64,000 nucleotides of DNA from Fibrobacterota bacterium (GCA_043753995.1 JAYUVP010000098.1:24841-88840), one strand, 5' to 3'. Shown: positions 1 through 64,000, counted from the first letter of the stretch. Numbers and translations: made by a program. The notes: generated by a model from the sequence alone, not told the origin.

Positions 1-2606
1 GAATAGTGCGGAGATTCGGGAAAAAGTACCAATACGAATCCAATGCCACTGGAATCAAGGCTCTTGGCAAGATCTCTCAGACGGGTGATATTCGCTTGGA
101 CTACGGCATCGGGCAGTTCGCCACTACCATGTAGGTGGGTTTTGGGTGTACCGGAACTGAATCCTTCGCCGCCGAAAATATGGTAGCCGCCGCCGCCCAG
201 GGAATCATGCATGAGACCCACCGCCGTGGTGCGTTCATACCGCATGACTTGCTCGAATGCCGCAGGCAAGGAGTATTTCCAATAATCGTTACCTTTATCA
301 TACATATAACCCTTGGAGCCAATCCAAGGTGGGGGAGTATCGAAATCGGAAAAGAGATTGCCCAGAAGGACATCGAAGACAATGGCTTTCACCTTGGGCA
401 TATGAGGCAGTACATATTGCCGCAAGAATTGGTATTGGCTGTACATGGGGGCGCCTGGAGACGCGAGATTCACCGCACGATTCAACTTGAATTCAAGTGG
501 CAGCATGCCAAAGGCCAAGTGCGAGGTGCCTAAGCCCACGACCTGGGCATGATTCCGTTGAAGCCAAAAGGTCCGCATTTTTTCGGCAAAGACTTCCTGA
601 GCATAGTCGGCGAGAGGCTCATTGTAGCGTCCCAAACTATCGGCCCAGCGGGCCCCCTGGTCGGAATCGGCGCCGAAGGACGACCCTCTCACCCGATTTG
701 GATTGATCCACAGATGGGGATGACGCAAATTCGATCCGGTGGCAATCACTTCCCGAGTATCGCGCTCCAAGTCAATGGCGATCACGGCGGGATAACCCCC
801 ATTCAAATTCTGCCCGGTTCCGATGGCGAAGCCGGCATCATTCGACCATTCTGCGTCTTGCCAGGCCTCAAAACCTTTAGGCTTTTGATAGATGCGCTTT
901 AAGCCGCCCGTCACATCCAAGCGAAACAAAATTTCATGCAGGCCATAGGCCCGACCCACCACGGCACTCTTTTCGGCATAACCGAAATCAAGCAGAAGTA
1001 ATTCGGGCTGCGCCGAAGCCGAAGGAGATAAGGAGACATTGCAAGCCTGCGAAGTGTCATTCGCCTGTTTGCCATTGTCCGGCCCCACAAAAAGAATGTT
1101 TTCGGTTTTCGTGGCAAGATTCATGACCCGAAGTCTTTGATAGCCCGTCGCCAACCAATTTCCATTTGCAGACAAGCCATCATGATAGCCGCCCTGGGTT
1201 AGCAATACAGGTGGGGCTGCCACGGCACCCGCCGTAATTTTGACCTTAAAGGTTTGACTTGATTTCCAGCTCGCTTCAATATTTCCAGCACCATGGGTAG
1301 TGTAAATCAAATAGGTGTCCGAGGTGGCGGAATCCACCCACCACCTAGGCAGGGTTGCCCCACCCGTCACCGCGAGCTTCACAGGTGCCGGGGCAAAAGG
1401 GGTCAACCGTCTTATTTTGATTTCGCCTTCGCGGGCATCCCCTTCCTCGCGATCGCCATAGGCGACCCAATTTCCGTCCGGCGAGATAGTAGGATGGAAT
1501 ACCTTGGGGTCATCATGGAATTCCACCAGGCGATTCGATTTCGAGGCGAAGTCGGCAAAGACCAGAGTCCGCGATCGCGAAGTCACATTGACGAAAACCA
1601 ATTTGGCCTGGTCATGTCCCAGCAGCCTCTTTAATGCGTCATAGTCATGAAATGCCGGAGGGGTAACCGTCTGGTTTCCGCCGGGAAGCAAATAATGCCC
1701 CGATTGAATCGCTCCCAAGGCGCAGCGAAAACCGATATAGGGTTTCGACATGCTGCCTAAGGTTGGGTAAATCTCGGATCGAGATCCGAATCGAGCAAAG
1801 CGCAATTCGTAGGTGAAGGCCCCGCCCTTGACGCATCGCTCTTGCACCAATCCGGGATCCTCATTTCCCAGAAAATCCTGGATAGAGTCTTCGGCCAAAG
1901 GTGCTTTCCAATCATTCACCCACTCCATGACATTTCCGAACATATCATAGAGCCCAAAAGCATTTCGTCTTTTCGATTTGACGGTCTGGGCCTTGCCTTT
2001 CGCATTGACCACGGTCCATGCCCACGAGTCGGCTAAGGTGGAATCCAGCGCATCGCCCCAAGCGAAGCTTGTTTTTACTCCCGCACGGGCGGCAAGCTCC
2101 CATTCGGCCTCGGTCGGCAAGCGAAACCCGGCCTTGGTGAAATCGGTATAAAGCGATCGCAATTCGACAGCCTTGCCCACCGAATCGAAAACGGCCTGTT
2201 GATAAGTATAAACTGTATCGATTCCATCTTGTTTGCTGCGGGCATTGCAATAAAGGACAGCATCAAAGTAGGTGACATGATAAGCAGGCAAATCATCGCC
2301 TTTTCCATAGGCCGCCATGGAGGGGTCGCGGCCAAGGACCGCCTTAAATTCGGCTTGGGTGACTTCGGCGCTGTCCATCCAGAAGTCATAATGAAAGGAG
2401 GCCTTCAGTCGGGGCCTTTCTTCTTCGGCCTTGCCAAAGTTGTCCGACGATCCCATCAAGGTCGACTTGCCCGCCGCAGGAATAAAGGCCATACCCAATT
2501 TATTTTCCGGCTCAATGGGCCGAGTCGTCGGCTCCGAGCAAGAAAAAAGCCCAAACAAGGCCAGTAGCAAAGGCAAAATGCCTGAAAAAGCGCTTTCGAT
2601 TTTCAT
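1..2606 (-). CDS. TIGR02171-like Fibrobacter paralogous family lipoprotein (FGE-sulfatase/SUMF1 domain + TolB-like repeat), 3' end runs off window
   Basis: Absent from the ORF track, consistent with running off the window edge. Manual translation from ATG 2606 gives MKIESAFSGILPLLLALFGLFSC (lipobox), then STLMGSSD...YDFWMDSAEVTQAEF (SUMF1-type). Later in the gene is FHPTISPDGNWVAYG. Only parts were translated by hand. Confidence 0.75.
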   Translation of the reverse strand, partial: MKIESAFSGILPLLLALFGLFSCSEPTTRPIEPENKLGMAFIPAAGKSTLMGSSDNFGKAEEERPRLKASFHYDFWMDSAEVTQAEFKAVLGRDPSMAAYGKGDDLPAYHVTYFDAVLYCNARSKQDGIDTVYTYQQAVFDSVGKAVELRSLYTDFTKAGFRLPTEAEWELAARAGVKTSFAWGDALDSTLADSWAWTVVNAKGKAQTVKSKRRNAFGLYDMFGNVMEWVNDWKAPLAEDSIQDFLGNEDPGLVQERCVKGGAFTYELRFARFGSRSEIYPTLGSMSKPYIGFRCALGAIQSGHYLLPGGNQTVTPPAFHDYDALKRLLGHDQAKLVFVNVTSRSRTLVFADFASKSNRLVEFHDDPKVFHPTISPDGNWVAYGDREEGDAREGEIKIRRLTPFAPAPVKLAVTGGATLPRWWVDSATSDTYLIYTTHGAGNIEASWKSSQTFKVKITAGAVAAPPVLLTQGGYHDGLSANGNWLATGYQRLRVMNLATKTENILFVGPDNGKQANDTSQACNVSLSPSASAQPELLLLDFGYAEKSAVVGRAYGLHEILFRLDVTGGLKRIYQKPKGFEAWQDAEWSNDAGFAIGTGQNLNGGYPAVIAIDLERDTREVIATGSNLRHPHLWINPNRVRGSSFGADSDQGARWADSLGRYNEPLADYAQEVFAEKMRTFWLQRNHAQVVGLGTSHLAFGMLPLEFKLNRAVNLASPGAPMYSQYQFLRQYVLPHMPKVKAIVFDVLLGNLFSDFDTPPPWIGSKGYMYDKGNDYWKYSLPAAFEQVMRYERTTAVGLMHDSLGGGGYHIFGGEGFSSGTPKTHLHGSGELPDAVVQANITRLRDLAKSLDSSGIGFVLVLFPESPHY

Positions 2607-2684
2607 AATAGGTCGCGTGATTGAATAAAGTACAAAGGGCTCCGGCGCCCCAAGCATGTCTTCTCCCGATGAGAAGCGAAAAAA

Positions 2685-3908
2685 TCACTTCAGCGATCGG
2701 ATTTTCCGCGCCAGAAATCTCTTTTGCGGGCCGTCGCTAATCACCTGCTGCAGGGCGCGTTCATAGGCTTCTCGCGCTGGGTCGCGTTGGCCGGCACGCT
2801 CTAGAAAGGCGGCGCGCGCCGAGTGGGCGAGGGCGAAATCGTGTAGGGTGCCGCTGGTCATCAAGACGTCGATGCGGCGAATTCCTTCGGCAGGACCCTT
2901 GGCCATGCCTTCGGCCACAGCAGCATTGAGATCGACCACGGGCGATGGCGCGCAATCCCGCAATACCTGATAAAGCCCTGCGATTTGAGGCCAATCCGTT
3001 GCGGAAGCGGTTCCCGCTGCGGCATGTAAAGAAGCGATCGCCGCCTGAAGGCAATAAGGACCGATAAGACCGGTAGTGAAAGCCTCCTGCAGGAGTGACT
3101 GTCCGCGCGCGATGGCAATGCGATCCCAAAGGCTTCGATCTTGGTCTTCCAAAAGAACAAGCTCCCCCTCGGAGCTCAACCGGGTCGCGCGTCGCGAATC
3201 CTGCAAAAGCATTAGGGCCAGGAGGCCTTTGACTTCTTCGTCGGGAGCCAGTTCGAGTAGCAATTCACCCAGGCGTATGGCCTCGCGCGTGAGATCCGTC
3301 CGCAGCAAATCGGCCCCGTCACTTCCGTGATACCCCTCGTTGAAGAGTAGGTAGACCGCGTGCAAGACCGTTTCCAGCCGTGCGGCGAGATCGGGACCTT
3401 CGGGAACCGCGTAGGGGATTTTCGCATCGCGAATTTTGGCCTTAGCGCGAACGATACGCTGCGCCACCGTGGCCGGGGGACACAGAAAGGCGGCAGCAAT
3501 GGCTTCGGTGGTCAGCCCGCATACTTCTCGCAAGGTGAGGGCTAAGCGCGCTTCCAGCGAAAGCGCAGGATGGCAACAAGTAAAGATGAGGCGTAGCGGA
3601 TCATCCGGCAGCTCTTCGATCGGAATCCTGCCGTCCTCCGGGGCACGGAGTAAATTCTCATAACCCTCGGGCAAAGGACTTTGCCGTGCGCGCCGCCGCA
3701 GCTTGTCGATGGCGCGAAAACGGCCGGCCGACACCAACCAAGTGCGAGGGTTTTCCGGTAATCCCTTTTCAGGCCAGGTGGCTAAGGCTTCGGCGAAAGC
3801 ATCTTGCACGGCCTCTTCCGCCAAATCCCAATCCCCTAAAAGGCGCACCAAGGTCGCCAAAATGCGACGCGAATCACGTCGATAAATTTCCTCAACGACC
3901 TCACGCAT
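2685..3908 (-). CDS. ECF RNA polymerase sigma factor with C-terminal TPR-like extension (ECF42/COG4941 type)
   Basis: Sigma2 LAEEAVQDAF..WP..G.P.NPRTWL, sigma4 LRLIFTCCHPAL...AQRIVRAK, YLLFNEGY and GPYCLQAAIA motifs. Lies downstream of a DGPF gene. Confidence 0.9.
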   Translation of the reverse strand: MREVVEEIYRRDSRRILATLVRLLGDWDLAEEAVQDAFAEALATWPEKGLPENPRTWLVSAGRFRAIDKLRRRARQSPLPEGYENLLRAPEDGRIPIEELPDDPLRLIFTCCHPALSLEARLALTLREVCGLTTEAIAAAFLCPPATVAQRIVRAKAKIRDAKIPYAVPEGPDLAARLETVLHAVYLLFNEGYHGSDGADLLRTDLTREAIRLGELLLELAPDEEVKGLLALMLLQDSRRATRLSSEGELVLLEDQDRSLWDRIAIARGQSLLQEAFTTGLIGPYCLQAAIASLHAAAGTASATDWPQIAGLYQVLRDCAPSPVVDLNAAVAEGMAKGPAEGIRRIDVLMTSGTLHDFALAHSARAAFLERAGQRDPAREAYERALQQVISDGPQKRFLARKIRSLK

Positions 3909-3957
3909 GCCCTTTAGTCCCAGCCTTTGAATCCCTATCCTTCACGCCCCCTGTTCC

Positions 3958-4320
3958 TCAAGCGGGAGGATTAGCAAAGACCACCACCGGCCTCACCTCA
4001 ACGCAGCCTGTGCGGGCACCGGGGATGCGTCCGGCGATTTGTATGGCCTCATTAAGGTCCTTGGCATCAATGAGATAAAAGCCGCCCAACTGTTCCTTGG
4101 TTTCGGCAAAAGGCCCATCGGTGGTGGCTAACTTGCCGGAGCGAACACGCACCGTGGTGGCGGTCGTAGTGGGTTGCAAGGCTTCGCCCGCCAAGTATTG
4201 ACCGCTTTTCTTGATGTCCGTGGTGAAAGCGAAATAATCTTCCATCATCACGCGGTTTTCGCCTTCTTTGCGCACCGCCATATCCGTTTCACTGCCATAA
4301 ATCATGCATAGGTATTTCAT
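3958..4320 (-). CDS. YciI/DGPF family protein
   Basis: TDGPFAETKEQLGGFYLI and VEVRP motifs. ATG 4320 follows a GGAG SD. Confidence 0.9.
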   Translation of the reverse strand: MKYLCMIYGSETDMAVRKEGENRVMMEDYFAFTTDIKKSGQYLAGEALQPTTTATTVRVRSGKLATTDGPFAETKEQLGGFYLIDAKDLNEAIQIAGRIPGARTGCVEVRPVVVFANPPA

Positions 4321-4537
4321 GTTTTTCTCCAATTCGGGAGTCCCGCAGATTCGCGATCTTCCGTCCTATAGTCGAATGACGGCCCCCTCTTTTCGACAGC
4401 CCCAAAATAAAACTTCGGGGGGCTCAGGCTCTCGATCCGGGCAATTCTTTATTATTGTCAGAGTGAACGCGACCGAATAACCTGAAATCCTCTTCCACAC
4501 CCATTTGGGCCATCGCCCGCCCTTTCGAGCCATTCGC

Positions 4538-5905
4538 ATGAGCAATTCCATTTCCGCAAGACCACCGAGTCTCACTAGCATCGCTTTGCCGATTTTTGGG
4601 GAATTCGGTTTGCATTTGCTTGTGAACATGACATCGACCCTGTTGATCAGCCGTCAATCGGAGTCCGCCGCCGCAGCCATCAATACGGTTTTCTTTCTGC
4701 TGTTTTTCTGCTACATGCTGCTGCGCTTCGTCACCATGGGCGCGAGCGTGGTGGCCACGCAATACCTGGGCGCGGGGGATAGCAAGAATGCGCGCGCGGT
4801 AGCGGCAGATGCCTTCAATGGTTCTTTATGGTTAGGCGGCTTACTGGCGTTGATCTTAAGCCTGGGCGCGGGTCCGATTCTCAATGCCTGGAGTTTTCCA
4901 GCGGACCTTTTGCCCTATGCCAAGCCTTACCTGCACGTGCTGGGCATCCTATTGGTTTTCGAAGCGCCGAATCAATGTCTCATCGCTTTGATGCGATCCT
5001 TTGGTCGCGCCCGGTCCAGCTTTCAAATGAACCTCGTCTCTTATGCCGTTTCGGTGAGTGGGCTGGTGATTGTCCTGTATGCATGGGATGCGCCCATTCT
5101 CACCAAAATGCCGGTCCTGGCGGGAACGGCATTATTGGGCCGCGTTTTCTTTTTGGCGGGGATGTGGTGGTTGCAAAAATCCGTGATCGACTTGCCATGG
5201 CGCGGAAATTTCTTTTGGAAAATCCAATGGCAGCGCATCAAACCCGTATTGGCCATCGGCGGGCCGGCGGCGGCGGAAAATGTTTCGTATCAGGCCAGTT
5301 TCATGCTGATTATGAAGTTTATCGGCCTCTTGGGCGCCAAGGCCATCGTAGCGCAAAGTTTCGTTCGTATCGTCATGAATTTCATTCTAACGTCGGGCAT
5401 GGCCCTGGGGTTGGCCACCGAAGTGGTGATTGGTTATCAAGTCGGTGCGGGGGATTTGGAGGGGGCCGAACGTCAATTACGACGCAGCCTGTATTACGGC
5501 TGGCTTTTTGCAGCGGGCTTGGCCATCTCCGCAGCCATATTTGCGGAACCCATTTTACGCATTTTCACGCAAGACCCCGATACCTTGGCCCTGGGTATTC
5601 CGATTTTGCGGCTATGCGTCTTGGTCGAAACCGGTCGCACGTTCAACCTCATCGTTATCAATGCGCTACGGGCAGCGGGAGACGTCCGCTTCGCGGTTTA
5701 CTTCGGGGCTTTTTCGATGTGGGGGATTGCGGTACCGTTGGCCTGGGCTTTAGGGCTTCATAGTCCGCTGGCCCTGATGGGTGTGTGGCTGGCCTATGCA
5801 GCAGACGAATGGGTTCGGGGCCTGGCGAATTGGTGGCGTTGGCGCCAAGGCCATTGGCGCCGCTTCGCTACCGCCATTAAGAATCGCATGGATGGCGAGC
5901 GGTAG
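4538..5905 (+). CDS. MATE family efflux transporter
   Basis: About 12 hydrophobic segments, SVVATQYLGAGD, VIGYQVGAGD, ETGRTFNLIVINALRAAGD and ADEWVRG. Start set at the first ATG. Confidence 0.9.
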   Translation: MSNSISARPPSLTSIALPIFGEFGLHLLVNMTSTLLISRQSESAAAAINTVFFLLFFCYMLLRFVTMGASVVATQYLGAGDSKNARAVAADAFNGSLWLGGLLALILSLGAGPILNAWSFPADLLPYAKPYLHVLGILLVFEAPNQCLIALMRSFGRARSSFQMNLVSYAVSVSGLVIVLYAWDAPILTKMPVLAGTALLGRVFFLAGMWWLQKSVIDLPWRGNFFWKIQWQRIKPVLAIGGPAAAENVSYQASFMLIMKFIGLLGAKAIVAQSFVRIVMNFILTSGMALGLATEVVIGYQVGAGDLEGAERQLRRSLYYGWLFAAGLAISAAIFAEPILRIFTQDPDTLALGIPILRLCVLVETGRTFNLIVINALRAAGDVRFAVYFGAFSMWGIAVPLAWALGLHSPLALMGVWLAYAADEWVRGLANWWRWRQGHWRRFATAIKNRMDGER

Positions 5906-5947
5906 AGGAAAGCGATAAAACCCGCAAAATGTCCAGAAGGGACCGCA

Positions 5948-6754
5948 ATGGATAAAACCGAATTCAAGATTCCAAAAATGGATTGCTCGGCCGAGGAGCA
6001 GTTGATTCGCATGAAGCTGGATTCCTTGAACGGCATTCAAAGGCTACTATTCGATTTACCAGCGAGAAAACTTGAAGTCTTTCATATCGGCAAAGCCCAA
6101 GAAATTCTAAGCCAACTGGAGAGGCTAAATCTGGGAGCCACCCAGCTAGCTCATGTGGAAAATGTTTCCACTGAAGGCGAGGCTGTAGCGGAGGTGGAGG
6201 ACAAGAAAGAGAAAGCCCCGCTGATAGCGGCATTCTCCATCAATGCCATTCTTTTTGTGGCAGAATTCATCGTAGGAATACTGGCCTATTCCCTCGGACT
6301 GATTGCCGACTCCTTGGACATGTTGGCGGATGCCGTAGTTTATGCCATGGCCTTGGTCGCCGTGGGTGGTCCCGCCTTGAAAAAGAAAAACATTGCCCTT
6401 CTGACAGGATACTTCCAGGGATTCCTCGCTTGCGCGGGACTTGCCGAAGTCCTCCGGCGCGGAATCGCGGGGGAAGGCATTCCGGATTTCCGAGCCATGA
6501 TCCTACTGTCCTGCATTGCCTTGATTGGGAATGGGACGACCTTGCTCATCCTGAATTCGACTAAAAAAGCGGGCGTCCACATGAAAGCCGCCTGGATTTG
6601 CACCTCGGTGGACGTGCAAGTGAATGCCTTGGTCATCCTTTCGGGAGCCATCGTTTTTTATACAGGGTCACGATATCCTGACCTAATGTCGGGGGCCATC
6701 ATTTTTCTTCTCGTGGGGAATGGAGCTAGAAGAATCCTGGCTCTTGCGCGGTAG
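5948..6754 (+). CDS. Cation diffusion facilitator (CzcD-like) with N-terminal HMA-like domain
   Basis: KMDCSAEEQLIRMKL HMA-like start, SLGLIADSLDMLADA, HMKAAWICTSVDV. Confidence 0.85.
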   Translation: MDKTEFKIPKMDCSAEEQLIRMKLDSLNGIQRLLFDLPARKLEVFHIGKAQEILSQLERLNLGATQLAHVENVSTEGEAVAEVEDKKEKAPLIAAFSINAILFVAEFIVGILAYSLGLIADSLDMLADAVVYAMALVAVGGPALKKKNIALLTGYFQGFLACAGLAEVLRRGIAGEGIPDFRAMILLSCIALIGNGTTLLILNSTKKAGVHMKAAWICTSVDVQVNALVILSGAIVFYTGSRYPDLMSGAIIFLLVGNGARRILALAR

Positions 6755-6769
6755 ATATCGGTGAATTGC

Positions 6770-7303
6770 CTATTTCCGCTCCGCCGCCAAAACCCTGGGG
6801 AACAATTCCTCATCTTCTTTGGCGATATGCTCCTCTAATTCCTGATCCAGCTTCGACAAGCCCTCGAGCATGGCCCGGTAGGTGCCGCAAGCCCATGCCG
6901 GGACCGAATAACCCTCCGTCAATTCCCGCAGGCGAGCCATGGCCGCTTTGGTTTCCCTATGTTCCAATTGCATTTGGCGAATGGGATTTGCCAACGATCC
7001 ACAATGGAATTTTGGTTTTGTTTCCGCTGCGTCAAGCGATCGGATCATCGGAAACAGTATGCTCTCTTCTTTCATCATGTGTCGCAACATCTCTTGCGTC
7101 AAGGCGACCACAATATCCAGGATTTCACCTAACCTGCTATCCTTGCTTCCATGCACAATGGAAACCTTTTCCACCAAGGCCATGATGCGCGGAAGTTCAG
7201 CATTGAGGAAAGCGTGGTGGGTGCATTCAATTTGGCCAGCTAGATCCGACAAGGACAGTTCGATGGGTTCCGCGCCTTCGATCCGTTTTGTTTCCGTTTG
7301 CAT
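6770..7303 (-). CDS. Hemerythrin-domain iron-sulfur cluster repair (RIC/YtfE-like) protein lacking the N-terminal ScdA domain
   Basis: THHAFL, KVSIVHG, HMMKEESILFP, PIRQMQLEH, PAWACGTY and HIAKEDEELFP motifs. Confidence 0.8.
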   Translation of the reverse strand: MQTETKRIEGAEPIELSLSDLAGQIECTHHAFLNAELPRIMALVEKVSIVHGSKDSRLGEILDIVVALTQEMLRHMMKEESILFPMIRSLDAAETKPKFHCGSLANPIRQMQLEHRETKAAMARLRELTEGYSVPAWACGTYRAMLEGLSKLDQELEEHIAKEDEELFPRVLAAERK

Positions 7304-7537
7304 TTCGACCGCCTCTTTTTGAATATCTGAAAGGTCGCGAGATGCATGCCATCCAACTTCCGGTCGAAATTCAGAGAGAATGGAGCTTCATGCCTGCTTT
7401 CGCCAAAATAACTGCCGCTTTGGCAAGGCTAAGGTAAAGATGGCGCGAAACCGTGCATGCACGGTCACCAGGAACCGACCTAATTTTCAAGCGATTTGTC
7501 TGAAGGGAATGCCAGCCCATCGGGCTGGCGAGGGAAA

Positions 7538-8077
7538 TTAAGCCTGCGTATTCACCATCTTAAAGCGCACGCGGTAGTGGCCACCTTCGCCATAGAAGTT
7601 TAATAGTGGCAGATCCCCTTCCGAGGTGTTGATGGACAGATGGCGGGCTTGTATGAACTCGTCATTGGCAAGCATACCCTTGATCGTGGCCGAGAAGTGA
7701 GTGACCATGAGGCTCGCTCGCTGTGCCGTGGTCAAGTTCCAATCTTTATAGGATTCCCAGTAAATCTTCATTATGGACTTGAGTAGTATCGACACATTAT
7801 CACTGAAGTCTGGGTCGAAATCTTCTTCCACTAGGGCGACTACCACCACGGTATTGCTATCCACATGGTTGTGCGCCCACAAATTCGGAGTAAATAGCTT
7901 GCCATCATGAGCATTGTTATCCCATTCGGACAAACGCAGTCTCACGACATCGGTGAAATTTTCTTGGCTTCGGTTGCCTATAAAAACCAGGAAGTAGGGG
8001 CTGTCATCATAGCTTTCATCGGTGTCAGTGACACAGCGGAATTCCTTCAGATACAATAGACTCGGATAAAAGGCCAT
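7538..8077 (-). CDS. Hypothetical protein
   Basis: 179-aa ORF with a GGAG SD upstream and a GC hairpin (gccagccc/gggctggc) downstream. No family recognised. Confidence 0.6.
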   Translation of the reverse strand: MAFYPSLLYLKEFRCVTDTDESYDDSPYFLVFIGNRSQENFTDVVRLRLSEWDNNAHDGKLFTPNLWAHNHVDSNTVVVVALVEEDFDPDFSDNVSILLKSIMKIYWESYKDWNLTTAQRASLMVTHFSATIKGMLANDEFIQARHLSINTSEGDLPLLNFYGEGGHYRVRFKMVNTQA

Positions 8078-8169
8078 ATCATCTCCAATTGAGTAGGCGA
8101 GTTTTGACTGCCCTGATGCATCATCGCAGCAGTCTCAATTGGATAGCCGAGTGGAGAAAACGGTAACGT

Positions 8170-8460
8170 CTAGTTGTGGAGGCTAACCAGTCCCAGTAGC
8201 GATAAAATCCCAATGGGCAAAAGGAGAATCCATTGGGGCAAAATAAGAAGCTTTTTATTCCCGCTTTCCCTCAATGTGAGGACAAGAAACACAATGAAAC
8301 TGTAACCATATGCCAGCAAGCATGCATTACACCCTTAGGAACGGGATTCATATCTGATTTTATGAGTGGCCTTACTATTTCAACTTGGCCGCCTATATTA
8401 TGAAGGAGTGCGGTCCCAAAGCAAACCATTGCCGAGAGTAGCCAGTAATCTTCCCAATCC
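8170..8460 (-). pseudogene. Decayed small membrane protein gene (internal deletion/frameshift)
   Basis: YWLLSAMVCFGTALLHNIGGQ...HACWHMVT ends in a stop. A different frame then gives KKLLILPQWILLLPIGILSLLG*. No clear start codon. Confidence 0.4.
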
Positions 8461-8527
8461 CGAAGGGCCACGCCCACACCCAAAAACCACAACCCCATTC
8501 TCTCGTCCCACCCCCTATACTTTTTCC

Positions 8528-9559
8528 ATGCGAAAAACATTTGGTTTAGGTCTAACCCTGTTTGTAATCGGATTCATGGCCTGCGAGAAAAACTCCGGAA
8601 GCGGGAACCCCGTCACCACGGACGATCGTAATGGAAAGGAGAATCCCATTACCCCGACCACGGGCATCAAGGGGCATTTCTACTACACCTATGACGACGA
8701 GGTTTTCCGGATTGAGGCATCCTCCGGCGCCGTAGCGCAGAATATCTCCGAGGCCTTGGCCAAGCTGAGCGAGGGAAGTCGCGATAGGCGCATTAATGCT
8801 AGCACCGACGGTACGCATATGACAATTTCGACCGATCGCTTCGGGTGCGAAGCGGAATGCTTAGCCCTGATTCCGAAATCCCTTGCCAGCGGTGAACTCG
8901 TGAAGCCGGGAGGCGAGGATGCGTATACCGAAGGAATCGCAGCGGTGTCTAACAATGGCGAGCTTATCATCTACCCCGCCCAAGGTGGACCCCACCGAGT
9001 AGACCTCTTCGCCACGCGCAAGCAAGGATCGGGATGGAGCGCGCCTATCCTTCTCACTTCGGCCTCCAATTATTCATACAATAACATGCCTTCCCTCTCC
9101 CTCGATGGCTCGCGAATCGCATTCGATTGCGGCGCCGAACCTTACCCCGAGGCTGGCTCCAACGATGCTTGCGAAGTGAAGGCAGATGGAACCGGGTTCC
9201 GAAAAATCGTCAGCCCCAGCGCGCTTTCAAACCCTCGCAATTCCTATGTGCAGAATCCGCATGAAGGCGTGGATGGCTTGCTCTTCGAATCGAGCTGGCC
9301 CATCGGCGACGATCACCCCGAGACCATTTGGCTGCTTCCCGCCACCGGCGGATCACCCAAGCCAATCGGAACGGCCTTTCCCAATGCCGTCTCTCCTTGC
9401 GCCCTCTCAGACGGACGTTTCGGAATGCTCTGGCTGGGACGTAGCGGCAATGCTACGGGTGCCCATGAACTCGTAGTGGCAGAGAGAGACGGTTCCAGCG
9501 CCATCACGCTCACTCCCAATCTCGACGTGAACGATATCGGAATCGGCTGCAGCGACTAA
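8528..9559 (+). CDS. Lipoprotein with TolB/PD40-like beta-propeller
   Basis: MRKTFGLGLTLFVIGFMAC lipobox. Repeats NASTDGTHMTIST, AVSNNGELIIY and PSLSLDGSRIAFD. Confidence 0.7.
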   Translation: MRKTFGLGLTLFVIGFMACEKNSGSGNPVTTDDRNGKENPITPTTGIKGHFYYTYDDEVFRIEASSGAVAQNISEALAKLSEGSRDRRINASTDGTHMTISTDRFGCEAECLALIPKSLASGELVKPGGEDAYTEGIAAVSNNGELIIYPAQGGPHRVDLFATRKQGSGWSAPILLTSASNYSYNNMPSLSLDGSRIAFDCGAEPYPEAGSNDACEVKADGTGFRKIVSPSALSNPRNSYVQNPHEGVDGLLFESSWPIGDDHPETIWLLPATGGSPKPIGTAFPNAVSPCALSDGRFGMLWLGRSGNATGAHELVVAERDGSSAITLTPNLDVNDIGIGCSD

Positions 9560-9640
9560 ATAAAGTCCGCCCTTCCGAACGATTTATCGGGTTATCCGAA
9601 ACCCCTTCACATGCCGCCTTTCCCCGGCCTTTCTTTAAAA

Positions 9641-9654
9641 TGAATAATCATTCA
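9641..9654. promoter_or_regulatory. Candidate TetR operator (TGAAT-aatc-ATTCA)
   Basis: Perfect 5-bp inverted repeat 13 nt upstream of the TetR ATG, next to a TATATT -10-like hexamer. Confidence 0.55.
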
Positions 9655-9667
9655 CTATATTTTCGGC

Positions 9668-10246
9668 ATGTCTCCTCGTACCGAACAACAAAACCAAGCG
9701 TTGCGTGACAAGACCCGCGCGCGCATCATGGCCGCAGGATTGAAACTTTTCAGCCGCAAAGGCTATGGCGAAACCTCGGTGCAAAGCCTGGCCCGTGAGG
9801 CCAAGGTCGCCCAAGGCCATCTGTACCGGCACTTTTCAAGTAAGTCTGAATTGCTGCGCGCCTTGATGCAGCAAAGCATGGATGATGTGCGCCAATCCTT
9901 TGCGGCAGCCAAGGGCGAAGGCCGTGGCGATCCTCTGCGACGCTTGGTGGAAGAAGCCGTGAGGCTTTTGCAGCAGCATCTCGAAGCCTGGCAATTGGCC
10001 TATGCCATTCGCATGCAAAGCGCCGTGCTCAAGACCCTGGCGCGCGACTTCAATGAGATGCGGGAAGAAATCGCTTCCTTTTTAATCACCCTTTTTAAAA
10101 GGCGGGGTTCTCGTCAACCTGAAGTGGACGCCGCCTTGTTTTTCGCCCAACTCGATGGCCTGTGTCAACACTATGCCATGAACCCGAAGCATTACCCGCT
10201 GGCCGAGCTTGCCGAGGCCTGGATGGCCAAGGAGGAAATAAAATGA
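9668..10246 (+). CDS. TetR/AcrR family transcriptional regulator
   Basis: N-terminal HTH AGLKLFSRKGYGETSVQSLAREAKVAQGHLYRHFSSK. Confidence 0.92.
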   Translation: MSPRTEQQNQALRDKTRARIMAAGLKLFSRKGYGETSVQSLAREAKVAQGHLYRHFSSKSELLRALMQQSMDDVRQSFAAAKGEGRGDPLRRLVEEAVRLLQQHLEAWQLAYAIRMQSAVLKTLARDFNEMREEIASFLITLFKRRGSRQPEVDAALFFAQLDGLCQHYAMNPKHYPLAELAEAWMAKEEIK

Positions 10247-11094
10247 AAATCGTTACGGAAATGACACAGCTCGACTCGGGCCGCATTCACAGCCTAAGTA
10301 TGGGACAAGGTCGACCCTTGCTTTTCATCCATGGCACGCCCACTTCCCATGCCGATTGGCGGGGGGTGATGTCGAGGCTCGCCGCAAGCCGAAAGTGTAT
10401 TGCCCCCGATCATTTGGGCTTCGGCCGGTCGGAAAGGCCGGCCCAGGCGGATTATTCACCGGCTGCGCATGCGAGCCGCTTAGCCCAATGGGTGGAAAAG
10501 CAAGGCCTGCAGGACTTCGACCTCGTTGTCCATGATTTTGGTGGACCCATTGCCCTGCCCCTACTGCGTCAAACCAACCTTCGCATCGGCAAGGTTGTTT
10601 TGATCAATACCTGGATGTGGCCACTTATTGAGCACACCGAATTGCGAAGCGCCATTCGCTTGGCTGCGGGTCCGGTGGGGAAATGGCTTTATCGCCACCT
10701 CAATTTTTCTCCGCGCTTTCTCATGCCCATGGCCTATGGGGATCGCAAGAAGCTCGATCGAGGCATGCACCTCGAAGCTATGAATGCCTTTCAGTCCAAG
10801 GAGGATCGAGAACGGGTACTTTGGGCTTTGGCGAAATCGCTGCTTGACGAGACGGGGTTTAATCAGGAACTTTGGAACTTGCGTGAAGCCTTAAGTCAGC
10901 GCCCGGTTTTGCTGGCCTGGGGTGTCAAGGATAGGGCTCTTAATTCGGTGGTTTTAAATAGGTGGCGAGAATTAAGCCAAGGGAATGGGGGACAAGGCTT
11001 TAAGATTCGCACCTATGCCGATGCCGGTCACTGGCCTCAGATCGAAGCGGAGGTCCATGTGGCAGAAGATATTTCGGCCTTTCTGAAAGATTGA
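10243..11094 (+). CDS. Alpha/beta hydrolase (haloalkane dehalogenase-like, Asp nucleophile)
   Basis: FIHGTPTS, APDHLGFGRS, VHDFGGP and AGHWPQ motifs. ATG overlaps the TetR stop and has a GGAGG SD. Confidence 0.88.
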   Translation: MKIVTEMTQLDSGRIHSLSMGQGRPLLFIHGTPTSHADWRGVMSRLAASRKCIAPDHLGFGRSERPAQADYSPAAHASRLAQWVEKQGLQDFDLVVHDFGGPIALPLLRQTNLRIGKVVLINTWMWPLIEHTELRSAIRLAAGPVGKWLYRHLNFSPRFLMPMAYGDRKKLDRGMHLEAMNAFQSKEDRERVLWALAKSLLDETGFNQELWNLREALSQRPVLLAWGVKDRALNSVVLNRWRELSQGNGGQGFKIRTYADAGHWPQIEAEVHVAEDISAFLKD

Positions 11095-11125
11095 TTTTTC
11101 CTCCTCAGGTAAGCAGAATGAAAGC

Positions 11126-12154
11126 ATGAAAAAGCCCCCGCCCTTCGATCCCCAAACCCTGGCACTGACCGAATCCCTGTTAGATTCGGCTGGGGTCCAG
11201 GGGGATGCCTTTCAGCGTCAATGGATTGGAGAGATGATTCATTCCGTCCTGCAACTCGGCCTCGATGGGCCCGATTCGGGGGAAGTGAAGCTCATGGCCA
11301 GGAGCTTCCGAGAATTGCGACATGCTTTAAATGTCTTCCGGCCTTACAAGGGCCGTAAGAAAGTGTCCATATTCGGATCGGCGCGCACACCACCGGATCA
11401 TCCCGATTATCTCTGCGCGCGCGATTTCGCTGCGTCCATGGGAAGGCGGGGTTGGATGTCCATCACGGGGGCTGGCCCAGGCATCATGCAGGCGGGCAAT
11501 GAGGGGGCGGGGCCGGGGAATTCCTTCGGGCTGTCCATTCGGCTGCCTTGGGAGACCAATGGCAATCCCTTCATCGCCAAAGATTCCAAGTTCATGGTCT
11601 TCCGGTATTTCTTCACGCGGAAGCTTCTCTTCGCCTTGGGTGCCGATGCCATGGCAGTTTTCCCCGGGGGATTTGGCACGCTCGATGAATGCTTCGAGCT
11701 GCTGACCTTGATTCAAACCGGCAAATCCCCGCTCCTCCCAATCGTCTTGATTAGCCCGGAGGGAAATGATTATTGGAAGTCTTTCCGAACCTATATGGAA
11801 GACCACTTTGTCCGTAATGGCTGGATCAACCAGGAAGATTTGTTTTTGTTCCAGATCTTCTCTGACGTGGAAGCCGCATCCGATTATGTGGAACGATTCT
11901 ACCGGAATTACCACTCGTCCCGATTCGTTGGCGATCAATTCGTGATCCGCATGCAGAAAACCCTAAAACCGGAAGAACTTGAGTCCTTGAACGAGGCTCA
12001 TGCGGGGCTATGCGTCAAGGGCTATATCGACCAGGGAGTGGCCTTGAAAGGGGAAGAGGATTTCCTGGATTTGCCCCGCCTGGTTTTCCAATTCAACCGG
12101 AAGCATTATGGTGGGCTTCGGCTCATGATTGACCGGCTGAATCAGTTTGGCTGA
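11126..12154 (+). CDS. LOG family (TIGR00730) nucleotide phosphoribohydrolase-like protein
   Basis: VSIFGSART, ITGAGPGIMQAGNEGA, YFFTRK and FPGGFGTLDE motifs. Confidence 0.9.
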   Translation: MKKPPPFDPQTLALTESLLDSAGVQGDAFQRQWIGEMIHSVLQLGLDGPDSGEVKLMARSFRELRHALNVFRPYKGRKKVSIFGSARTPPDHPDYLCARDFAASMGRRGWMSITGAGPGIMQAGNEGAGPGNSFGLSIRLPWETNGNPFIAKDSKFMVFRYFFTRKLLFALGADAMAVFPGGFGTLDECFELLTLIQTGKSPLLPIVLISPEGNDYWKSFRTYMEDHFVRNGWINQEDLFLFQIFSDVEAASDYVERFYRNYHSSRFVGDQFVIRMQKTLKPEELESLNEAHAGLCVKGYIDQGVALKGEEDFLDLPRLVFQFNRKHYGGLRLMIDRLNQFG

Positions 12155-12185
12155 GAGGGTTTTGAAAGAGGCTGCGCTTGAATCT

Positions 12186-12995
12186 TTAATAGCCTAACTT
12201 TTTAAGGCGCGCTTTCACTTCGCGCGCGTTCCGATAGGGTGGCGCATGGATTTTTCTGAAGGGACTGGCCCAAAGTTCGGCATGCTCCTTTTCCGAAGCC
12301 TCATTGCACCCCACGGTATAGCCGAACCTTTGATTTAGCTTAGATAAAGGTTTCAGTGAATCGCCTTTTGCAGCGGTAAGATCGTCAAAAAAGTAGGTAT
12401 GGTAATAGGTGTCACACCCATTATTACCTCCATGGCTATTGATGGCTGTTCTGATCAAGATTCCTATTTCTTGTTTGGGGTCGCGGTCAGCGTTGGCAAA
12501 AACCACGGCTTGAATTTCGCCTTTCCCACCTGAGTCTCCAAAGGCTTCCATGGCAAAACGTCGGCACGCATTCGACCTTTGGTGGGTCGGAACGAAAACG
12601 TATCCATTGGTACGGCTCGAAATCTCTGGTTCTGGTGACAAGGAATACTTGATCCAAACCTTGGTGATCTTTTCATTGAAAAAACCGACAACAATAGGCG
12701 TGGAATTCCAAACAGTATCCATAGCCAGCATATACTCTGGCTTCCCATACCAAGTTGTATCGGGATCGGTTGGCTTGCTTTTCAAATGCAAAGGGTGGAT
12801 GACGGGGTCGATTGCATAGACGAAATCCGTATCCCTAATTCCATTGGCAGACGAGGGCTTGGCTTCGATAATACCGAGAAAAAAAGCCAAGATCATGGCT
12901 GTGACGTTGATGAGGTAGCCGTCTTTATAGCAAAGTCTTCCACGATCGGCCTTTTCATAAGCTATCCGATGAGAGAGAGGCCGGCTGGAGGGCAA
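12186..12995 (-). CDS. Hypothetical secreted protein (start uncertain)
   Basis: 269-aa ORF with a signal-like segment MILAFFLGIIEAKPSSA and a FANADRDPKQEI calcium-blade-like motif. Confidence 0.55.
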   Translation of the reverse strand: MPSSRPLSHRIAYEKADRGRLCYKDGYLINVTAMILAFFLGIIEAKPSSANGIRDTDFVYAIDPVIHPLHLKSKPTDPDTTWYGKPEYMLAMDTVWNSTPIVVGFFNEKITKVWIKYSLSPEPEISSRTNGYVFVPTHQRSNACRRFAMEAFGDSGGKGEIQAVVFANADRDPKQEIGILIRTAINSHGGNNGCDTYYHTYFFDDLTAAKGDSLKPLSKLNQRFGYTVGCNEASEKEHAELWASPFRKIHAPPYRNAREVKARLKKLGY

Positions 12996-13077
12996 ATACT
13001 TATTCGATATGCGGATGGATTATCGTCCTTTCGATGGCTGTTCTCCTGGCGAGTGGGTTGCCATGTTTATCTTCAGC

Positions 13078-14004
13078 CTATCCTGGTGCGTTTCCAGCCG
13101 GGTCCAAAGCTAATGCATTCCTAGGCACCGCCGCCGCAAAATGGGCCAATAGCCCGACTCCGAGCCCGCCTAAAACATCCACGGCATAGTGATACCCGCA
13201 ATATACAGTCGAAGCGATGAGCAGAATTCCCAAGGGCCAGAGCACTACTCTTTCCGGTTTGTGATGCCATGAAGCCAGCAAGGTGACCGTGGTCAAAGCC
13301 ACGTGGGCGCTGGGGAAATAGCCACCCGGAATTTCCCACTGGTATAACCAATGCATGATAGATGTGAAGGCATAACCCGGCATTTCGGTGGGGTGTTGTA
13401 AGGCACTGGCAGGCGTAAAATTTGCAAAGGAATGCGGGCCCAAGGCGGGAAGGAAGAGAAAAAGAAAATTGCAGATGTAAAAGGCGATGCCTATGGCAGC
13501 CATGAATCGATGAAATTCGGCGACGCGCTTTTTGCGGTAGTAAAGGACGAGAGCCAATCCAGCGAACTGGACGTAATAGGTGAAATACGCGAAGTGAAAA
13601 ATTTCGGAAACCCAGGCCTGTGGCCAAACTTGCGACCACAGCAAGGCAGGTTGAAATCCGAAAAGCATTTGATCGGCATTGCGAAGAATCATATCCCATT
13701 CGAAGGCAACCCAAAACCGGTTCAGGGTTCCTACCTGTTCGTAAATGGGTAAGAAAAAGAAAAACGGATAAAACAATCGGACAAAGCGTGAAATGGATTG
13801 CCCTCTACGCGAATGCTCGTCGTCACCCGAGGGAGATGCGAATCTGCAAATGACATAGGCGCAGCCAATGGCAAAGGCATTGAAAGCAAAAGGCGCAAGC
13901 GGTGCATCCATCGCCCAGGCCCGTACTCCGACGACTAGCAAGACCGCGAAGTGGTAACCGAAGAATAAGAGGTCGGCGGGAAAAACTCTGAACCCGGCTT
14001 TCAA
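13078..14004 (-). CDS. PAP2 superfamily membrane enzyme, Aur1/IPC-synthase-like (PAP2_3) type
   Basis: About 8 TM helices, D..LFGFQP, SEIFHFAYFTYY, FLFLPALGP, FPSAHV and STVYCGYHYAVDVLGG. TTG start is 3 nt after the upstream stop. Confidence 0.85.
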   Translation of the reverse strand: MKAGFRVFPADLLFFGYHFAVLLVVGVRAWAMDAPLAPFAFNAFAIGCAYVICRFASPSGDDEHSRRGQSISRFVRLFYPFFFFLPIYEQVGTLNRFWVAFEWDMILRNADQMLFGFQPALLWSQVWPQAWVSEIFHFAYFTYYVQFAGLALVLYYRKKRVAEFHRFMAAIGIAFYICNFLFLFLPALGPHSFANFTPASALQHPTEMPGYAFTSIMHWLYQWEIPGGYFPSAHVALTTVTLLASWHHKPERVVLWPLGILLIASTVYCGYHYAVDVLGGLGVGLLAHFAAAVPRNALALDPAGNAPG

Positions 14005-14007
14005 TTT

Positions 14008-15678
14008 TTACCCGCTCAGTCTCGACACGGAAAATGGCTCGGCATAGACTGGAGCGTCGGACAAAATGTTCAAGTTTGCTTGGGACTGAATTTCGAATTC
14101 GATTTGGAACCAAAGAGCTTGCAATGCTTCGAAGCGTACCTCGCCCATCATACAGATTTGCAACCAGTTGCGCTTGACGAGATAGTCTCCGGCATAATTG
14201 CAGAGCAAGCCGCATTTTTCCAAGCGGCGTCCCAAGCCGAGGGAGGAAATTGATTCGGGGAATTGCAAGGTGAATATTCCAGGTGCGCGGTTTTCGGTGG
14301 CTGCGATCAAAAGGATAGGCGATTCGACCATGCGTTCCATCAGCCACGCGCCCATTTCTTTGCGCCGGGAAAATAGTCTTGCTTTCGTGGTTTGCAATGC
14401 CGCCACAAGGGCTTCCAGAAACACAGAGGAGCCGCTGAAGGGAATGCCATCACAGTCGGCATAGTAACGCAATTCGAAATAGCGCGGCTTTGGCGCGGCG
14501 GACTTCATTAAGGCTTCGGGACGGTAAAAGACCATGGCCATGCCGGTCAAGGCGCCAATAGCCTTGCCGCTGACCGAGGAAGCCATGCGCGCGCGGCTAA
14601 AGTCGCAGGGGATGGCGCCAAGGGAACTGATAGCGTCCCAATGCGTATGCACGCCATGCCTATCGCAAAGCGATTGAATAGCCTCCAGCGGTTGCACTTG
14701 GCCCGTCGACGTTTCGCAGTGCACGGACCAAAGCCAGCGGATATTCGTATGCGTGCGCAGGGCCTTTTCCAAGGCGTCGAGCGAGGTGGCGTGCCCCCAG
14801 GGCGAACGCAGAATATGAGCATTCAGGTGATGAGCCTCGGCATGCTTGACTAGGCGTTCGCCGAATTCCCCATTACAGAGAATAATGCCTTCACCTCCGA
14901 GTTCGGCGATATGGGCGGCCACCACATCATTGGCCAGAGTCCCCGTGCCCAAGAAAATTTCAACTGCCTGGCCTTGGGTCATGGCCAGAAGCAGGCGCTT
15001 CGCTTTCTGCAATTGAGCAACATAACGTTCGGATCGATGGGAGTATGGGGGCACTTGCAAGGCTTGTCGAACAGGCTCTTGAACTTCAACGGGGCCAGGC
15101 AGGAAGTAATGCTGTGGCACTAATATGTCTGGAGCTTGTCGCAAGGTGTCGGGCAGGAGAGCTAAATGCCGATTGAGCGAATCGAGTGTCAAGGACATGG
15201 GTTGATACATGGCTCCAGGTATGCCGACTTGCGGGCCGAAAGCGAGAAAGCCCAACTTTTCATAAAGGGGAATATTTTCCAAACGGCCCGAGATGAGGCC
15301 TCGGTTGAAACCTTGAACGGTGCTATAAGCAAGGATTTCGTGCATGAGCAAGGCAAAGACGCGCCCATGCCGGCGACTGGGCTCTATCGCGAGGAGCCTG
15401 ATTTCACACAGCGAATCTCCTGGTTTCAAAAACACATCAAGGTTGTCGAGCTTGGAGTCCAGAGAAAAGGGCCGCTGATTGCGCAAGGCCACCATGCCTG
15501 CAATTTCGTCTCCGTCTTTGCAAATGAAATAGAGGTTTTCCCGGTGGAATTTATCGACAAGGCGCCGATCGGTATTGCGGGCATGCTGAGGAATTTCTTC
15601 GACAAAGGTGGCATAATTCAGTCGCGCGATGCGATCGAATTCATCCGCTTGATCGGCAATTTTCACAATCAGACTCAT
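14008..15678 (-). CDS. Fusion of GNAT N-acyltransferase (N-acyl amino acid synthase-like) and class V PLP aminotransferase; N-acyl-serinol synthase-like
   Basis: N-terminal ~170 aa carry LNYATFVEE..RPFSLD..LCEIRLLAI..LYEKLGF. The C-terminus carries FLPGPV, SHRS, GTGT, NGEFGER, VHCETSTG, DAISS and SGKA (PLP Lys). Confidence 0.85.
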   Translation of the reverse strand: MSLIVKIADQADEFDRIARLNYATFVEEIPQHARNTDRRLVDKFHRENLYFICKDGDEIAGMVALRNQRPFSLDSKLDNLDVFLKPGDSLCEIRLLAIEPSRRHGRVFALLMHEILAYSTVQGFNRGLISGRLENIPLYEKLGFLAFGPQVGIPGAMYQPMSLTLDSLNRHLALLPDTLRQAPDILVPQHYFLPGPVEVQEPVRQALQVPPYSHRSERYVAQLQKAKRLLLAMTQGQAVEIFLGTGTLANDVVAAHIAELGGEGIILCNGEFGERLVKHAEAHHLNAHILRSPWGHATSLDALEKALRTHTNIRWLWSVHCETSTGQVQPLEAIQSLCDRHGVHTHWDAISSLGAIPCDFSRARMASSVSGKAIGALTGMAMVFYRPEALMKSAAPKPRYFELRYYADCDGIPFSGSSVFLEALVAALQTTKARLFSRRKEMGAWLMERMVESPILLIAATENRAPGIFTLQFPESISSLGLGRRLEKCGLLCNYAGDYLVKRNWLQICMMGEVRFEALQALWFQIEFEIQSQANLNILSDAPVYAEPFSVSRLSG

Positions 15679-16208
15679 AGGCGTGACTCCGGGTCCGAGA
15701 CGTTTTTTTCAGAGGGATTGGATTGCCAAGTCAGTCGGTTCTTCGCCAAATGCGATCGGTGAGCGAAAAGGACGAGGGCCAGGGTGGCGAGGCACGCGCC
15801 GATGACCGAAAGTGCATGGCCGCTGAAATGAATCCGCGGACTATAGATGGCCAAGGCAAGGGCTCCGCCCGCGGCAACCGACACACCTTTGCCACCGCGA
15901 AAACCCATTTGAACCGGGTAAATATGCCCGATGACAAGGCATGGCAAAGACCAAAAGACATGGGCCGAATGCGGAACTAAGGCCAAACCAAAAGCGATAC
16001 CCGCCCAAGCCTTAAGGAAGTCGCCAGCAAAGGTGACAGTAAAGCCGGATGGCCCTAAGAGTCGCCCGACATTGCGCGCGCCTGTCGATCCGCTACCGAA
16101 TTCACGTATGTCTTGGCGACGCGTGAGGCGCACCCAGTAATAGCCCGTATTGAAGCAGCCTAAGGCATAGGCGGCAAGCCAGGCGAGGGCATGCAGGGTT
16201 TCGCTCAT
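15675..16208 (-). CDS. plsY: PlsY-family acyltransferase paralog
   Basis: DIREFGSGSTGARNVGR, GDFLKA, GHIYPV..GFRGGKGV and a degenerate AHRSHL third motif. ATGA overlaps at both ends. Confidence 0.85.
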   Translation of the reverse strand: MSETLHALAWLAAYALGCFNTGYYWVRLTRRQDIREFGSGSTGARNVGRLLGPSGFTVTFAGDFLKAWAGIAFGLALVPHSAHVFWSLPCLVIGHIYPVQMGFRGGKGVSVAAGGALALAIYSPRIHFSGHALSVIGACLATLALVLFAHRSHLAKNRLTWQSNPSEKNVSDPESRL

Positions 16209-16747
16209 GGGGAATGGAAGGAGTAAACTTCGCCCCACACCGGCCTCACCGGGACATGCCCCACATAACCGCGGCGGATCAAGCGCTGTTGGAGGTATTG
16301 CATGAGGAAGCCATGGGTCACGAGAAGGATGTTTTGCGAAGTATGCATTTCCTCTAATTCGTCCAGCAAGGCGTCAAGGCGCTGAAAAGTCTGCTCACGA
16401 TTTTCGGTTTGTGAAGGGTGGGGAAGACGCCAACCGAGGCGACTCAAGGCTTGCCAAGCCAATAGAGGCAAGGGTATTTCGGTTTTGAAAAGGGGTGCAA
16501 AAGGCACTTCGCGCAAGGACTCGTGGACCGCGATGTCGCCGTGGAACAATGCCTGGGCCGTCTTGTGCGCCCGCGGCAAATCACTGCTATAACAGATGTC
16601 CCAGCCTTTGAGCGGTTTTAAAACCAAGGGTATTGCGACATCAAAGCGATCATACCATTGCGACCAATCGACAAAGCCCCGGCTATTCATCCATTGGTAT
16701 TGGGGGTGCGGTATGCGGAAATGGCGCATCAAGCCTAGGGTATTCAT
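16205..16747 (-). CDS. Histidine phosphatase (phosphoglycerate mutase-like) family protein
   Basis: LMRHF, CYSSDLPRAHKTA, LREV and LLVTHGF motifs. Start placed at ATG 16747. Confidence 0.85.
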   Translation of the reverse strand: MNTLGLMRHFRIPHPQYQWMNSRGFVDWSQWYDRFDVAIPLVLKPLKGWDICYSSDLPRAHKTAQALFHGDIAVHESLREVPFAPLFKTEIPLPLLAWQALSRLGWRLPHPSQTENREQTFQRLDALLDELEEMHTSQNILLVTHGFLMQYLQQRLIRRGYVGHVPVRPVWGEVYSFHSP

Positions 16748-16822
16748 AAGATTCGGAATATAGGACGCATCCAAGTCGGTAGGTGTTCCCAAACCCTCCA
16801 CACCTTATCGGTGGCGATCGAA

Positions 16823-17139
16823 TTACTTCATTTCTCGAAGAAATTTGAGCGCTGCCCCATGTTGGCTTAGAATATCCCCGCTGATATAAACCGAAATGGC
16901 CGCCTTGCGCGGAGGGAAACCAATCCGAAGCCAGTCCACGTCCCTCCCCGAAGTCGGGCTCTTAAGTTTGACTAGGCCAAAACCAATGAGGGAGGTACCC
17001 CACATTCTCGGTTCTTCCATGCTGGCCTTCTTCATCATTTCTAAAAGCGCAAAACTATCCTAGCGCTGTTGCACGCCTTTTACGCAATGAGAAATTTCTC
17101 AACGCTGGCGCCATTCGGCTTGGTTTTGTTTTCGGCCAT
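16823..17139 (-). pseudogene. DUF1801 (YdhG-like) pseudogene
   Basis: MAENKTKPNGASVEKFL is followed by a frameshift and an in-frame TAG. It then reads MMKKAS..WGTSLIGFG..SGRDVDWLRIGFPPRKAAISVY and is truncated. Confidence 0.7.
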
Positions 17140-17310
17140 CGAATTCTCCTAAACGATCCATTTGACCAAGGTAAAAAATCATGGTGGCAGCCTTAGGGTA
17201 ATACCCCATTTCAGCGGCCCCGAAGTGAAGCGACCTTAGTTTCCGTATTCGCCCTTGTTTCGGAACCTGAATTCGCAGGTGCAATCCAGGAAGGGAAATA
17301 GGTTCCAATT

Positions 17311-19473
17311 ATGCAAACCGAAACCTTGATCGCATCCGTAGAGACAGTCAACTCCAAAAAAATTTCCGTCGGCAATCCGGATATTCTCGGTGCTCGGATT
17401 ACGGAAACAGGCGTCAATTTCGCGATTGCCTCCCGCAATGCCACCGAAGTTTTTCTTGTCTTATTCGATGAAGCCGGAGGATCCCCCACCGATACTATCC
17501 CCATGCAGGGAAGGACGAACGATGTTTGGCATATGCATATCGAAGGCCTAGTGCAGGGGCAAATGTATGCCTATCGCGTCAATGGTCCCTATGATCCAGA
17601 CAATGGTTTTCGCTTCAATCCTTACAAATTGCTGATCGATCCTTATGCCAAAGCCTTTACAGGGAAATTCAACAATCCGGACAACCTTCTGCTCGCCTAT
17701 GACAGCAATTCGGAGCAGAAGGATTTGGTGATGGATACGCGCGATAATGCTGCCGTGGTTCCGGAATGCATTGTCTGGGACGATGCCTTCGACTGGGAAG
17801 GCGTCGAAAAGCCCGGCATCCCTCAAGAGAAGCTGGTGATCTATGAAGTGCATGTCAAGGGTTTCACGGCCCACCCCTCTTCCAAGGTGAAGCACCCCGG
17901 AACTTATTTGGGATTCATCGAAAAAATCCCTTACTTGAAAGAGCTCGGCATTAACGCGGTAGAACTGCTCCCCATCCATGAATTCGTATGCGAGGATTTT
18001 CTCAAGGAAAAAGGGCTTTCGAACTATTGGGGGTATAACACTATCGGATTTTTTGCGCCTGAATCCTCCTATTCCACCCAGAAAACTTCAGGCTGTGCCA
18101 TCAATGAATTCAAGACCTTGGTCAAGGAACTGCATAAAGCGGGAATCGAAGTCATTCTCGATGTCGTCTACAATCATAGTGCCGAAGGCAATGAATGCGG
18201 ACCGACGCTCTCCTTCAAGGGGATAGACAATACGGAATATTACTCGCTATGCGGTGACGAGAACGCTCCCAAGCGCTATTACAGAAATTTTTCGGGTACC
18301 GGAAATACATTGAATGCTAGCAGTCCGATCTTTAGTCGCTTAACCTTGGATTCACTTCATTACTGGGCTGAGGTCATGCAAGTGGATGGCTTTCGCTTTG
18401 ATTTAGCGGCCTCCCTGGGGCGCGACCACAACGGTACTTTTTTGGCTGATGGGCATTTGCTTGGGCAGATTACCAATGACCCGGTGCTTAATAAACTGAA
18501 ACTAATTGCTGAGCCTTGGGACATGGAAGCCTATGAAGTCGGTAGCTTGCCTTTGGGCTGGTCGGAATGGAATGGGAAATTCCGTGACAATTTCCGCAAA
18601 TTCGCCAAAGGGGATGCTGGACAAGTGCAAAAAATCAGCACCCACATCGCCGGATCCCCGGATCTGTTCGCGCACAATGGCCGTAGTGCCAGCGACAGCA
18701 TCAACTTTCTCACCTGCCATGACGGTTTCACCTTGTACGATCTGGTTTCATTCAATGAAAAGCATAATGAGGCGAATCTCGAAAACAACAAAGATGGCGC
18801 AAATGACAATCACTCTTGGAATCATGGCGCGGAAGGAGAGACGGAGGACCAGGAGATCATGGATCTTCGCAAGCGGCAGGTGAAAAATCTTTTTTGCTAC
18901 CAGATGTTCTCAATCGGAACACCCATGATTTCCGCTGGGGACGAATTCATGCGCACACAAAACGGCAACAATAATGTTTATACACAGGACAATGCGCTTT
19001 CCTGGTTGGATTGGGATCGACGAGCCGAGAATGAAGATATGGTCTCCTTCGTGCGGAACTTGCTCGGGTTCCGGAATCGGCATGCGATACTGCAAAGGCC
19101 CCGCTTCTTTCTGGGGAATGACAAGTCAGGCGATGGCATTCCCGACATTCATTGGATAGGCCCGGACAGCGACGCTGTCGATTGGGAGAATGGGGAATTG
19201 CGATGCCTGGGATTCCAAGTGGACGGCAGAGAATCCGAAAATGTCGGCGCTGCGGAATGGGATTACCGCCTATTCATCGTATTCAATGCGGAGACAGACT
19301 CGCGCATCTTCCTGCTGCCCCCATTGGAAAACGAAAAGACCTGGCATAGGGTCATCGACACCGTCCTTGCCCCGGGCGAAGACTTCATGGAGCAAGGTCA
19401 GGAAGTCCCCATCAAGGATTCATGCTACCAGGTAAGCGGGAGAAGCTGTGTCGTTTTGAAATCTATTTCTTGA
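17311..19473 (+). CDS. glgX: Glycogen debranching enzyme (GH13 isoamylase type)
   Basis: IYEVHVKGFT, NYWGYNTIGFFAPE, ILDVVYNHSAEG, DGFRFDLA, IAEPWD and TCHDGFTL motifs. Confidence 0.95.
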   Translation: MQTETLIASVETVNSKKISVGNPDILGARITETGVNFAIASRNATEVFLVLFDEAGGSPTDTIPMQGRTNDVWHMHIEGLVQGQMYAYRVNGPYDPDNGFRFNPYKLLIDPYAKAFTGKFNNPDNLLLAYDSNSEQKDLVMDTRDNAAVVPECIVWDDAFDWEGVEKPGIPQEKLVIYEVHVKGFTAHPSSKVKHPGTYLGFIEKIPYLKELGINAVELLPIHEFVCEDFLKEKGLSNYWGYNTIGFFAPESSYSTQKTSGCAINEFKTLVKELHKAGIEVILDVVYNHSAEGNECGPTLSFKGIDNTEYYSLCGDENAPKRYYRNFSGTGNTLNASSPIFSRLTLDSLHYWAEVMQVDGFRFDLAASLGRDHNGTFLADGHLLGQITNDPVLNKLKLIAEPWDMEAYEVGSLPLGWSEWNGKFRDNFRKFAKGDAGQVQKISTHIAGSPDLFAHNGRSASDSINFLTCHDGFTLYDLVSFNEKHNEANLENNKDGANDNHSWNHGAEGETEDQEIMDLRKRQVKNLFCYQMFSIGTPMISAGDEFMRTQNGNNNVYTQDNALSWLDWDRRAENEDMVSFVRNLLGFRNRHAILQRPRFFLGNDKSGDGIPDIHWIGPDSDAVDWENGELRCLGFQVDGRESENVGAAEWDYRLFIVFNAETDSRIFLLPPLENEKTWHRVIDTVLAPGEDFMEQGQEVPIKDSCYQVSGRSCVVLKSIS

Positions 19474-19708
19474 AAATCTCGATCCAAATCGATCCGGGCT
19501 CTTCGTCATCGATTTTCCCGTTGATCTGCCAATAGGCATTATCAAAAATCCGATACTCCTGGCCATCGGCAATATTCCGAAACGAATCGTTTTTAATGCG
19601 ATGGATAACATTCGGATCTGCGACAATCTGATAACTTCTCTTGATTTCGACTAACAAGTTATCCAATCCCGGGTCGACAGGGATCAATTCAAGCATGATG
19701 GATTTCAT
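19463..19708 (-). CDS. Small hypothetical protein
   Basis: 81-aa ORF with protein-like composition, convergent with glgX. No family recognised. Confidence 0.35.
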   Translation of the reverse strand: MKSIMLELIPVDPGLDNLLVEIKRSYQIVADPNVIHRIKNDSFRNIADGQEYRIFDNAYWQINGKIDDEEPGSIWIEIFKK

Positions 19709-19852
19709 ATCCGATCAAGGTAAAAATCGTAGCGGTATCCATAGGGTAAGACCCCATTCCAGCAATCACGACATGAAGCGAACTTACTTGCCATGTTTGC
19801 CAATTCGCAAAAGGCATAAAAGATTCACGGGCTGGCCTGGGAGGGACATAAA

Positions 19853-20122
19853 GTGATGAAGCATTTACTGATAGAGCTGGAAGCCAACGGGAAGAGCAAA
19901 AAACAGTGGGGGGCGAAATTGTATGTCAAAACGGAAACCACCTGGCATCACGTCCAAGAGGAAGAGGAAATCCTTTTCAAGAAATGCATGAATGTGTTTT
20001 CCAAAGCGGAAGCGGAGGAAATCGGCAGGGAAATCCAGGCCTTCAAAAACGGCAAATCCCAAGTACCCGCTTCGATACCTGAAATAAAACCATTGGAAAG
20101 CCAAGATGAAAAAAAACCATAA
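19853..20122 (+). pseudogene. C-terminal fragment of a hemerythrin (HHE) domain stress protein
   Basis: KHLLIELE..WGAKLYV..E...HHVQEEEEILF..AEEIG. The N-terminal half is missing. Lies directly upstream of katE. Confidence 0.55.
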
Positions 20123-22316
20123 AACCACAACGACGCCTCCAGTGGAGCAGCCGGATCTCAAGTCACAGGATCTCCAACCCTATTGCGAAGATGGGACCGA
20201 TACCTTGCTGACCACCAATCAAGGCCTCAAGATCAATGACAATCAGAATTCCCTGAAGGCCGGGGAGCGTGGCCCCACCTTGCTCGAAGATTTCATCCTG
20301 CGGGAAAAGATCACCCATTTCGATCATGAGCGCATCCCCGAGCGCATTGTGCATGCGCGCGGGGCCGCGGCCCATGGCTTTTTTCAGGTTTACGAATCAA
20401 TGCGAAAGTACACCAAGGCGGGTTTCCTCGCGGATCCTTCGATCAAGACTCCGGTTTTCGCGCGCTTTTCCACGGTGGCTGGTTCTCGCGGTTCTGCCGA
20501 TTTGGCCCGTGATGTACGCGGGTTTGCCGTCAAGTTCTATACCCAAGAAGGCAATTATGATCTGGTCGGTAATAATATGCCCGTCTTCTTTATCCAGGAC
20601 GCCATCAAATTCCCGGATCTCGTCCATGCTGTGAAACCGGAGCCGCATCGCGAGATTCCGCAAGCCTCTTCGGCCCACGATACCTTTTGGGATTTCATTT
20701 CCCTCATGCCGGAATCGACCCACATGATTATGTGGTTGATGTCGGACCGTGCCATCCCCCGCAGCTACCGCATGATGGAGGGGTTCGGCGTGCATACCTT
20801 CCGTTTCGTGAATGAGGCCGGCGAAGCTCATTTCGTCAAGTTCCATTGGAAGCCTTTATTGGGCGTGCATTCCGTGGTTTGGGACGAGGCCCAGAAAATT
20901 TCCGGAAAGGATCCGGATTTTCACCGGCGCGATCTCTGGGATGCCATTGAGAACGGGGATTTCCCGGAATGGGAACTCGGCGTGCAAATCGTCGAGGAGA
21001 AGGATGAATTCAAATTCGCCTTCGACTTGCTTGATCCGACCAAGCTGATTCCGGAAGAAGAAGTCCCTGTGATGCGCATCGGCAAGATGACCTTAAACCG
21101 TAATCCCGATAACTTTTTCGCGGAAACGGAGCAGGTTGCCTTCCATCCCGGCCATATTGTTCCTGGCATCGACTTTTCCAACGATCCCTTATTGCAAGGG
21201 CGACTCTTTTCCTATACCGATACCCAACTCAAGCGACTCGGCAGCCCCAATTTCCATGAGATACCCATTAACCGCCCGGTTACCCCCGTGCATAATAATC
21301 AGCGCGACGGCATGATGCGCCAGGCTATTAATACGGGCAAGGTCAGCTATGAACCGAACACCCTGGGTGGAGGATGCCCCATGCAGGCCAAGGCCGGCAT
21401 GGGTGGATTCGTCAGCCATGTCGAAAAAGTGGACGGCAATAAAATTCGTGCCCGTAGCGAAAGCTTTTTCGATCATTTCAGCCAGGCGACCTTGTTTTAT
21501 CATAGCCAGTCGCAACCGGAGAAAGATCATATTGTCCGAGCCTTCTGTTTCGAGTTGGGCAAGGTGGAAGTTTTGGCCATCCGCGAGCGCATGGTGCACA
21601 TTCTTGGCTTGGTCGATAAAGGCTTGGCCACCAAGGTGGCTTCGGGGCTGGGAATCCAATTGCCAGTTAAGATAGACCCGCCCTTGAATCGCAGCATTCC
21701 GGCCGATGGCGATCCCAAGGATTTCCAACCGATGTCGGGAAAGTATTTGCCAAAGAGCGAGGAGACGTTTTCTTCCGCACTTAGCATGGAGCATACCGTC
21801 AAGGGGATCAAAACCCGGAAGGTAGCGCTATTGATGGTCGACGGATTCGATGATGAGGAAGTAGCGCTGGTAGAAAAAATGTTGATGGAGGCCGGCGCCC
21901 AGACCATGATAGTGGCCCCTCACCTGGGGACCCTGAAAAGCGCTAAGGGCGTTGAACTCACTATTGATTTCAGCTTGCTGACAGCGGCTTCCGTTCTCTT
22001 CGACGCCCTTTATATTCCCGGCTCGACTAATCCCGTGGCGCTCATGGGTGAGCCCGATGCGCTCGAATTCATCCGTGATGCCTTCAAGCATTGCAAGACC
22101 ATCGGAGCCAATGTAGCGAGCGAAGGGGTGCTGCGCGCTGCGGACAAGGCTTTGGATAGGCTGGTGGGAGTCGAGTCCAAAACCCCGGAAAAAATCTTTT
22201 CCCAGAAGGGTGTCGTGGTGGGGACTACGAAGGAACTCAAGGTATTTGTTCCGGAATTCATTAAGGAGATGGGGGAGGGTCGGCATTGGATTCGGGAGGC
22301 GGACAAGCCGCTTTGA
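20106..22316 (+). CDS. katE: Catalase HPII (large subunit, C-terminal DJ-1/GATase-like domain)
   Basis: FDHERIPERIVHARG, RFSTVAGSRGS, DLVGNN and QGRLFSYTDTQ motifs; 736 aa. Confidence 0.97.
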   Translation: MKKNHKTTTTPPVEQPDLKSQDLQPYCEDGTDTLLTTNQGLKINDNQNSLKAGERGPTLLEDFILREKITHFDHERIPERIVHARGAAAHGFFQVYESMRKYTKAGFLADPSIKTPVFARFSTVAGSRGSADLARDVRGFAVKFYTQEGNYDLVGNNMPVFFIQDAIKFPDLVHAVKPEPHREIPQASSAHDTFWDFISLMPESTHMIMWLMSDRAIPRSYRMMEGFGVHTFRFVNEAGEAHFVKFHWKPLLGVHSVVWDEAQKISGKDPDFHRRDLWDAIENGDFPEWELGVQIVEEKDEFKFAFDLLDPTKLIPEEEVPVMRIGKMTLNRNPDNFFAETEQVAFHPGHIVPGIDFSNDPLLQGRLFSYTDTQLKRLGSPNFHEIPINRPVTPVHNNQRDGMMRQAINTGKVSYEPNTLGGGCPMQAKAGMGGFVSHVEKVDGNKIRARSESFFDHFSQATLFYHSQSQPEKDHIVRAFCFELGKVEVLAIRERMVHILGLVDKGLATKVASGLGIQLPVKIDPPLNRSIPADGDPKDFQPMSGKYLPKSEETFSSALSMEHTVKGIKTRKVALLMVDGFDDEEVALVEKMLMEAGAQTMIVAPHLGTLKSAKGVELTIDFSLLTAASVLFDALYIPGSTNPVALMGEPDALEFIRDAFKHCKTIGANVASEGVLRAADKALDRLVGVESKTPEKIFSQKGVVVGTTKELKVFVPEFIKEMGEGRHWIREADKPL

Positions 22317-22445
22317 GCGATTCGGGCTGAGACCTATCTTATTTCATCCATTTGCCCCTTTCCATGCTGCGGGAGTTTCATCCTTATGCTTAAATAGGGA
22401 GACCGAGCTTCACTGACCCGGTAAGGCAAATGGGGTGAGGTTCCC

Positions 22446-24782
22446 ATGAATTTGAATCCAAGGGGAGCGCGTTTCGCTCCCTTTATGTTAGTCACGCTTT
22501 TGCCGGCCCTTTACGCCTTCGGTGAAACTGGCAATAGTCTTTGGCTAAGATATGTCCCCCTATCGGATACGGCTTTGCGTAACGAGGCGCGGACCAAAAT
22601 AACGCAAATCGTGGTGCAAGGTAATTCTGAAACGATCACCACCCTGCGCGGCGAATTGCAACGTGGTTGCGATAGCCTCCTCGCCCAAAATACGCCGGCT
22701 GCGTCCTCCGTCACCTTGGACGGCGCGGTTATCGCCGGAACGCCTTCCTCATCCAGCCTCATCAGTGGGCTAGGTCTCACCCTCGATGCCCATCCCGAGG
22801 CTTATCGTATTCGGACAACCACGGTGAGCGGCAAAAGCGCCATCGTCATCGCCTCGCAAGGCGAAATCGGAACGCTATACGGAGCCTTCCACCTTTTGCG
22901 ATTGCTGCAAACCCACAAGTCCCTAGCCAATTTGGATATCTCAGAGAAACCAAAGATCCGCCGAAGGCTTCTGAATCATTGGGATAATTTGGATGGATCG
23001 ATAGAGCGCGGATATGCGGGGAGCTCCTTGTGGAAATGGAGCCAACTTCCGGGGACCCTCGATCCACGCTATACCGCCTATGCACGCGCCTGCGCGTCGG
23101 TGGGCATTAACGGCACGGTATTGAACAATGTCAATAATAGCGGCAATAAAGACATTCTTTCCACCGCCTATATCGGCAAGGTTGCGGCCTTGGCGAATGT
23201 CTTTCGCCCCTATGGAATCCGCGTCTATCTTAGCGCTTACTTCAATGCGCCTCAGCAGGTGGGGGGCTTGGCTACTTCGGATCCGCTGAACGCCTCGGTC
23301 ATTTCTTGGTGGGCGACCAAGGCGAATGAAATCTATGCCGCTATTCCCGATTTCGGCGGCTTTCTGGTCAAGGCCAATTCGGAAGGCCAACCTGGACCGA
23401 AAACCTATGGGCGCACCCATGCTGAGGGCGCGAATTGCCTCGCCGACGCCTTAGCGCCGCATGGAGGCGTGGTGTTCTGGCGCGCCTTTGTGTATGACGA
23501 TCATATTGACACCGATCGCATGAAACGAGCTTATCTCGAATTCAAACCACTCGACGGCAAGTTCCGCAAAAACGTGATTGTCCAAACCAAGAATGGCCCC
23601 TTCGATTTCCAGCCCCGCGAGCCCGTTCATCCCTTATTTGGCGGCCTGTCCAGTACTCATGTCAGCATGGAGTTCCAGATCACATCGGAGTATCTAGGAC
23701 AATCGACACACCTGGTATATTTGGCCCCGCTATGGAAAGAAGCCTTGGACTTCGATACCCACCAGAATGGGCCGGGTTCGACGGTCGCCAAGGTGGTGGA
23801 TGGTACGCGTGACGCGGATACTTTGACCGCCATTTCCGGAGTCGCCAATACCGGGGACGGGGTGAATTGGTGCGGGCACGATTTCTTGCAAGCGAACTGG
23901 TATTCCTTTGGCCGCCTTGCTTGGAACCATGAGCAGTCCTCGGATTCCATTGCCGAGGATTGGACCCGCATGACTTGGGGAAATGCGTCGGAAATTGTCT
24001 CAACAATTACAACCATGATGGCGGGCTCGCGGGAAGCCATCGTCAATTATATGATGCCTCTGGGCCTGGTCGGCATTTTCGCGAATGGCCATCATTATGG
24101 TCCCGATCCCAGTTATAATGCTGACACGACCCATCTCGATTGGAATTCGGTTTATTGGCATAAGGCCGATGCTATGGGTTTGGGTTATAACCGAACCGCG
24201 ACAGGCAGCAATATGGTTGGCCAATATTTCCCAACGGTACGTGATCGCTTCAATAATATCGCCACCACGCCCCCGGAATACCTCGCCTTCTTCCATCACG
24301 TGAGGTGGGATTATGTGCTTCCCTCCACGGGAAAATCGTTCTGGAATGAGCTCAATCAACGCTATTGCAGCGGCACCCAATACGTGACGGGGATGCGAAC
24401 GCAATGGGCATCTCTGAATGGGCGGGTGGATGCGGCGCGCTACGCCGCGGTTTCAACCAAGCTTACCGCGCATGAAACCAATGCCAATACGTGGCGCACG
24501 ACTTGCCTGAATTATTTTCGGACCTTCAGCAATTTGCCCATTTCCGGGTGCTCGCCGGTGGTGGCCCTCCAGGATGCGCGGATAGCGCCCATTTTAACGC
24601 CACAGTTACAGCCTATACATCTCTATCATACATCCGGACGCTTGGTACGAATTTTCCCAGGAGGCGAATTGGATTTCGGTTTGAAAGCCCTCCGTGCAGG
24701 GGGGAGCGATTTGCCCATAGGCATTTATTTCCTCCGGCAGGGGGACACCCGAAAGCGTATCCTGGTGGAACTTTCGAAATAG
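22446..24782 (+). CDS. aguA: Secreted alpha-glucuronidase (GH67) with CTD-like tail
   Basis: LWLRY, RLLNHWDNLDGSIERGYAG, LVKANSEGQPGP, KNGPFDFQPREP and EYLGQ motifs. Has a signal peptide. Confidence 0.93.
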   Translation: MNLNPRGARFAPFMLVTLLPALYAFGETGNSLWLRYVPLSDTALRNEARTKITQIVVQGNSETITTLRGELQRGCDSLLAQNTPAASSVTLDGAVIAGTPSSSSLISGLGLTLDAHPEAYRIRTTTVSGKSAIVIASQGEIGTLYGAFHLLRLLQTHKSLANLDISEKPKIRRRLLNHWDNLDGSIERGYAGSSLWKWSQLPGTLDPRYTAYARACASVGINGTVLNNVNNSGNKDILSTAYIGKVAALANVFRPYGIRVYLSAYFNAPQQVGGLATSDPLNASVISWWATKANEIYAAIPDFGGFLVKANSEGQPGPKTYGRTHAEGANCLADALAPHGGVVFWRAFVYDDHIDTDRMKRAYLEFKPLDGKFRKNVIVQTKNGPFDFQPREPVHPLFGGLSSTHVSMEFQITSEYLGQSTHLVYLAPLWKEALDFDTHQNGPGSTVAKVVDGTRDADTLTAISGVANTGDGVNWCGHDFLQANWYSFGRLAWNHEQSSDSIAEDWTRMTWGNASEIVSTITTMMAGSREAIVNYMMPLGLVGIFANGHHYGPDPSYNADTTHLDWNSVYWHKADAMGLGYNRTATGSNMVGQYFPTVRDRFNNIATTPPEYLAFFHHVRWDYVLPSTGKSFWNELNQRYCSGTQYVTGMRTQWASLNGRVDAARYAAVSTKLTAHETNANTWRTTCLNYFRTFSNLPISGCSPVVALQDARIAPILTPQLQPIHLYHTSGRLVRIFPGGELDFGLKALRAGGSDLPIGIYFLRQGDTRKRILVELSK

Positions 24783-24796
24783 GGAGGAGGAAAAGC

Positions 24797-25303
24797 ATGG
24801 CAAGCGCATTCGCCGAGGAGTTCAAGCGGGAAATCACGGAACGCATGGGGGAAAGCCGCGTGCGCCTGGGCAAATGCCTGGACGAGCTGGCCGCGGAGGA
24901 CCTGTGGCAGCGGCCCAATGGCTCATCCAATTCCGTCGGCAACCTTCTGCTGCACCTGAATGGCAACCTTACTCAATGGGTGCTGGCTGGCTTCGGCGGG
25001 GCCGACGACCATCGCCGCCGCGACACCGAGTTCGCCGCCCGCGAGGGAAGCGGCAAGGAGGACCTCCTGTCGCACCTGGGTTCGACCCTCGATGCCGTGC
25101 TGGGGCTGCTCGCGGGCGCGGGGGATGCCGAGCTCCTGCGCGTGCGCCCGGTGCAATGCTACCAGGCAAGCGGCATCTCCATCTTCGTGCATGTGACCGA
25201 GCATTTGTCCTACCATACGGGGCAGATTGCCTTCTGGACCAAGCAGCTCAAGGACAAGGATCTGGGCTTCTACGCGGGAGTGGATCTGAACCGCAAGCCC
25301 TAG
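24797..25303 (+). CDS. DinB/DUF1572 family protein
   Basis: RPNGSSNSVGNLLLHLNGN, RRRDTEF and EHLSYHTGQI motifs. Strong GGAGG SD. Confidence 0.85.
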   Translation: MASAFAEEFKREITERMGESRVRLGKCLDELAAEDLWQRPNGSSNSVGNLLLHLNGNLTQWVLAGFGGADDHRRRDTEFAAREGSGKEDLLSHLGSTLDAVLGLLAGAGDAELLRVRPVQCYQASGISIFVHVTEHLSYHTGQIAFWTKQLKDKDLGFYAGVDLNRKP

Positions 25304-25563
25304 GCGCCGGTATTTTTGTTCGTCTTCCTTTTTTTGGAAATGAAAAACAACCAGGCCGTCCAGGTTTAGGGCTCGTGCTATGCCTTCTGTTTACTGCTTT
25401 CACATCGCATCGGTTTTTGAGCCGGAATAGCCCATATCTCGCCTTTACCTCCCGATTCGGCAAAAAGGTTGGGCCGGGGTTGCCCGATAGCGTTAATTTG
25501 CGAAAACCATATGAGACGTCGCCTCCGAAGTCGGTGGTTAATAGGGCATTTGAAGGGGAAACT

Positions 25564-26712
25564 ATGTCGGCCAAAGCCAAAATCTTGTTTAATACCGTTC
25601 TTGGGATCACCCTTTCCGTTGCCTTAGGTGGGGCTGCGAATAAGGCCTGGGCGGAAGACTCGACCTGGGTGCAATTGTTCAATGGCAAAGATCTCAGTGA
25701 TTGGGACATCAAGTTTGCCGGCAAAGAATTGAATGTCAATTTCAACAATACCTTCAAGGTCGTGGACAGCGCCATCAGCGTAGACTACAGCGGCTGGACC
25801 CGGTTTAGCGATGAGTTCGGTCATGCAGCCAATAAGACCAAGGCTTATTCGCACTATTTATTACGTGTCGAGTACCAAGTGGGTCCGACTCAGGTTACCG
25901 GCGGACCTGCCTGGGCCGTGCAAAACAATGGTCTGATGGTGCATTCGCAGTCGATGGCCTCCATGACCCTAAAGCAAGATTTTCCTATCAGCATGGAGAC
26001 GCAGTTGCTGGGCGCAGGCAATACCGGATCCAATCCGAAGAACACCATGAATTTGTGCACGCCAGGAACGGCCTTTTACAATAATCCCTCTGGTGGAAGC
26101 GTCAACATGGAACATTGCGTTCCCTCAACTGCCACTGCGCGACCCGCACCCGGAACTTGGGCATGGGTTTCGGTTTCGGTCATGGGTGATTCCATCATTC
26201 GACATTTCAATCAGAAAAGCCCCACAGGCACTCCCGTCTTCACCTATTACCGGCCCGTATATTGGACGGGAAATGTCGCCAACCCTCCCGCGAATACACC
26301 CGCCAATGGCACTCCTTTGAAAAGCGGATATATCGCCATTCAAGCCGAAACGCATCCCTACAAATTCCGCAAGATGGAGCTACTCGACCTGGAAGGCTGC
26401 ATGGACAAAGCCAGCCCTGCTTATCGCACCTATTTTGTGAAAAGCAATGCCGCCCTTTGCGCGGGGACCGCGGTGAATCCGCGCCGAACCTTGCCCCAGG
26501 GCACGACCCTGAAGCGGGAGGCCGGAGGCTTTTCCTTTTTGGCTTCCAACCTGGGTAACCTGGAAGTTACGGATGCCTCGGGCCGCCAAGTGCTTCATTC
26601 CCATTTGCAAGCGGGCCATTCTCAGCACGTGTCCTTGCCGCAACGGGGCTTATATGTCGTGACTTGGCGCCAAGGAGCCGAGATTACCCGTATGAATTGG
26701 GCGAATTTTTAA
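25564..26712 (+). CDS. Secreted DUF1080 (3-keto-disaccharide hydrolase-like) protein with CTD-like tail
   Basis: WVQLFNGKDLSDW, NNGLMVHSQ, DFPISMETQLLG and GYIAIQAETHP motifs. Has a signal peptide. Confidence 0.85.
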   Translation: MSAKAKILFNTVLGITLSVALGGAANKAWAEDSTWVQLFNGKDLSDWDIKFAGKELNVNFNNTFKVVDSAISVDYSGWTRFSDEFGHAANKTKAYSHYLLRVEYQVGPTQVTGGPAWAVQNNGLMVHSQSMASMTLKQDFPISMETQLLGAGNTGSNPKNTMNLCTPGTAFYNNPSGGSVNMEHCVPSTATARPAPGTWAWVSVSVMGDSIIRHFNQKSPTGTPVFTYYRPVYWTGNVANPPANTPANGTPLKSGYIAIQAETHPYKFRKMELLDLEGCMDKASPAYRTYFVKSNAALCAGTAVNPRRTLPQGTTLKREAGGFSFLASNLGNLEVTDASGRQVLHSHLQAGHSQHVSLPQRGLYVVTWRQGAEITRMNWANF

Positions 26713-26917
26713 AGCGCACTAAAGCCAGTAGAATTTTGAGGGTGCGGTGACCTTATTTGCGCCTTCGCCCTAAGCTCTTTGAGACCGGTTGCGATTTGTG
26801 AGTTTCCGGTCTTCCATTTCCCCTTTTTAACTACACCTGCCTTGCATCACAATTCCTGCGTCATCCGCTCCTGCCTTTGCAAAAAAGTACGGGAGCCCTG
26901 GCCCAAAGGAAGAGCGA

Positions 26918-28468
26918 ATGCAAGGACAAAATTTACGCCATGGGTATTTCGGTCTTTTCAGCATCCTCGGCCTCGCTGGACTGGCGGGTTGCCTGCTTGG
27001 CAATAACGCTCCCGCCGACAAAGAAAAAGCCAAGACGATTATAGTCATTAGCGACACGGGAACCCCCCAGGACACGGCGAAAACCACAAAAACCGACACG
27101 ATAATAAAGGTAGATACTGTTACAAAAACTAAAACAGATACTGTGGTGACCGTCAAGCCTATTGACGTGAAGCCAGTCGACCCCGTGGTCACCCTTCCTC
27201 CCGTCGAACCGCCACCAGCACCCACTATTTTGACCCAGATGCTTCGTCTCGAACCGACCAAGTTGGGAGGTCTCGGCAAAAGGAGTATTTCGGTCGACAC
27301 CGGTGTCACCGGACCGCATTGGTCGAGTGATTTCAGGCTCACCAGCTTTAAGACCCCCATCACCCGCATCGTGCTCGAAAACATTGAGCACAATCGCTAT
27401 GCCGAGATATTCACCTGCCGCACCGGCAATTGCCTCGTCGAGCTAGTGGGTGATCAATTGGAAGACATTCTTGGCGCGGTATCGGCTGAAATCCAACCGG
27501 GCACCTATACCAGCGTGAACTTCAATTATTGCCGCGATGGAGAATCGGGTTATGAATCCCATGTCACCGGGGATGTCGAGCTGGATGGAAGACGCTGGCA
27601 TACCAAGGAAGGCACCAGTATGACCTTGGAGTCGCCAGCGACAGCATCGCGTATCCATTATTCGGGTTGCGGTCGTTCCTTTCCCTTGCCACGTCCTGTA
27701 ATCATCGCGGGCGATACCTCGCGCTCTGGAGGGGGAGATTCTGTGGGTAACGGCGGAGATACGTCTCATGTCGCTTGCTGGCGCAGCCTTTTCGATTCAC
27801 TTTCGCGCGCGGGTATTAACCCCGACACTTTGGAGCAGCTTCCACCCGGCCTGGAAGGACGGTGCCCAGGCGAACCGCCTCAAGACGGTGGGGAAGGTGG
27901 ACAGGGGACGACAGGCGGACTCATGAAGAGGGCCACGGGCGTTCTCATCGCCGAACCGGTGCGTTTTCGCCTATTCTATGACATCGACGGCATAGTCTGG
28001 GCAGGCCTGAATGAACCCGACACCAAATGGGCTTGGGCCCCGGGCAATTGCACCGGTCCGCATCCGGATGAATCCATGACCGATACCGTGCCCTATATTT
28101 GCGCAGGATACCCTGACATCGCCGGCACGAGCGATTCGACTGCCCCGACTCTTGAGCGCTACTATTTGAATGAGTCTAGCGTCTTCGGCCTCTTCTTCAA
28201 TTCCGATGACACCTTTATCGGAGGGTATTCCCGGCGTTACCTAGTGCAAGGCTCAAGCCGCACGCCGGGATTTGAGCCCGTCACCCCCATTCGCTTTTTC
28301 ACGGCTTTGGGTGGCGGTGCCTATCACTTCGCCAACTATGGTTCTTCGGTGAGTTCGAGTTATTTCGAAACCAATGATTTCCGCCGAGAGGCACATAGTG
28401 GCAGCTACACCGTAGAGCGCGGCACCCCTGGAGATTATTCCGCAACCCTTTCACCACCGAGTCTTTAG
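26918..28468 (+). CDS. Hypothetical lipoprotein
   Basis: LAGLAGC lipobox, Thr/Asp/Val/Pro-rich linker and a Gly-rich internal insertion. Confidence 0.75.
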   Translation: MQGQNLRHGYFGLFSILGLAGLAGCLLGNNAPADKEKAKTIIVISDTGTPQDTAKTTKTDTIIKVDTVTKTKTDTVVTVKPIDVKPVDPVVTLPPVEPPPAPTILTQMLRLEPTKLGGLGKRSISVDTGVTGPHWSSDFRLTSFKTPITRIVLENIEHNRYAEIFTCRTGNCLVELVGDQLEDILGAVSAEIQPGTYTSVNFNYCRDGESGYESHVTGDVELDGRRWHTKEGTSMTLESPATASRIHYSGCGRSFPLPRPVIIAGDTSRSGGGDSVGNGGDTSHVACWRSLFDSLSRAGINPDTLEQLPPGLEGRCPGEPPQDGGEGGQGTTGGLMKRATGVLIAEPVRFRLFYDIDGIVWAGLNEPDTKWAWAPGNCTGPHPDESMTDTVPYICAGYPDIAGTSDSTAPTLERYYLNESSVFGLFFNSDDTFIGGYSRRYLVQGSSRTPGFEPVTPIRFFTALGGGAYHFANYGSSVSSSYFETNDFRREAHSGSYTVERGTPGDYSATLSPPSL

Positions 28469-28713
28469 AAGCCATCTCTAAAATCCTTCCTGGCATCTGC
28501 CGCCAGGAGGGGGGAGACGAGGCCGACCACGCTTGCCGGGAATGACGGGCCGAAGGCGCGGGGGGAGACCCAGGGAAGGAGTGCTTTACGATACGTCCCC
28601 CCGATAAAGGGTGCCTAGAGTGTTGTCCGTCGATTTTTATGGTGGATTCGCTGTTTGTTGTTCTCCCTTTTTCATGGTTAGCCTAACTTTGTTGTTTCAA
28701 CGGAGGCGTAGCC

Positions 28714-31008
28714 ATGACTGCCAAACACAGGTGGACTTTTTTTCGTGCGGGAGGCTTTGATCAGGTCAAGCTCGAAACGGGTGACGACTTGATGAATCTC
28801 GCTTCGCTCGATCAGAAGCTGTGGGTGGCCTTGGCATGTCCGACCAGCGGGCTGGAAATCGACAAGCGCACTCTTGAATTGATTGACAGCGATAACAATG
28901 GTCGCGTGCGTGTGAGAGAGCTGATTGCCGCTGTGCAATTCGCCGGGCAAAGCGTAAAGAATGCCGACGATTTGCTCAAGGGCGAAATGAGCCTGCCCTT
29001 GGCTTCGATACAAGACGGCACGGCGGAAGGCAAAACCCTGCTGTCCTCGGCCAAACAAATCTTGCATCATATCGGCAAAAGCGACGCAAAGACGATTTCG
29101 GTGGAAGATGTTTCGGACAAGGCTCGCATTTTCGCGAATACCGCCTTCAATGGCGATGGCGTCATCACCGAGGCCTCAACGGAAGACGATGCGACCAAGC
29201 GATTGTTTGGCGAAATCATGGATTGTCTTGGAAGTGTGACGGATTTATCAGGAAAGCCGGGTATTGATGCCGCCAAGGTCGATGCTTTTTTCGCGGAGGT
29301 AAAGTCCTATGGGGAATGGCATGCCCAGGCCGAAGCCGATGCCGCAACGATATGGCCTTTGGGACAGGAGAAGACGGCGCAGGCAGCAGGAGCCATAGCG
29401 GCGGTGAAGCGCAAGGTCGATGACTATTTCGGACGTTGCCGCCTGGCGGCTTTTGATCCGCGCACCGCCTCCTTGCTCAATCGCAAGGAAGAAGAATATC
29501 AGGCTATCACCAGTCAGGATTTGAGTTTTACCGTGAACGAAGTCGCAGCCTTCCCTCTGGCTGCCGTTGCTGCGGGCAAGCCCTTGTCTTTAGCAACGGG
29601 CCTCAATCCCGCCCATGCCGCCGCCGTAGCCGACCTGGTGGAAAAGGCCATCACGCCCTTGCTCGGATCGCGAACGCAATTGACCGAAGCGGATTGGGTG
29701 GCCCTGCTTGCGAAAATCGCTCCCTATCAAGCTTGGGAATCACAAAAGGCCTGTCCGCATGTCGAAAAACTTGGGCATACCCGCCTGCTGGAAATCGCAG
29801 CAGGCCAAGGCCGAGCCGCTTTGTCGGATTTGATCGCGCGCGATATGGCCTTGGAAGCTGAATTCAAAAGCATCGAGAAAGTCGAAAAGCTGGTGCGCTA
29901 TTATCGCGACTTGCGCTTGCTTTGCACGAATTTCGTGAACTTCAAGGATTTTTACGACGGTCAGGATCCTGCGATTTTTCAATGCGGCACCCTGTATCTC
30001 GATCAGCGCGCCTGCCACCTATGCCTGCGTGTCGAGGATCCGGTCCGACATGCCGCCATGGCGGGTCTGGCGGGAGCCTACCTGACTTATCTCGATTGTG
30101 TCAGCAAGTCGACCTCGGAAAAAATGCAAATCGTGGCTGCCTTCACATCCGGAGATTCAGACAATTTGATGGTGGGCCGCAATGGCCTTTTCTATGATCG
30201 CCAAGGCCTGGATTGGGATGCGACCATAGTCAAAATCATCGATAATCCCATCAACATTGGCCAGGCTTTTTGGTCGCCCTATAAGAAATTCGTGCGCTAT
30301 CTCGAAGAGCAGGTGAATAAGCGCGCGGCTGCCGCGGACGCCGAGTCGCACAATCAACTCGCTGCTACCGCGGTGACCGCCGTGAACGTGGACAAAACCA
30401 AACCGCCCGTAGTTCCGAAAAAGTTGGACGTGGGAACTGTAGCTGCCATTGGCGTAGCCGCAGGTGCCATTGGCACTTTTTTCACCGCCATGGTGGGCTA
30501 TGCCACCGGCATTTTCAAGCTGGGCCTTTTGCCCACGGTCGGTGCTTTGATTGGCGTGCTGCTTCTCATTTCGACGCCTTCGGTGATCATGGCCTATGTG
30601 AAGCTTCGCAAGCGCAACCTGGGTCCCATCCTCGATGCCAATGGCTGGGCCGTGAATGCCAAGGCGAAGATCAATGTGCCCTTCGGAGCTACGCTTAGCA
30701 GCACGGCCAAATTACCGCCTGGTTCGCGCCGCGATTCGAGCGATCCCTATGCCGAAAAGGGCCTGCCCTGGAAGCGCCTGGCCCTGGCGACCGTGTTATT
30801 ATATGGCTGCTACCGATATTACACCGGCAGTCTGGATCGGGTCTTGCCCGCGGCTGCTCGTTCCGTCAAGGTGCTGGGCAAATGGTCTCCTAAGGCGGAG
30901 AAGGCTCCGGCAGCCGTGCCCGCGCCAGTGAAGGACGCGAACGTTCCCGCACCTGCGGCGGCTTCGGAATCGGCCCCCGAAGTGGCACCAGCGGCGACAA
31001 CTCCCTGA
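28714..31008 (+). CDS. Uncharacterised membrane-anchored protein with EF-hand-like motif
   Basis: 764 aa with GGAGG SD. DSDNNGRVRVRE motif, helical middle, C-terminal TM helices and an Ala/Pro tail. Confidence 0.75.
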   Translation: MTAKHRWTFFRAGGFDQVKLETGDDLMNLASLDQKLWVALACPTSGLEIDKRTLELIDSDNNGRVRVRELIAAVQFAGQSVKNADDLLKGEMSLPLASIQDGTAEGKTLLSSAKQILHHIGKSDAKTISVEDVSDKARIFANTAFNGDGVITEASTEDDATKRLFGEIMDCLGSVTDLSGKPGIDAAKVDAFFAEVKSYGEWHAQAEADAATIWPLGQEKTAQAAGAIAAVKRKVDDYFGRCRLAAFDPRTASLLNRKEEEYQAITSQDLSFTVNEVAAFPLAAVAAGKPLSLATGLNPAHAAAVADLVEKAITPLLGSRTQLTEADWVALLAKIAPYQAWESQKACPHVEKLGHTRLLEIAAGQGRAALSDLIARDMALEAEFKSIEKVEKLVRYYRDLRLLCTNFVNFKDFYDGQDPAIFQCGTLYLDQRACHLCLRVEDPVRHAAMAGLAGAYLTYLDCVSKSTSEKMQIVAAFTSGDSDNLMVGRNGLFYDRQGLDWDATIVKIIDNPINIGQAFWSPYKKFVRYLEEQVNKRAAAADAESHNQLAATAVTAVNVDKTKPPVVPKKLDVGTVAAIGVAAGAIGTFFTAMVGYATGIFKLGLLPTVGALIGVLLLISTPSVIMAYVKLRKRNLGPILDANGWAVNAKAKINVPFGATLSSTAKLPPGSRRDSSDPYAEKGLPWKRLALATVLLYGCYRYYTGSLDRVLPAAARSVKVLGKWSPKAEKAPAAVPAPVKDANVPAPAAASESAPEVAPAATTP

Positions 31009-31014
31009 AAAAAT

Positions 31015-31043
31015 CGGCGCCTGCAGTTCGCGCGCCGTCTTTT
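31015..31043 (+). terminator. Putative intrinsic terminator
   Basis: cggcgc...gcgccg stem followed by tctttt, just after the 31008 stop. Confidence 0.4.
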
Positions 31044-31065
31044 CAGCTTCGAAAAGCCATACGGT

Positions 31066-31103
31066 GTTACCCCCATGTTTCGGTAACATACAGGATACAT
31101 TTT
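31066..31103 (+). repeat. 38-bp intergenic direct repeat, copy 1 (contains GTTAC-N12-GTAAC)
   Basis: gttacccccatgtttcggtaacatacaggatacatttt; 33/38 identical to 38372-38409. Confidence 0.8.
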
Positions 31104-31215
31104 CGCATTTTTCGGGCTTATTCTTGAGATAATTACGCGATACGCATCCCTGTTAGGTCATATTGGGAAAGCTATGCCTTCGGTTGAAGGCGGTACTGGC
31201 TTCTAGGAGCACTCA

Positions 31216-32121
31216 ATGAAAACATGGACTGGACAAAAAAAAATCGTCATGGCGACCTTGGTATTCGTGGCCCTCGGTCTCACCGGATGCCTGACGAACG
31301 ACGATCCAAAATCGAGCGCCGTGCAAATTGCCGATTTGAAAGTGACGCCCAATAGCATTATCGCCGGAGAAGGTGCCTATGTCGAGGGCACCTTGACTTC
31401 TACCAATGCCTTGACCTCGGTCAAGGTGACGATTTGGAAAGGCACGACGGACATGACCCTGGGCAAAGGTTTCACAGTCACCCAAGGTGCCTTGGGCGAT
31501 GCGAAGAAAGCCTGGAGCCTGAAATCGGATGGTAATGTGCGTGTTACGGTAGGTGGGGCGGCGGCCACGGGGGAATACACCGTCAAGGTGAGCGCCTTTG
31601 CGGGTATTGATTCGACAAGTGCTACAGCGACGCTTACCGTGACGGGAAAAGCCGTCACCACCCAGGAAATCGTTTTAGGATCCAATAAAAATGCCTTGGG
31701 TGGCTCGGTGGATTTGGACGCGATGCTGGTGTACTTGCACGCGGATGCTAAGGCCATTTCCGGAAAAATCGATCTCTATTATGCCCATTCGGTTACGGGC
31801 GGGGACCGGCTTTTCACTCCGGCCCAAGCCAAGGTGAGCGGTTTCGGCGTGGAAACCAATGGCCCTGCAACTTGGACGGTGGCCAATGATACCGAGTTTC
31901 GCGAATTGATTTTGAGCGAAAGCGCTTTTGCGGCTATCACAACGCAAGAATCCATCGACGCGCTTTGGGCGGGAGCGACTGCTATTACCAGTGGCGGCGA
32001 TGCCGTATCCGAAGGTGCCACCTATATCGTGAATACTGAGATGGCGAAAAAGGTTTTGATTCGGGTTACCGCTATAACGGCGGGAGATGCCGGGACCTTG
32101 ACCGTCAAAGGCACCAAGTAA
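31216..32121 (+). CDS. Hypothetical lipoprotein (Ig-like N-terminal domain)
   Basis: LGLTGC lipobox, AGGAG SD, beta-rich sequence with an IDLYY motif. Confidence 0.75.
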   Translation: MKTWTGQKKIVMATLVFVALGLTGCLTNDDPKSSAVQIADLKVTPNSIIAGEGAYVEGTLTSTNALTSVKVTIWKGTTDMTLGKGFTVTQGALGDAKKAWSLKSDGNVRVTVGGAAATGEYTVKVSAFAGIDSTSATATLTVTGKAVTTQEIVLGSNKNALGGSVDLDAMLVYLHADAKAISGKIDLYYAHSVTGGDRLFTPAQAKVSGFGVETNGPATWTVANDTEFRELILSESAFAAITTQESIDALWAGATAITSGGDAVSEGATYIVNTEMAKKVLIRVTAITAGDAGTLTVKGTK

Positions 32122-32142
32122 AAACTCGAGGTTGGTCTGCTC

Positions 32143-33057
32143 ATGACTTCAAAAGCTCGCAATATTATTCAAGTGGCTTGGACGCTTTTACGAGACACTT
32201 ATAACAGTTGGAGTGCAGACAAAGCGTCGCGGCTAGCCGCGGCGCTTTCCTATTACACCATTTTTTCGATCGCTCCCTTATTGATCCTGGTCATCGCCAT
32301 CGCAGGATGGGTTTTCAATAAAGAAGCGGCTAGTACTCGAATATTTGACCAAGTTCACTCCTTGGTGGGTGAAGATGGGGCTTCCATCATCAAAACCATG
32401 GTCGAAAGCGCAGGAAAATCAGAGAGCACTTTTTTTGCCACCGCAATTGGGATCATCGCCTTGCTTATCGGTGCGTCGGGGGCATTTATCCAACTTCAAG
32501 ACGCATTAAATTCAATCTGGGGTGTGCAAGCCAAGCATGGCCACGGCCTCTTGATTTTTATTCAAAAGCGCCTGCTTTCTTTTTCCATGGTCTTGGTGAT
32601 CGGCTTCATGCTTTTGGTCAGCTTGGTGCTCAGCGCCATCCTGGCGGGCATGGGCCAATTTTTGAATCGGGTTTTGCCATTTCCCGAAGTCTTGCTGCAA
32701 ATTTTCAATTTCGTGATTTCCTTTGGGGTCACGGCATTGCTCTTCACCTTGATTTTCAAGGTTTTGCCGGATGTCCTCGTGAAATGGAAAGACGTTTGGG
32801 TGGGCGGGGTCGTCACTGCCCTTCTCTTCTCCCTGGGCCGGTATTTGATAGGCCTGTATTTAGGTCGTGGAAGCGTGAGTTCGGCCTATGGCGCCGCGGG
32901 GTCCTTCGTCATTGTGCTTGTATGGATTTATTACTCCTCGCAAATTCTTTTATTTGGAGCCGAATTCACCAAGGTCTATGCCAATCGAGGAGGCGAGTCG
33001 GTTCAGCCTTCGCTCCATGCCGAGGTTGCTCCTGAGGTGATTCCGGCGAGCCATTAA
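32143..33057 (+). CDS. YihY/virulence factor BrkB family membrane protein
   Basis: LAAALSYYTIFSIAP, LQDALNSIW and YGAAGSFVIVLVWIYYSSQILLFGAEF motifs. Confidence 0.92.
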   Translation: MTSKARNIIQVAWTLLRDTYNSWSADKASRLAAALSYYTIFSIAPLLILVIAIAGWVFNKEAASTRIFDQVHSLVGEDGASIIKTMVESAGKSESTFFATAIGIIALLIGASGAFIQLQDALNSIWGVQAKHGHGLLIFIQKRLLSFSMVLVIGFMLLVSLVLSAILAGMGQFLNRVLPFPEVLLQIFNFVISFGVTALLFTLIFKVLPDVLVKWKDVWVGGVVTALLFSLGRYLIGLYLGRGSVSSAYGAAGSFVIVLVWIYYSSQILLFGAEFTKVYANRGGESVQPSLHAEVAPEVIPASH

Positions 33058-33212
33058 TCCCATTATGGCTCATTGTTATAGGTGTTGTTTCGAAGTTTGA
33101 GTTGTAGCCCCATACGACGGGTATAGGGTTTCGATGCAGTAAGTAATTTGATTTGCGGATTCGCATTCCTTTTTAGCGAAAACAAACACAAATTGTTACT
33201 GAGGATTCGAAA

Positions 33213-33833
33213 ATGAAGAATTTTGCATTACCCTGCATGCCGAAATGGACTCCGTTCCTTGCTTTGACCTTGCTCTGGATTGCCGGAATAACCTCCGTAG
33301 CCCCGGCCCAGAACGCACCGGAAGGGCTGTTGCCTGTGCACGAAGCCTATTCCAACGGGGATTTCGAAGTAGTGCTCACTCGCATCGAGGCTTATCAGAA
33401 GCGTCATCGTAGCCTTAGCCTGTCGGATTCGATTTTCATCGCCAAGCATTTGGCCGTGGTTTATGCCTCCAACCCCCAAACGCGCGAAAAAGGCCGTTAT
33501 TACATGTTCCGTATGCTGGAAATGAACCCTTCCGCCGATTTAGTGGACATGTTCATCAGTCAAGATTTGGATGAAACCTTTGAAAAAGTGCGAAAAGAAT
33601 TTTTAGTGAGACAAAATCGCTCGCAAGGCGTCAAAACCATACATGCCCCTCCGCCCAAGCCTGAAAAAGGTGAACGAACCATACCCCTTCCCGTTGCTAA
33701 GGCGGCTCCCAAACCAAGCAGCAAAACCTGGCTTTGGGTTGCAGGAGGAGCTGCTGTTGCGGCGGGTGCCGTGACGGCTTATTACTTGACTCTCGATCAT
33801 CCGTCAGAAGGCAAAAACATTCCCCTGGACTAA
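33213..33833 (+). CDS. Hypothetical secreted TPR-like protein with C-terminal hydrophobic anchor
   Basis: Signal peptide, helical EAYSNGDFE..KHLAVVY segment, Pro linker and WLWVAGGAAVAAG. Confidence 0.7.
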   Translation: MKNFALPCMPKWTPFLALTLLWIAGITSVAPAQNAPEGLLPVHEAYSNGDFEVVLTRIEAYQKRHRSLSLSDSIFIAKHLAVVYASNPQTREKGRYYMFRMLEMNPSADLVDMFISQDLDETFEKVRKEFLVRQNRSQGVKTIHAPPPKPEKGERTIPLPVAKAAPKPSSKTWLWVAGGAAVAAGAVTAYYLTLDHPSEGKNIPLD

Positions 33834-33867
33834 AGCCGGCGCCCGCTAAACCTTAAGAGATCGCATC

Positions 33868-36800
33868 ATGAAATTCGAAGCCCCAGTTAAAAAAGCCATT
33901 CTATCCGCAGCATCTCTGCTGATCCTCATGCTTTTCCCTTTGATACTCCTCTCCTGTTTAGCGAAATCGGAAGACGATACCGTTACCATCAAGGTGAAGC
34001 CGGCTTGGTTGGAATTGGACAGCTTTGAGGTGGTTTGGGTGGACGCCGAGGGAAAAGAGAAAGCGATGCTTTTTCAAGGACCCTTAAAAAACGAATGGAG
34101 CCTCACCGATTTGCCAGGCAAGGGATATAAGGGAGAAGCCGCGGTTTTCATGCTGAGAGGGTATGAGGGCGGCGTCTTGGTTTTCGAGCAAAAGCGCGTT
34201 TTTAATCCGAATACCAATCCGAAAATTACCGTGACGACCTTGCGCGATCCCTGGGCGACTTCCGCCGGGCTTACCCTCGATCCGAAGCGCCTGAACTTAG
34301 TGGTGGGAGAAACCAAGGCCGTCCGTGCGGAAACGAATCCCGAGGAAGCGATCCAATCGGTCACCTGGGAAGCGCGAACTCCGGGCATAGTGGAAATCGT
34401 AAGCAATGCGGCTTCGCCGGGGAATGTCACGGTCAAAGCCTTACAGGCAGGCAGCACGGTGATTCTGGTTCGCGTTTCGACGGATCCCAAACTGGTGGAT
34501 AGTGTAGTGGTCGATGTTTATTCGTCAGCCGACGCCCCTCCCGTCATTGATGCCTTTGGGCCCGATACGGTGATTTCAATTAAGGATAGTGTGATGTTTT
34601 CCGCAGTCTTCCATGCCCGCAATGGGAAGCTGGCTACTTGTACTCTGGACGTGAATAGCGACGGTGTAGCTGAATTTCAAGAGAGCTTGACCGATTCCGC
34701 CCATTCCTTCAAGCGCAGCTTTGCCTATCCCGATACGGGAAACTTTTCGGCATCCTTGACCGTAGTCGATGCCGCCGGTCGAATCAGCCGCGAAACCGCC
34801 CTCATCGGGGTCCGTTTGGATGCGCCTCGAATTGATGCAGGAAACGATACCGGAATCGCAGTTGGCAGTTCTCTTGTATTTGTTGGCAAGGCGACCCAGG
34901 ACTTTGGAACCTTGGTGTCCTACCGTTGGGATTTCAATGGCGACAATACTTGGGATTTCGAATCGACGACCACGGGACAAACCACCCATACCTATGCGTC
35001 CGAAGGCACCTTCGTGGCGGTATTCGAAGTCAAAGATGATGACGGAAACGTTTCTCGTGATACACGCCGCGTGGATGTGGGCAATAAGGCCCCAGCATTC
35101 TCAGCCACCCTGCCTGACACCATCATCACTATCAAGGATGCCATCACCTTCAAAGGACGAGTCGCTGACGGTGACGGCCTCATCACTAAGCTGGAATGGG
35201 ACTTCACAGGGACCGGAACCTTCACCCATGCGACCACGCCCGGTCTCGCCCAGGTCGATTTCTCGGTGGAGCAGGTATTCAATACTCCCTCGGTGATCAA
35301 GGTGGTGGCCCGAGCGACGGATAATGGCGGAAAAACCTGGGATGACACGGTAAGGGTCGAGGTGCTACTCGATGCTCCCAAGGTCAGCGCGGGAGATGAC
35401 GTCTCCATGATCGCGGGTGGCCAGATCACCTTGAATGGCACGGCGACCGATGGCCGTGGCCAAGTGGTTACGACCGAATGGAAAATCGGATCTGGAAACT
35501 TTCTGCAAAGACGTCAGGGCGACACCTCCTTCACCGCCCCGAGCACGCCGCAAATCTTATGGGCCTTATTCCGCGCCACGGACGATGACGGAAATCAAGT
35601 CATGGATTCGGTGAAAGTCACCGTGCGGGCGAGCACGGACAATTTGCTGAAATTGCTGTCGGTGGCTTCCGTGATTTTGTCGCCCACCACCTTCAATTCA
35701 GGGGTCTTCACTTATTCCGGGAGCGTGGCCAATTCCGTGACCTCGGTTTCGATTACCGCTGCCCCTGTGGATCCCACGGCGACCCTCACGGTGAACGGCG
35801 TGGCGGCCACTTCGGGGACGCCAAGCACGGTAAATCTCAGTACCAGTGTTAATGCCATCCCCATTGTGGTGAAAGCCCAGGACGGTTCTGAGGAGACCTA
35901 TACGGTCACCATCACGCGGGCACAGGAGGCGAACAACTCTCTTCTAGCTCTGGCAGTCGCAACGGTCACGCTTGCGCCTTCCACCTTTAATGCGGCGACC
36001 GTGATTTACTCGGGAACGGTGGCCTCGGCCGTGACCTCGGTATCGGTGACCGCGACGACACAAAGTGACTTGGCGACCTTGTCGGTGAATAGTCTGGCAG
36101 CGACTTCGGGGACCGCGAGTACGGTGAATCTCACCACGGGTCCGAATGCCATCCCCATCGTGGTGACAGCTCAGGACGGATCCAAGAAAACCTATACCGT
36201 GAACATTACCCGAGCGCAAGATGCGAATAACTCCTTGCTATCGCTGTCGGTGGCTTCGGTCACACTTGCACCTGCCATCTTTAATGCGGCGACCTTGAAT
36301 TACACAGGGTCGGTAGCCTCTTCGGTGACTTCGGTTTCGGTGACCGCGACGGTGCAAAGTGCGTCAGCAACCATGACGGTAAATGGGACTACCGCCACCT
36401 CGGGGGCCGCGCGCACGGTCAATCTCACCACGGGCCCCAATGCTATTCCCATTGTCGTCACCGCGCAAGACGGAACAACAAAAACCTATACAGTGACCAT
36501 CACCCAACCCGATGCGAATAACGCCTTGCTTTCGCTGTCGGTGGCTTCGGTCACGCTTACGCCTAATATCTTCAATGCGGCGACCTTGAATTACACGGGT
36601 ACGGTGGCTTCTTCGGTGGCTTCGGTCTCGATGACCGCGACCGTGCAAAGTGCCTCGGCGACTCTGACGGTGAATGGGACTACCGCCACCTCGGGGACCG
36701 CGCGCACGGTCAATCTTGTCCCGGGTCCGAATGCCATCCCCATCGTGGTGACGGCACAAGACGGGACAACCCGAACCTATACGGTGACCATCACCCAGCC

Positions 36801-38367
36801 GGATGCGAATAATGCGTTGCTATCGCTGTCGGTGGCTTCGGTCACGCTTGCACCCGCCACCTTCAATGCTGCGACCTTGAGTTATTCTGGGTCGGTGGCT
36901 TCTACCGTGACTTCGGTCTCGGTGACTGCGACGGTGCAAAGTGCGTCGGCGACCCTGTCGATCAATGGATCGGCCACGACATCGGGAACCGCGCGCAGCG
37001 TTACCCTTACCGCCGGTGCGAATGCCATCCCCGTGATAGTGACGGCCCAGAACGGAACCACTCGGACTTATACAGTGACTATCACCCAGCAGGATGGGAA
37101 CAATAATCTCTCGGACCTGACGCCTTCGGTCGGATCCTTCACGTCGCCCTTCTCGCAAAATACGATTGCTTATGACCTGGTCGTTCCTGATGTGAATACC
37201 AGCGTTCGCTTGACACCCACGGCCGCAGCTCCTCTCACCTCAACTATTACGGTCAACACAGTCGCCGTCACTTCGGGAGCCCAATCGGCGGCCCTCGCCT
37301 TGGCTGCAGCACAAATGACTACCGCGACCATTCGAGTGACATCGCAAAGCGGGGTGACCAAAACCTATACGGTGAGGATGCATCGAGGCGGCTGGGTGCA
37401 AGCGGGTGGAGTTACGGGCGCTAGCACGGAAGCCCCCGCCGCCTTGGCATCGCATGAAAACATGGTCTATCATCTGGGGCAAGTCACCCAAACCAGGGTA
37501 GCGACCGTGAAGAGGTTGTCCGGATCCACCTGGGGAGCGGATCCCTCATTTCCGGGATTTTCGCCGCTGGGCGCCAATGCCATGGTGAGCGATGCAACGA
37601 ATTTGTTTATAGTCAGCGCATGGACGGCAACGGCCATCATGCACCGCAAAAATGCCGCCGCAACTTGGTCCAACTCCACGGTGGGGCCCCCCGGCATCGC
37701 CCTGATGGCCGCAGGTGGGAATAACGCCTATTACTTGTACAAGGACAATATCAACAGCACTCCTCATGTGCTCTCTTTCGGTGGAAGCAGCTGGACGGAA
37801 ATCGGAACCTTGCCCTCGGATGCGGACTATGCCGATTTGGCGGCGGGGTCGGATGGAACGCCCTGGGTAGCTCAAAATTCCGGCACCTCACTAGAGGTCA
37901 GGCGCTGGAGCAGTTCCTTATGGACCACGTCGAGTGGCGGGGGCACCAATGCGACTGGAAGTCTGGCCTTTTCCTCCTTTTCATTGGGCATTTGGAATAA
38001 TCTCCCTTATGTCGCCTTTGCCGACGAAGCCAATGGTGGGGGCCTCACCGTGACTCGGGCCTCCAGCGGGGCAGTCTTGGGAACGCGCGCTTTTTCGCCT
38101 AGCGGCCTTGTCGTGTCGGCGTGCCGGGTCTATGGTTCGTCTGGCGTTTTGATCGTTGTCGCGCAAATGCGTGATGCCGCAAGCGCCGCCTATTCCAACT
38201 ATGCCTGGAAGTGGACGGGTTCGGCCTGGGAAATGCTGGGGTCGGGCGCCATATCCACCGGCACGTCCTCCGGATTCACCTCGACCATGCATCAAGGCTT
38301 TCCTTGGATGGGCCAGGTTACGGCTTCCGGAAGTGTCGTCTACCAATACGTCAATACGGCGCCTTGA
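33868..38367 (+). CDS. Large surface lipoprotein: Ig-like, PKD and six cadherin-like beta-sandwich domains, C-terminal propeller-like region
   Basis: LLSC lipobox, YRWDFNGD/EWDFTGTG PKD motifs and repeats ending VTAQDG..KTYTVTIT. Confidence 0.85.
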   Translation: MKFEAPVKKAILSAASLLILMLFPLILLSCLAKSEDDTVTIKVKPAWLELDSFEVVWVDAEGKEKAMLFQGPLKNEWSLTDLPGKGYKGEAAVFMLRGYEGGVLVFEQKRVFNPNTNPKITVTTLRDPWATSAGLTLDPKRLNLVVGETKAVRAETNPEEAIQSVTWEARTPGIVEIVSNAASPGNVTVKALQAGSTVILVRVSTDPKLVDSVVVDVYSSADAPPVIDAFGPDTVISIKDSVMFSAVFHARNGKLATCTLDVNSDGVAEFQESLTDSAHSFKRSFAYPDTGNFSASLTVVDAAGRISRETALIGVRLDAPRIDAGNDTGIAVGSSLVFVGKATQDFGTLVSYRWDFNGDNTWDFESTTTGQTTHTYASEGTFVAVFEVKDDDGNVSRDTRRVDVGNKAPAFSATLPDTIITIKDAITFKGRVADGDGLITKLEWDFTGTGTFTHATTPGLAQVDFSVEQVFNTPSVIKVVARATDNGGKTWDDTVRVEVLLDAPKVSAGDDVSMIAGGQITLNGTATDGRGQVVTTEWKIGSGNFLQRRQGDTSFTAPSTPQILWALFRATDDDGNQVMDSVKVTVRASTDNLLKLLSVASVILSPTTFNSGVFTYSGSVANSVTSVSITAAPVDPTATLTVNGVAATSGTPSTVNLSTSVNAIPIVVKAQDGSEETYTVTITRAQEANNSLLALAVATVTLAPSTFNAATVIYSGTVASAVTSVSVTATTQSDLATLSVNSLAATSGTASTVNLTTGPNAIPIVVTAQDGSKKTYTVNITRAQDANNSLLSLSVASVTLAPAIFNAATLNYTGSVASSVTSVSVTATVQSASATMTVNGTTATSGAARTVNLTTGPNAIPIVVTAQDGTTKTYTVTITQPDANNALLSLSVASVTLTPNIFNAATLNYTGTVASSVASVSMTATVQSASATLTVNGTTATSGTARTVNLVPGPNAIPIVVTAQDGTTRTYTVTITQPDANNALLSLSVASVTLAPATFNAATLSYSGSVASTVTSVSVTATVQSASATLSINGSATTSGTARSVTLTAGANAIPVIVTAQNGTTRTYTVTITQQDGNNNLSDLTPSVGSFTSPFSQNTIAYDLVVPDVNTSVRLTPTAAAPLTSTITVNTVAVTSGAQSAALALAAAQMTTATIRVTSQSGVTKTYTVRMHRGGWVQAGGVTGASTEAPAALASHENMVYHLGQVTQTRVATVKRLSGSTWGADPSFPGFSPLGANAMVSDATNLFIVSAWTATAIMHRKNAAATWSNSTVGPPGIALMAAGGNNAYYLYKDNINSTPHVLSFGGSSWTEIGTLPSDADYADLAAGSDGTPWVAQNSGTSLEVRRWSSSLWTTSSGGGTNATGSLAFSSFSLGIWNNLPYVAFADEANGGGLTVTRASSGAVLGTRAFSPSGLVVSACRVYGSSGVLIVVAQMRDAASAAYSNYAWKWTGSAWEMLGSGAISTGTSSGFTSTMHQGFPWMGQVTASGSVVYQYVNTAP
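35635..37386 (+). repeat. Six tandem intragenic ~291-294-nt repeats (cadherin-like domains)
   Basis: Units begin (A)NN.LL.LSVASVTL. Units 3-5 are near-identical at the nucleotide level; unit 6 is divergent. Confidence 0.9.
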
Positions 38368-38371
38368 GTAG

Positions 38372-38409
38372 GTTACTTCAATGTTTCGGTAACATATAGG
38401 ATACGTTTT
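38372..38409 (+). repeat. 38-bp intergenic direct repeat, copy 2
   Basis: gttacttcaatgtttcggtaacatataggatacgtttt; matches 31066-31103. Confidence 0.8.
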
Positions 38410-38591
38410 GGAGGTTTGAAATCGACTTCCAACGGCGTTTTTTCCCGAAAAGGCGCCTGCGGCTTAGGGGTCTTGTCAGAAGAGAGGTCCGGGGACCCTC
38501 TCTAGGGTGTTGGGTTGGGGGCGCCATCTGAAGTGGCTTCTAGGGCTATCTTTACAGGCGCACTATTGGCCTCACCTTTCAGGAAATCGGC

Positions 38592-39053
38592 GTGCTTTCG
38601 AAAAAAACCATTTATGCCATCAAGGCATTGCAATACTTGGCCCGCAAGCATAAAAGCGGGCCGGTGCTCATCGCCGAAATCGCCGAGCAAGAATCCATCC
38701 CGCAAAAATTCCTGGAGTTGATTCTCCTGGAGCTGAAAAAAGACGGCGTTCTCGACAGCAAAAAAGGCAAGGGCGGCGGGTATATGCTGGCTCGCCCCGC
38801 CGACAGCATTACTTTGGGGCAAATCATTCGCAAAATGGACGGGCCTTTGGCCTTGCGTCCTTGCGTGAGCCAGACCGCCTATCGCCGCTGCGACGAATGC
38901 AAGGACGAAGTCACTTGCGGCATTCGCATGGCGATGAAGGAAGTGCGCGATCGCACCGCAGAAATTTTAGATCGCACCTCGCTCGCGCAAATCAATGATG
39001 CCGCCAAAGCCGCGCAGGCCAATCGCGGTGGCATACTCGACTATTCGATTTGA
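38592..39053 (+). CDS. Rrf2 family transcriptional regulator (cysteine/sulfur regulon type)
   Basis: LSKKTIYAIKAL, IAEIAEQESIPQKFLELIL, SKKGKGGGY and a Cys cluster PC..RRCDEC..EVTC. Lies upstream of cysK. Confidence 0.92.
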   Translation: MLSKKTIYAIKALQYLARKHKSGPVLIAEIAEQESIPQKFLELILLELKKDGVLDSKKGKGGGYMLARPADSITLGQIIRKMDGPLALRPCVSQTAYRRCDECKDEVTCGIRMAMKEVRDRTAEILDRTSLAQINDAAKAAQANRGGILDYSI

Positions 39054-39077
39054 TCCTTTCCATCACCCGGAGGCCTT

Positions 39078-40058
39078 ATGGCAAACTGGTTCGCTGACAA
39101 CTCTCTCTCCATCGGCAATACGCCCCTCGTCAAACTCAATCGCGTCACCGATGGCGCTCAAGCCACCGTGCTGGCGAAAATCGAAGGGCGCAATCCGGCT
39201 TATTCGGTGAAATGCCGCATTGGCGCGGCCATGATTTGGGATGCGGAAAAGCGCGGATTACTCGGCCCTGGCAAGGAATTGATTGAGCCCACGAGCGGGA
39301 ATACCGGCATAGCGCTCGCCTTCGTGGCAGCGGCACGCGGCATACCCCTGACGCTCACCATGCCCGAAACCATGAGCATCGAACGCCGCAAGCTTTTGCT
39401 GGCCTATGGTGCCAAGCTCATTTTGACCGAAGGCCCCAAGGGTATGCCCGGCGCCATCGCCAAGGCCGAGGAAATCGCCGCCACCGATTCGAAATACGTG
39501 CTCTTGCAGCAATTCAAGAATCCCGCCAATCCGGCCATTCATGAAAGCACCACCGGCCCGGAAATCTGGAATGGCACCGATGGCGCCATCGACATTTTCG
39601 TTTCGGGCGTGGGCACGGGCGGCACTTTGACCGGCGTGTCACGCTACATCAAGCACACCAAGAAAAAAGCCATTCATACCGTCGCCGTCGAACCCTCGGC
39701 AAGCCCGGTGATTACGCAAACCCGCAATGGCGAAGCGCCCAAGCCCTCGCCGCATAAGATTCAAGGCATAGGCGCGGGTTTTGTGCCGGGTAACCTGGAT
39801 ATGACCCTGGTCGATAGCGTCGAGCAGGTGAGCAATGAAGAGGCCATGGAATTCGCGCGCCGCCTTGCCAAAGAAGAAGGCATACTCTCGGGCATTTCCT
39901 GCGGAGCCGCGGTCGCCGTCGCCGTGCGTCTCGCCAAGCGCCCGGAAAATAAGGGCAAGACTCTAGTGGTTGTGTTACCCGATTCGGGCGAGCGTTATCT
40001 CAGCACCTTGCTTTTCGAGGGTTACTTCGACGCTACGGGCAATCCATTGCCGGCCTAA
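39078..40058 (+). CDS. cysK: Cysteine synthase A (O-acetylserine sulfhydrylase)
   Basis: [37 protein letters not shown] and [10 protein letters not shown] motifs. Confidence 0.97.
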
Positions 40059-40080
40059 ACTTTGTTTTTAAAATCTCCCT

Positions 40081-40728
40081 ATGACTTCTTTCTCCCTCGT
40101 CATTTTCGATTGCGATGGTGTTTTGGTGGACAGCGAAAGCATTGCCGCCCGCACCCTCTCGCGCTTATTGACCCGGTTGGGTTGGGCCATCACCGCTCCC
40201 GAAGTCACCGAGCGCTTCAAGGGTAAATCCCTGGCTGACACCGTGCGCCTGGTGGAAGAGCATTTGGGTCCTTCTTTGCCGGCAACCTGGCTTTATGACT
40301 TGGCCATGTTCACGGCCCTCGATTTTGCGAAAGACTTGCGGCCGATACCGGGCGTGCGAGAATTATTGCTGAACTTGCAAAGCCAGAGCCGGCCTTTTTG
40401 CCTGGCTTCGCAGAGCACGCCCGAGCGCATTGAATTGAGTTTGCGCCTCGCCGATTTGTTTTCGTTTTTTCCAAACCGATTCTTCAGCGCCACCCAGGTG
40501 GAAAGAGGCAAGCCCTTTCCCGACCTTTATTTGCTGGCTGCGCAGGTGATGAAGACGCGGCCTGCGGACTGCCTGGTCATTGAAGATTCGCCCACCGGGG
40601 TGGTTGCGGGGGTTAACGCCGGCATGACGGTGTGGGGATATGCCGGGCCGGGTGGGGGAAATGCCGAAGCTCTCGCAGCAGCAGGCGCGAAGGTATTCAC
40701 GTCGATGCATGATTTGGCCATTCCGTAA
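40081..40728 (+). CDS. HAD-superfamily hydrolase (subfamily IA)
   Basis: IFDCDGVLVDSE, GKPFPDLY and VIEDSPTG motifs. Confidence 0.92.
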   Translation: MTSFSLVIFDCDGVLVDSESIAARTLSRLLTRLGWAITAPEVTERFKGKSLADTVRLVEEHLGPSLPATWLYDLAMFTALDFAKDLRPIPGVRELLLNLQSQSRPFCLASQSTPERIELSLRLADLFSFFPNRFFSATQVERGKPFPDLYLLAAQVMKTRPADCLVIEDSPTGVVAGVNAGMTVWGYAGPGGGNAEALAAAGAKVFTSMHDLAIP

Positions 40729-40879
40729 AGGCGCAATCGAATCGAAACAAGTTTTCGGAAACCCGTTTGAAAACCGTCTTCTTATAATCCGTATCAACTT
40801 CAGATCAAAAAACGCAAAAGCGTAACCGATATTTACCCCCACTCGTTCGAATCACTTCGACGAAACCGGGAGGTAAGAG

Positions 40880-43800
40880 ATGCGGGTTAGAGAGAATCGT
40901 TTTCTGTTCGCCGCCATTGCGCTGGCTGCCGGAGTAGGCAGTCCAGCCATTGCGGCGTCTGATGTGGTCATCAGCCAGATCTATGGCGGCGGAGGGAATT
41001 CCGGCGCCACCTTGCGAAATGACTTTATTGAGCTGCACAATCGCAGCGCCAATCCCATCGACCTCACGGGTTGGTCGGTGCAATACGCTTCAGCGACGGG
41101 CACCACCTGGTCGCGCACCTTGCTTACAGGCAGCATTGCTGCTGGAGGTTATTACCTGGTTCAGGAGGCGCAGGGCGCGGGTGGCACGGTTGCTTTGCCC
41201 ACCCCCGATGCCATCGGAACCCTTGCTATGTCGGCAACGGCGGGAAAGGTGGCCTTGTCGAATTCCGGTACGGCACTCTCAGGCGCCTGCCCCGCGGGCA
41301 TGATCGATTGGATTGGTTTCGGCACGGCCAATTGCTTTGAAGGATCGGGCGCCGCGGCCGCGCTGACCAATACCACGGCCTCCTTGCGTGGCGCTTCGGG
41401 TTGTGATGATGCCGACAATAATGCGGCAGATTTCGCGTCCGGCACCCCGAATCCCCGTAACTCCGCCGCTACGGCATTCGCTTGTGGCGCCGATGCCGCT
41501 CCCCAGGTCTCCTCCATGTCGCCGCCACCCTCCAGCGGTAGCGCGGCTCCGAACACTAACATTGTCATCACCTTTAATGAGCCCGTGGCCGTGGCTGGTT
41601 CGTGGTTTCAAATATCGGGAACGCTTAGCGGCGGCGTTTCGGCGACGGTTGCAGGTGGCCCTCAGGTTTTCACCTTGAATCCCGATCTTGACTTCATTCC
41701 AGGGGAAAACGTGACAGTGACCGTATTGGCCGCTTCGGTTTCGGATCTGGACACCCTGGATCCTCCTAACCAACCTATCGCCAATTTCGTCGGCACCTTC
41801 ACGGTCTTCTCGCCTGTCCGCATCGCGACGATTCAAGGCATGTCGCATACCTCACCCCTGGTCGGCCAAAACGTCGCGGGTGTCGAGGGTGTAGTCACGG
41901 TCCTGCGTACCAATGGTTTCTATCTGCAAGACACCTTGCCCGATGCCAATCCCGCTACTTCCGAAGCCATTTTTGTCTTCACCAGCACGGTGCCCACCGT
42001 GCTTGTCGGGGATGCCGTGACGGTGAGCGGACAGGTCGCCGAATTCCGTGCTGGAGGCAGTAGCGGAACCAATAATCTCACCCTGACCGAATTGGTTTCT
42101 CCCGTGGTGCAGGTGATTTCTTCGGGACATACCCTGCCCGCCGCCCAAGTCCTCGGGCAAGCGGGACGCATTCCCCCTGGAGAAATTATTGACAATGATG
42201 CCGGTGGTAATGTTGAAACTGGCGGATCCTTCGACGTAAGCCAGGATGGCATTGATTTCTATGAGAGCCTCGAAAGCATGCGCGTGCAAGTAAATCAGCC
42301 TGTTGTCGTGGGTCCCCGCAACGATTTCGGTGAATTCCTGGTAGTGGGTGATTCGGGTGCCTTGGCCTCACTGCGCACCCCTCGCGGAGGCGTAAAGGTA
42401 CGCGCGACGGATTTCAATCCCGAGCGCATCATGGTGGATGACGCCTTGGTTGCCACCCCTTTGGTCAATGTGGGCGATGCCTTTGACGGCCCCATCCTCG
42501 GTGTGCTGGATTATCAATTCGCCAATTTTAAAATCATCCCCACCAGCTTGCCCAATCGCATTGTCGGCCCCTTGGTGAAGGAAGTTTCTTCCGCGACCTG
42601 CGCAGGTCAATTGACCGTGGCCACCTTTAATGTCGAGAATCTCGATCCTTCCGACCCGCAAGCGAAATTCGACAGCCTCGCGGTCGCCATCGTTTCGAAT
42701 TTGCGCTCGCCCATGGTGATTGCCCTCGAAGAAATGCAGGACAATACCGGAGCGGTGAATGACGGCGTGGTGGATGCCTCAGTCACTGCCGCGCGTCTTA
42801 TCGCCGCCGTGCAGGCCGCAGGCGGCCCAATCTATACCTACACGGAAATTGTGCCACAGGAAATGCAGGATGGTGGCGAACCAGGGGGTAACATTCGCGT
42901 TGCCTTCCTGTATCAAGCCGGCAATGGCTTGAGCTTCGTATCGCGCCCGGGCGGAACCTCCACCAATGCGGTGCAAGCCCAGGCCGCTCCTGGCGGCGGC
43001 GTGCGTCTCAATTTCAGCCCGGGCCGCATCGACCCCCTGAATCCCGCTTTCAATAATAGCCGCAAGCCCTTGGTCGGCGAATTCCTGTATAAGAGCAGGA
43101 CCTTTTTCTTCATCGCCAATCATTTCAATTCCAAAGGCGGTGACCAACCCCTGTTCGGACGGTTTCAGCCCCCGGTTCTCAGCTCCGAAGCGCAGCGAAT
43201 ACAACAAGCCCAGGCGGTGCGGAGTTTCGTGCAGTCGGTATTGAGCCTGGACCCGAATGCGCGCATTGTCGTACTCGGTGACTTCAATGATTTCGAATTC
43301 TCGGCTCCTTTGCAAACCCTGAAAAGCGCTCCTCTGGTCGACCTCATTGAGATCTTGCCCGAAGGCGAGCGATACAGCTATGTGTATGAAGGCAATTCCC
43401 AGGCTCTCGATCACATACTGGTCAGCCCATTCCTTGCGCAACAGCCCGCCAACTTTTATGACGTGGTTCACGTGAATTCCGAATTCGCCGACCAAGTCAG
43501 CGATCATGAACCCCAGCGCGCCTGTTTCGACAAGGGATTGATAGCCGATGCGGGTTTAACCAAGCAGGAATTGCTGGAGTCGTATAGCCGTCCGCTTTTC
43601 GGCATGAGCGCTCCATTGGCCGCTTCCGCACCCGCTTCGGTGGTGCAATACCGCACGCCAGCACAAACGGCCGGAGATCAAGTCGCCTTGGCCCCTGGCC
43701 TTGCCGCCGCCTATCTCACTCGCAGCATTGGTAATTCGGCGGATCAATTCGCTTTCTGGCCGAATGCGACCCAACCCACCCATGCGATTTTCTGCATCGA

Positions 43801-44947
43801 GGACGATCGTGAGGTGATTGGAACCTTTCCGAATACCTTGCCCAAGTACAACCCTTCGGTGCAGCGCGTGGATCGCAATGGCAATGTGCAGACCATTCTT
43901 CGCGGCATGACCTCATGCGATGGCATCATTACGACAGCATGGGGCACCGTGCTTGCCACCGAAGAAGAAGAGGATGGTGGTGCTTATGAAATTTTGAATC
44001 CGCTCACGACCACGAATTTCACCGTGCAAGACCGGACCACGGGGGTGATACTCGACTCCAATGGCAATGTGCAATCCACTCGGATTGCCAAACGGCAAGC
44101 GCTTCCCACCATTTCCTGGGAAGGGATTGTGGCTCTTCCTTCCGGCATTCTTTATGGAGGCGATGAATTGCGTCCTGGCACCGATTCCGCGGATCGTGAC
44201 GGCGGCGCCCTGTTCAAATTCATGCCCACCGTGCCAGCCATACCCAATGTCATCATCACAAATTTGAACCAGTCGCCTTTGGTGTCTGGATCGGTTCATG
44301 CGCTTCAGGTCTCTTGCATAGGCAATGGTCAACAAGCCGGCCAGGGCTGCGAAGTCGGCAATGCCGCTTGGTTGCCGGTCTTGCCCGCCACGGCCAGGCT
44401 CGACGCTCACCGTCTCGGCGCGACCGGATATTACCGGCCGGAAGACATGGATAAGGATCCCATTTATTCCGACTCTTTGAATCCCACGGCGATTCGGTTT
44501 TGCTGGACCAATACCCAGAATGAAGGCGCCCAAAGTTATGGCGAAGTGATGTGCGCCGTCGACCGTAGCCCGGCGGTGGCCTCGAATACCCAGCGCACCG
44601 TGGTCCTCAACCGCTTCATCACGGGCGATAAGGATTTCAATTCCTTCGACAATATCGCCTTTCAGCCCGGCACGGGAATTCTATATGTGATCGAAGATCA
44701 CAATAATGGGGATATCTTCGCTTGCCTCACGGATGGCGCGGATCGCGACAATAAGACCGATGGTTGCATCAAGGTTCTTTCCGTCAAGGAATCGGGTGCC
44801 GAGCCCACGGGCTTCGCCTTTTTAGGCGACGGAAAATCGGCTGTGCTTTCCATTCAACATTCCAATGACAGCCAGATGCCTTTAGTCGACGACTATGGCA
44901 CCGACGACATCCTTCATATCACCGGCTTCCAGGCTATTGCGCCATGA
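40880..44947 (+). CDS. Secreted multidomain protein: lamin-tail + Ig-like + OB-fold + EEP (ExeM/NucH-like) nuclease + PhoX/DUF839-like phosphatase
   Basis: LTD: VVISQIYGGGG..DFIELHN. OB: GFYLQD..SEAIFV. EEP: ATFNVENL, ANHFNSK, LGDFND, LDHIL, SDHEP. PhoX-like: CDG..WGT.LATEE, RPED, DNIAF, EPTG, IQH. Confidence 0.85.
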   Translation: MRVRENRFLFAAIALAAGVGSPAIAASDVVISQIYGGGGNSGATLRNDFIELHNRSANPIDLTGWSVQYASATGTTWSRTLLTGSIAAGGYYLVQEAQGAGGTVALPTPDAIGTLAMSATAGKVALSNSGTALSGACPAGMIDWIGFGTANCFEGSGAAAALTNTTASLRGASGCDDADNNAADFASGTPNPRNSAATAFACGADAAPQVSSMSPPPSSGSAAPNTNIVITFNEPVAVAGSWFQISGTLSGGVSATVAGGPQVFTLNPDLDFIPGENVTVTVLAASVSDLDTLDPPNQPIANFVGTFTVFSPVRIATIQGMSHTSPLVGQNVAGVEGVVTVLRTNGFYLQDTLPDANPATSEAIFVFTSTVPTVLVGDAVTVSGQVAEFRAGGSSGTNNLTLTELVSPVVQVISSGHTLPAAQVLGQAGRIPPGEIIDNDAGGNVETGGSFDVSQDGIDFYESLESMRVQVNQPVVVGPRNDFGEFLVVGDSGALASLRTPRGGVKVRATDFNPERIMVDDALVATPLVNVGDAFDGPILGVLDYQFANFKIIPTSLPNRIVGPLVKEVSSATCAGQLTVATFNVENLDPSDPQAKFDSLAVAIVSNLRSPMVIALEEMQDNTGAVNDGVVDASVTAARLIAAVQAAGGPIYTYTEIVPQEMQDGGEPGGNIRVAFLYQAGNGLSFVSRPGGTSTNAVQAQAAPGGGVRLNFSPGRIDPLNPAFNNSRKPLVGEFLYKSRTFFFIANHFNSKGGDQPLFGRFQPPVLSSEAQRIQQAQAVRSFVQSVLSLDPNARIVVLGDFNDFEFSAPLQTLKSAPLVDLIEILPEGERYSYVYEGNSQALDHILVSPFLAQQPANFYDVVHVNSEFADQVSDHEPQRACFDKGLIADAGLTKQELLESYSRPLFGMSAPLAASAPASVVQYRTPAQTAGDQVALAPGLAAAYLTRSIGNSADQFAFWPNATQPTHAIFCIEDDREVIGTFPNTLPKYNPSVQRVDRNGNVQTILRGMTSCDGIITTAWGTVLATEEEEDGGAYEILNPLTTTNFTVQDRTTGVILDSNGNVQSTRIAKRQALPTISWEGIVALPSGILYGGDELRPGTDSADRDGGALFKFMPTVPAIPNVIITNLNQSPLVSGSVHALQVSCIGNGQQAGQGCEVGNAAWLPVLPATARLDAHRLGATGYYRPEDMDKDPIYSDSLNPTAIRFCWTNTQNEGAQSYGEVMCAVDRSPAVASNTQRTVVLNRFITGDKDFNSFDNIAFQPGTGILYVIEDHNNGDIFACLTDGADRDNKTDGCIKVLSVKESGAEPTGFAFLGDGKSAVLSIQHSNDSQMPLVDDYGTDDILHITGFQAIAP

Positions 44948-45003
44948 ACAGCCATCCAGAAATCAATCCAAAAGCAACCGGAAACCAAAACAGGAGAATG
45001 AAA

Positions 45004-46485
45004 ATGCTTCAGCCATCCTATAGCAGGATACTCGCGGCTAGCACGCTCTTAGGCGGACTGGCGGCCCAAAACATCTTGGCCATCGATGCCGGACTTTATT
45101 ATCAACAGCAATTGCATGCCTATAGCCGTACGCTCTTCGGAATCAATGGCCCACTGCCGGCCAGCGCTCCCATTGTCGCGCAGCCTTATCGCTTGCCAGT
45201 GCAGAGTGCATCCGATCAAGTCGCCTTGGCGCCAGGTCTCAATGCGGCTTATCTCACCCGCAAAGTGGCCAATGCCGCGGACATGTTTGCCTTTTGGCCC
45301 GACGCGGCCAATCCGACCCATGTCTTTTTCTGCATTGAAGGGGGGCGAGAAGTCATTGGAACATTCTCGACTAGCCAGACCAAGTACAATCCCTCGGTGC
45401 AGCGCATCGACAGGAATGGAAATGTGGAAACCTTACTTCGGGGCATGTCCGGCTGCGACGGCATTCGGCTCACTCCTTGGGGCACACTCTTGGCGACGGA
45501 AGAAGAGGATGATGGCGGAGCTTATGAGATTCTCAATCCCATGACCATCACCAATTTCACGGTTCAAGATCGCGCCACGGGAAATATCGTCGACACCAAT
45601 GGACTGCCGCAATCCACTCGTATCGCCAAACGCACGGCACTCCCGGTCATGGCCTGGGAAGGCCTTACCGTGCAGCCCTCGGGCGTAATCATCGGTGGTG
45701 ATGAATTGCGGCCCGGTACCGGTGCGCCGGATGCCGATGGCGGCTCCCTGTTCAAGTTCGTCCCCACGAATCCCGCCGTCGGATTGACGTCCATATCCCA
45801 ATTGTCCGAATCGCCGCTGGTCGCTGGCACCGTGCATGCCTTGCAAGTTTCTTGCGTGGGAGGCACCCAGCAATTTGGTCAAGGTTGTGAAGTCGGTAAT
45901 GCTTCCTGGATCCCTGTTTCGGCCGCTAGAGCGCGGGCGTATGCCGACTCCCTGGGCGCGACCGGTTATTATCGCCCCGAGGATTTAGAGCAAGACCCTG
46001 TCTTTGTGGATACGGCCAATCCCCAGGCTATACGTTTTTGCTGGACCAATACCCAGAACGAAGGCGCGCAAAGCTACGGAGAAGTTCTTTGCGCGGTGGA
46101 CCGAAATCCTTTGACAGCTTCCGCGACCCAAAGGACGGTCACGGTTTCGCGTTTCCTCGAAGGCGACAAGGACTTCAACTCCCTCGACAATATTGCCTTT
46201 CAACCCATAACCGGAATACTCTATGTGATCGAGGATCATGACAATGGAGATATTTTCGCTTGCTTGCCAGATGGTGCCGATCGCGATCTCCAAACGGATG
46301 GCTGTATGAAGGTGCTCTCGGTCAAGGACACCAAGGCGGAACCCACGGGTTTTGGCTTTACCGCCGATGGCCGCAGCGCTGTGCTTTCGATTCAGCATAG
46401 CAATGACGGTAGCATGCCCTCCCAGGATGGGTATCCGACGGATGACATCCTCTTCATTTCGGGTTTTCAAATACCGGTTAAGTAA
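45004..46485 (+). CDS. Secreted PhoX/DUF839-like alkaline phosphatase, paralog of the preceding gene's C-terminal domain
   Basis: Same PhoX-like motifs and high identity to 43540-44947. ATG 45004 is well spaced from an AGGAG SD. Has a signal peptide. Confidence 0.8.
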   Translation: MLQPSYSRILAASTLLGGLAAQNILAIDAGLYYQQQLHAYSRTLFGINGPLPASAPIVAQPYRLPVQSASDQVALAPGLNAAYLTRKVANAADMFAFWPDAANPTHVFFCIEGGREVIGTFSTSQTKYNPSVQRIDRNGNVETLLRGMSGCDGIRLTPWGTLLATEEEDDGGAYEILNPMTITNFTVQDRATGNIVDTNGLPQSTRIAKRTALPVMAWEGLTVQPSGVIIGGDELRPGTGAPDADGGSLFKFVPTNPAVGLTSISQLSESPLVAGTVHALQVSCVGGTQQFGQGCEVGNASWIPVSAARARAYADSLGATGYYRPEDLEQDPVFVDTANPQAIRFCWTNTQNEGAQSYGEVLCAVDRNPLTASATQRTVTVSRFLEGDKDFNSLDNIAFQPITGILYVIEDHDNGDIFACLPDGADRDLQTDGCMKVLSVKDTKAEPTGFGFTADGRSAVLSIQHSNDGSMPSQDGYPTDDILFISGFQIPVK

Positions 46486-46506
46486 TTCGGATAATACCGG
46501 CCCTCG

Positions 46507-46538
46507 GCCTCGCGCTTCGGCGCGGGGCTTTTTCATTT
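46507..46538 (+). terminator. Rho-independent terminator
   Basis: gcctcgcgc-ttcg-gcgcggggc hairpin followed by tttttcattt. Confidence 0.85.
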
Positions 46539-46629
46539 CAGGTGAATTAGGTGGGGGAAAAACGGAGGGGTTTGCGGTGGCAGGCCCGAAAATATTTATG
46601 TCTATGCCGGATTTTCAAACGAGGAAGCC

Positions 46630-47712
46630 ATGTGGCGAGCCATAATGAATTTGATACATGCCATTCTGTCCATTTTCCAAAAGGCGGAGAGAATCTCGCC
46701 ATGGTCTTTGGAAGTGCTTGGGGATTTGCCCGCCGACTTGGATTTGGATGCAGTCATGCAAGGCGGTGGATTATCAAGTGACGGCGCGGCGGCTTGGGTG
46801 GAAAAAAGCGCGAATAAGCCCGGCGTGATTGTTCGCCGCCTGCCAGGGCAAATGCCAGATCGATTGAGCATGTATCAATTGAGCGGAGCCCAAGTTGATT
46901 TGCGAATCGGTAATATGAATGATGCGCATTCCGTGGCGGGGATGGCCATTAGCAACCCGCCAGGATCGACTTGGGGTGTTTTGATTCACGAACAGGGGGG
47001 TCAGGTTTGGCTCAGGCCCTCCTATGACGACGTGACCTATTCCGCGAGTGGCATTGACAATCAAGGTTTTATCGTGGGAAATGGTATCGGAGCCGTGACT
47101 TGGGAAAACGGTATCGCCGAATCCATCAGCATCGATGGAGTTGCCGTATACAGTTTGCTTGCGGCTTCCGTGAGCCCTACCGGGCAACACGTGGCCGGTG
47201 CCTATGTGGGCATCGAGGATAGGCTTCGTTTATTTCCCTGGTATCGTTCCGGGAGCGGCGTTCATCGACTGAAGTATGTCGAGTTCGAGCAGCCTGGAAC
47301 CGCCCACGATATTAATGCCGACGAAATCAGTTGCGGAGAAAATATTGATTCCGCGACAAATTTAAAAATTGCGTGGCGATTCAAGCCCGCCGATGGGAAG
47401 ACAGATTGGCTCAATGGGCTTGACCCTAGCGATCATGTCTGCGCCTTATCCCTGAATGCACCGGGATCGACAGTGGGATATTCGGGCAATAGGGCGGTGT
47501 TTTGGCCTGCTTATTCGGCTCGAAATCCCATACCCCCTATCGACCTGACAGCTCAATTCGGTGATGCGAACTTGGTGCTGGCACGGGCGCTGCGTATCAA
47601 CGATCGAGGCGACATCCTTTGTTTCGGATGGCGCGTCGGGACAGGAGGCGCCAAGGATTACAAAATGTTTTTGGTGCACTCTGCCACCAGGCGCATTCCT
47701 CAATTTGATTGA
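46630..47712 (+). CDS. Hypothetical protein with HAF-like extracellular repeats
   Basis: ASGIDNQGFIVG, ALSLNAPGSTVGYS..RAVFW and ALRINDRGDIL repeats. Confidence 0.6.
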   Translation: MWRAIMNLIHAILSIFQKAERISPWSLEVLGDLPADLDLDAVMQGGGLSSDGAAAWVEKSANKPGVIVRRLPGQMPDRLSMYQLSGAQVDLRIGNMNDAHSVAGMAISNPPGSTWGVLIHEQGGQVWLRPSYDDVTYSASGIDNQGFIVGNGIGAVTWENGIAESISIDGVAVYSLLAASVSPTGQHVAGAYVGIEDRLRLFPWYRSGSGVHRLKYVEFEQPGTAHDINADEISCGENIDSATNLKIAWRFKPADGKTDWLNGLDPSDHVCALSLNAPGSTVGYSGNRAVFWPAYSARNPIPPIDLTAQFGDANLVLARALRINDRGDILCFGWRVGTGGAKDYKMFLVHSATRRIPQFD

Positions 47713-48269
47713 GCAGGTTGCAAGGTTTTCACGAGCCGCGAGGTTTCATAGCCCTGGGTTTGGAGACGCGCAACCAAGCCTTGATAGGTCTCATCGGCCA
47801 AAGCCGACTTGCGCGCAAGAATCCAGAGGTAGTCTCGATTGGGGTGGCCGACGACGGCATACGAATAATCGTCCGCGAGCTGAATCACCCAGTATTCCCC
47901 CCAAAAGGGCCGGAAAAAGCTCACCTCCAATTTCGCATTTGTAACGGTGTCCACGACGCGAGCGCGACCTAGCGCCGACTTTTCTTTTCCGTTCAAAGAA
48001 TCTAAGCGGCAACGATTGAGTACATCGATATCGCCATCCTTGCGAAGCGTGTAGTTCGCCGTAGTGGCGGCGCAGCCTTTCTGAAAGCTCTGCGGAAAAT
48101 GGGCGATCTCATACCAGGTCCCGAGATAACGGGAAAGCTCAACCTTTGGGACCGTTTCGAGTGGAGGCAAGCCCAGCCTTTTAGTCGTGCTTTTCGAACA
48201 TCCGGTGAATAGTATGAGAGTGGCAAACAGGCAGGCAGAAAGCTTAATGGATTGGGATAAAACTCTCAT
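47700..48269 (-). CDS. blc: Outer-membrane lipocalin lipoprotein
   Basis: FTGC lipobox, RYLGTWYEIA, FFRPFWGEYWV and YLWILAR motifs. Confidence 0.93.
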   Translation of the reverse strand: MRVLSQSIKLSACLFATLILFTGCSKSTTKRLGLPPLETVPKVELSRYLGTWYEIAHFPQSFQKGCAATTANYTLRKDGDIDVLNRCRLDSLNGKEKSALGRARVVDTVTNAKLEVSFFRPFWGEYWVIQLADDYSYAVVGHPNRDYLWILARKSALADETYQGLVARLQTQGYETSRLVKTLQPAQSN

Positions 48270-48502
48270 TTGAGCTTCCTCATTTTTCTAACCCGAGGGT
48301 TTGCTTTAGTGCATATCAAAACCTAGTTCGACCCGTGTATATGCCGTTATAGGCACTATCCCACCTGCTCCGGACAAAGCGAAAGCATTTAAGGGTAGGG
48401 GACTAGAGTAATGGGTTACTGTGCGTATTTGGCAATGGATTTGCCAATGCTACATGCGCTTCAGCGCCTGGACCGGGGGCGCTCTTTCAACAGGAGTTCA
48501 GG

Positions 48503-49816
48503 ATGAGAGATGTGATCCTTCATGCATTCAATTGGCGCTACGCCGACATCGCCGCCAAGGCCGAAGCTATCGCCGCTGCCGGCTACGGTGCCGTGCTATT
48601 CCCACCGCCGCTTTGGTCGGACGAGAATGGGGATGTTTGGTGGCAGGTCTATCAGCCCAAGGACTACCGCATCCTCCGATCTCATCTGGGTAGAAAAGCC
48701 GAACTCGTGGAGGCGGTGGAAAAACTCAAGGCCGCGGGCGTTCGCGCCATCGCCGATATCGTCTTCAATCACATGGCCAAAGAGGATCGCGAGGATCGTT
48801 TCGACTTTCCCGGTAAGGAAGCCTTGGCACGCTACGCCTCCGACCCGACCTTTCAGGAGGACAAGCTGTATGGCGACCTTACCAAGGGCCTGTTCTCCGA
48901 CCACGATTTCCACCCCGAGAAGAGCATTGAGGATTGGATGGATACTCAGCAAGTGGTCGATGCCGAGCTTGCAGGGTTACCGGACCTCACCCTTTCCATC
49001 GCCGTGGTGAGGGAGCAGGTCGAATGTCTTTCGGAACTTGTAAAGATCGGATTCGACGGTTTCCGTGGCGACGCGGTGAAGCATATGCCGCGCGAGCATG
49101 TGGCGGGCGTCTTCCATTCCCAACCCACCGAAGGACGTTTGGTATTTGGCGAAACCCTCACCTTTAGCCAAGAGGAAAACGTCGAATTCCTCTGGCCCGA
49201 TGTGAATGCCACCCGTCTATCCTTCTACGATTTTCCGCTCCAACAAACCTTGAAGCGCGCCTTGGACCTAAGCGGTTCCCTGCGAGACTTGGCCCAGCCA
49301 GAGGTGATGGGCAATGCTCTTCCGTCGTCGCGGGCGATCACGTTCACGGTGACTCACGATGTCGCTAACAACGAAGGATTCCGTGGAATGATTTTGGATG
49401 TCCAGGACGACTACCTCGCGAGGGGCTATATCCTTGGCCGGGACGGTGGTGTGCCCTTGATCTTTTCCGACCATGCGGAGAGCGCCGCCGACCATCCCGA
49501 AGACAAAGGCCGATGGGAAGAGTGCTGGAATCGCCCTGATATCGCTGCGATGGTGAAATTCCACAATGCCGTCCAGGGGTTGCCTCAGCGCAGTCTGTGG
49601 GAAGCCGACGAATCCTTGGTTTTCGCGCGCGGCGACTGCGGCATGGTGGCCATCAACAAAAGCGAAGAATGGGTCACGCTCGAAATCTGGACCTTTGGGT
49701 TACAGTGGGGAGACTACCGCTGCCAAATCCATCAGCACCTCATGGAAGTCCAGGGCGAGACATTACGATTCGCCATCCCCCCTCGAGAAATACAGATGTG
49801 GCTTAAAGAGGGGTAA
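48503..49816 (+). CDS. Cytoplasmic alpha-amylase family protein (GH13)
   Basis: VILHAFNW, WWQVYQP, ADIVFNHM, GLPDL, GFRGDAVKHM and VTHD motifs. Confidence 0.9.
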   Translation: MRDVILHAFNWRYADIAAKAEAIAAAGYGAVLFPPPLWSDENGDVWWQVYQPKDYRILRSHLGRKAELVEAVEKLKAAGVRAIADIVFNHMAKEDREDRFDFPGKEALARYASDPTFQEDKLYGDLTKGLFSDHDFHPEKSIEDWMDTQQVVDAELAGLPDLTLSIAVVREQVECLSELVKIGFDGFRGDAVKHMPREHVAGVFHSQPTEGRLVFGETLTFSQEENVEFLWPDVNATRLSFYDFPLQQTLKRALDLSGSLRDLAQPEVMGNALPSSRAITFTVTHDVANNEGFRGMILDVQDDYLARGYILGRDGGVPLIFSDHAESAADHPEDKGRWEECWNRPDIAAMVKFHNAVQGLPQRSLWEADESLVFARGDCGMVAINKSEEWVTLEIWTFGLQWGDYRCQIHQHLMEVQGETLRFAIPPREIQMWLKEG

Positions 49817-49948
49817 CCTCCTTGTTTCATCCCGGGAGCAAAGCCATCCGATCAGTAAACCTTAATGAATCCACCATCATTTAGTAGGCCATCAAACCCG
49901 GATGTTCTAAATTAGTAGTCCACACCAACATTTTAACCTGAAAACAGC

Positions 49949-50578
49949 ATGGAAAAGATTGATCAAATATTCGCCAACAACCGGAAATGGGTCGCCGATA
50001 AACTTTCCATAAGCCCAACTTATTTCGAGGATTTAGGCAAAGGACAATCGCCCGAATTTTTATACATCGGCTGTAGCGACAGCCGGGTTACCGCGGAAGA
50101 ATTGATGGGCGTGCAGCCGGGTGAAGTGTTCATTCATCGCAATATCGCCAATATGGTCATCAGTATTGATTTGAATGCAATGAGCGTATTGAATTACGCT
50201 GTTCGGCATTTGAAAGTCAACCACATCATCGTTTGCGGCCACTATGCCTGTGGCGGAGTGAAAGCCGCGATGCAAAGCGCCGATCTCGGGATATTGAATC
50301 CCTGGTTGAGAAATATCCGCGACGTGTACCGGCTGCATAAGGAAGAATTGAACGCCATTGCCGACAATGAAAAAAGATACGACAGGCTGATAGAATTGAA
50401 TGTGCAGGAGCAATGCATCAACCTGATAAAGACAGCGGCGGTGCAGCAGGCCTATAAGGACCGGGGTTTGATGGTTCATGGGTGGGTTTTTGATGTCCAT
50501 ACGGGGAAATTGATTGATTTGAAAATCGACTTCCCGAAAATTTTGAAGGAGATCATGGAGATTTATAAACTGCTTTGA
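49949..50578 (+). CDS. can: Beta-class carbonic anhydrase
   Basis: IGCSDSRV, FIHRNIAN and CGHYACGG motifs. Confidence 0.95.
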   Translation: MEKIDQIFANNRKWVADKLSISPTYFEDLGKGQSPEFLYIGCSDSRVTAEELMGVQPGEVFIHRNIANMVISIDLNAMSVLNYAVRHLKVNHIIVCGHYACGGVKAAMQSADLGILNPWLRNIRDVYRLHKEELNAIADNEKRYDRLIELNVQEQCINLIKTAAVQQAYKDRGLMVHGWVFDVHTGKLIDLKIDFPKILKEIMEIYKLL

Positions 50579-50584
50579 AGGTGA

Positions 50585-52294
50585 ATGGGATATTCAATGA
50601 GCGCTGCCAACCACGAAAGCCTATCGCCCACACCTGCGCCCCAAAGCGTTCATGCCACATTGAGGCAAGCTGGCCACCCATTAGCAGCGCATGTCACTCG
50701 CGATTTCAGGAAGATTGACGTCGGTTTTTCTTCCACTGGTTCGGGGCATGGATTGAGCGCCATTACCCTTGGAACACCAGGGTCTCCCGCCGAAAGGGAA
50801 GCGCAAACCCTTTCCGAAAACTTGCTTGCAGGCAGGGACTTGCCTGCTCCGATGCGTTTCGATTTGAGCAGCGTTCGTATTCATGCGGATAAGGCCGCTG
50901 CGGAATCCGCACGCCAAATCGGCGCTAGTGCTTATACCGTGGGTTCTCATATCGTTTTCGGTGAAGGCCAGTATCGTCCCGAGACGGCGCAAGGCCGTCA
51001 TGTTCTGGCTCATGAATTGATGCATGTCGGCCAAAGTCGATACGAAAGGTCGCCCACTTTGCATCGCTACGAAGCGCCGGAGCATCAGGATTTCGGCGAT
51101 CGGGGCCTCGCCGATCTCGCTGAATTTTTGCAAACCGACGAAGGGGAAGTTTTCGCGGACCAATTATCGCAGCCCGCAAGCCTGAAAGGCATATCCGGCG
51201 ATCCTTTTCTAATGGGCAAAGTCTTCATGGTAAATGGCGTTCGCCTAACGGTCGGCGACATCATCGCCATGGCCGGTGATTTTTATCCCGACCCGACCCA
51301 TTTGTTGAATGCCGATCCCGCGGAGCTCACCGAAATTCGCGACGCCATTCAGGAGGAGCGAGATGGCAAGCTCAAAGGCGGCAAGGCCAATGAACGCTAT
51401 CAAGCCATTACCCAGAAATATATTGGCCTTGGCAAACGTGACGCGAAGGAATCCTTCATCGGTTTGGCCAAGGTCAATGCGCCGCATTTCACCCCAACCA
51501 ATCGTGCGGCTTGGAAAGAATTGCATAAGCAGGCGCTGAAAGAAGCGCGCCTAGCCGTGAAGGACGCGGCCAAGCTGGACGCGGCATTGCTAAGAGACGC
51601 CTTCGGCGGGCACTTCCTCACGGATGCTTTCGCTTCGGGGCATTTATTCGACAAGCAAAAACTGGAAGCGGCCATACAGTTTTGGCAAAGCACCAATACC
51701 GCCAAGCCTTCCAATCCCGAAATGTCGGTTTATTACGGCATTATCGGGGGAAATATGGGCCAACTGATACTGAAAAACATTCATGACAGGTTGAATACGG
51801 AAGGCGTGGAAGTTTCCAATAAACGGGGATTGAAGTGGAAAACTTATGGCGATGATCATTTGAAAGACGGGCCTGACTCCCTAAGAATCGGGGCCTTGGC
51901 CGTATATGAATCGCGTCAGCAAATCCTCGCCGCCAATCGAGGCGGGCCTACCGAGTCGGATAGTTTGGACGAGGATCATTCCAATGAAGTCTTGGACTTA
52001 CTGCCTGACGATGCCAGCGTCGATATGGCGACAAAGAAAGCCATCAGTTATATCCCCTCTGCAGCTGCGGGAGTCACTTCGCTCATTTACCGCCAAAGAG
52101 GAGCCGGCGCTTTGGCTCTCAAGGAACAGTTGGGTATTGCTGGTTCCATCCTGGCGCCCATCATCAAATCGAATATCGCCACCATCGCCGATCCGGGGCG
52201 GGAAAAACAGCTTCTCGATCTCGAACGGAGAAGCCAACAAATGAATTCGGGAAAGCTCCTGGCTCCGCAATTCACGATATTCGATTTTCCGTAA
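50585..52294 (+). CDS. DUF4157 (eCIS core) domain protein with C-terminal Zn-dependent phospholipase C-like domain
   Basis: DUF4157: DLSSVRIHAD, AYTVGSHIVF, LAHELMHVGQ. Following domain: EH..FGD, IAMAGDFY, N..HF, HFLTDAFASGH, HD.LN..G, W..YGD. Confidence 0.75.
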   Translation: MGYSMSAANHESLSPTPAPQSVHATLRQAGHPLAAHVTRDFRKIDVGFSSTGSGHGLSAITLGTPGSPAEREAQTLSENLLAGRDLPAPMRFDLSSVRIHADKAAAESARQIGASAYTVGSHIVFGEGQYRPETAQGRHVLAHELMHVGQSRYERSPTLHRYEAPEHQDFGDRGLADLAEFLQTDEGEVFADQLSQPASLKGISGDPFLMGKVFMVNGVRLTVGDIIAMAGDFYPDPTHLLNADPAELTEIRDAIQEERDGKLKGGKANERYQAITQKYIGLGKRDAKESFIGLAKVNAPHFTPTNRAAWKELHKQALKEARLAVKDAAKLDAALLRDAFGGHFLTDAFASGHLFDKQKLEAAIQFWQSTNTAKPSNPEMSVYYGIIGGNMGQLILKNIHDRLNTEGVEVSNKRGLKWKTYGDDHLKDGPDSLRIGALAVYESRQQILAANRGGPTESDSLDEDHSNEVLDLLPDDASVDMATKKAISYIPSAAAGVTSLIYRQRGAGALALKEQLGIAGSILAPIIKSNIATIADPGREKQLLDLERRSQQMNSGKLLAPQFTIFDFP

Positions 52295-52418
52295 AAGGTT
52301 GGGCCGGACTAAACAAGCAATTCAAGGGTACGGATTGGACATCCTTGTCCATACCCAAGGGAAAGTCCGACGAATATACCCGCGGGAGCTATACCAAGGC
52401 CTAACCCGCCCAGCTTAT

Positions 52419-53195
52419 TCACTGTGGCCACAGGTTGATGCCTAAGCGCACAATCAAGGCCGTGACCACGGCCAAAAATGCCCAGCGTATCCACGCATTG
52501 CCCGCCGAGATGGCGACACGGCTGCCCAACATGCCGCCTACGAAATTGCAGGCGGCCATGGGAAGGGCTAAAGACCATACTACCGAGCCCGCCGGCAAAA
52601 ACCAGAGCAAGGCCCCGAGATTGGATCCGCCATTAATGAATTTCGCCAGTGCCGAGGCTTGCAGGAAATCGCGGCCGAATCCCAGGATCAAAATCAAAAC
52701 CAAAACGCTGCCTGTGCCCGGTCCGAAAAAGCCATCGTAAAAGCCCAGTACCATGCCTGTTACGATGAGCCAAATGGCATGATGGCGCACGAGAAAGCCG
52801 GGTCGGACTTGATGCCCTAGGTTCGGCTTCAGGGCCGTGTAAACCGCCATGATCACCAACAAAAGCAGAATGGCCGGGCGCAAGACTTGTGGATTGAGAT
52901 GGGAAACCGCACGCGCGCCGAACCAAGCCGCGATCAGGGCCGCCAAGACGCAGGGAAATAATTCACCAAGGTTCAAGGTTAGACGGCGCGCATAGGTGAT
53001 GGCGGCTCCCGTGGTGCCGAATATCGAAGCACCCTTGGTGGTGGCCAAAACACCGGCCACGGGCATTTCGGGAAAAAGCAAGAGCAGGGCCGGGGTGGTG
53101 ATGAGCCCGCCGCCCCCGACGATGGCGTCAATAAAACCGGCGGCCAGCGAGGCCAGGGCGGCGGCGATTAAGGAGGTAAGCGGAATTTCAAGCAA
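52419..53195 (-). CDS. TSUP/TauE-SafE family transporter
   Basis: AGFIDAIVGGGGLI and GFYDGFFGPGTG motifs. Divergent from the sulfate uptake operon. Confidence 0.9.
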   Translation of the reverse strand: MLEIPLTSLIAAALASLAAGFIDAIVGGGGLITTPALLLLFPEMPVAGVLATTKGASIFGTTGAAITYARRLTLNLGELFPCVLAALIAAWFGARAVSHLNPQVLRPAILLLLVIMAVYTALKPNLGHQVRPGFLVRHHAIWLIVTGMVLGFYDGFFGPGTGSVLVLILILGFGRDFLQASALAKFINGGSNLGALLWFLPAGSVVWSLALPMAACNFVGGMLGSRVAISAGNAWIRWAFLAVVTALIVRLGINLWPQ

Positions 53196-53293
53196 GGCTT
53201 AAACAGTAGGAATGCCTAGTGGCGGCCATTCGCTTGAATTGAGGCGAAAAGTACACCGGCTTTCCCGTGAACATGGATTTTTGGCCAAATACC

Positions 53294-53435
53294 CTATTTA
53301 ACTAATAGAACTTGTTTGACCACAATTTTGGAGGATATTGCAGTATTTTGCTGACATTAAAAGAATTTTAGGATTATCTCTTGACAGTCGCCATGGTCTA
53401 GGCTTACATTCTCTACATAAACGATAGACTAATAG
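53294..53435 (+). promoter_or_regulatory. Sigma70 promoter (TTGACA 53381, TACATT 53405) with candidate Rrf2 operator boxes
   Basis: -35/-10 with an 18-nt spacer. Related boxes CTATTTAACTAATAG (53294-53308) and CTACATAAACGATAG (53413-53427). ACTAATAG occurs twice. Confidence 0.55.
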
Positions 53436-53494
53436 TTTTTGGATTCGTCCCCACACCCTACCTGTCTGCCGAAGGCAAGAAACTGAGGCCCACC

Positions 53495-53656
53495 ATGTCG
53501 GAACGACAGCACGAGAATAGCTCGCCGGAATGGCAGCAGGCCCTGCAAGTGGCCCTGCGAGACTTGCGTTTTGGCTCGGTGGAAATCACCGTGCATGAAG
53601 GTAAGGTCACGCAAATCGAGCGCCACGAAAAAATTCGTCTCAACCACAACGCCTGA
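53495..53656 (+). CDS. OscA/YezD (DUF2292) small sulfur-starvation protein
   Basis: Manual translation MSERQHENSSPEWQQALQVALRDLRFGSVEITVHEGKVTQIERHEKIRLNHNA (53 aa, below the ORF-track cutoff). Confidence 0.88.
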   Translation: MSERQHENSSPEWQQALQVALRDLRFGSVEITVHEGKVTQIERHEKIRLNHNA

Positions 53657-53667
53657 TGGAGTTTTTC

Positions 53668-55137
53668 ATGTCCTATCCCCAATTGCCGACGGCACTCCGC
53701 GCCGTCTGGATTGCCACCGCCCTAGCTGCGGCCTTGATTCCAAATCGCCTGCTGGCCGGCGATTCGACGGCCGTGGATTCCCTGACTGCGAAACTGAACG
53801 AGCTGGATCAAAAGGTCCGAATTTTGGAACGCAACCGGGAAATCGATCAAGAAGCTGCAAAGGCGACCGCCGAAAAAGTCGGCAAGGCTCTCAGCGACGA
53901 CAAGGGATTCGGCCTCGTCAGTCAAGATGACAAGAGTTTCAGTCTCAAGCCAAAAGGCTTTTTGCAGAGCGTCGGCACCTATTATCTAGATGACGAAGAC
54001 AATAAGATTTATTCCAACAACTTAACGGCTCGCCGCATGCAAACCTATTTCGATGGGGTCTTGTATAAGAAATTCGCCTTCCGCGTGCATACCGATTTCG
54101 CCGGCGCCAGCTTTGTTTTGCTCGATTCCTATCTCGATTGGAATTTCCTTCCCGAGCTTTCGCTGCGCGTCGGTAAATTCAAGGTCCCGACCAATTTGGA
54201 GCGTTTGCAATCTTCTTCCCGCGCGCAATTCATCGAGCAGGGATATGCTTCGGCCTTGTTACCCAACCGCGATTTGGGCATTCAACTGTCAGGCTTGATT
54301 TCGGGTGGCTTGCTGGAATACCAAGTCGGTGTTTTCAATGGCGTGCAGGACGCCGGATCGGGCGCTGATGATGCCAGCGATGACAAGGATGCTTGGGCAC
54401 GCGTTTTCATTAGCCCATTCGCCAACTCTTCGATTTACTTATTGCAAGGTTTGGGACTAGGCGTTTCCGCCAGCCAAGGATGGCAAGAAAACGGGGCACT
54501 ACCTACTTACCGTTCGCCCAATCGCGCCGTTACCTTATTCGCTTATCGTCCAGCTGTTGCCGCCGTTCCGGCGGTTGGTACAACTCCTGCCGCTCCCGCT
54601 ATCGCGGCGGTGATTTCCAAAGGCGAAGTCAAGCGCCTGAATCCCCAAGCCAGTTATTACAATGGCGGCCTTTCCTTAGGGGGTGAATGGGCCAGCACCA
54701 CGCAAAAAGTCGAGAAGGCTGGATTCGGCAGCAAGGAATTAATCCATACCGCTTGGCAAGCATCGGCGGCCTTTGTGGTCACCGGTGAAGCACAAACCTA
54801 TAAGGGCCTCAAGGTCAAAAACGCCGTTCAAGACAGTGGTCTGGGCGCCATTGAAATTCTCGGCCGCGTCGGCGCCATCGCATTCGACGAAGACTCCTTT
54901 GAGAAAAACCTTTGGGCAGACAGCACGGCTTCGGCGAAATCTGGATTCAGCTGGACCGTGGGCGTGAACTGGTATTTGAACAATGCCGTTCGTCTGCAAC
55001 TGAATTATGAGCAAAACACTTTTGATGGCGGCCGAAAAGGCACCGTCCCGACGGGCGCGGGCGCGGCGACCCGCACCGTGGTGCTAGACAAATTCGACGA
55101 GAAAGTCATTTCACTCAGCTTTAACGTGGCTTATTGA
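53668..55137 (+). CDS. OprO/OprP-family anion-selective porin (probably sulfate)
   Basis: Signal peptide and coiled coil, RVGKFKVP..LERLQS, PNRDLG, LEYQVGVFNG, GVNWYLN and a C-terminal aromatic residue. ATG 53668 follows GGAG (alternative start 53656). Confidence 0.85.
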   Translation: MSYPQLPTALRAVWIATALAAALIPNRLLAGDSTAVDSLTAKLNELDQKVRILERNREIDQEAAKATAEKVGKALSDDKGFGLVSQDDKSFSLKPKGFLQSVGTYYLDDEDNKIYSNNLTARRMQTYFDGVLYKKFAFRVHTDFAGASFVLLDSYLDWNFLPELSLRVGKFKVPTNLERLQSSSRAQFIEQGYASALLPNRDLGIQLSGLISGGLLEYQVGVFNGVQDAGSGADDASDDKDAWARVFISPFANSSIYLLQGLGLGVSASQGWQENGALPTYRSPNRAVTLFAYRPAVAAVPAVGTTPAAPAIAAVISKGEVKRLNPQASYYNGGLSLGGEWASTTQKVEKAGFGSKELIHTAWQASAAFVVTGEAQTYKGLKVKNAVQDSGLGAIEILGRVGAIAFDEDSFEKNLWADSTASAKSGFSWTVGVNWYLNNAVRLQLNYEQNTFDGGRKGTVPTGAGAATRTVVLDKFDEKVISLSFNVAY

Positions 55138-55184
55138 GCCGCTCTCGAACCCGATAACCCATCACCAGCAGACCCATCATACCT

Positions 55185-56198
55185 ATGAAAACAACATTTA
55201 TATCCCGACCCCTGGCCGCGGCCACTCTCGGCCTAGCCCTGATCGCCAGCGCGGTTTCCGCCAAAGAAATCAAATTGCTGAACGTGTCTTATGATCCGAC
55301 TCGTGAACTTTATCACGACGTCAATGCCGCCTTCATCAAGGAATGGAAAACCAAGACTGGCGACGATGTCAAGATTGATCAAAGTCATGGCGGATCGGGC
55401 AAACAGGCCCGTGGCGTGCTGGACGGCCTCAAAGCCGACGTGGTCACCTTGGCCTTGGGCTATGATGTCGATGTGCTTTACATCCGAGGAAAGCTCCTTC
55501 CCAAGGATTGGCAGAGCAAGCTACCGCATAATAGTTCGCCCTACACTTCGACCATAGTCTTTCTCGTTCGCAAAGGAAATCCCAAGAAGCTGAAGGACTG
55601 GGGAGATTTGATTAAGCCGGGAGTTTCCATCATCACGCCGAATCCAAAAACCTCTGGCGGTGCGCGTTGGAACTATCTGGCGGCCTGGGCTTATGCCAAG
55701 CAATTGCCCGGCAGCAGCGATGAAACCGCCAAGGCTTACGTGAAGGCCCTGTTCAAAAACGTACCCGTGCTCGACGGCGGCGCCCGAGGATCCACAACGA
55801 CTTTCGTGCAGCGTGGCATCGGCGATGTCTTGCTGGCCTGGGAGAATGAAGCCTGGTTGGCGGTGAATGAGCTGGGCAAGGACAAATTCGAAATCGTCTA
55901 TCCCAGTCTCAGCATACTCGCCGAACCTCCGGTTGCCGTGGTGGAAAAAGTGGCCACCAAAAAAGGAAATGCAGTCGTGGCCAAGGCCTATTTGGATTTT
56001 CTGTACACCGACGAGGGCCAAGATTTAATAGGCAAGAATTACTACCGGCCCACTTCCGAAAAAGCCATTGCCAAGTATGCGGACAAATATCCGAAACTGA
56101 AGCTGGTCACCATTGACGCCGATTTCGGCGGCTGGGCTAAGGCCCAAAAAGATCATTTCGATGACGGCGGAAGTTTCGACGCCATCTACGCGCCTTAG
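55185..56198 (+). CDS. sbp: Sulfate ABC transporter substrate-binding protein
   Basis: [24 protein letters not shown] and [11 protein letters not shown] motifs. Confidence 0.96.
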
Positions 56199-56270
56199 TT
56201 TTTCGGTCTTAGAGGCGATGGTCCGGACATCGCCTCATTTTGTTTCATGTCTTTCAGATAGGATAGAGTC

Positions 56271-57104
56271 ATGGCTTGGAAATGGAAACAGCATAGCGTG
56301 ATACCCGGATTCCGGCTCACCTTCGGCTATACCATAGCGTATTTGCTGATACTGGTTTTGATCCCCCTCGGGGCTTTGTTCTGGAAAAGCGCCACGCTTT
56401 CCTGGCCTGAACTTATCGATACCATTTTCGCTCCCCGCGTTTTGGCTTCTTACCGATTAAGCTTCGGGGCCGCAGCTGTTGCGGCGCTGTTCAATCTCCC
56501 CGTGGGCTTGCTCATCGCCTGGGTTTTGGCGCGGTATGAATTCCCGGGCCGTCGCATCATGGACGCCTTGGTGGACTTGCCTTTCGCCTTGCCTACCGCG
56601 GTGGCGGGCATTGCCTTGACCGCAGTGTTCGGGCCTTCGGGCTGGCTGGGAAAGCCTCTGCTCGCTATTGGCATCAAGGTCGCCTACACGCCTTTGGGGG
56701 TTACGGTTGCCATGATTTTCATCAGCCTGCCTTTCATCGTTCGCACGGTTCAACCGGTGTTGGAAGATCTGCAACGCGACATCGAAGAAGCGGCCGCGAC
56801 CTTAGGCGCCAATCGATGGCAAATCTTCACCCAAGTGCTTTTGCCCTTATTGGCTCCCGCACTTTTCACGGGATTCGCCCTCGCATTCGCGAGAGCTCTG
56901 GGAGAATACGGATCGATTGTTTTCATCGCCGGTAATATGCCGATGAAAACCGAAATCACGCCCTTGCTCATCATCACCAAGCTGGAGCAATACGAGTATG
57001 CCCAGGCCACGGCCATTGCCGCCACAACCTTGCTCGTCTCCTTTACCTTATTGCTGATCATCAACCGCATTCAAGCTGTTAGCCGCAAGAAGTATGGCCT
57101 ATGA
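56271..57104 (+). CDS. cysT: Sulfate ABC transporter permease CysT
   Basis: [21 protein letters not shown] and [14 protein letters not shown] motifs. Confidence 0.95.
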
Positions 57105-58015
57105 TCGAATCCAATACCGTAGACGCGCCTGAGAAAAAGGCGAAGACCACATCCAAGCCCACTCCTCGGGCGACCCTGAAAGCCGCGACTACGGAGACCC
57201 CGGCCATACGAATTTTTCTCATCTTGGCGGCGGCATTCCTGTTGTCCGGCATTTTGCTCGTGCCCCTCGCCGCCGTCTTCATCGAGGCTTTTTCCAAAGG
57301 CATAGCTGGCTTCATTCATGCCATCACCGAATCGGATACCCTGGCCGCCTTGCGACTGACCTTGCTGGCCTGCGCGATTGCCGTGCCGCTCAATGTCGTA
57401 TTCGGCTTGGCGGCGGCGTGGTGCATCGCCAAATTTGAGTTCTTCGGCAAAGATTTCTTGATCACCTTGATTGATTTGCCCTTCAGCGTTTCTCCCGTCA
57501 TATCCGGCTTGATTTTCGTTTTGCTCTTCGGCGCGCAAGGTGTTTTCGGGCCTTTCCTGCAAGAGCATGATATCAGCATCATCTTCGCGGTGCCCGGCAT
57601 CGTTTTGGCGACGACCTTCGTCACCTTTCCTTTCGTGGCGCGGGAACTCATTCCCATTATGCAAGCGCAGGGCACAGATGAAGAGCAGGCAGCCTTGGTC
57701 TTGGGATCTTCGGGATGGCAAATTTTCTGGCGCATCACCTTGCCCAATATCAAGTGGGGGCTGCTTTACGGCGTCATTCTTTGCAATGCCCGCGCCATGG
57801 GTGAATTCGGCGCGGTGTCGGTGGTTTCCGGCCATATACGCGGCCAAACCAATACCCTGCCCCTGCAAGTGGAAATCCTTTACAATGAATATGATTTCTC
57901 CGGCGCTTTCGCGGTCGCCTCGCTATTGGCACTTTTGGCAGTCGTAACCTTGATCGCGAAAAAACTGGTTGAGGGCAATGTTGCCGCCGAGCGTCGAACC
58001 GAGACAAAACCATGA
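57101..58015 (+). CDS. cysW: Sulfate ABC transporter permease CysW
   Basis: [12 protein letters not shown] and [19 protein letters not shown] motifs. Confidence 0.95.
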
Positions 58016-59091
58016 GCATCGAGATTAAAAGCATTTCGAAGAATTTCGCGACCTTCAAGGCGCTCGACAATATCAATCTCTCCATCCCCTCGGGAGAGTT
58101 GGTGGCCTTGCTCGGGCCTTCGGGTTCGGGAAAAACCACCTTGCTACGCATACTCGCGGGTTTGGAAAATCCCGATTCGGGCAGCGTTTTGTTCGAGGGC
58201 CGCGACGCTACCTACGAGCATACCCGCGATCGTCGCGTCGGCTTCGTGTTTCAGCATTATGCCTTATTCCGCCACATGACCATATTCGAAAATGTCGCCT
58301 ATGGTTTGCGCATCAAAGCCAGGAATATTCGCCTTAAGGAAAAGGAAATTGACGAACGCGTTCACAACTTGCTGACTCTGGTGCAACTCGATTGGCTGGC
58401 CGATCGCTATCCCGCCCAATTGTCCGGTGGTCAGCGCCAACGCATCGCCCTGGCGCGCGCCTTGGCCGTGGAGCCTCAAGTGCTATTGCTCGATGAGCCC
58501 TTTGGAGCCCTCGACGCCAAGGTCCGTCTCGAATTGCGCACTTGGCTGCGGCGATTGCATGATGACCTGGGAATCACTTCCGTTTTCGTCACTCACGATC
58601 AAGAAGAAGCCATGGAAGTTTCCGATCGCGTGGTCATCCTGGATCGTGGGCGTATCGAACAGGATGGTTCGCCGGAAAACGTTTACGAGAATCCGGCAAC
58701 ACCTTTTGTGTATGAGTTTCTCGGAATATCCAACAAATTCGCGGGCAATGTCCGGCAAGAGATTGTGATGGCCGGTGTTAACGTACAGGTGACTACGCAT
58801 GAAATCGACGAGCTAAATGGCGATTTCGCCTATGTGCGGCCCTTTGATTTCGACGTCAGTCGGCAGCCATTTTCCTCTGAATCCATTTCCGCGCAATTGC
58901 AGCATGCCCAGGTGGTTGGAAATGCCGTTCGCCTGTATTTACGAGTACCTGAGAAGCCAGAACCGGTGCGTGCCGAGGTGGACAAAAAGCGATACCGCGA
59001 ACTTGCCGTCGCGGCCGGTGATACCGTTTACCTCAAGCCCAAGCATGTGCAAATTTTTCAGATGGATCGTCAAAACGTGGTGGCTTATTAG
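58012..59091 (+). CDS. cysA: Sulfate ABC transporter ATP-binding protein CysA
   Basis: [29 protein letters not shown] and LLLDEPF motifs, plus a C-terminal TOBE-like region. Confidence 0.96.
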
Positions 59092-59254
59092 GGTTTGATC
59101 CCCATTTTGACCTAGGATGCCGACCGGTACTCCGGAGGTTACCCCTAAACAGGAGTAACACGATCTTGCATTCCAGGTTGAATCCGATTAAGGAGAGAGC
59201 ACTTAGATTCCAAGGAAATATCATCTCGATCCCTCGGCTTGAAATTCGCGGGCA

Positions 59255-59870
59255 GTGTCACAGCGCTGGAAGCTTGGTATTCAATGCAGTCGGGCTTGGC
59301 GACCTGGATTTGAATTAGGCACCATTGCCCGGCAACGCGGCGAAGAGTGTACCGATATTTCCGGGCATGCCTTGACCATAGTACGCGATTTTGCTTCTGC
59401 TTTGCCGAAGTTGCGCATCCTACTCCACAGCGACGTCTTGGCGGCTTTTCAAGGGGATCCTGCGGCGCATACCGTCGACCAAGTTTTGCTTTATTATCCA
59501 GGTATCGTAGCCATTTTGCATCATCGCTTGGAGCATCACGCCAATATCGTGCCTTGGCAAATTCTCGCCCAGGAAAAAGGTGCCAAGCTACGCGTGATAC
59601 CCGTGGATTCCACCGGGAAAATCCGCTTGGACGAATACCAAAAGCTATTGAACGATCGCACCAAGCTCCTCGCCATCACCCAGGTTTCCAATGCCTTGGG
59701 AACCATCACCCCCGTGAAGCAAATCGTGGAAATGGCTCACAAAGTCGGGGCTCGCGTGCTGGTGGACGGGGGGCGCAAGCCGTGTCGCACTTGCGCGTGA
59801 ACGTGCAGGCCTTAGACGCCGATGCAGTGGGTTTAGGCGCGGCCCTCTCTCGCCTTTTACAATACTTGCG
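59255..59870 (+). pseudogene. Chimeric relic: serine O-acetyltransferase (EpsC-type) fragment fused to SufS-like cysteine desulfurase fragments
   Basis: DVLAAFQGDPAA..YPGIVAILHHRL is joined in-frame to EHHANIVPWQ..TQVSNALGT..LVDG. A G6 frameshift at 59768-59773 is followed by AQAVSHLRVNVQALDAD|AVGLGAAL. Confidence 0.85.
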
Positions 59871-60061
59871 AAGAGGTGGGAGTGTGGGTGAGGACGGTGA
59901 CGCGTTTGAGCGCCCGCAATCGGTTCCGCCACCTAAACGACCTGTGACGGTGTATTCGAAATTTCTGACTTCAGCAAATACATACCCTGGCACGAGCTTT
60001 TGCGGCAATGCATAGCCCGACGGGTCCGTCGAATGGAATGAATGACCTATGCACACCTTTT

Positions 60062-60108
60062 AAAAATAAAACCAAGTCCAGCGAGCAATTGGCCCGCTGG
60101 ACTTGGTT
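60062..60108 (-). terminator. Rho-independent terminator
   Basis: 14-bp stem aaccaagtccagcg/cgctggacttggtt with a minus-strand T-rich tail, downstream of the peptidase gene. Confidence 0.8.
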
Positions 60109-60118
60109 GAAATAGGGT

Positions 60119-61996
60119 CTAGTGGAAAGGTGCACCCGATCCCAGGAAAACCGAGCCTTGGATGTTGGTGTATTGATAGGCTAAGACATGCTGATAATCG
60201 AAATAGCGATTATCCACAATGGCGGCACCGTAATTGACCAAGCCCACGTCATTGGCTGCATCGATACGGCTAATGGTATTTCCCAAATTGCCCACCCTGA
60301 AAATAGTGGTACCGGTGGTTCTGAATCCTCGATTGTCCATGTCGAAGAGATACATGGTCGTTCCGCTCACCGTAGCTAAAACCGCCTTGGTTACCGATTG
60401 CCACAAACCGACCGGAGTACCCGGCAGGCTGACATCGGCGACGATATTGCCTATGCTACCCGTACCAGGCATGCTTCGTATGCGGGTAAGACCCGTAGAG
60501 GCGGCAAAAAGGAAAAAAGCTGAATTTTTTCCCAAGGAGGTTTCGCTGTAAAAAGGACGGAAGAAAGTCCAATTTGTCCAAGTGTCCGAATAGGTTAGCG
60601 ATTGGATATTGCCCAAAGTATTGACTGACCAAATATTGACTAGGAAATTGGTTTTGTTTTGGAAAAACAAAAACATTTTGCCTTCGGACTGATAATATTC
60701 AATGGTAGACCATCCCGTTCCCCAATAGCCTGAAGCGATATTTGCTCCTACAAGCCCGCTGGCTGAATTGACATAAAAAAGACGGACATAGCCATTGGTG
60801 GAATTGTAAAACATCAAGCAAGGTGCTTTATTGGCATCGAAGTAAGGAGCGATGAGATTGAAGCCTCCGCCCACATTTATATTTTGCAAGGAATTACCAA
60901 GGGTATTGTCGGAATTGATAGATGTTATATTGGCGACGCCAGTAACAGGATCATAGGTGCAAATGAATTTTTTAGCCACGAAATTCGGGAAGGTGTTGAA
61001 TAGCTTGGTGACCTTGCCCTGTATTCCCGGCAGCAATGCCACCGGCCGCAGAGGAATGGCATTTACCCCGATGCCCCATAATGAGGATTTGTCGGTAGCC
61101 GTAAACACTGCGCCCCCTAGGGCTTGGCCATTGATGGCCGTCATGGTCACGGTATAGTTCGCTCCGGTCGCATGCTTGTATGTGACGGTGCCGCTGCCGT
61201 AATGCATGATGGATTTTTGATCGTAGACGCCCACGGTATTGCCGTCGTTTTTAATCGCCCAGTTCGAATTGAACCAACCGCTATCATCGGTGCCGGTGGT
61301 GGTAATATTGACGTAGGTTGCCCGGTCAGGCCGCATTTGTTCGTGATACATGCCAGCCGTATGCGCCATTTCGTGCATAAGAGTCGAACGACCCACCGCG
61401 GCTTGGGGCAGTCGGATATACTGCACCCCATTCGCTGAAACCATGCCAACTTGCGAGTTGGCAAAGGGGTCATTGGTTTTGACAAAGACCACGACCGGAT
61501 AGGTTTTTTGATCCCAAGGGATATAGGAAATGCCCCCAGCTTGATTGAACTCATAAACGGCTCTTTCAACTTCAACCTTGTCGACATTGCCAACCGCGAT
61601 GTAGGGAATCACGGCATTGGGCCAGGCATTGGCCTTGCCAGTATAGGCCGTATTTAAGACAAAACCCGATGACTTGGCCAGTCCAACCGGTTTGTCTTCA
61701 CGCGGGTCTACCAATTTGGCGCGCAACTCTTCCACTTCCTGAACGCCGCTCGCAATCACAATGTCGCCCTCAATTAAGGCAAGACTGTCGGTAAAGGTGA
61801 CGGGGGTATAATTGGGTATTTGATTTGAATCCAAACCCGTGAACAAATAACTGCGTCCCTCGGGCAATGCTTGCCATTCGGTTGGCGAATTATCAACCGT
61901 ATTTTTAGCCGAAGTAGATTCGTCGTGAGTCATATCGAATTGACATCCGGCGAATAAAAGCACGGCTGGAATGGCCGCAAAAACAAGTGGTTTCAT
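60119..61996 (-). CDS. Astacin (M12A) metallopeptidase lipoprotein with C-terminal beta-repeat domain
   Basis: FAGC lipobox, IEGDI, WPNAVIPY, HEMAHTAGMYHEQMRPDR and the Met-turn SIMHY. Confidence 0.88.
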   Translation of the reverse strand: MKPLVFAAIPAVLLFAGCQFDMTHDESTSAKNTVDNSPTEWQALPEGRSYLFTGLDSNQIPNYTPVTFTDSLALIEGDIVIASGVQEVEELRAKLVDPREDKPVGLAKSSGFVLNTAYTGKANAWPNAVIPYIAVGNVDKVEVERAVYEFNQAGGISYIPWDQKTYPVVVFVKTNDPFANSQVGMVSANGVQYIRLPQAAVGRSTLMHEMAHTAGMYHEQMRPDRATYVNITTTGTDDSGWFNSNWAIKNDGNTVGVYDQKSIMHYGSGTVTYKHATGANYTVTMTAINGQALGGAVFTATDKSSLWGIGVNAIPLRPVALLPGIQGKVTKLFNTFPNFVAKKFICTYDPVTGVANITSINSDNTLGNSLQNINVGGGFNLIAPYFDANKAPCLMFYNSTNGYVRLFYVNSASGLVGANIASGYWGTGWSTIEYYQSEGKMFLFFQNKTNFLVNIWSVNTLGNIQSLTYSDTWTNWTFFRPFYSETSLGKNSAFFLFAASTGLTRIRSMPGTGSIGNIVADVSLPGTPVGLWQSVTKAVLATVSGTTMYLFDMDNRGFRTTGTTIFRVGNLGNTISRIDAANDVGLVNYGAAIVDNRYFDYQHVLAYQYTNIQGSVFLGSGAPFH

Positions 61997-62496
61997 GCAT
62001 TACCTACGGTTATGATGTTCGATCTTGGAGTCGCTTGAGAATTCAAGCACCCTGGAAAGTTAGCCGCGACCCAATCCGATTCATTTGCTATTCACACCAA
62101 AAGTGTGCATTTCACACCACCTTCTCCGACCTACGCACTCGGACTTGCGAGATGCAAGCGAACTTGGGTTCACCTCCCGCAGGTCCCGCGCATAATCGCA
62201 AGCCGGTGATTGCGCTGCGTGATGCCGATGCCAACGCTGAACCCAATGGGTTACCTGTGCGCACAAATCGGCGCGTTCAACCTGCATGCGGTCCGCCTTC
62301 CCCCGGCGCTAAGTCCCCAAAAATATGGATACACACGATTCGCCACGGCTTGCTTTTCCTCGGGAGAGAGCGGAGGCGTCGGGAGGGCGCCGAAAACGTT
62401 GTCCAAAATCGGAATACGAATTGCGGGGAACCGACCCCGTGAGGACGGAGCAATAAGCTCATCTTTAAGCGATGGGGCAAATTGCGGAATCGATAT

Positions 62497-63651
62497 CTAT
62501 TGTATTATCAATCGATAGCGCGCTACTTTTTCCAAGCTTCGCGTCTCAAGTTGATACACGCCAGCATTGAGCGCTGCATCCAGGCTGAATTCTGGTGTTA
62601 TTTCTGTGATAGTTCTCCAAAATACCACCGCCCCACGCAAATCACGAATCGTGATTCTTGTATCGATATTCCCTGACAAATCTATTCGCAATCTTTGCCC
62701 CACCTTCGCCATGATTTGAGGCGTCTTGGAAATGGGCTGGCGGCTCAGGCGCGCACTCAATGCCGCGCAAGACCCATCGTCGATGCGGGCGCTGGAATCA
62801 TAACGCGGCGACAGCTTATCGGTGCAGCCATTCTGAAAATCGCCCGCGAGCCAACGCAGGCTTTGCCAATAAAGCTTAGGGATGGCACTGTCAGCTTGGG
62901 CCGTGACATGAGACGCGCCTTGGCCAGGGCTGCTGTATAGCAATTTGCCTTTACCGATACTTCGGGCCCAAACCATGGGATGGTCATCGCTTGAATCAGG
63001 ACCAGGGGCCAGCACTCCCGCTTCGCCATTTTTTGCTGCATATAACACGGTCACACCTGTTAATGGCCGGACATTCGCGTTGAAACGGAACCATTGATCA
63101 GTCAATCGAATCGATTCGGGAATAGCGGCAAGGACATGTTTGAGTTCCGGATGTCGCTTCGCGCCGCTATCCGAGACAAGGTCAGCCTTACCGGGAAGTG
63201 GATGATTGGTAAACTTCGCGCCTAACATATCCTGGAGTTGCGGCCATGTATCGTTGTGATCGGCGGCCCATCGAATCAAGAGCCAACCGCCTCCTTGATG
63301 GACATACTCTGCCACCGCGTCGCGGGCCGAAGCGGTCGGAACCGAAGCCCGTCCATTGGTATTGTTATTCCAAATGATGACTTGATATTTTTTCAAAAAT
63401 TCCGGTGTCAATTGATTATCGTCGGTTAAGGAATCCAGTTCAAAGCCCTTGGCTTCGGCCATTTGCTTAAACACGGCATTCACCTCGGGAATAGCCAACG
63501 GCTCCATCCACCCACCCACTTTGTTGTACAACAAGACACGCTTCACCTTGCTGGTGGATTCAGGCGGGGAGGTTTGAGCTGAGGCTACTCTATTACAAAA
63601 AATCAGGATCGGGGCGATTAAAACGGCAGCCCTCAAACAAGATGATGACAT
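62497..63651 (-). CDS. Secreted ThuA-like domain protein with CTD-like tail
   Basis: RVLLY, LKKYQVIIWNN, YVHQGGGW, HPMVWAR..GKGKLLY and GCTD..YDSSARIDDGSC motifs, followed by the tail. Confidence 0.8.
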   Translation of the reverse strand: MSSSCLRAAVLIAPILIFCNRVASAQTSPPESTSKVKRVLLYNKVGGWMEPLAIPEVNAVFKQMAEAKGFELDSLTDDNQLTPEFLKKYQVIIWNNNTNGRASVPTASARDAVAEYVHQGGGWLLIRWAADHNDTWPQLQDMLGAKFTNHPLPGKADLVSDSGAKRHPELKHVLAAIPESIRLTDQWFRFNANVRPLTGVTVLYAAKNGEAGVLAPGPDSSDDHPMVWARSIGKGKLLYSSPGQGASHVTAQADSAIPKLYWQSLRWLAGDFQNGCTDKLSPRYDSSARIDDGSCAALSARLSRQPISKTPQIMAKVGQRLRIDLSGNIDTRITIRDLRGAVVFWRTITEITPEFSLDAALNAGVYQLETRSLEKVARYRLIIQ

Positions 63652-63719
63652 AAACTCTCCAAGTGAGGGGACGTTGGACAGGCCGTGGCAAAGTCATCAC
63701 TATTTCGGACTCCGATGAC

Positions 63720-64000
63720 CTAATTCAAGACCAATCGGAATGGAGCAGATGATTTTCCGCTGCGTGCTTCCAAGTGATAGATTCCGGGCTTAAGGGCCGC
63801 ATCTACCTGAAATTCCTTAACGCCTCGGACGACACTTTGCCGCGACAGGACACTCCCTCGCATATCACGAAGCGTGATTTGCATAGCACCTTCATGGGGG
63901 AAATCGAGCCTTATTCTTTGTCCCGCCCTCGCCACAATTTGAGGCGCCTTAGAAATGGGCTGGCGGCTCAGGCGCGCACTCAATGCCGCGCAAGACCCAT
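63720..64000 (-). CDS. 3' end of a tandem paralog of the ThuA-like gene (partial)
   Basis: 63952-64000 is identical to 62729-62777. The tail ITLRDMRG...LKPGIYHLE is homologous to that of the preceding gene. Confidence 0.75.
   Translation of the reverse strand, partial: GSCAALSARLSRQPISKAPQIVARAGQRIRLDFPHEGAMQITLRDMRGSVLSRQSVVRGVKEFQVDAALKPGIYHLEARSGKSSAPFRLVLN

Follow-up and report, generated by a model that had tools for sequence, protein, structure and literature searches.

What do four adjoining genes of a Fibrobacterota bacterium make, when they encode a histidine phosphatase, a PlsY-family acyltransferase, a fusion of a GNAT-type N-acyl synthase with a class-V aminotransferase, and a PAP2_3 membrane protein? 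A first-pass annotation of the window (the whole stretch of 64,000 nucleotides analysed here) had read them as a candidate operon for a serinol-based phospholipid. ORF calls and the sequence itself confirm the layout that it described: four co-directional, tightly packed genes, all on the minus strand.

16205..16747, minus strand: His-phosphatase (His_Phos_1), 180 aa from the ATG at 16747; open frame 16205-16801
15675..16208, minus strand: PlsY-family paralog, 177 aa from the ATG at 16208; open frame 15675-16238
14008..15678, minus strand: GNAT-aminotransferase fusion, whole gene, 556 aa
15184..15630, minus strand: FeeM/GNAT N-acyl synthase domain at the fusion N-terminus, approximately residues 17-165
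14113..15102, minus strand: class-V aminotransferase domain at the fusion C-terminus, approximately residues 193-522, containing the SGK372 motif
13078..14004, minus strand: PAP2_3 membrane protein, 308 aa, TTG start

Read in the sequence, an ATGA joins the phosphatase stop to the start of the plsY paralog (16208-16205), a second ATGA joins the plsY-paralog stop to the fusion start (15678-15675), and a spacer of 3 nt (14007-14005) separates the fusion TAA from the PAP2 TTG; homologues align from the N-terminus that this TTG gives, which supports it as the start codon. It should be noted that we regard the arrangement as non-chance because the PlsY-fusion pair is conserved in related loci, and not on the basis of the overlaps. 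The earlier domain calls also agree with Pfam for all four genes: His_Phos_1 (PF00300; 50.9 bits, cut-off 21.7), G3P_acyltransf (PF02660; 92.8 bits, cut-off 24.1), FeeM (PF21926; 41.1 bits, cut-off 27) and Acetyltransf_5 (PF13444; 31.7 bits, cut-off 22.4) in the N-terminal domain of the fusion, Aminotran_5 (37.3 bits) in its C-terminal domain, and PAP2_3 (PF14378; 70.7 bits, cut-off 27).

Homologues of the fusion numbered at least 3981 with E ≤ 0.001 among 8000 scored candidates, and a relative was encoded in 582 of 600 scanned genome stretches. In 61 of 80 related loci, drawn from many phyla, the gene immediately preceding the fusion encodes a PlsY paralog in the same orientation; this holds for 59 of the 75 loci with an upstream flank of at least 700 bp. 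When the neighbours of the fusion were clustered de novo, with ORFs overlapping the fusion gene itself set aside, the PlsY paralog was the sole family present in more than 12 loci. The PlsY-fusion pair recurs over many phyla and has no described function; an open literature search returned no paper connecting PlsY with serinol. Other neighbours were found in particular groups of loci, namely an LTA-synthase-family (LtaS) paralog downstream of the fusion in 10 out of 10 Bacillales loci and an acyl-ACP-phospholipid O-acyltransferase/LplT gene upstream in six loci. The first-pass annotation had named co-conservation of the four genes as a check on its reading, and as one unit they are not co-conserved: the phosphatase adjoins the fusion in one of the 80 loci, and PAP2 genes were seen near it only in the window, in locus L097, whose PAP2_3 is non-orthologous to that of the window, and in locus L050, where the PAP2 gene lies approximately 2 kb downstream. 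Of the partners that it proposed to look for, plsY recurred widely and the phosphatase and PAP2 rarely.

The PlsY paralog proved to be an extra copy, as had been suspected. A second, full-length PlsY is encoded on another contig of the same genome (177 bits, vs 92 bits for the window copy), so the window PlsY is not the housekeeping copy; canonical PlsY was also present in five out of five other carrier genomes, and PlsX is present in the genome of the window. In a quick tree, a single branch (SH-aLRT 93) split 64 fusion-adjacent paralogs from 14 other PlsY-family rows, and the window PlsY was placed inside the clade of fusion-adjacent paralogs. According to the available text on aaPlsY (PMC5700162), Ser35, Arg45, Lys104 and Asn180 clamp the phosphate of glycerol-3-phosphate (G3P), and Ser142 and His177 bind the glycerol 2-OH. 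We counted these residues, in aaPlsY numbering, in 65 PlsY paralogs and 7 canonical copies. The clamp was largely kept in the paralogs (S35 and R45 each in 63/65, K104 in 62/65, N180 in 51/65), H177 was retained in all 65, and the acyl-phosphate loop was conserved. The Ser142 position, which is Ser in 7/7 canonical copies, was Gly in 56/65 paralogs, Ala in 4/65 and Ser in none, and Thr41 was replaced by Arg or Lys in 47/65. A kept clamp together with a lost reader of the 2-OH fits an acceptor altered at C2, in agreement with the earlier proposal that this PlsY acts on something other than G3P.

The two outer genes appear as additions to the PlsY-fusion module in this lineage. Residues R8-H9 (RHF), R59, E80 and H145-G146 of the phosphatase are invariant across six orthologues, and we take them to be the catalytic Arg-His...Arg...Glu...His-Gly core of branch 1 of the histidine phosphatase superfamily. 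Orthologues occurred in 10 of 40 relatives, and the module was not adjacent in 6 of the 9 loci examined; on these comparisons the phosphatase appears lineage-specific and joined to the module only in this lineage. In the PAP2_3 protein, the motifs PS232xH234 and H272-Y-A-V-D276 are invariant among 14 homologues, and a K-x6-R-P motif was not seen by eye in the window translation. Its homologues, only 31-38% identical, stand at the end of Spt-type sphingolipid operons, in clusters of Spt, GNAT-like, SDR and PAP2_3 genes. Among 80 metagenome PAP2_3 loci, at least one of the Spt-like, SDR and GNAT-like genes adjoined in 63 and all three in 21, while the fusion gene was found in none of the 80; with the model for serine palmitoyltransferase, the Spt-like neighbour reached 614 bits (cut-off 640). 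This subfamily context fits a ceramide-like acceptor for the window PAP2_3, as first suggested. In the genome of the window (97% complete), the best Spt match (NF047600) reached 207.8 bits against the cut-off of 640, which supports the SPT-independent lipid envisaged earlier, and a search with the GNAT-like sphingolipid-cluster neighbour as query gave zero matches.

Considering the gene order, families, paralogy, pair conservation, residue pattern and PAP2_3 context observed above, we put the chances at about even that a two-gene core, the PlsY subfamily and the FeeM-GNAT/class-V aminotransferase, makes a diacyl lipid on serinol-phosphate, by a pathway in which every substrate and product is predicted. 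The aminotransferase domain would convert dihydroxyacetone phosphate (DHAP) to serinol-3-phosphate, that is, glycerol-3-phosphate with the 2-OH replaced by NH2. The GNAT domain would then N-acylate the amine, as the counterpart of the PlsC role at sn-2, and the PlsY paralog would O-acylate the free hydroxyl with acyl-phosphate from PlsX, although these two acylations might occur in either order. The end product, 1-O-acyl-2-N-acyl-serinol-3-phosphate, would be an amide analogue of phosphatidic acid. As accessories in this lineage, the soluble His-phosphatase would probably dephosphorylate serinol-phosphate or an acylated intermediate, and PAP2_3 would probably move a phospho-headgroup onto, or off, a ceramide-like N,O-diacylserinol. 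Single steps have precedents: transamination of DHAP to serinol-phosphate is known for RtxA (available text of PMC3222319), serinol-phosphate is a substrate of Campylobacter jejuni capsule enzymes (PMC13276843), and a single nas gene of Gemella yields N-oleoyl serinol in Escherichia coli (available text of PMC13012048). Full-text literature searches found no chemical report of diacylserinol phospholipids.

The same logic might operate on another backbone, if the aminotransferase aminates a different phosphorylated carbonyl compound, for example glyceraldehyde-3-phosphate or some other sugar phosphate of the keto or aldo type, and the GNAT and PlsY acylate that amino-alcohol phosphate, so that the lipid would not be serinol-based. 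The aminotransferase domain leaves room for this reading. All 18 homologues compared keep its K372, in the SGK motif, which is presumably the PLP lysine, judged by the fold-type-I pattern, but the domain reaches no equivalog cut-off in NCBIfam and its closest solved structures, the AGXT, serine-pyruvate and AEP transaminases, vary in substrate. We also considered whether the fusion could be a PhnW/AepZ 2-aminoethylphosphonate transaminase. PhnW-AepZ (TIGR03301) was its top NCBIfam match, at 134 bits, which misses the cut-off of 360.8, and PEP mutase (TIGR02320), which would be needed to provide phosphonoacetaldehyde, was not found in the genome of the window (97.3% complete), so this assignment was rejected. 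The PlsY residues likewise tell only of an acceptor that carries a phosphate and differs at the position of the G3P 2-OH. However, serinol-phosphate alone among simple compounds offers a C2 amine, a free primary hydroxyl and a phosphate in the geometry read by PlsY, and both the precedent for DHAP transamination and the N-acyl serinol reported for nas in E. coli, in the text available, point to serinol. Overall, we consider a different backbone unlikely.

On the other hand, the fusion might stop at N-acyl serinol, or at the phosphate of it, an amide lipid with one chain that is likened to the gut-bacterial GPCR ligands, with PlsY as an auxiliary G3P acyltransferase and the phosphatase and PAP2_3 unrelated. 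In accordance with this, E. coli needs one nas gene only to form N-oleoyl serinol (PMC13012048), and the phosphatase is found without the module. Moreover, of the 75 loci whose flank was long enough, 16 had a fusion without an adjacent PlsY paralog, and among five genomes with an unpaired fusion that were searched, three had a single PlsY-family gene and one had none; therefore, in some genomes the fusion functions with no PlsY dedicated to it. We nevertheless judge a purely single-chain product quite unlikely, given the tight same-strand adjacency of PlsY in 61/80 loci of multiple phyla, the separate branch of these paralogs and their lack of the 2-OH-binding Ser (0/65 vs 7/7 canonical copies). 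An auxiliary G3P acyltransferase would also duplicate the canonical PlsY already present in 5/5 carrier genomes checked, and the window copy carries N180H, a change that almost abolished G3P activity in aaPlsY (available text of PMC5700162).

The window PlsY is itself a short variant. Its PF02660 match spans only profile positions 2-117 of 164, it scores under the NCBIfam PlsY equivalog cut-offs (NF001254, 72.2 bits vs 199; TIGR00023, 67 vs 137.2), and approximately 33 residues that span a helix are missing, the position of Ser142 among them. S35, R45 and K104 of the clamp are kept and N180 is replaced by His. Four metagenome homologues (65-81% identity) share the short form, and a structure search with its AlphaFold2 model matched PlsY structures only. 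This variant may use a different, perhaps unphosphorylated, acceptor, or its activity may be impaired. That the module is decaying here, with an inactive PlsY and at most an N-acyl serinol(-phosphate) left for PAP2_3 and the phosphatase to process, is improbable: the lost helix, N180H and the early end of the Pfam match speak for it, but five distinct sequences (65-100% identity) carry the short form intact and at full length and conserve a motif at the C-terminus, the gene in the window is translationally coupled at both ends, and the model is confident (pLDDT 90.8, pTM 0.83) and adopts the PlsY fold.

The proposed diacylserinol pathway partly resembles several known systems. In Gemella haemolysans, the enzyme that makes N-acyl serinol, hm-NAS, reportedly described by Cohen et al. 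in 2017, is said to be a synthase fused to an aminotransferase, and N-acyl serinol is said to be regarded as a single-chain signalling amide made by one gene. Both proteins have a FeeM/PF13444-type N-acyl synthase, a likeness that is by description and not by sequence alignment, whereas the window-type fusion has a dedicated PlsY-subfamily partner; this pairing in 61/80 loci therefore implies a second, ester-linked chain. Ornithine lipids follow a similar two-step logic, in which OlsB, a GNAT-like enzyme, N-acylates an amine and a second acyltransferase, OlsA, then performs the O-acylation; there, however, the O-acylation enzymes belong to other families, an amino acid serves as backbone and phosphate plays no part. 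With the PlsX/PlsY/PlsC pathway (aaPlsY structures 5XJ5-5XJ9), the paralogs share fold, family, the acyl-phosphate loop, S35, R45, K104 and H177, and PlsX is present. They differ in the replacement of Ser142 by Gly or Ala and of Thr41 by Arg or Lys (47/65), and the window copy in being short, sub-equivalog and N180H; moreover, the second chain would here be added to an amine by the GNAT and not by PlsC.

With the bacterial sphingolipid operon, given as spt-bcerS-cerR in the available text of PMC11087976, the proposed pathway would share a two-chain product with one amide-linked chain, and Spt clusters share the PAP2_3 subfamily. In contrast, no Spt above cut-off and no match to the GNAT-like neighbour was found in the genome of the window; the proposed backbone would arise by DHAP transamination and not by condensation of serine with acyl-CoA, and its second chain would be ester-linked instead of belonging to a long-chain base. 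Finally, the DHAP aminotransferases of Bradyrhizobium elkanii (RtxA, PMC3222319) and of the C. jejuni capsule (PMC13276843) are described, in the text available for each, as catalysing the step proposed here, in which DHAP becomes serinol-phosphate, with a phosphatase acting next, but their products go into rhizobitoxine or capsule amidation, not into lipids, and the likeness is by reaction only.

We suggest, tentatively and at somewhat less than even chances, that serinol joins glycerol and sphingoid bases as a third backbone on which bacteria build two-chain membrane lipids, in this case by means of the PlsY-fusion module. If this is true, a PlsY subfamily blind to the 2-OH and an NAS-aminotransferase fusion would make an amide analogue of phosphatidic acid straight from DHAP; the module is widespread among phyla, with the fusion in at least 582 genome loci and a paired PlsY in approximately three quarters of those examined. 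The headgroup enzymes would then differ by lineage, with a sphingolipid-type PAP2_3 here, where no Spt accompanies it, and an LtaS paralog in Bacillales, and the 'GPCR ligands' known from gut bacteria, N-acyl serinols, would represent a single-gene shunt or breakdown products of this pathway.

The four genes proposed by the first-pass annotation to form one operon for a serinol-backbone ceramide mimic made independently of serine palmitoyltransferase (Spt) were confirmed as four co-directional ORFs by the ORF listing and the sequence itself, including the two overlaps, the 3-nt gap and the Pfam families. They lie on the minus strand in the order His-phosphatase, PlsY paralog, fusion (a 556-aa FeeM-GNAT/class-V aminotransferase) and PAP2, and are joined as follows:

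16208-16205, minus strand: phosphatase/PlsY-paralog junction, an ATGA overlap (the phosphatase starts at ATG 16747)
15678-15675, minus strand: PlsY-paralog/fusion junction, a second ATGA overlap
14010-14008 (TAA) and 14004 (TTG), minus strand: fusion/PAP2 junction, with a 3-nt spacer

The TTG start of the PAP2 gene is supported because its homologues align from the same N-terminus. Pfam scores were 50.9 bits for His_Phos_1, 92.8 for G3P_acyltransf, 41.1 for FeeM plus 37.3 for Aminotran_5 in one chain, and 70.7 for PAP2_3. No operon protein exceeded an NCBIfam equivalog cut-off: the PlsY-like protein reached 67-72 bits against cut-offs of 137-199, and the nearest model for the aminotransferase domain was PhnW-AepZ (134 bits against 360.8). 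Promoter-like and terminator-like sites in 12000-17400 (4 and 6, respectively) showed no excess over shuffled sequence (means 4.0 and 7.3). The DNA of 13000-16900 was also found in two sediment metagenomes, which may be the source sample, and in none of the RNA data sets listed. Two short minus-strand ORFs (16826-17160), one of 73 aa with no Pfam match, lie between the operon and a divergent glgX-like gene (17311-19473); they may be what is left of a disrupted gene. On the other side, 82 bp downstream of PAP2, a 269-aa ORF on the same strand (12186-12995) belongs to no Pfam family. Among solved structures, no relative of the GNAT half of the fusion was found; a PDB chain named methionine--tRNA ligase (9os7_A, 555 residues) matches the aminotransferase domain over its own residues 199-408 and resembles the fusion in length and domain position.

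The fusion family proved to be very large, with at least 3981 proteins at E <= 0.001 (8000 candidates scored), and a relative was encoded in at least 582 of 600 scanned genome stretches. Among the matches listed, the nearest homologues were the proteins P0002 (80% identity) and P0003 (72%), and the closest named ones came from Fibrobacterota MAGs (47-49%), which probably places the organism in this phylum. For P0003 and for a PAP2 homologue, P0168 (63%), the longest contig is given as 15598 bp in each case, which hints at one contig and shows nothing. Neighbourhoods were analyzed for the best 80 of the at least 582 fusion loci, which came from Verrucomicrobiota, Planctomycetota, Dehalococcoidia, Desulfuromonadales/Geobacteraceae, Acidobacteriota, Gemmatimonadota, NC10, Bacillales, Desulfosporosinus and others. 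Cultured carriers named in the scan include Virgibacillus spp., Cytobacillus firmus DS1, Pseudalkalibacillus decolorationis DSM 14890, Planococcus spp., Desulfosporosinus lacus DSM 15449 and Limisphaera sp. The expectation that the fusion would recur with plsY, phosphatase and PAP2 partners held for the first of these only: in tblastn searches with the window's genes, the PlsY paralog was found in 61 of the 80 loci, the phosphatase in one (L027) and PAP2 in one, as a weak match ~7 kb away. When every ORF up to 5 kb from the fusion was clustered without supervision, the PlsY paralog was likewise the only neighbour family common to many loci; the other large clusters consisted of ORFs overlapping the fusion gene. 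The paralog was always on the fusion's strand (61/61; median offset -18 bp) and was present in 59 of 75 loci whose upstream flank measured 700 bp or more. The fusion can also stand alone: among five genomes with no adjacent paralog, three had one PlsY-family gene, one had none and the fifth carried two divergent extra PlsY copies elsewhere.

The claim that the window's PlsY is an extra copy was upheld. The genome (5.2 Mb, 356 contigs, 97.3% complete) encodes a second PlsY that covers the whole profile, scores 177 bits against 92 for the window copy and has the canonical motifs GSGN..TN, GGK and HR.N; PlsX, the source of acyl-phosphate, is single-copy. All five carrier genomes searched also had a higher-scoring canonical PlsY. 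In a quick IQ-TREE analysis, 64 fusion-adjacent paralogs were split from 14 other PlsY-family rows by a branch with SH-aLRT 93, and their sequences mark them as a separate subfamily with altered residues. In the solved PlsY structure (aaPlsY), the glycerol 3-phosphate (G3P) pocket is reported to comprise a phosphate clamp of Ser35, Arg45, Lys104 and Asn180, and Ser142 and His177 as binders of the 2-hydroxyl (PMC5700162). We mapped these positions in 65 paralogs using HMMER alignments to the solved chain and a MAFFT alignment. The clamp was largely retained (S35 in 63, R45 in 63, K104 in 62 and N180 in 51), as was H177 (65/65). On the other hand, the Ser142 position was Gly in 56 paralogs, Ala in four and never Ser, whereas canonical copies had Ser in 7/7; in addition, Thr41 was replaced by Arg or Lys in 47 of the 65. 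With the clamp kept and Ser142 lost, the subfamily would still clamp phosphate and would no longer read the 2-hydroxyl. The Ser-to-Gly change also frees space at this position. PlsY paralogy extends wider than the serinol-module subfamily. The Dehalococcoidia genome G045, to which the fusion locus L022 belongs, has five PlsY-family genes (loci L101, L106, L108, L110 and L111); those in L108 and L110 have lost most of the G3P-pocket residues, with H177 replaced by Lys in one and Ser in the other.

Taken as a pathway, the two-gene module would need a substrate that arises by transamination of a carbonyl compound, presents an amine to the GNAT and a hydroxyl to PlsY, carries a phosphate that the retained clamp can hold, and departs from G3P at C2. 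Serinol-3-phosphate derived from DHAP would satisfy every one of these demands, and the predicted product would be 1-O-acyl-2-N-acyl-serinol-3-phosphate, an amide analogue of phosphatidic acid; the window's extra genes would then take off the phosphate and put on a headgroup. According to work by Cohen from 2017, the N-acyl serinol enzyme of Gemella is reportedly a two-domain protein. Transamination of DHAP to serinol-phosphate has been described for RtxA (PMC3222319), serinol-phosphate does occur as a metabolite in bacteria (PMC13276843), and a Gemella nas gene is reported to yield N-oleoyl serinol in Escherichia coli (PMC13012048). Other amino-alcohol phosphates are possible substrates of the module. 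A 2-aminoethylphosphonate (AEP) or phosphonolipid reading was rejected: the PhnW-AepZ score lies far below its cut-off, no PEP mutase was found in the 97.3%-complete genome, and AEP offers no hydroxyl to PlsY. Phosphoserine, from a SerC-like reaction, has no free hydroxyl for O-acylation and was rejected on logic alone.

Other genes accompany the module in other lineages, and every recurrent accessory gene among the best 80 loci is a membrane-lipid enzyme. All ten Bacillales loci carry an LTA-synthase-family paralog (~618 aa; 714 bits on NF053595 against a cut-off of 970) directly downstream of the fusion; the ten include the two Planococcus loci with no adjacent PlsY paralog. An acyl-ACP-phospholipid O-acyltransferase/LplT gene lies upstream in six loci, and the protein of one of them, L020, scored above the acyl-ACP-phospholipid O-acyltransferase cut-off. 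A system that re-acylates lysolipids may therefore act on the same lipid.

L037, 9601-11457: LTA-synthase paralog; same position in L047, L050, L053, L059, L061, L062, L064, L069 and L081
L020, 3969-7379, and five similar loci: MFS(LplT)-acyltransferase-AMP-binding protein directly upstream of the PlsY paralog

With regard to the phosphatase, the fusion was strongly matched in 3 of 40 relatives of the window's genome (G015, G021 and G028), and these three and L027 share the gene order phosphatase, PlsY paralog, fusion at 42-50% identity. A phosphatase orthologue was present in 10 of the 40 relatives, and in six of the nine whose 3.5-kb loci were compared it occurred with neither PlsY paralog nor fusion, either following an MMPL-family gene or preceding unrelated genes. 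In L120, a convergent AP_endonuc_2 gene comes directly after the phosphatase; such a gene comes after the fusion in L095. Therefore, the unit gained or lost is the two-gene module, with the phosphatase resident in the lineage. The phosphatase has an intact catalytic core (R8-H9, R59, E80 and H145-G146), and a role in the pathway is plausible and not required. In L118, L119 and L120 the orthologue comes right after an MMPL-family transporter gene, and in L095, L096 and L124 right after a ~870-aa radical SAM gene (Radical_SAM_N2 + Radical_SAM); these neighbours hold with or without the module.

The PAP2_3 gene has a different history. In the 40 relatives, the window's protein gave weak matches at most (E >= 1e-4, in three). 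A 240-aa PAP2_3 gene abuts the fusion in L097 (from G028) and has no detectable orthology to the window's (E 0.038), which means that the two either diverged very long ago or were recruited independently. Among the best 80 fusion loci, a profile HMM built from 69 PAP2 homologues detected only L050, with PAP2 ~2 kb downstream of the fusion. Scanning metagenomes with 14 aligned PAP2_3 homologues gave 80 loci (31-38% identity to the window's), and this reverse test found the fusion or the phosphatase in none of them. Instead, an SDR/epimerase-family gene immediately preceded PAP2_3, in the same orientation, in 50 loci; 35 loci had an Aminotran_1_2 gene (best NCBIfam model serine palmitoyltransferase, 614 bits against 640) and 37 encoded a weakly GNAT-matching protein of 374 aa. 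At least one of these neighbour types was present in 63 of the 80 and all three in 21, all counts being lower bounds as many contigs are short. Typically, the order is Spt-like, GNAT-like, SDR and, last, PAP2_3, as in these examples from L134-L213:

L176, 2170-6729: Spt-like, GNAT-like, SDR and PAP2_3 cluster
L212, 2683-6873: Spt-like, GNAT-like, SDR and PAP2_3 cluster
L165, 2327-6672: Spt-like, GNAT-like, SDR and PAP2_3 cluster

The core of bacterial ceramide synthesis has been reported as Spt, the acyltransferase bCerS and the reductase CerR (PMC11087976), and the window's PAP2_3 is thus a member of a subfamily usually placed last in sphingolipid operons. This PAP2_3 appears to be a fourth, so far undescribed, gene of these operons, perhaps for the phospho-headgroup step; a search of the open literature gave no paper that connects PAP2 to bacterial Spt clusters, and supplements of sphingolipid-gene papers might list it. 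In the window's own genome, the best Spt-model score was 208 bits (cut-off 640) and a query with the GNAT-like neighbour found nothing. A ceramide-type PAP2_3 thus appears to be coupled to the serinol module in a genome where no ceramide pathway could be detected, and the proposed ceramide mimic draws its strongest support from this. Accordingly divided, the original proposal stands, as far as sequence can tell, in its core, an extra PlsY and a NAS-aminotransferase as a putative lipid module with a ceramide-type PAP2, and fails for the four genes as a conserved unit.

The window's own PlsY paralog is a short form, in which ~33 residues including the Ser142 position are missing and Asn180 is replaced by His. 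Because the same deletion, together with a conserved C-terminal motif, is common to four metagenome proteins (65-81% identity), the short form is no artefact of this assembly. Its AlphaFold2 model (44 sequences; pLDDT 90.8, pTM 0.83) matches PlsY structures only (TM-score 0.73, probability 1.0), and we read the short form as functional. In aaPlsY, N180H is reported nearly to abolish G3P acylation (PMC5700162); the short form would certainly not be a G3P acyltransferase. Speculatively, its altered clamp may mean that the acceptor is already dephosphorylated.

In the open literature (subscription papers and supplements being outside the scope), we found neither diacylserinol lipids, or acylserinol as a membrane lipid, nor a paper linking PlsY and serinol, the sole co-occurrence being 'serinolysis'. 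If the hypothesis is true, many bacteria, including cultured Bacillales, Desulfosporosinus, Verrucomicrobiota, Planctomycetota and Dehalococcoidia, make a phospholipid with an amide-linked chain at the sn-2-equivalent position, and it is directly testable in cultured carriers. Such lipids would be near-isobaric with glycerolipids, and with a difference of only ~0.984 Da routine lipidomics could have missed them. They should withstand phospholipase A2-type attack and form ceramide-like hydrogen bonds. Host-active N-acyl serinols would be re-read as parts of a membrane-lipid pathway, and a large PlsY subfamily would gain its first function. Finally, sphingolipid and serinol-lipid routes would prove to be swapped at the operon level before the same type of headgroup enzyme.
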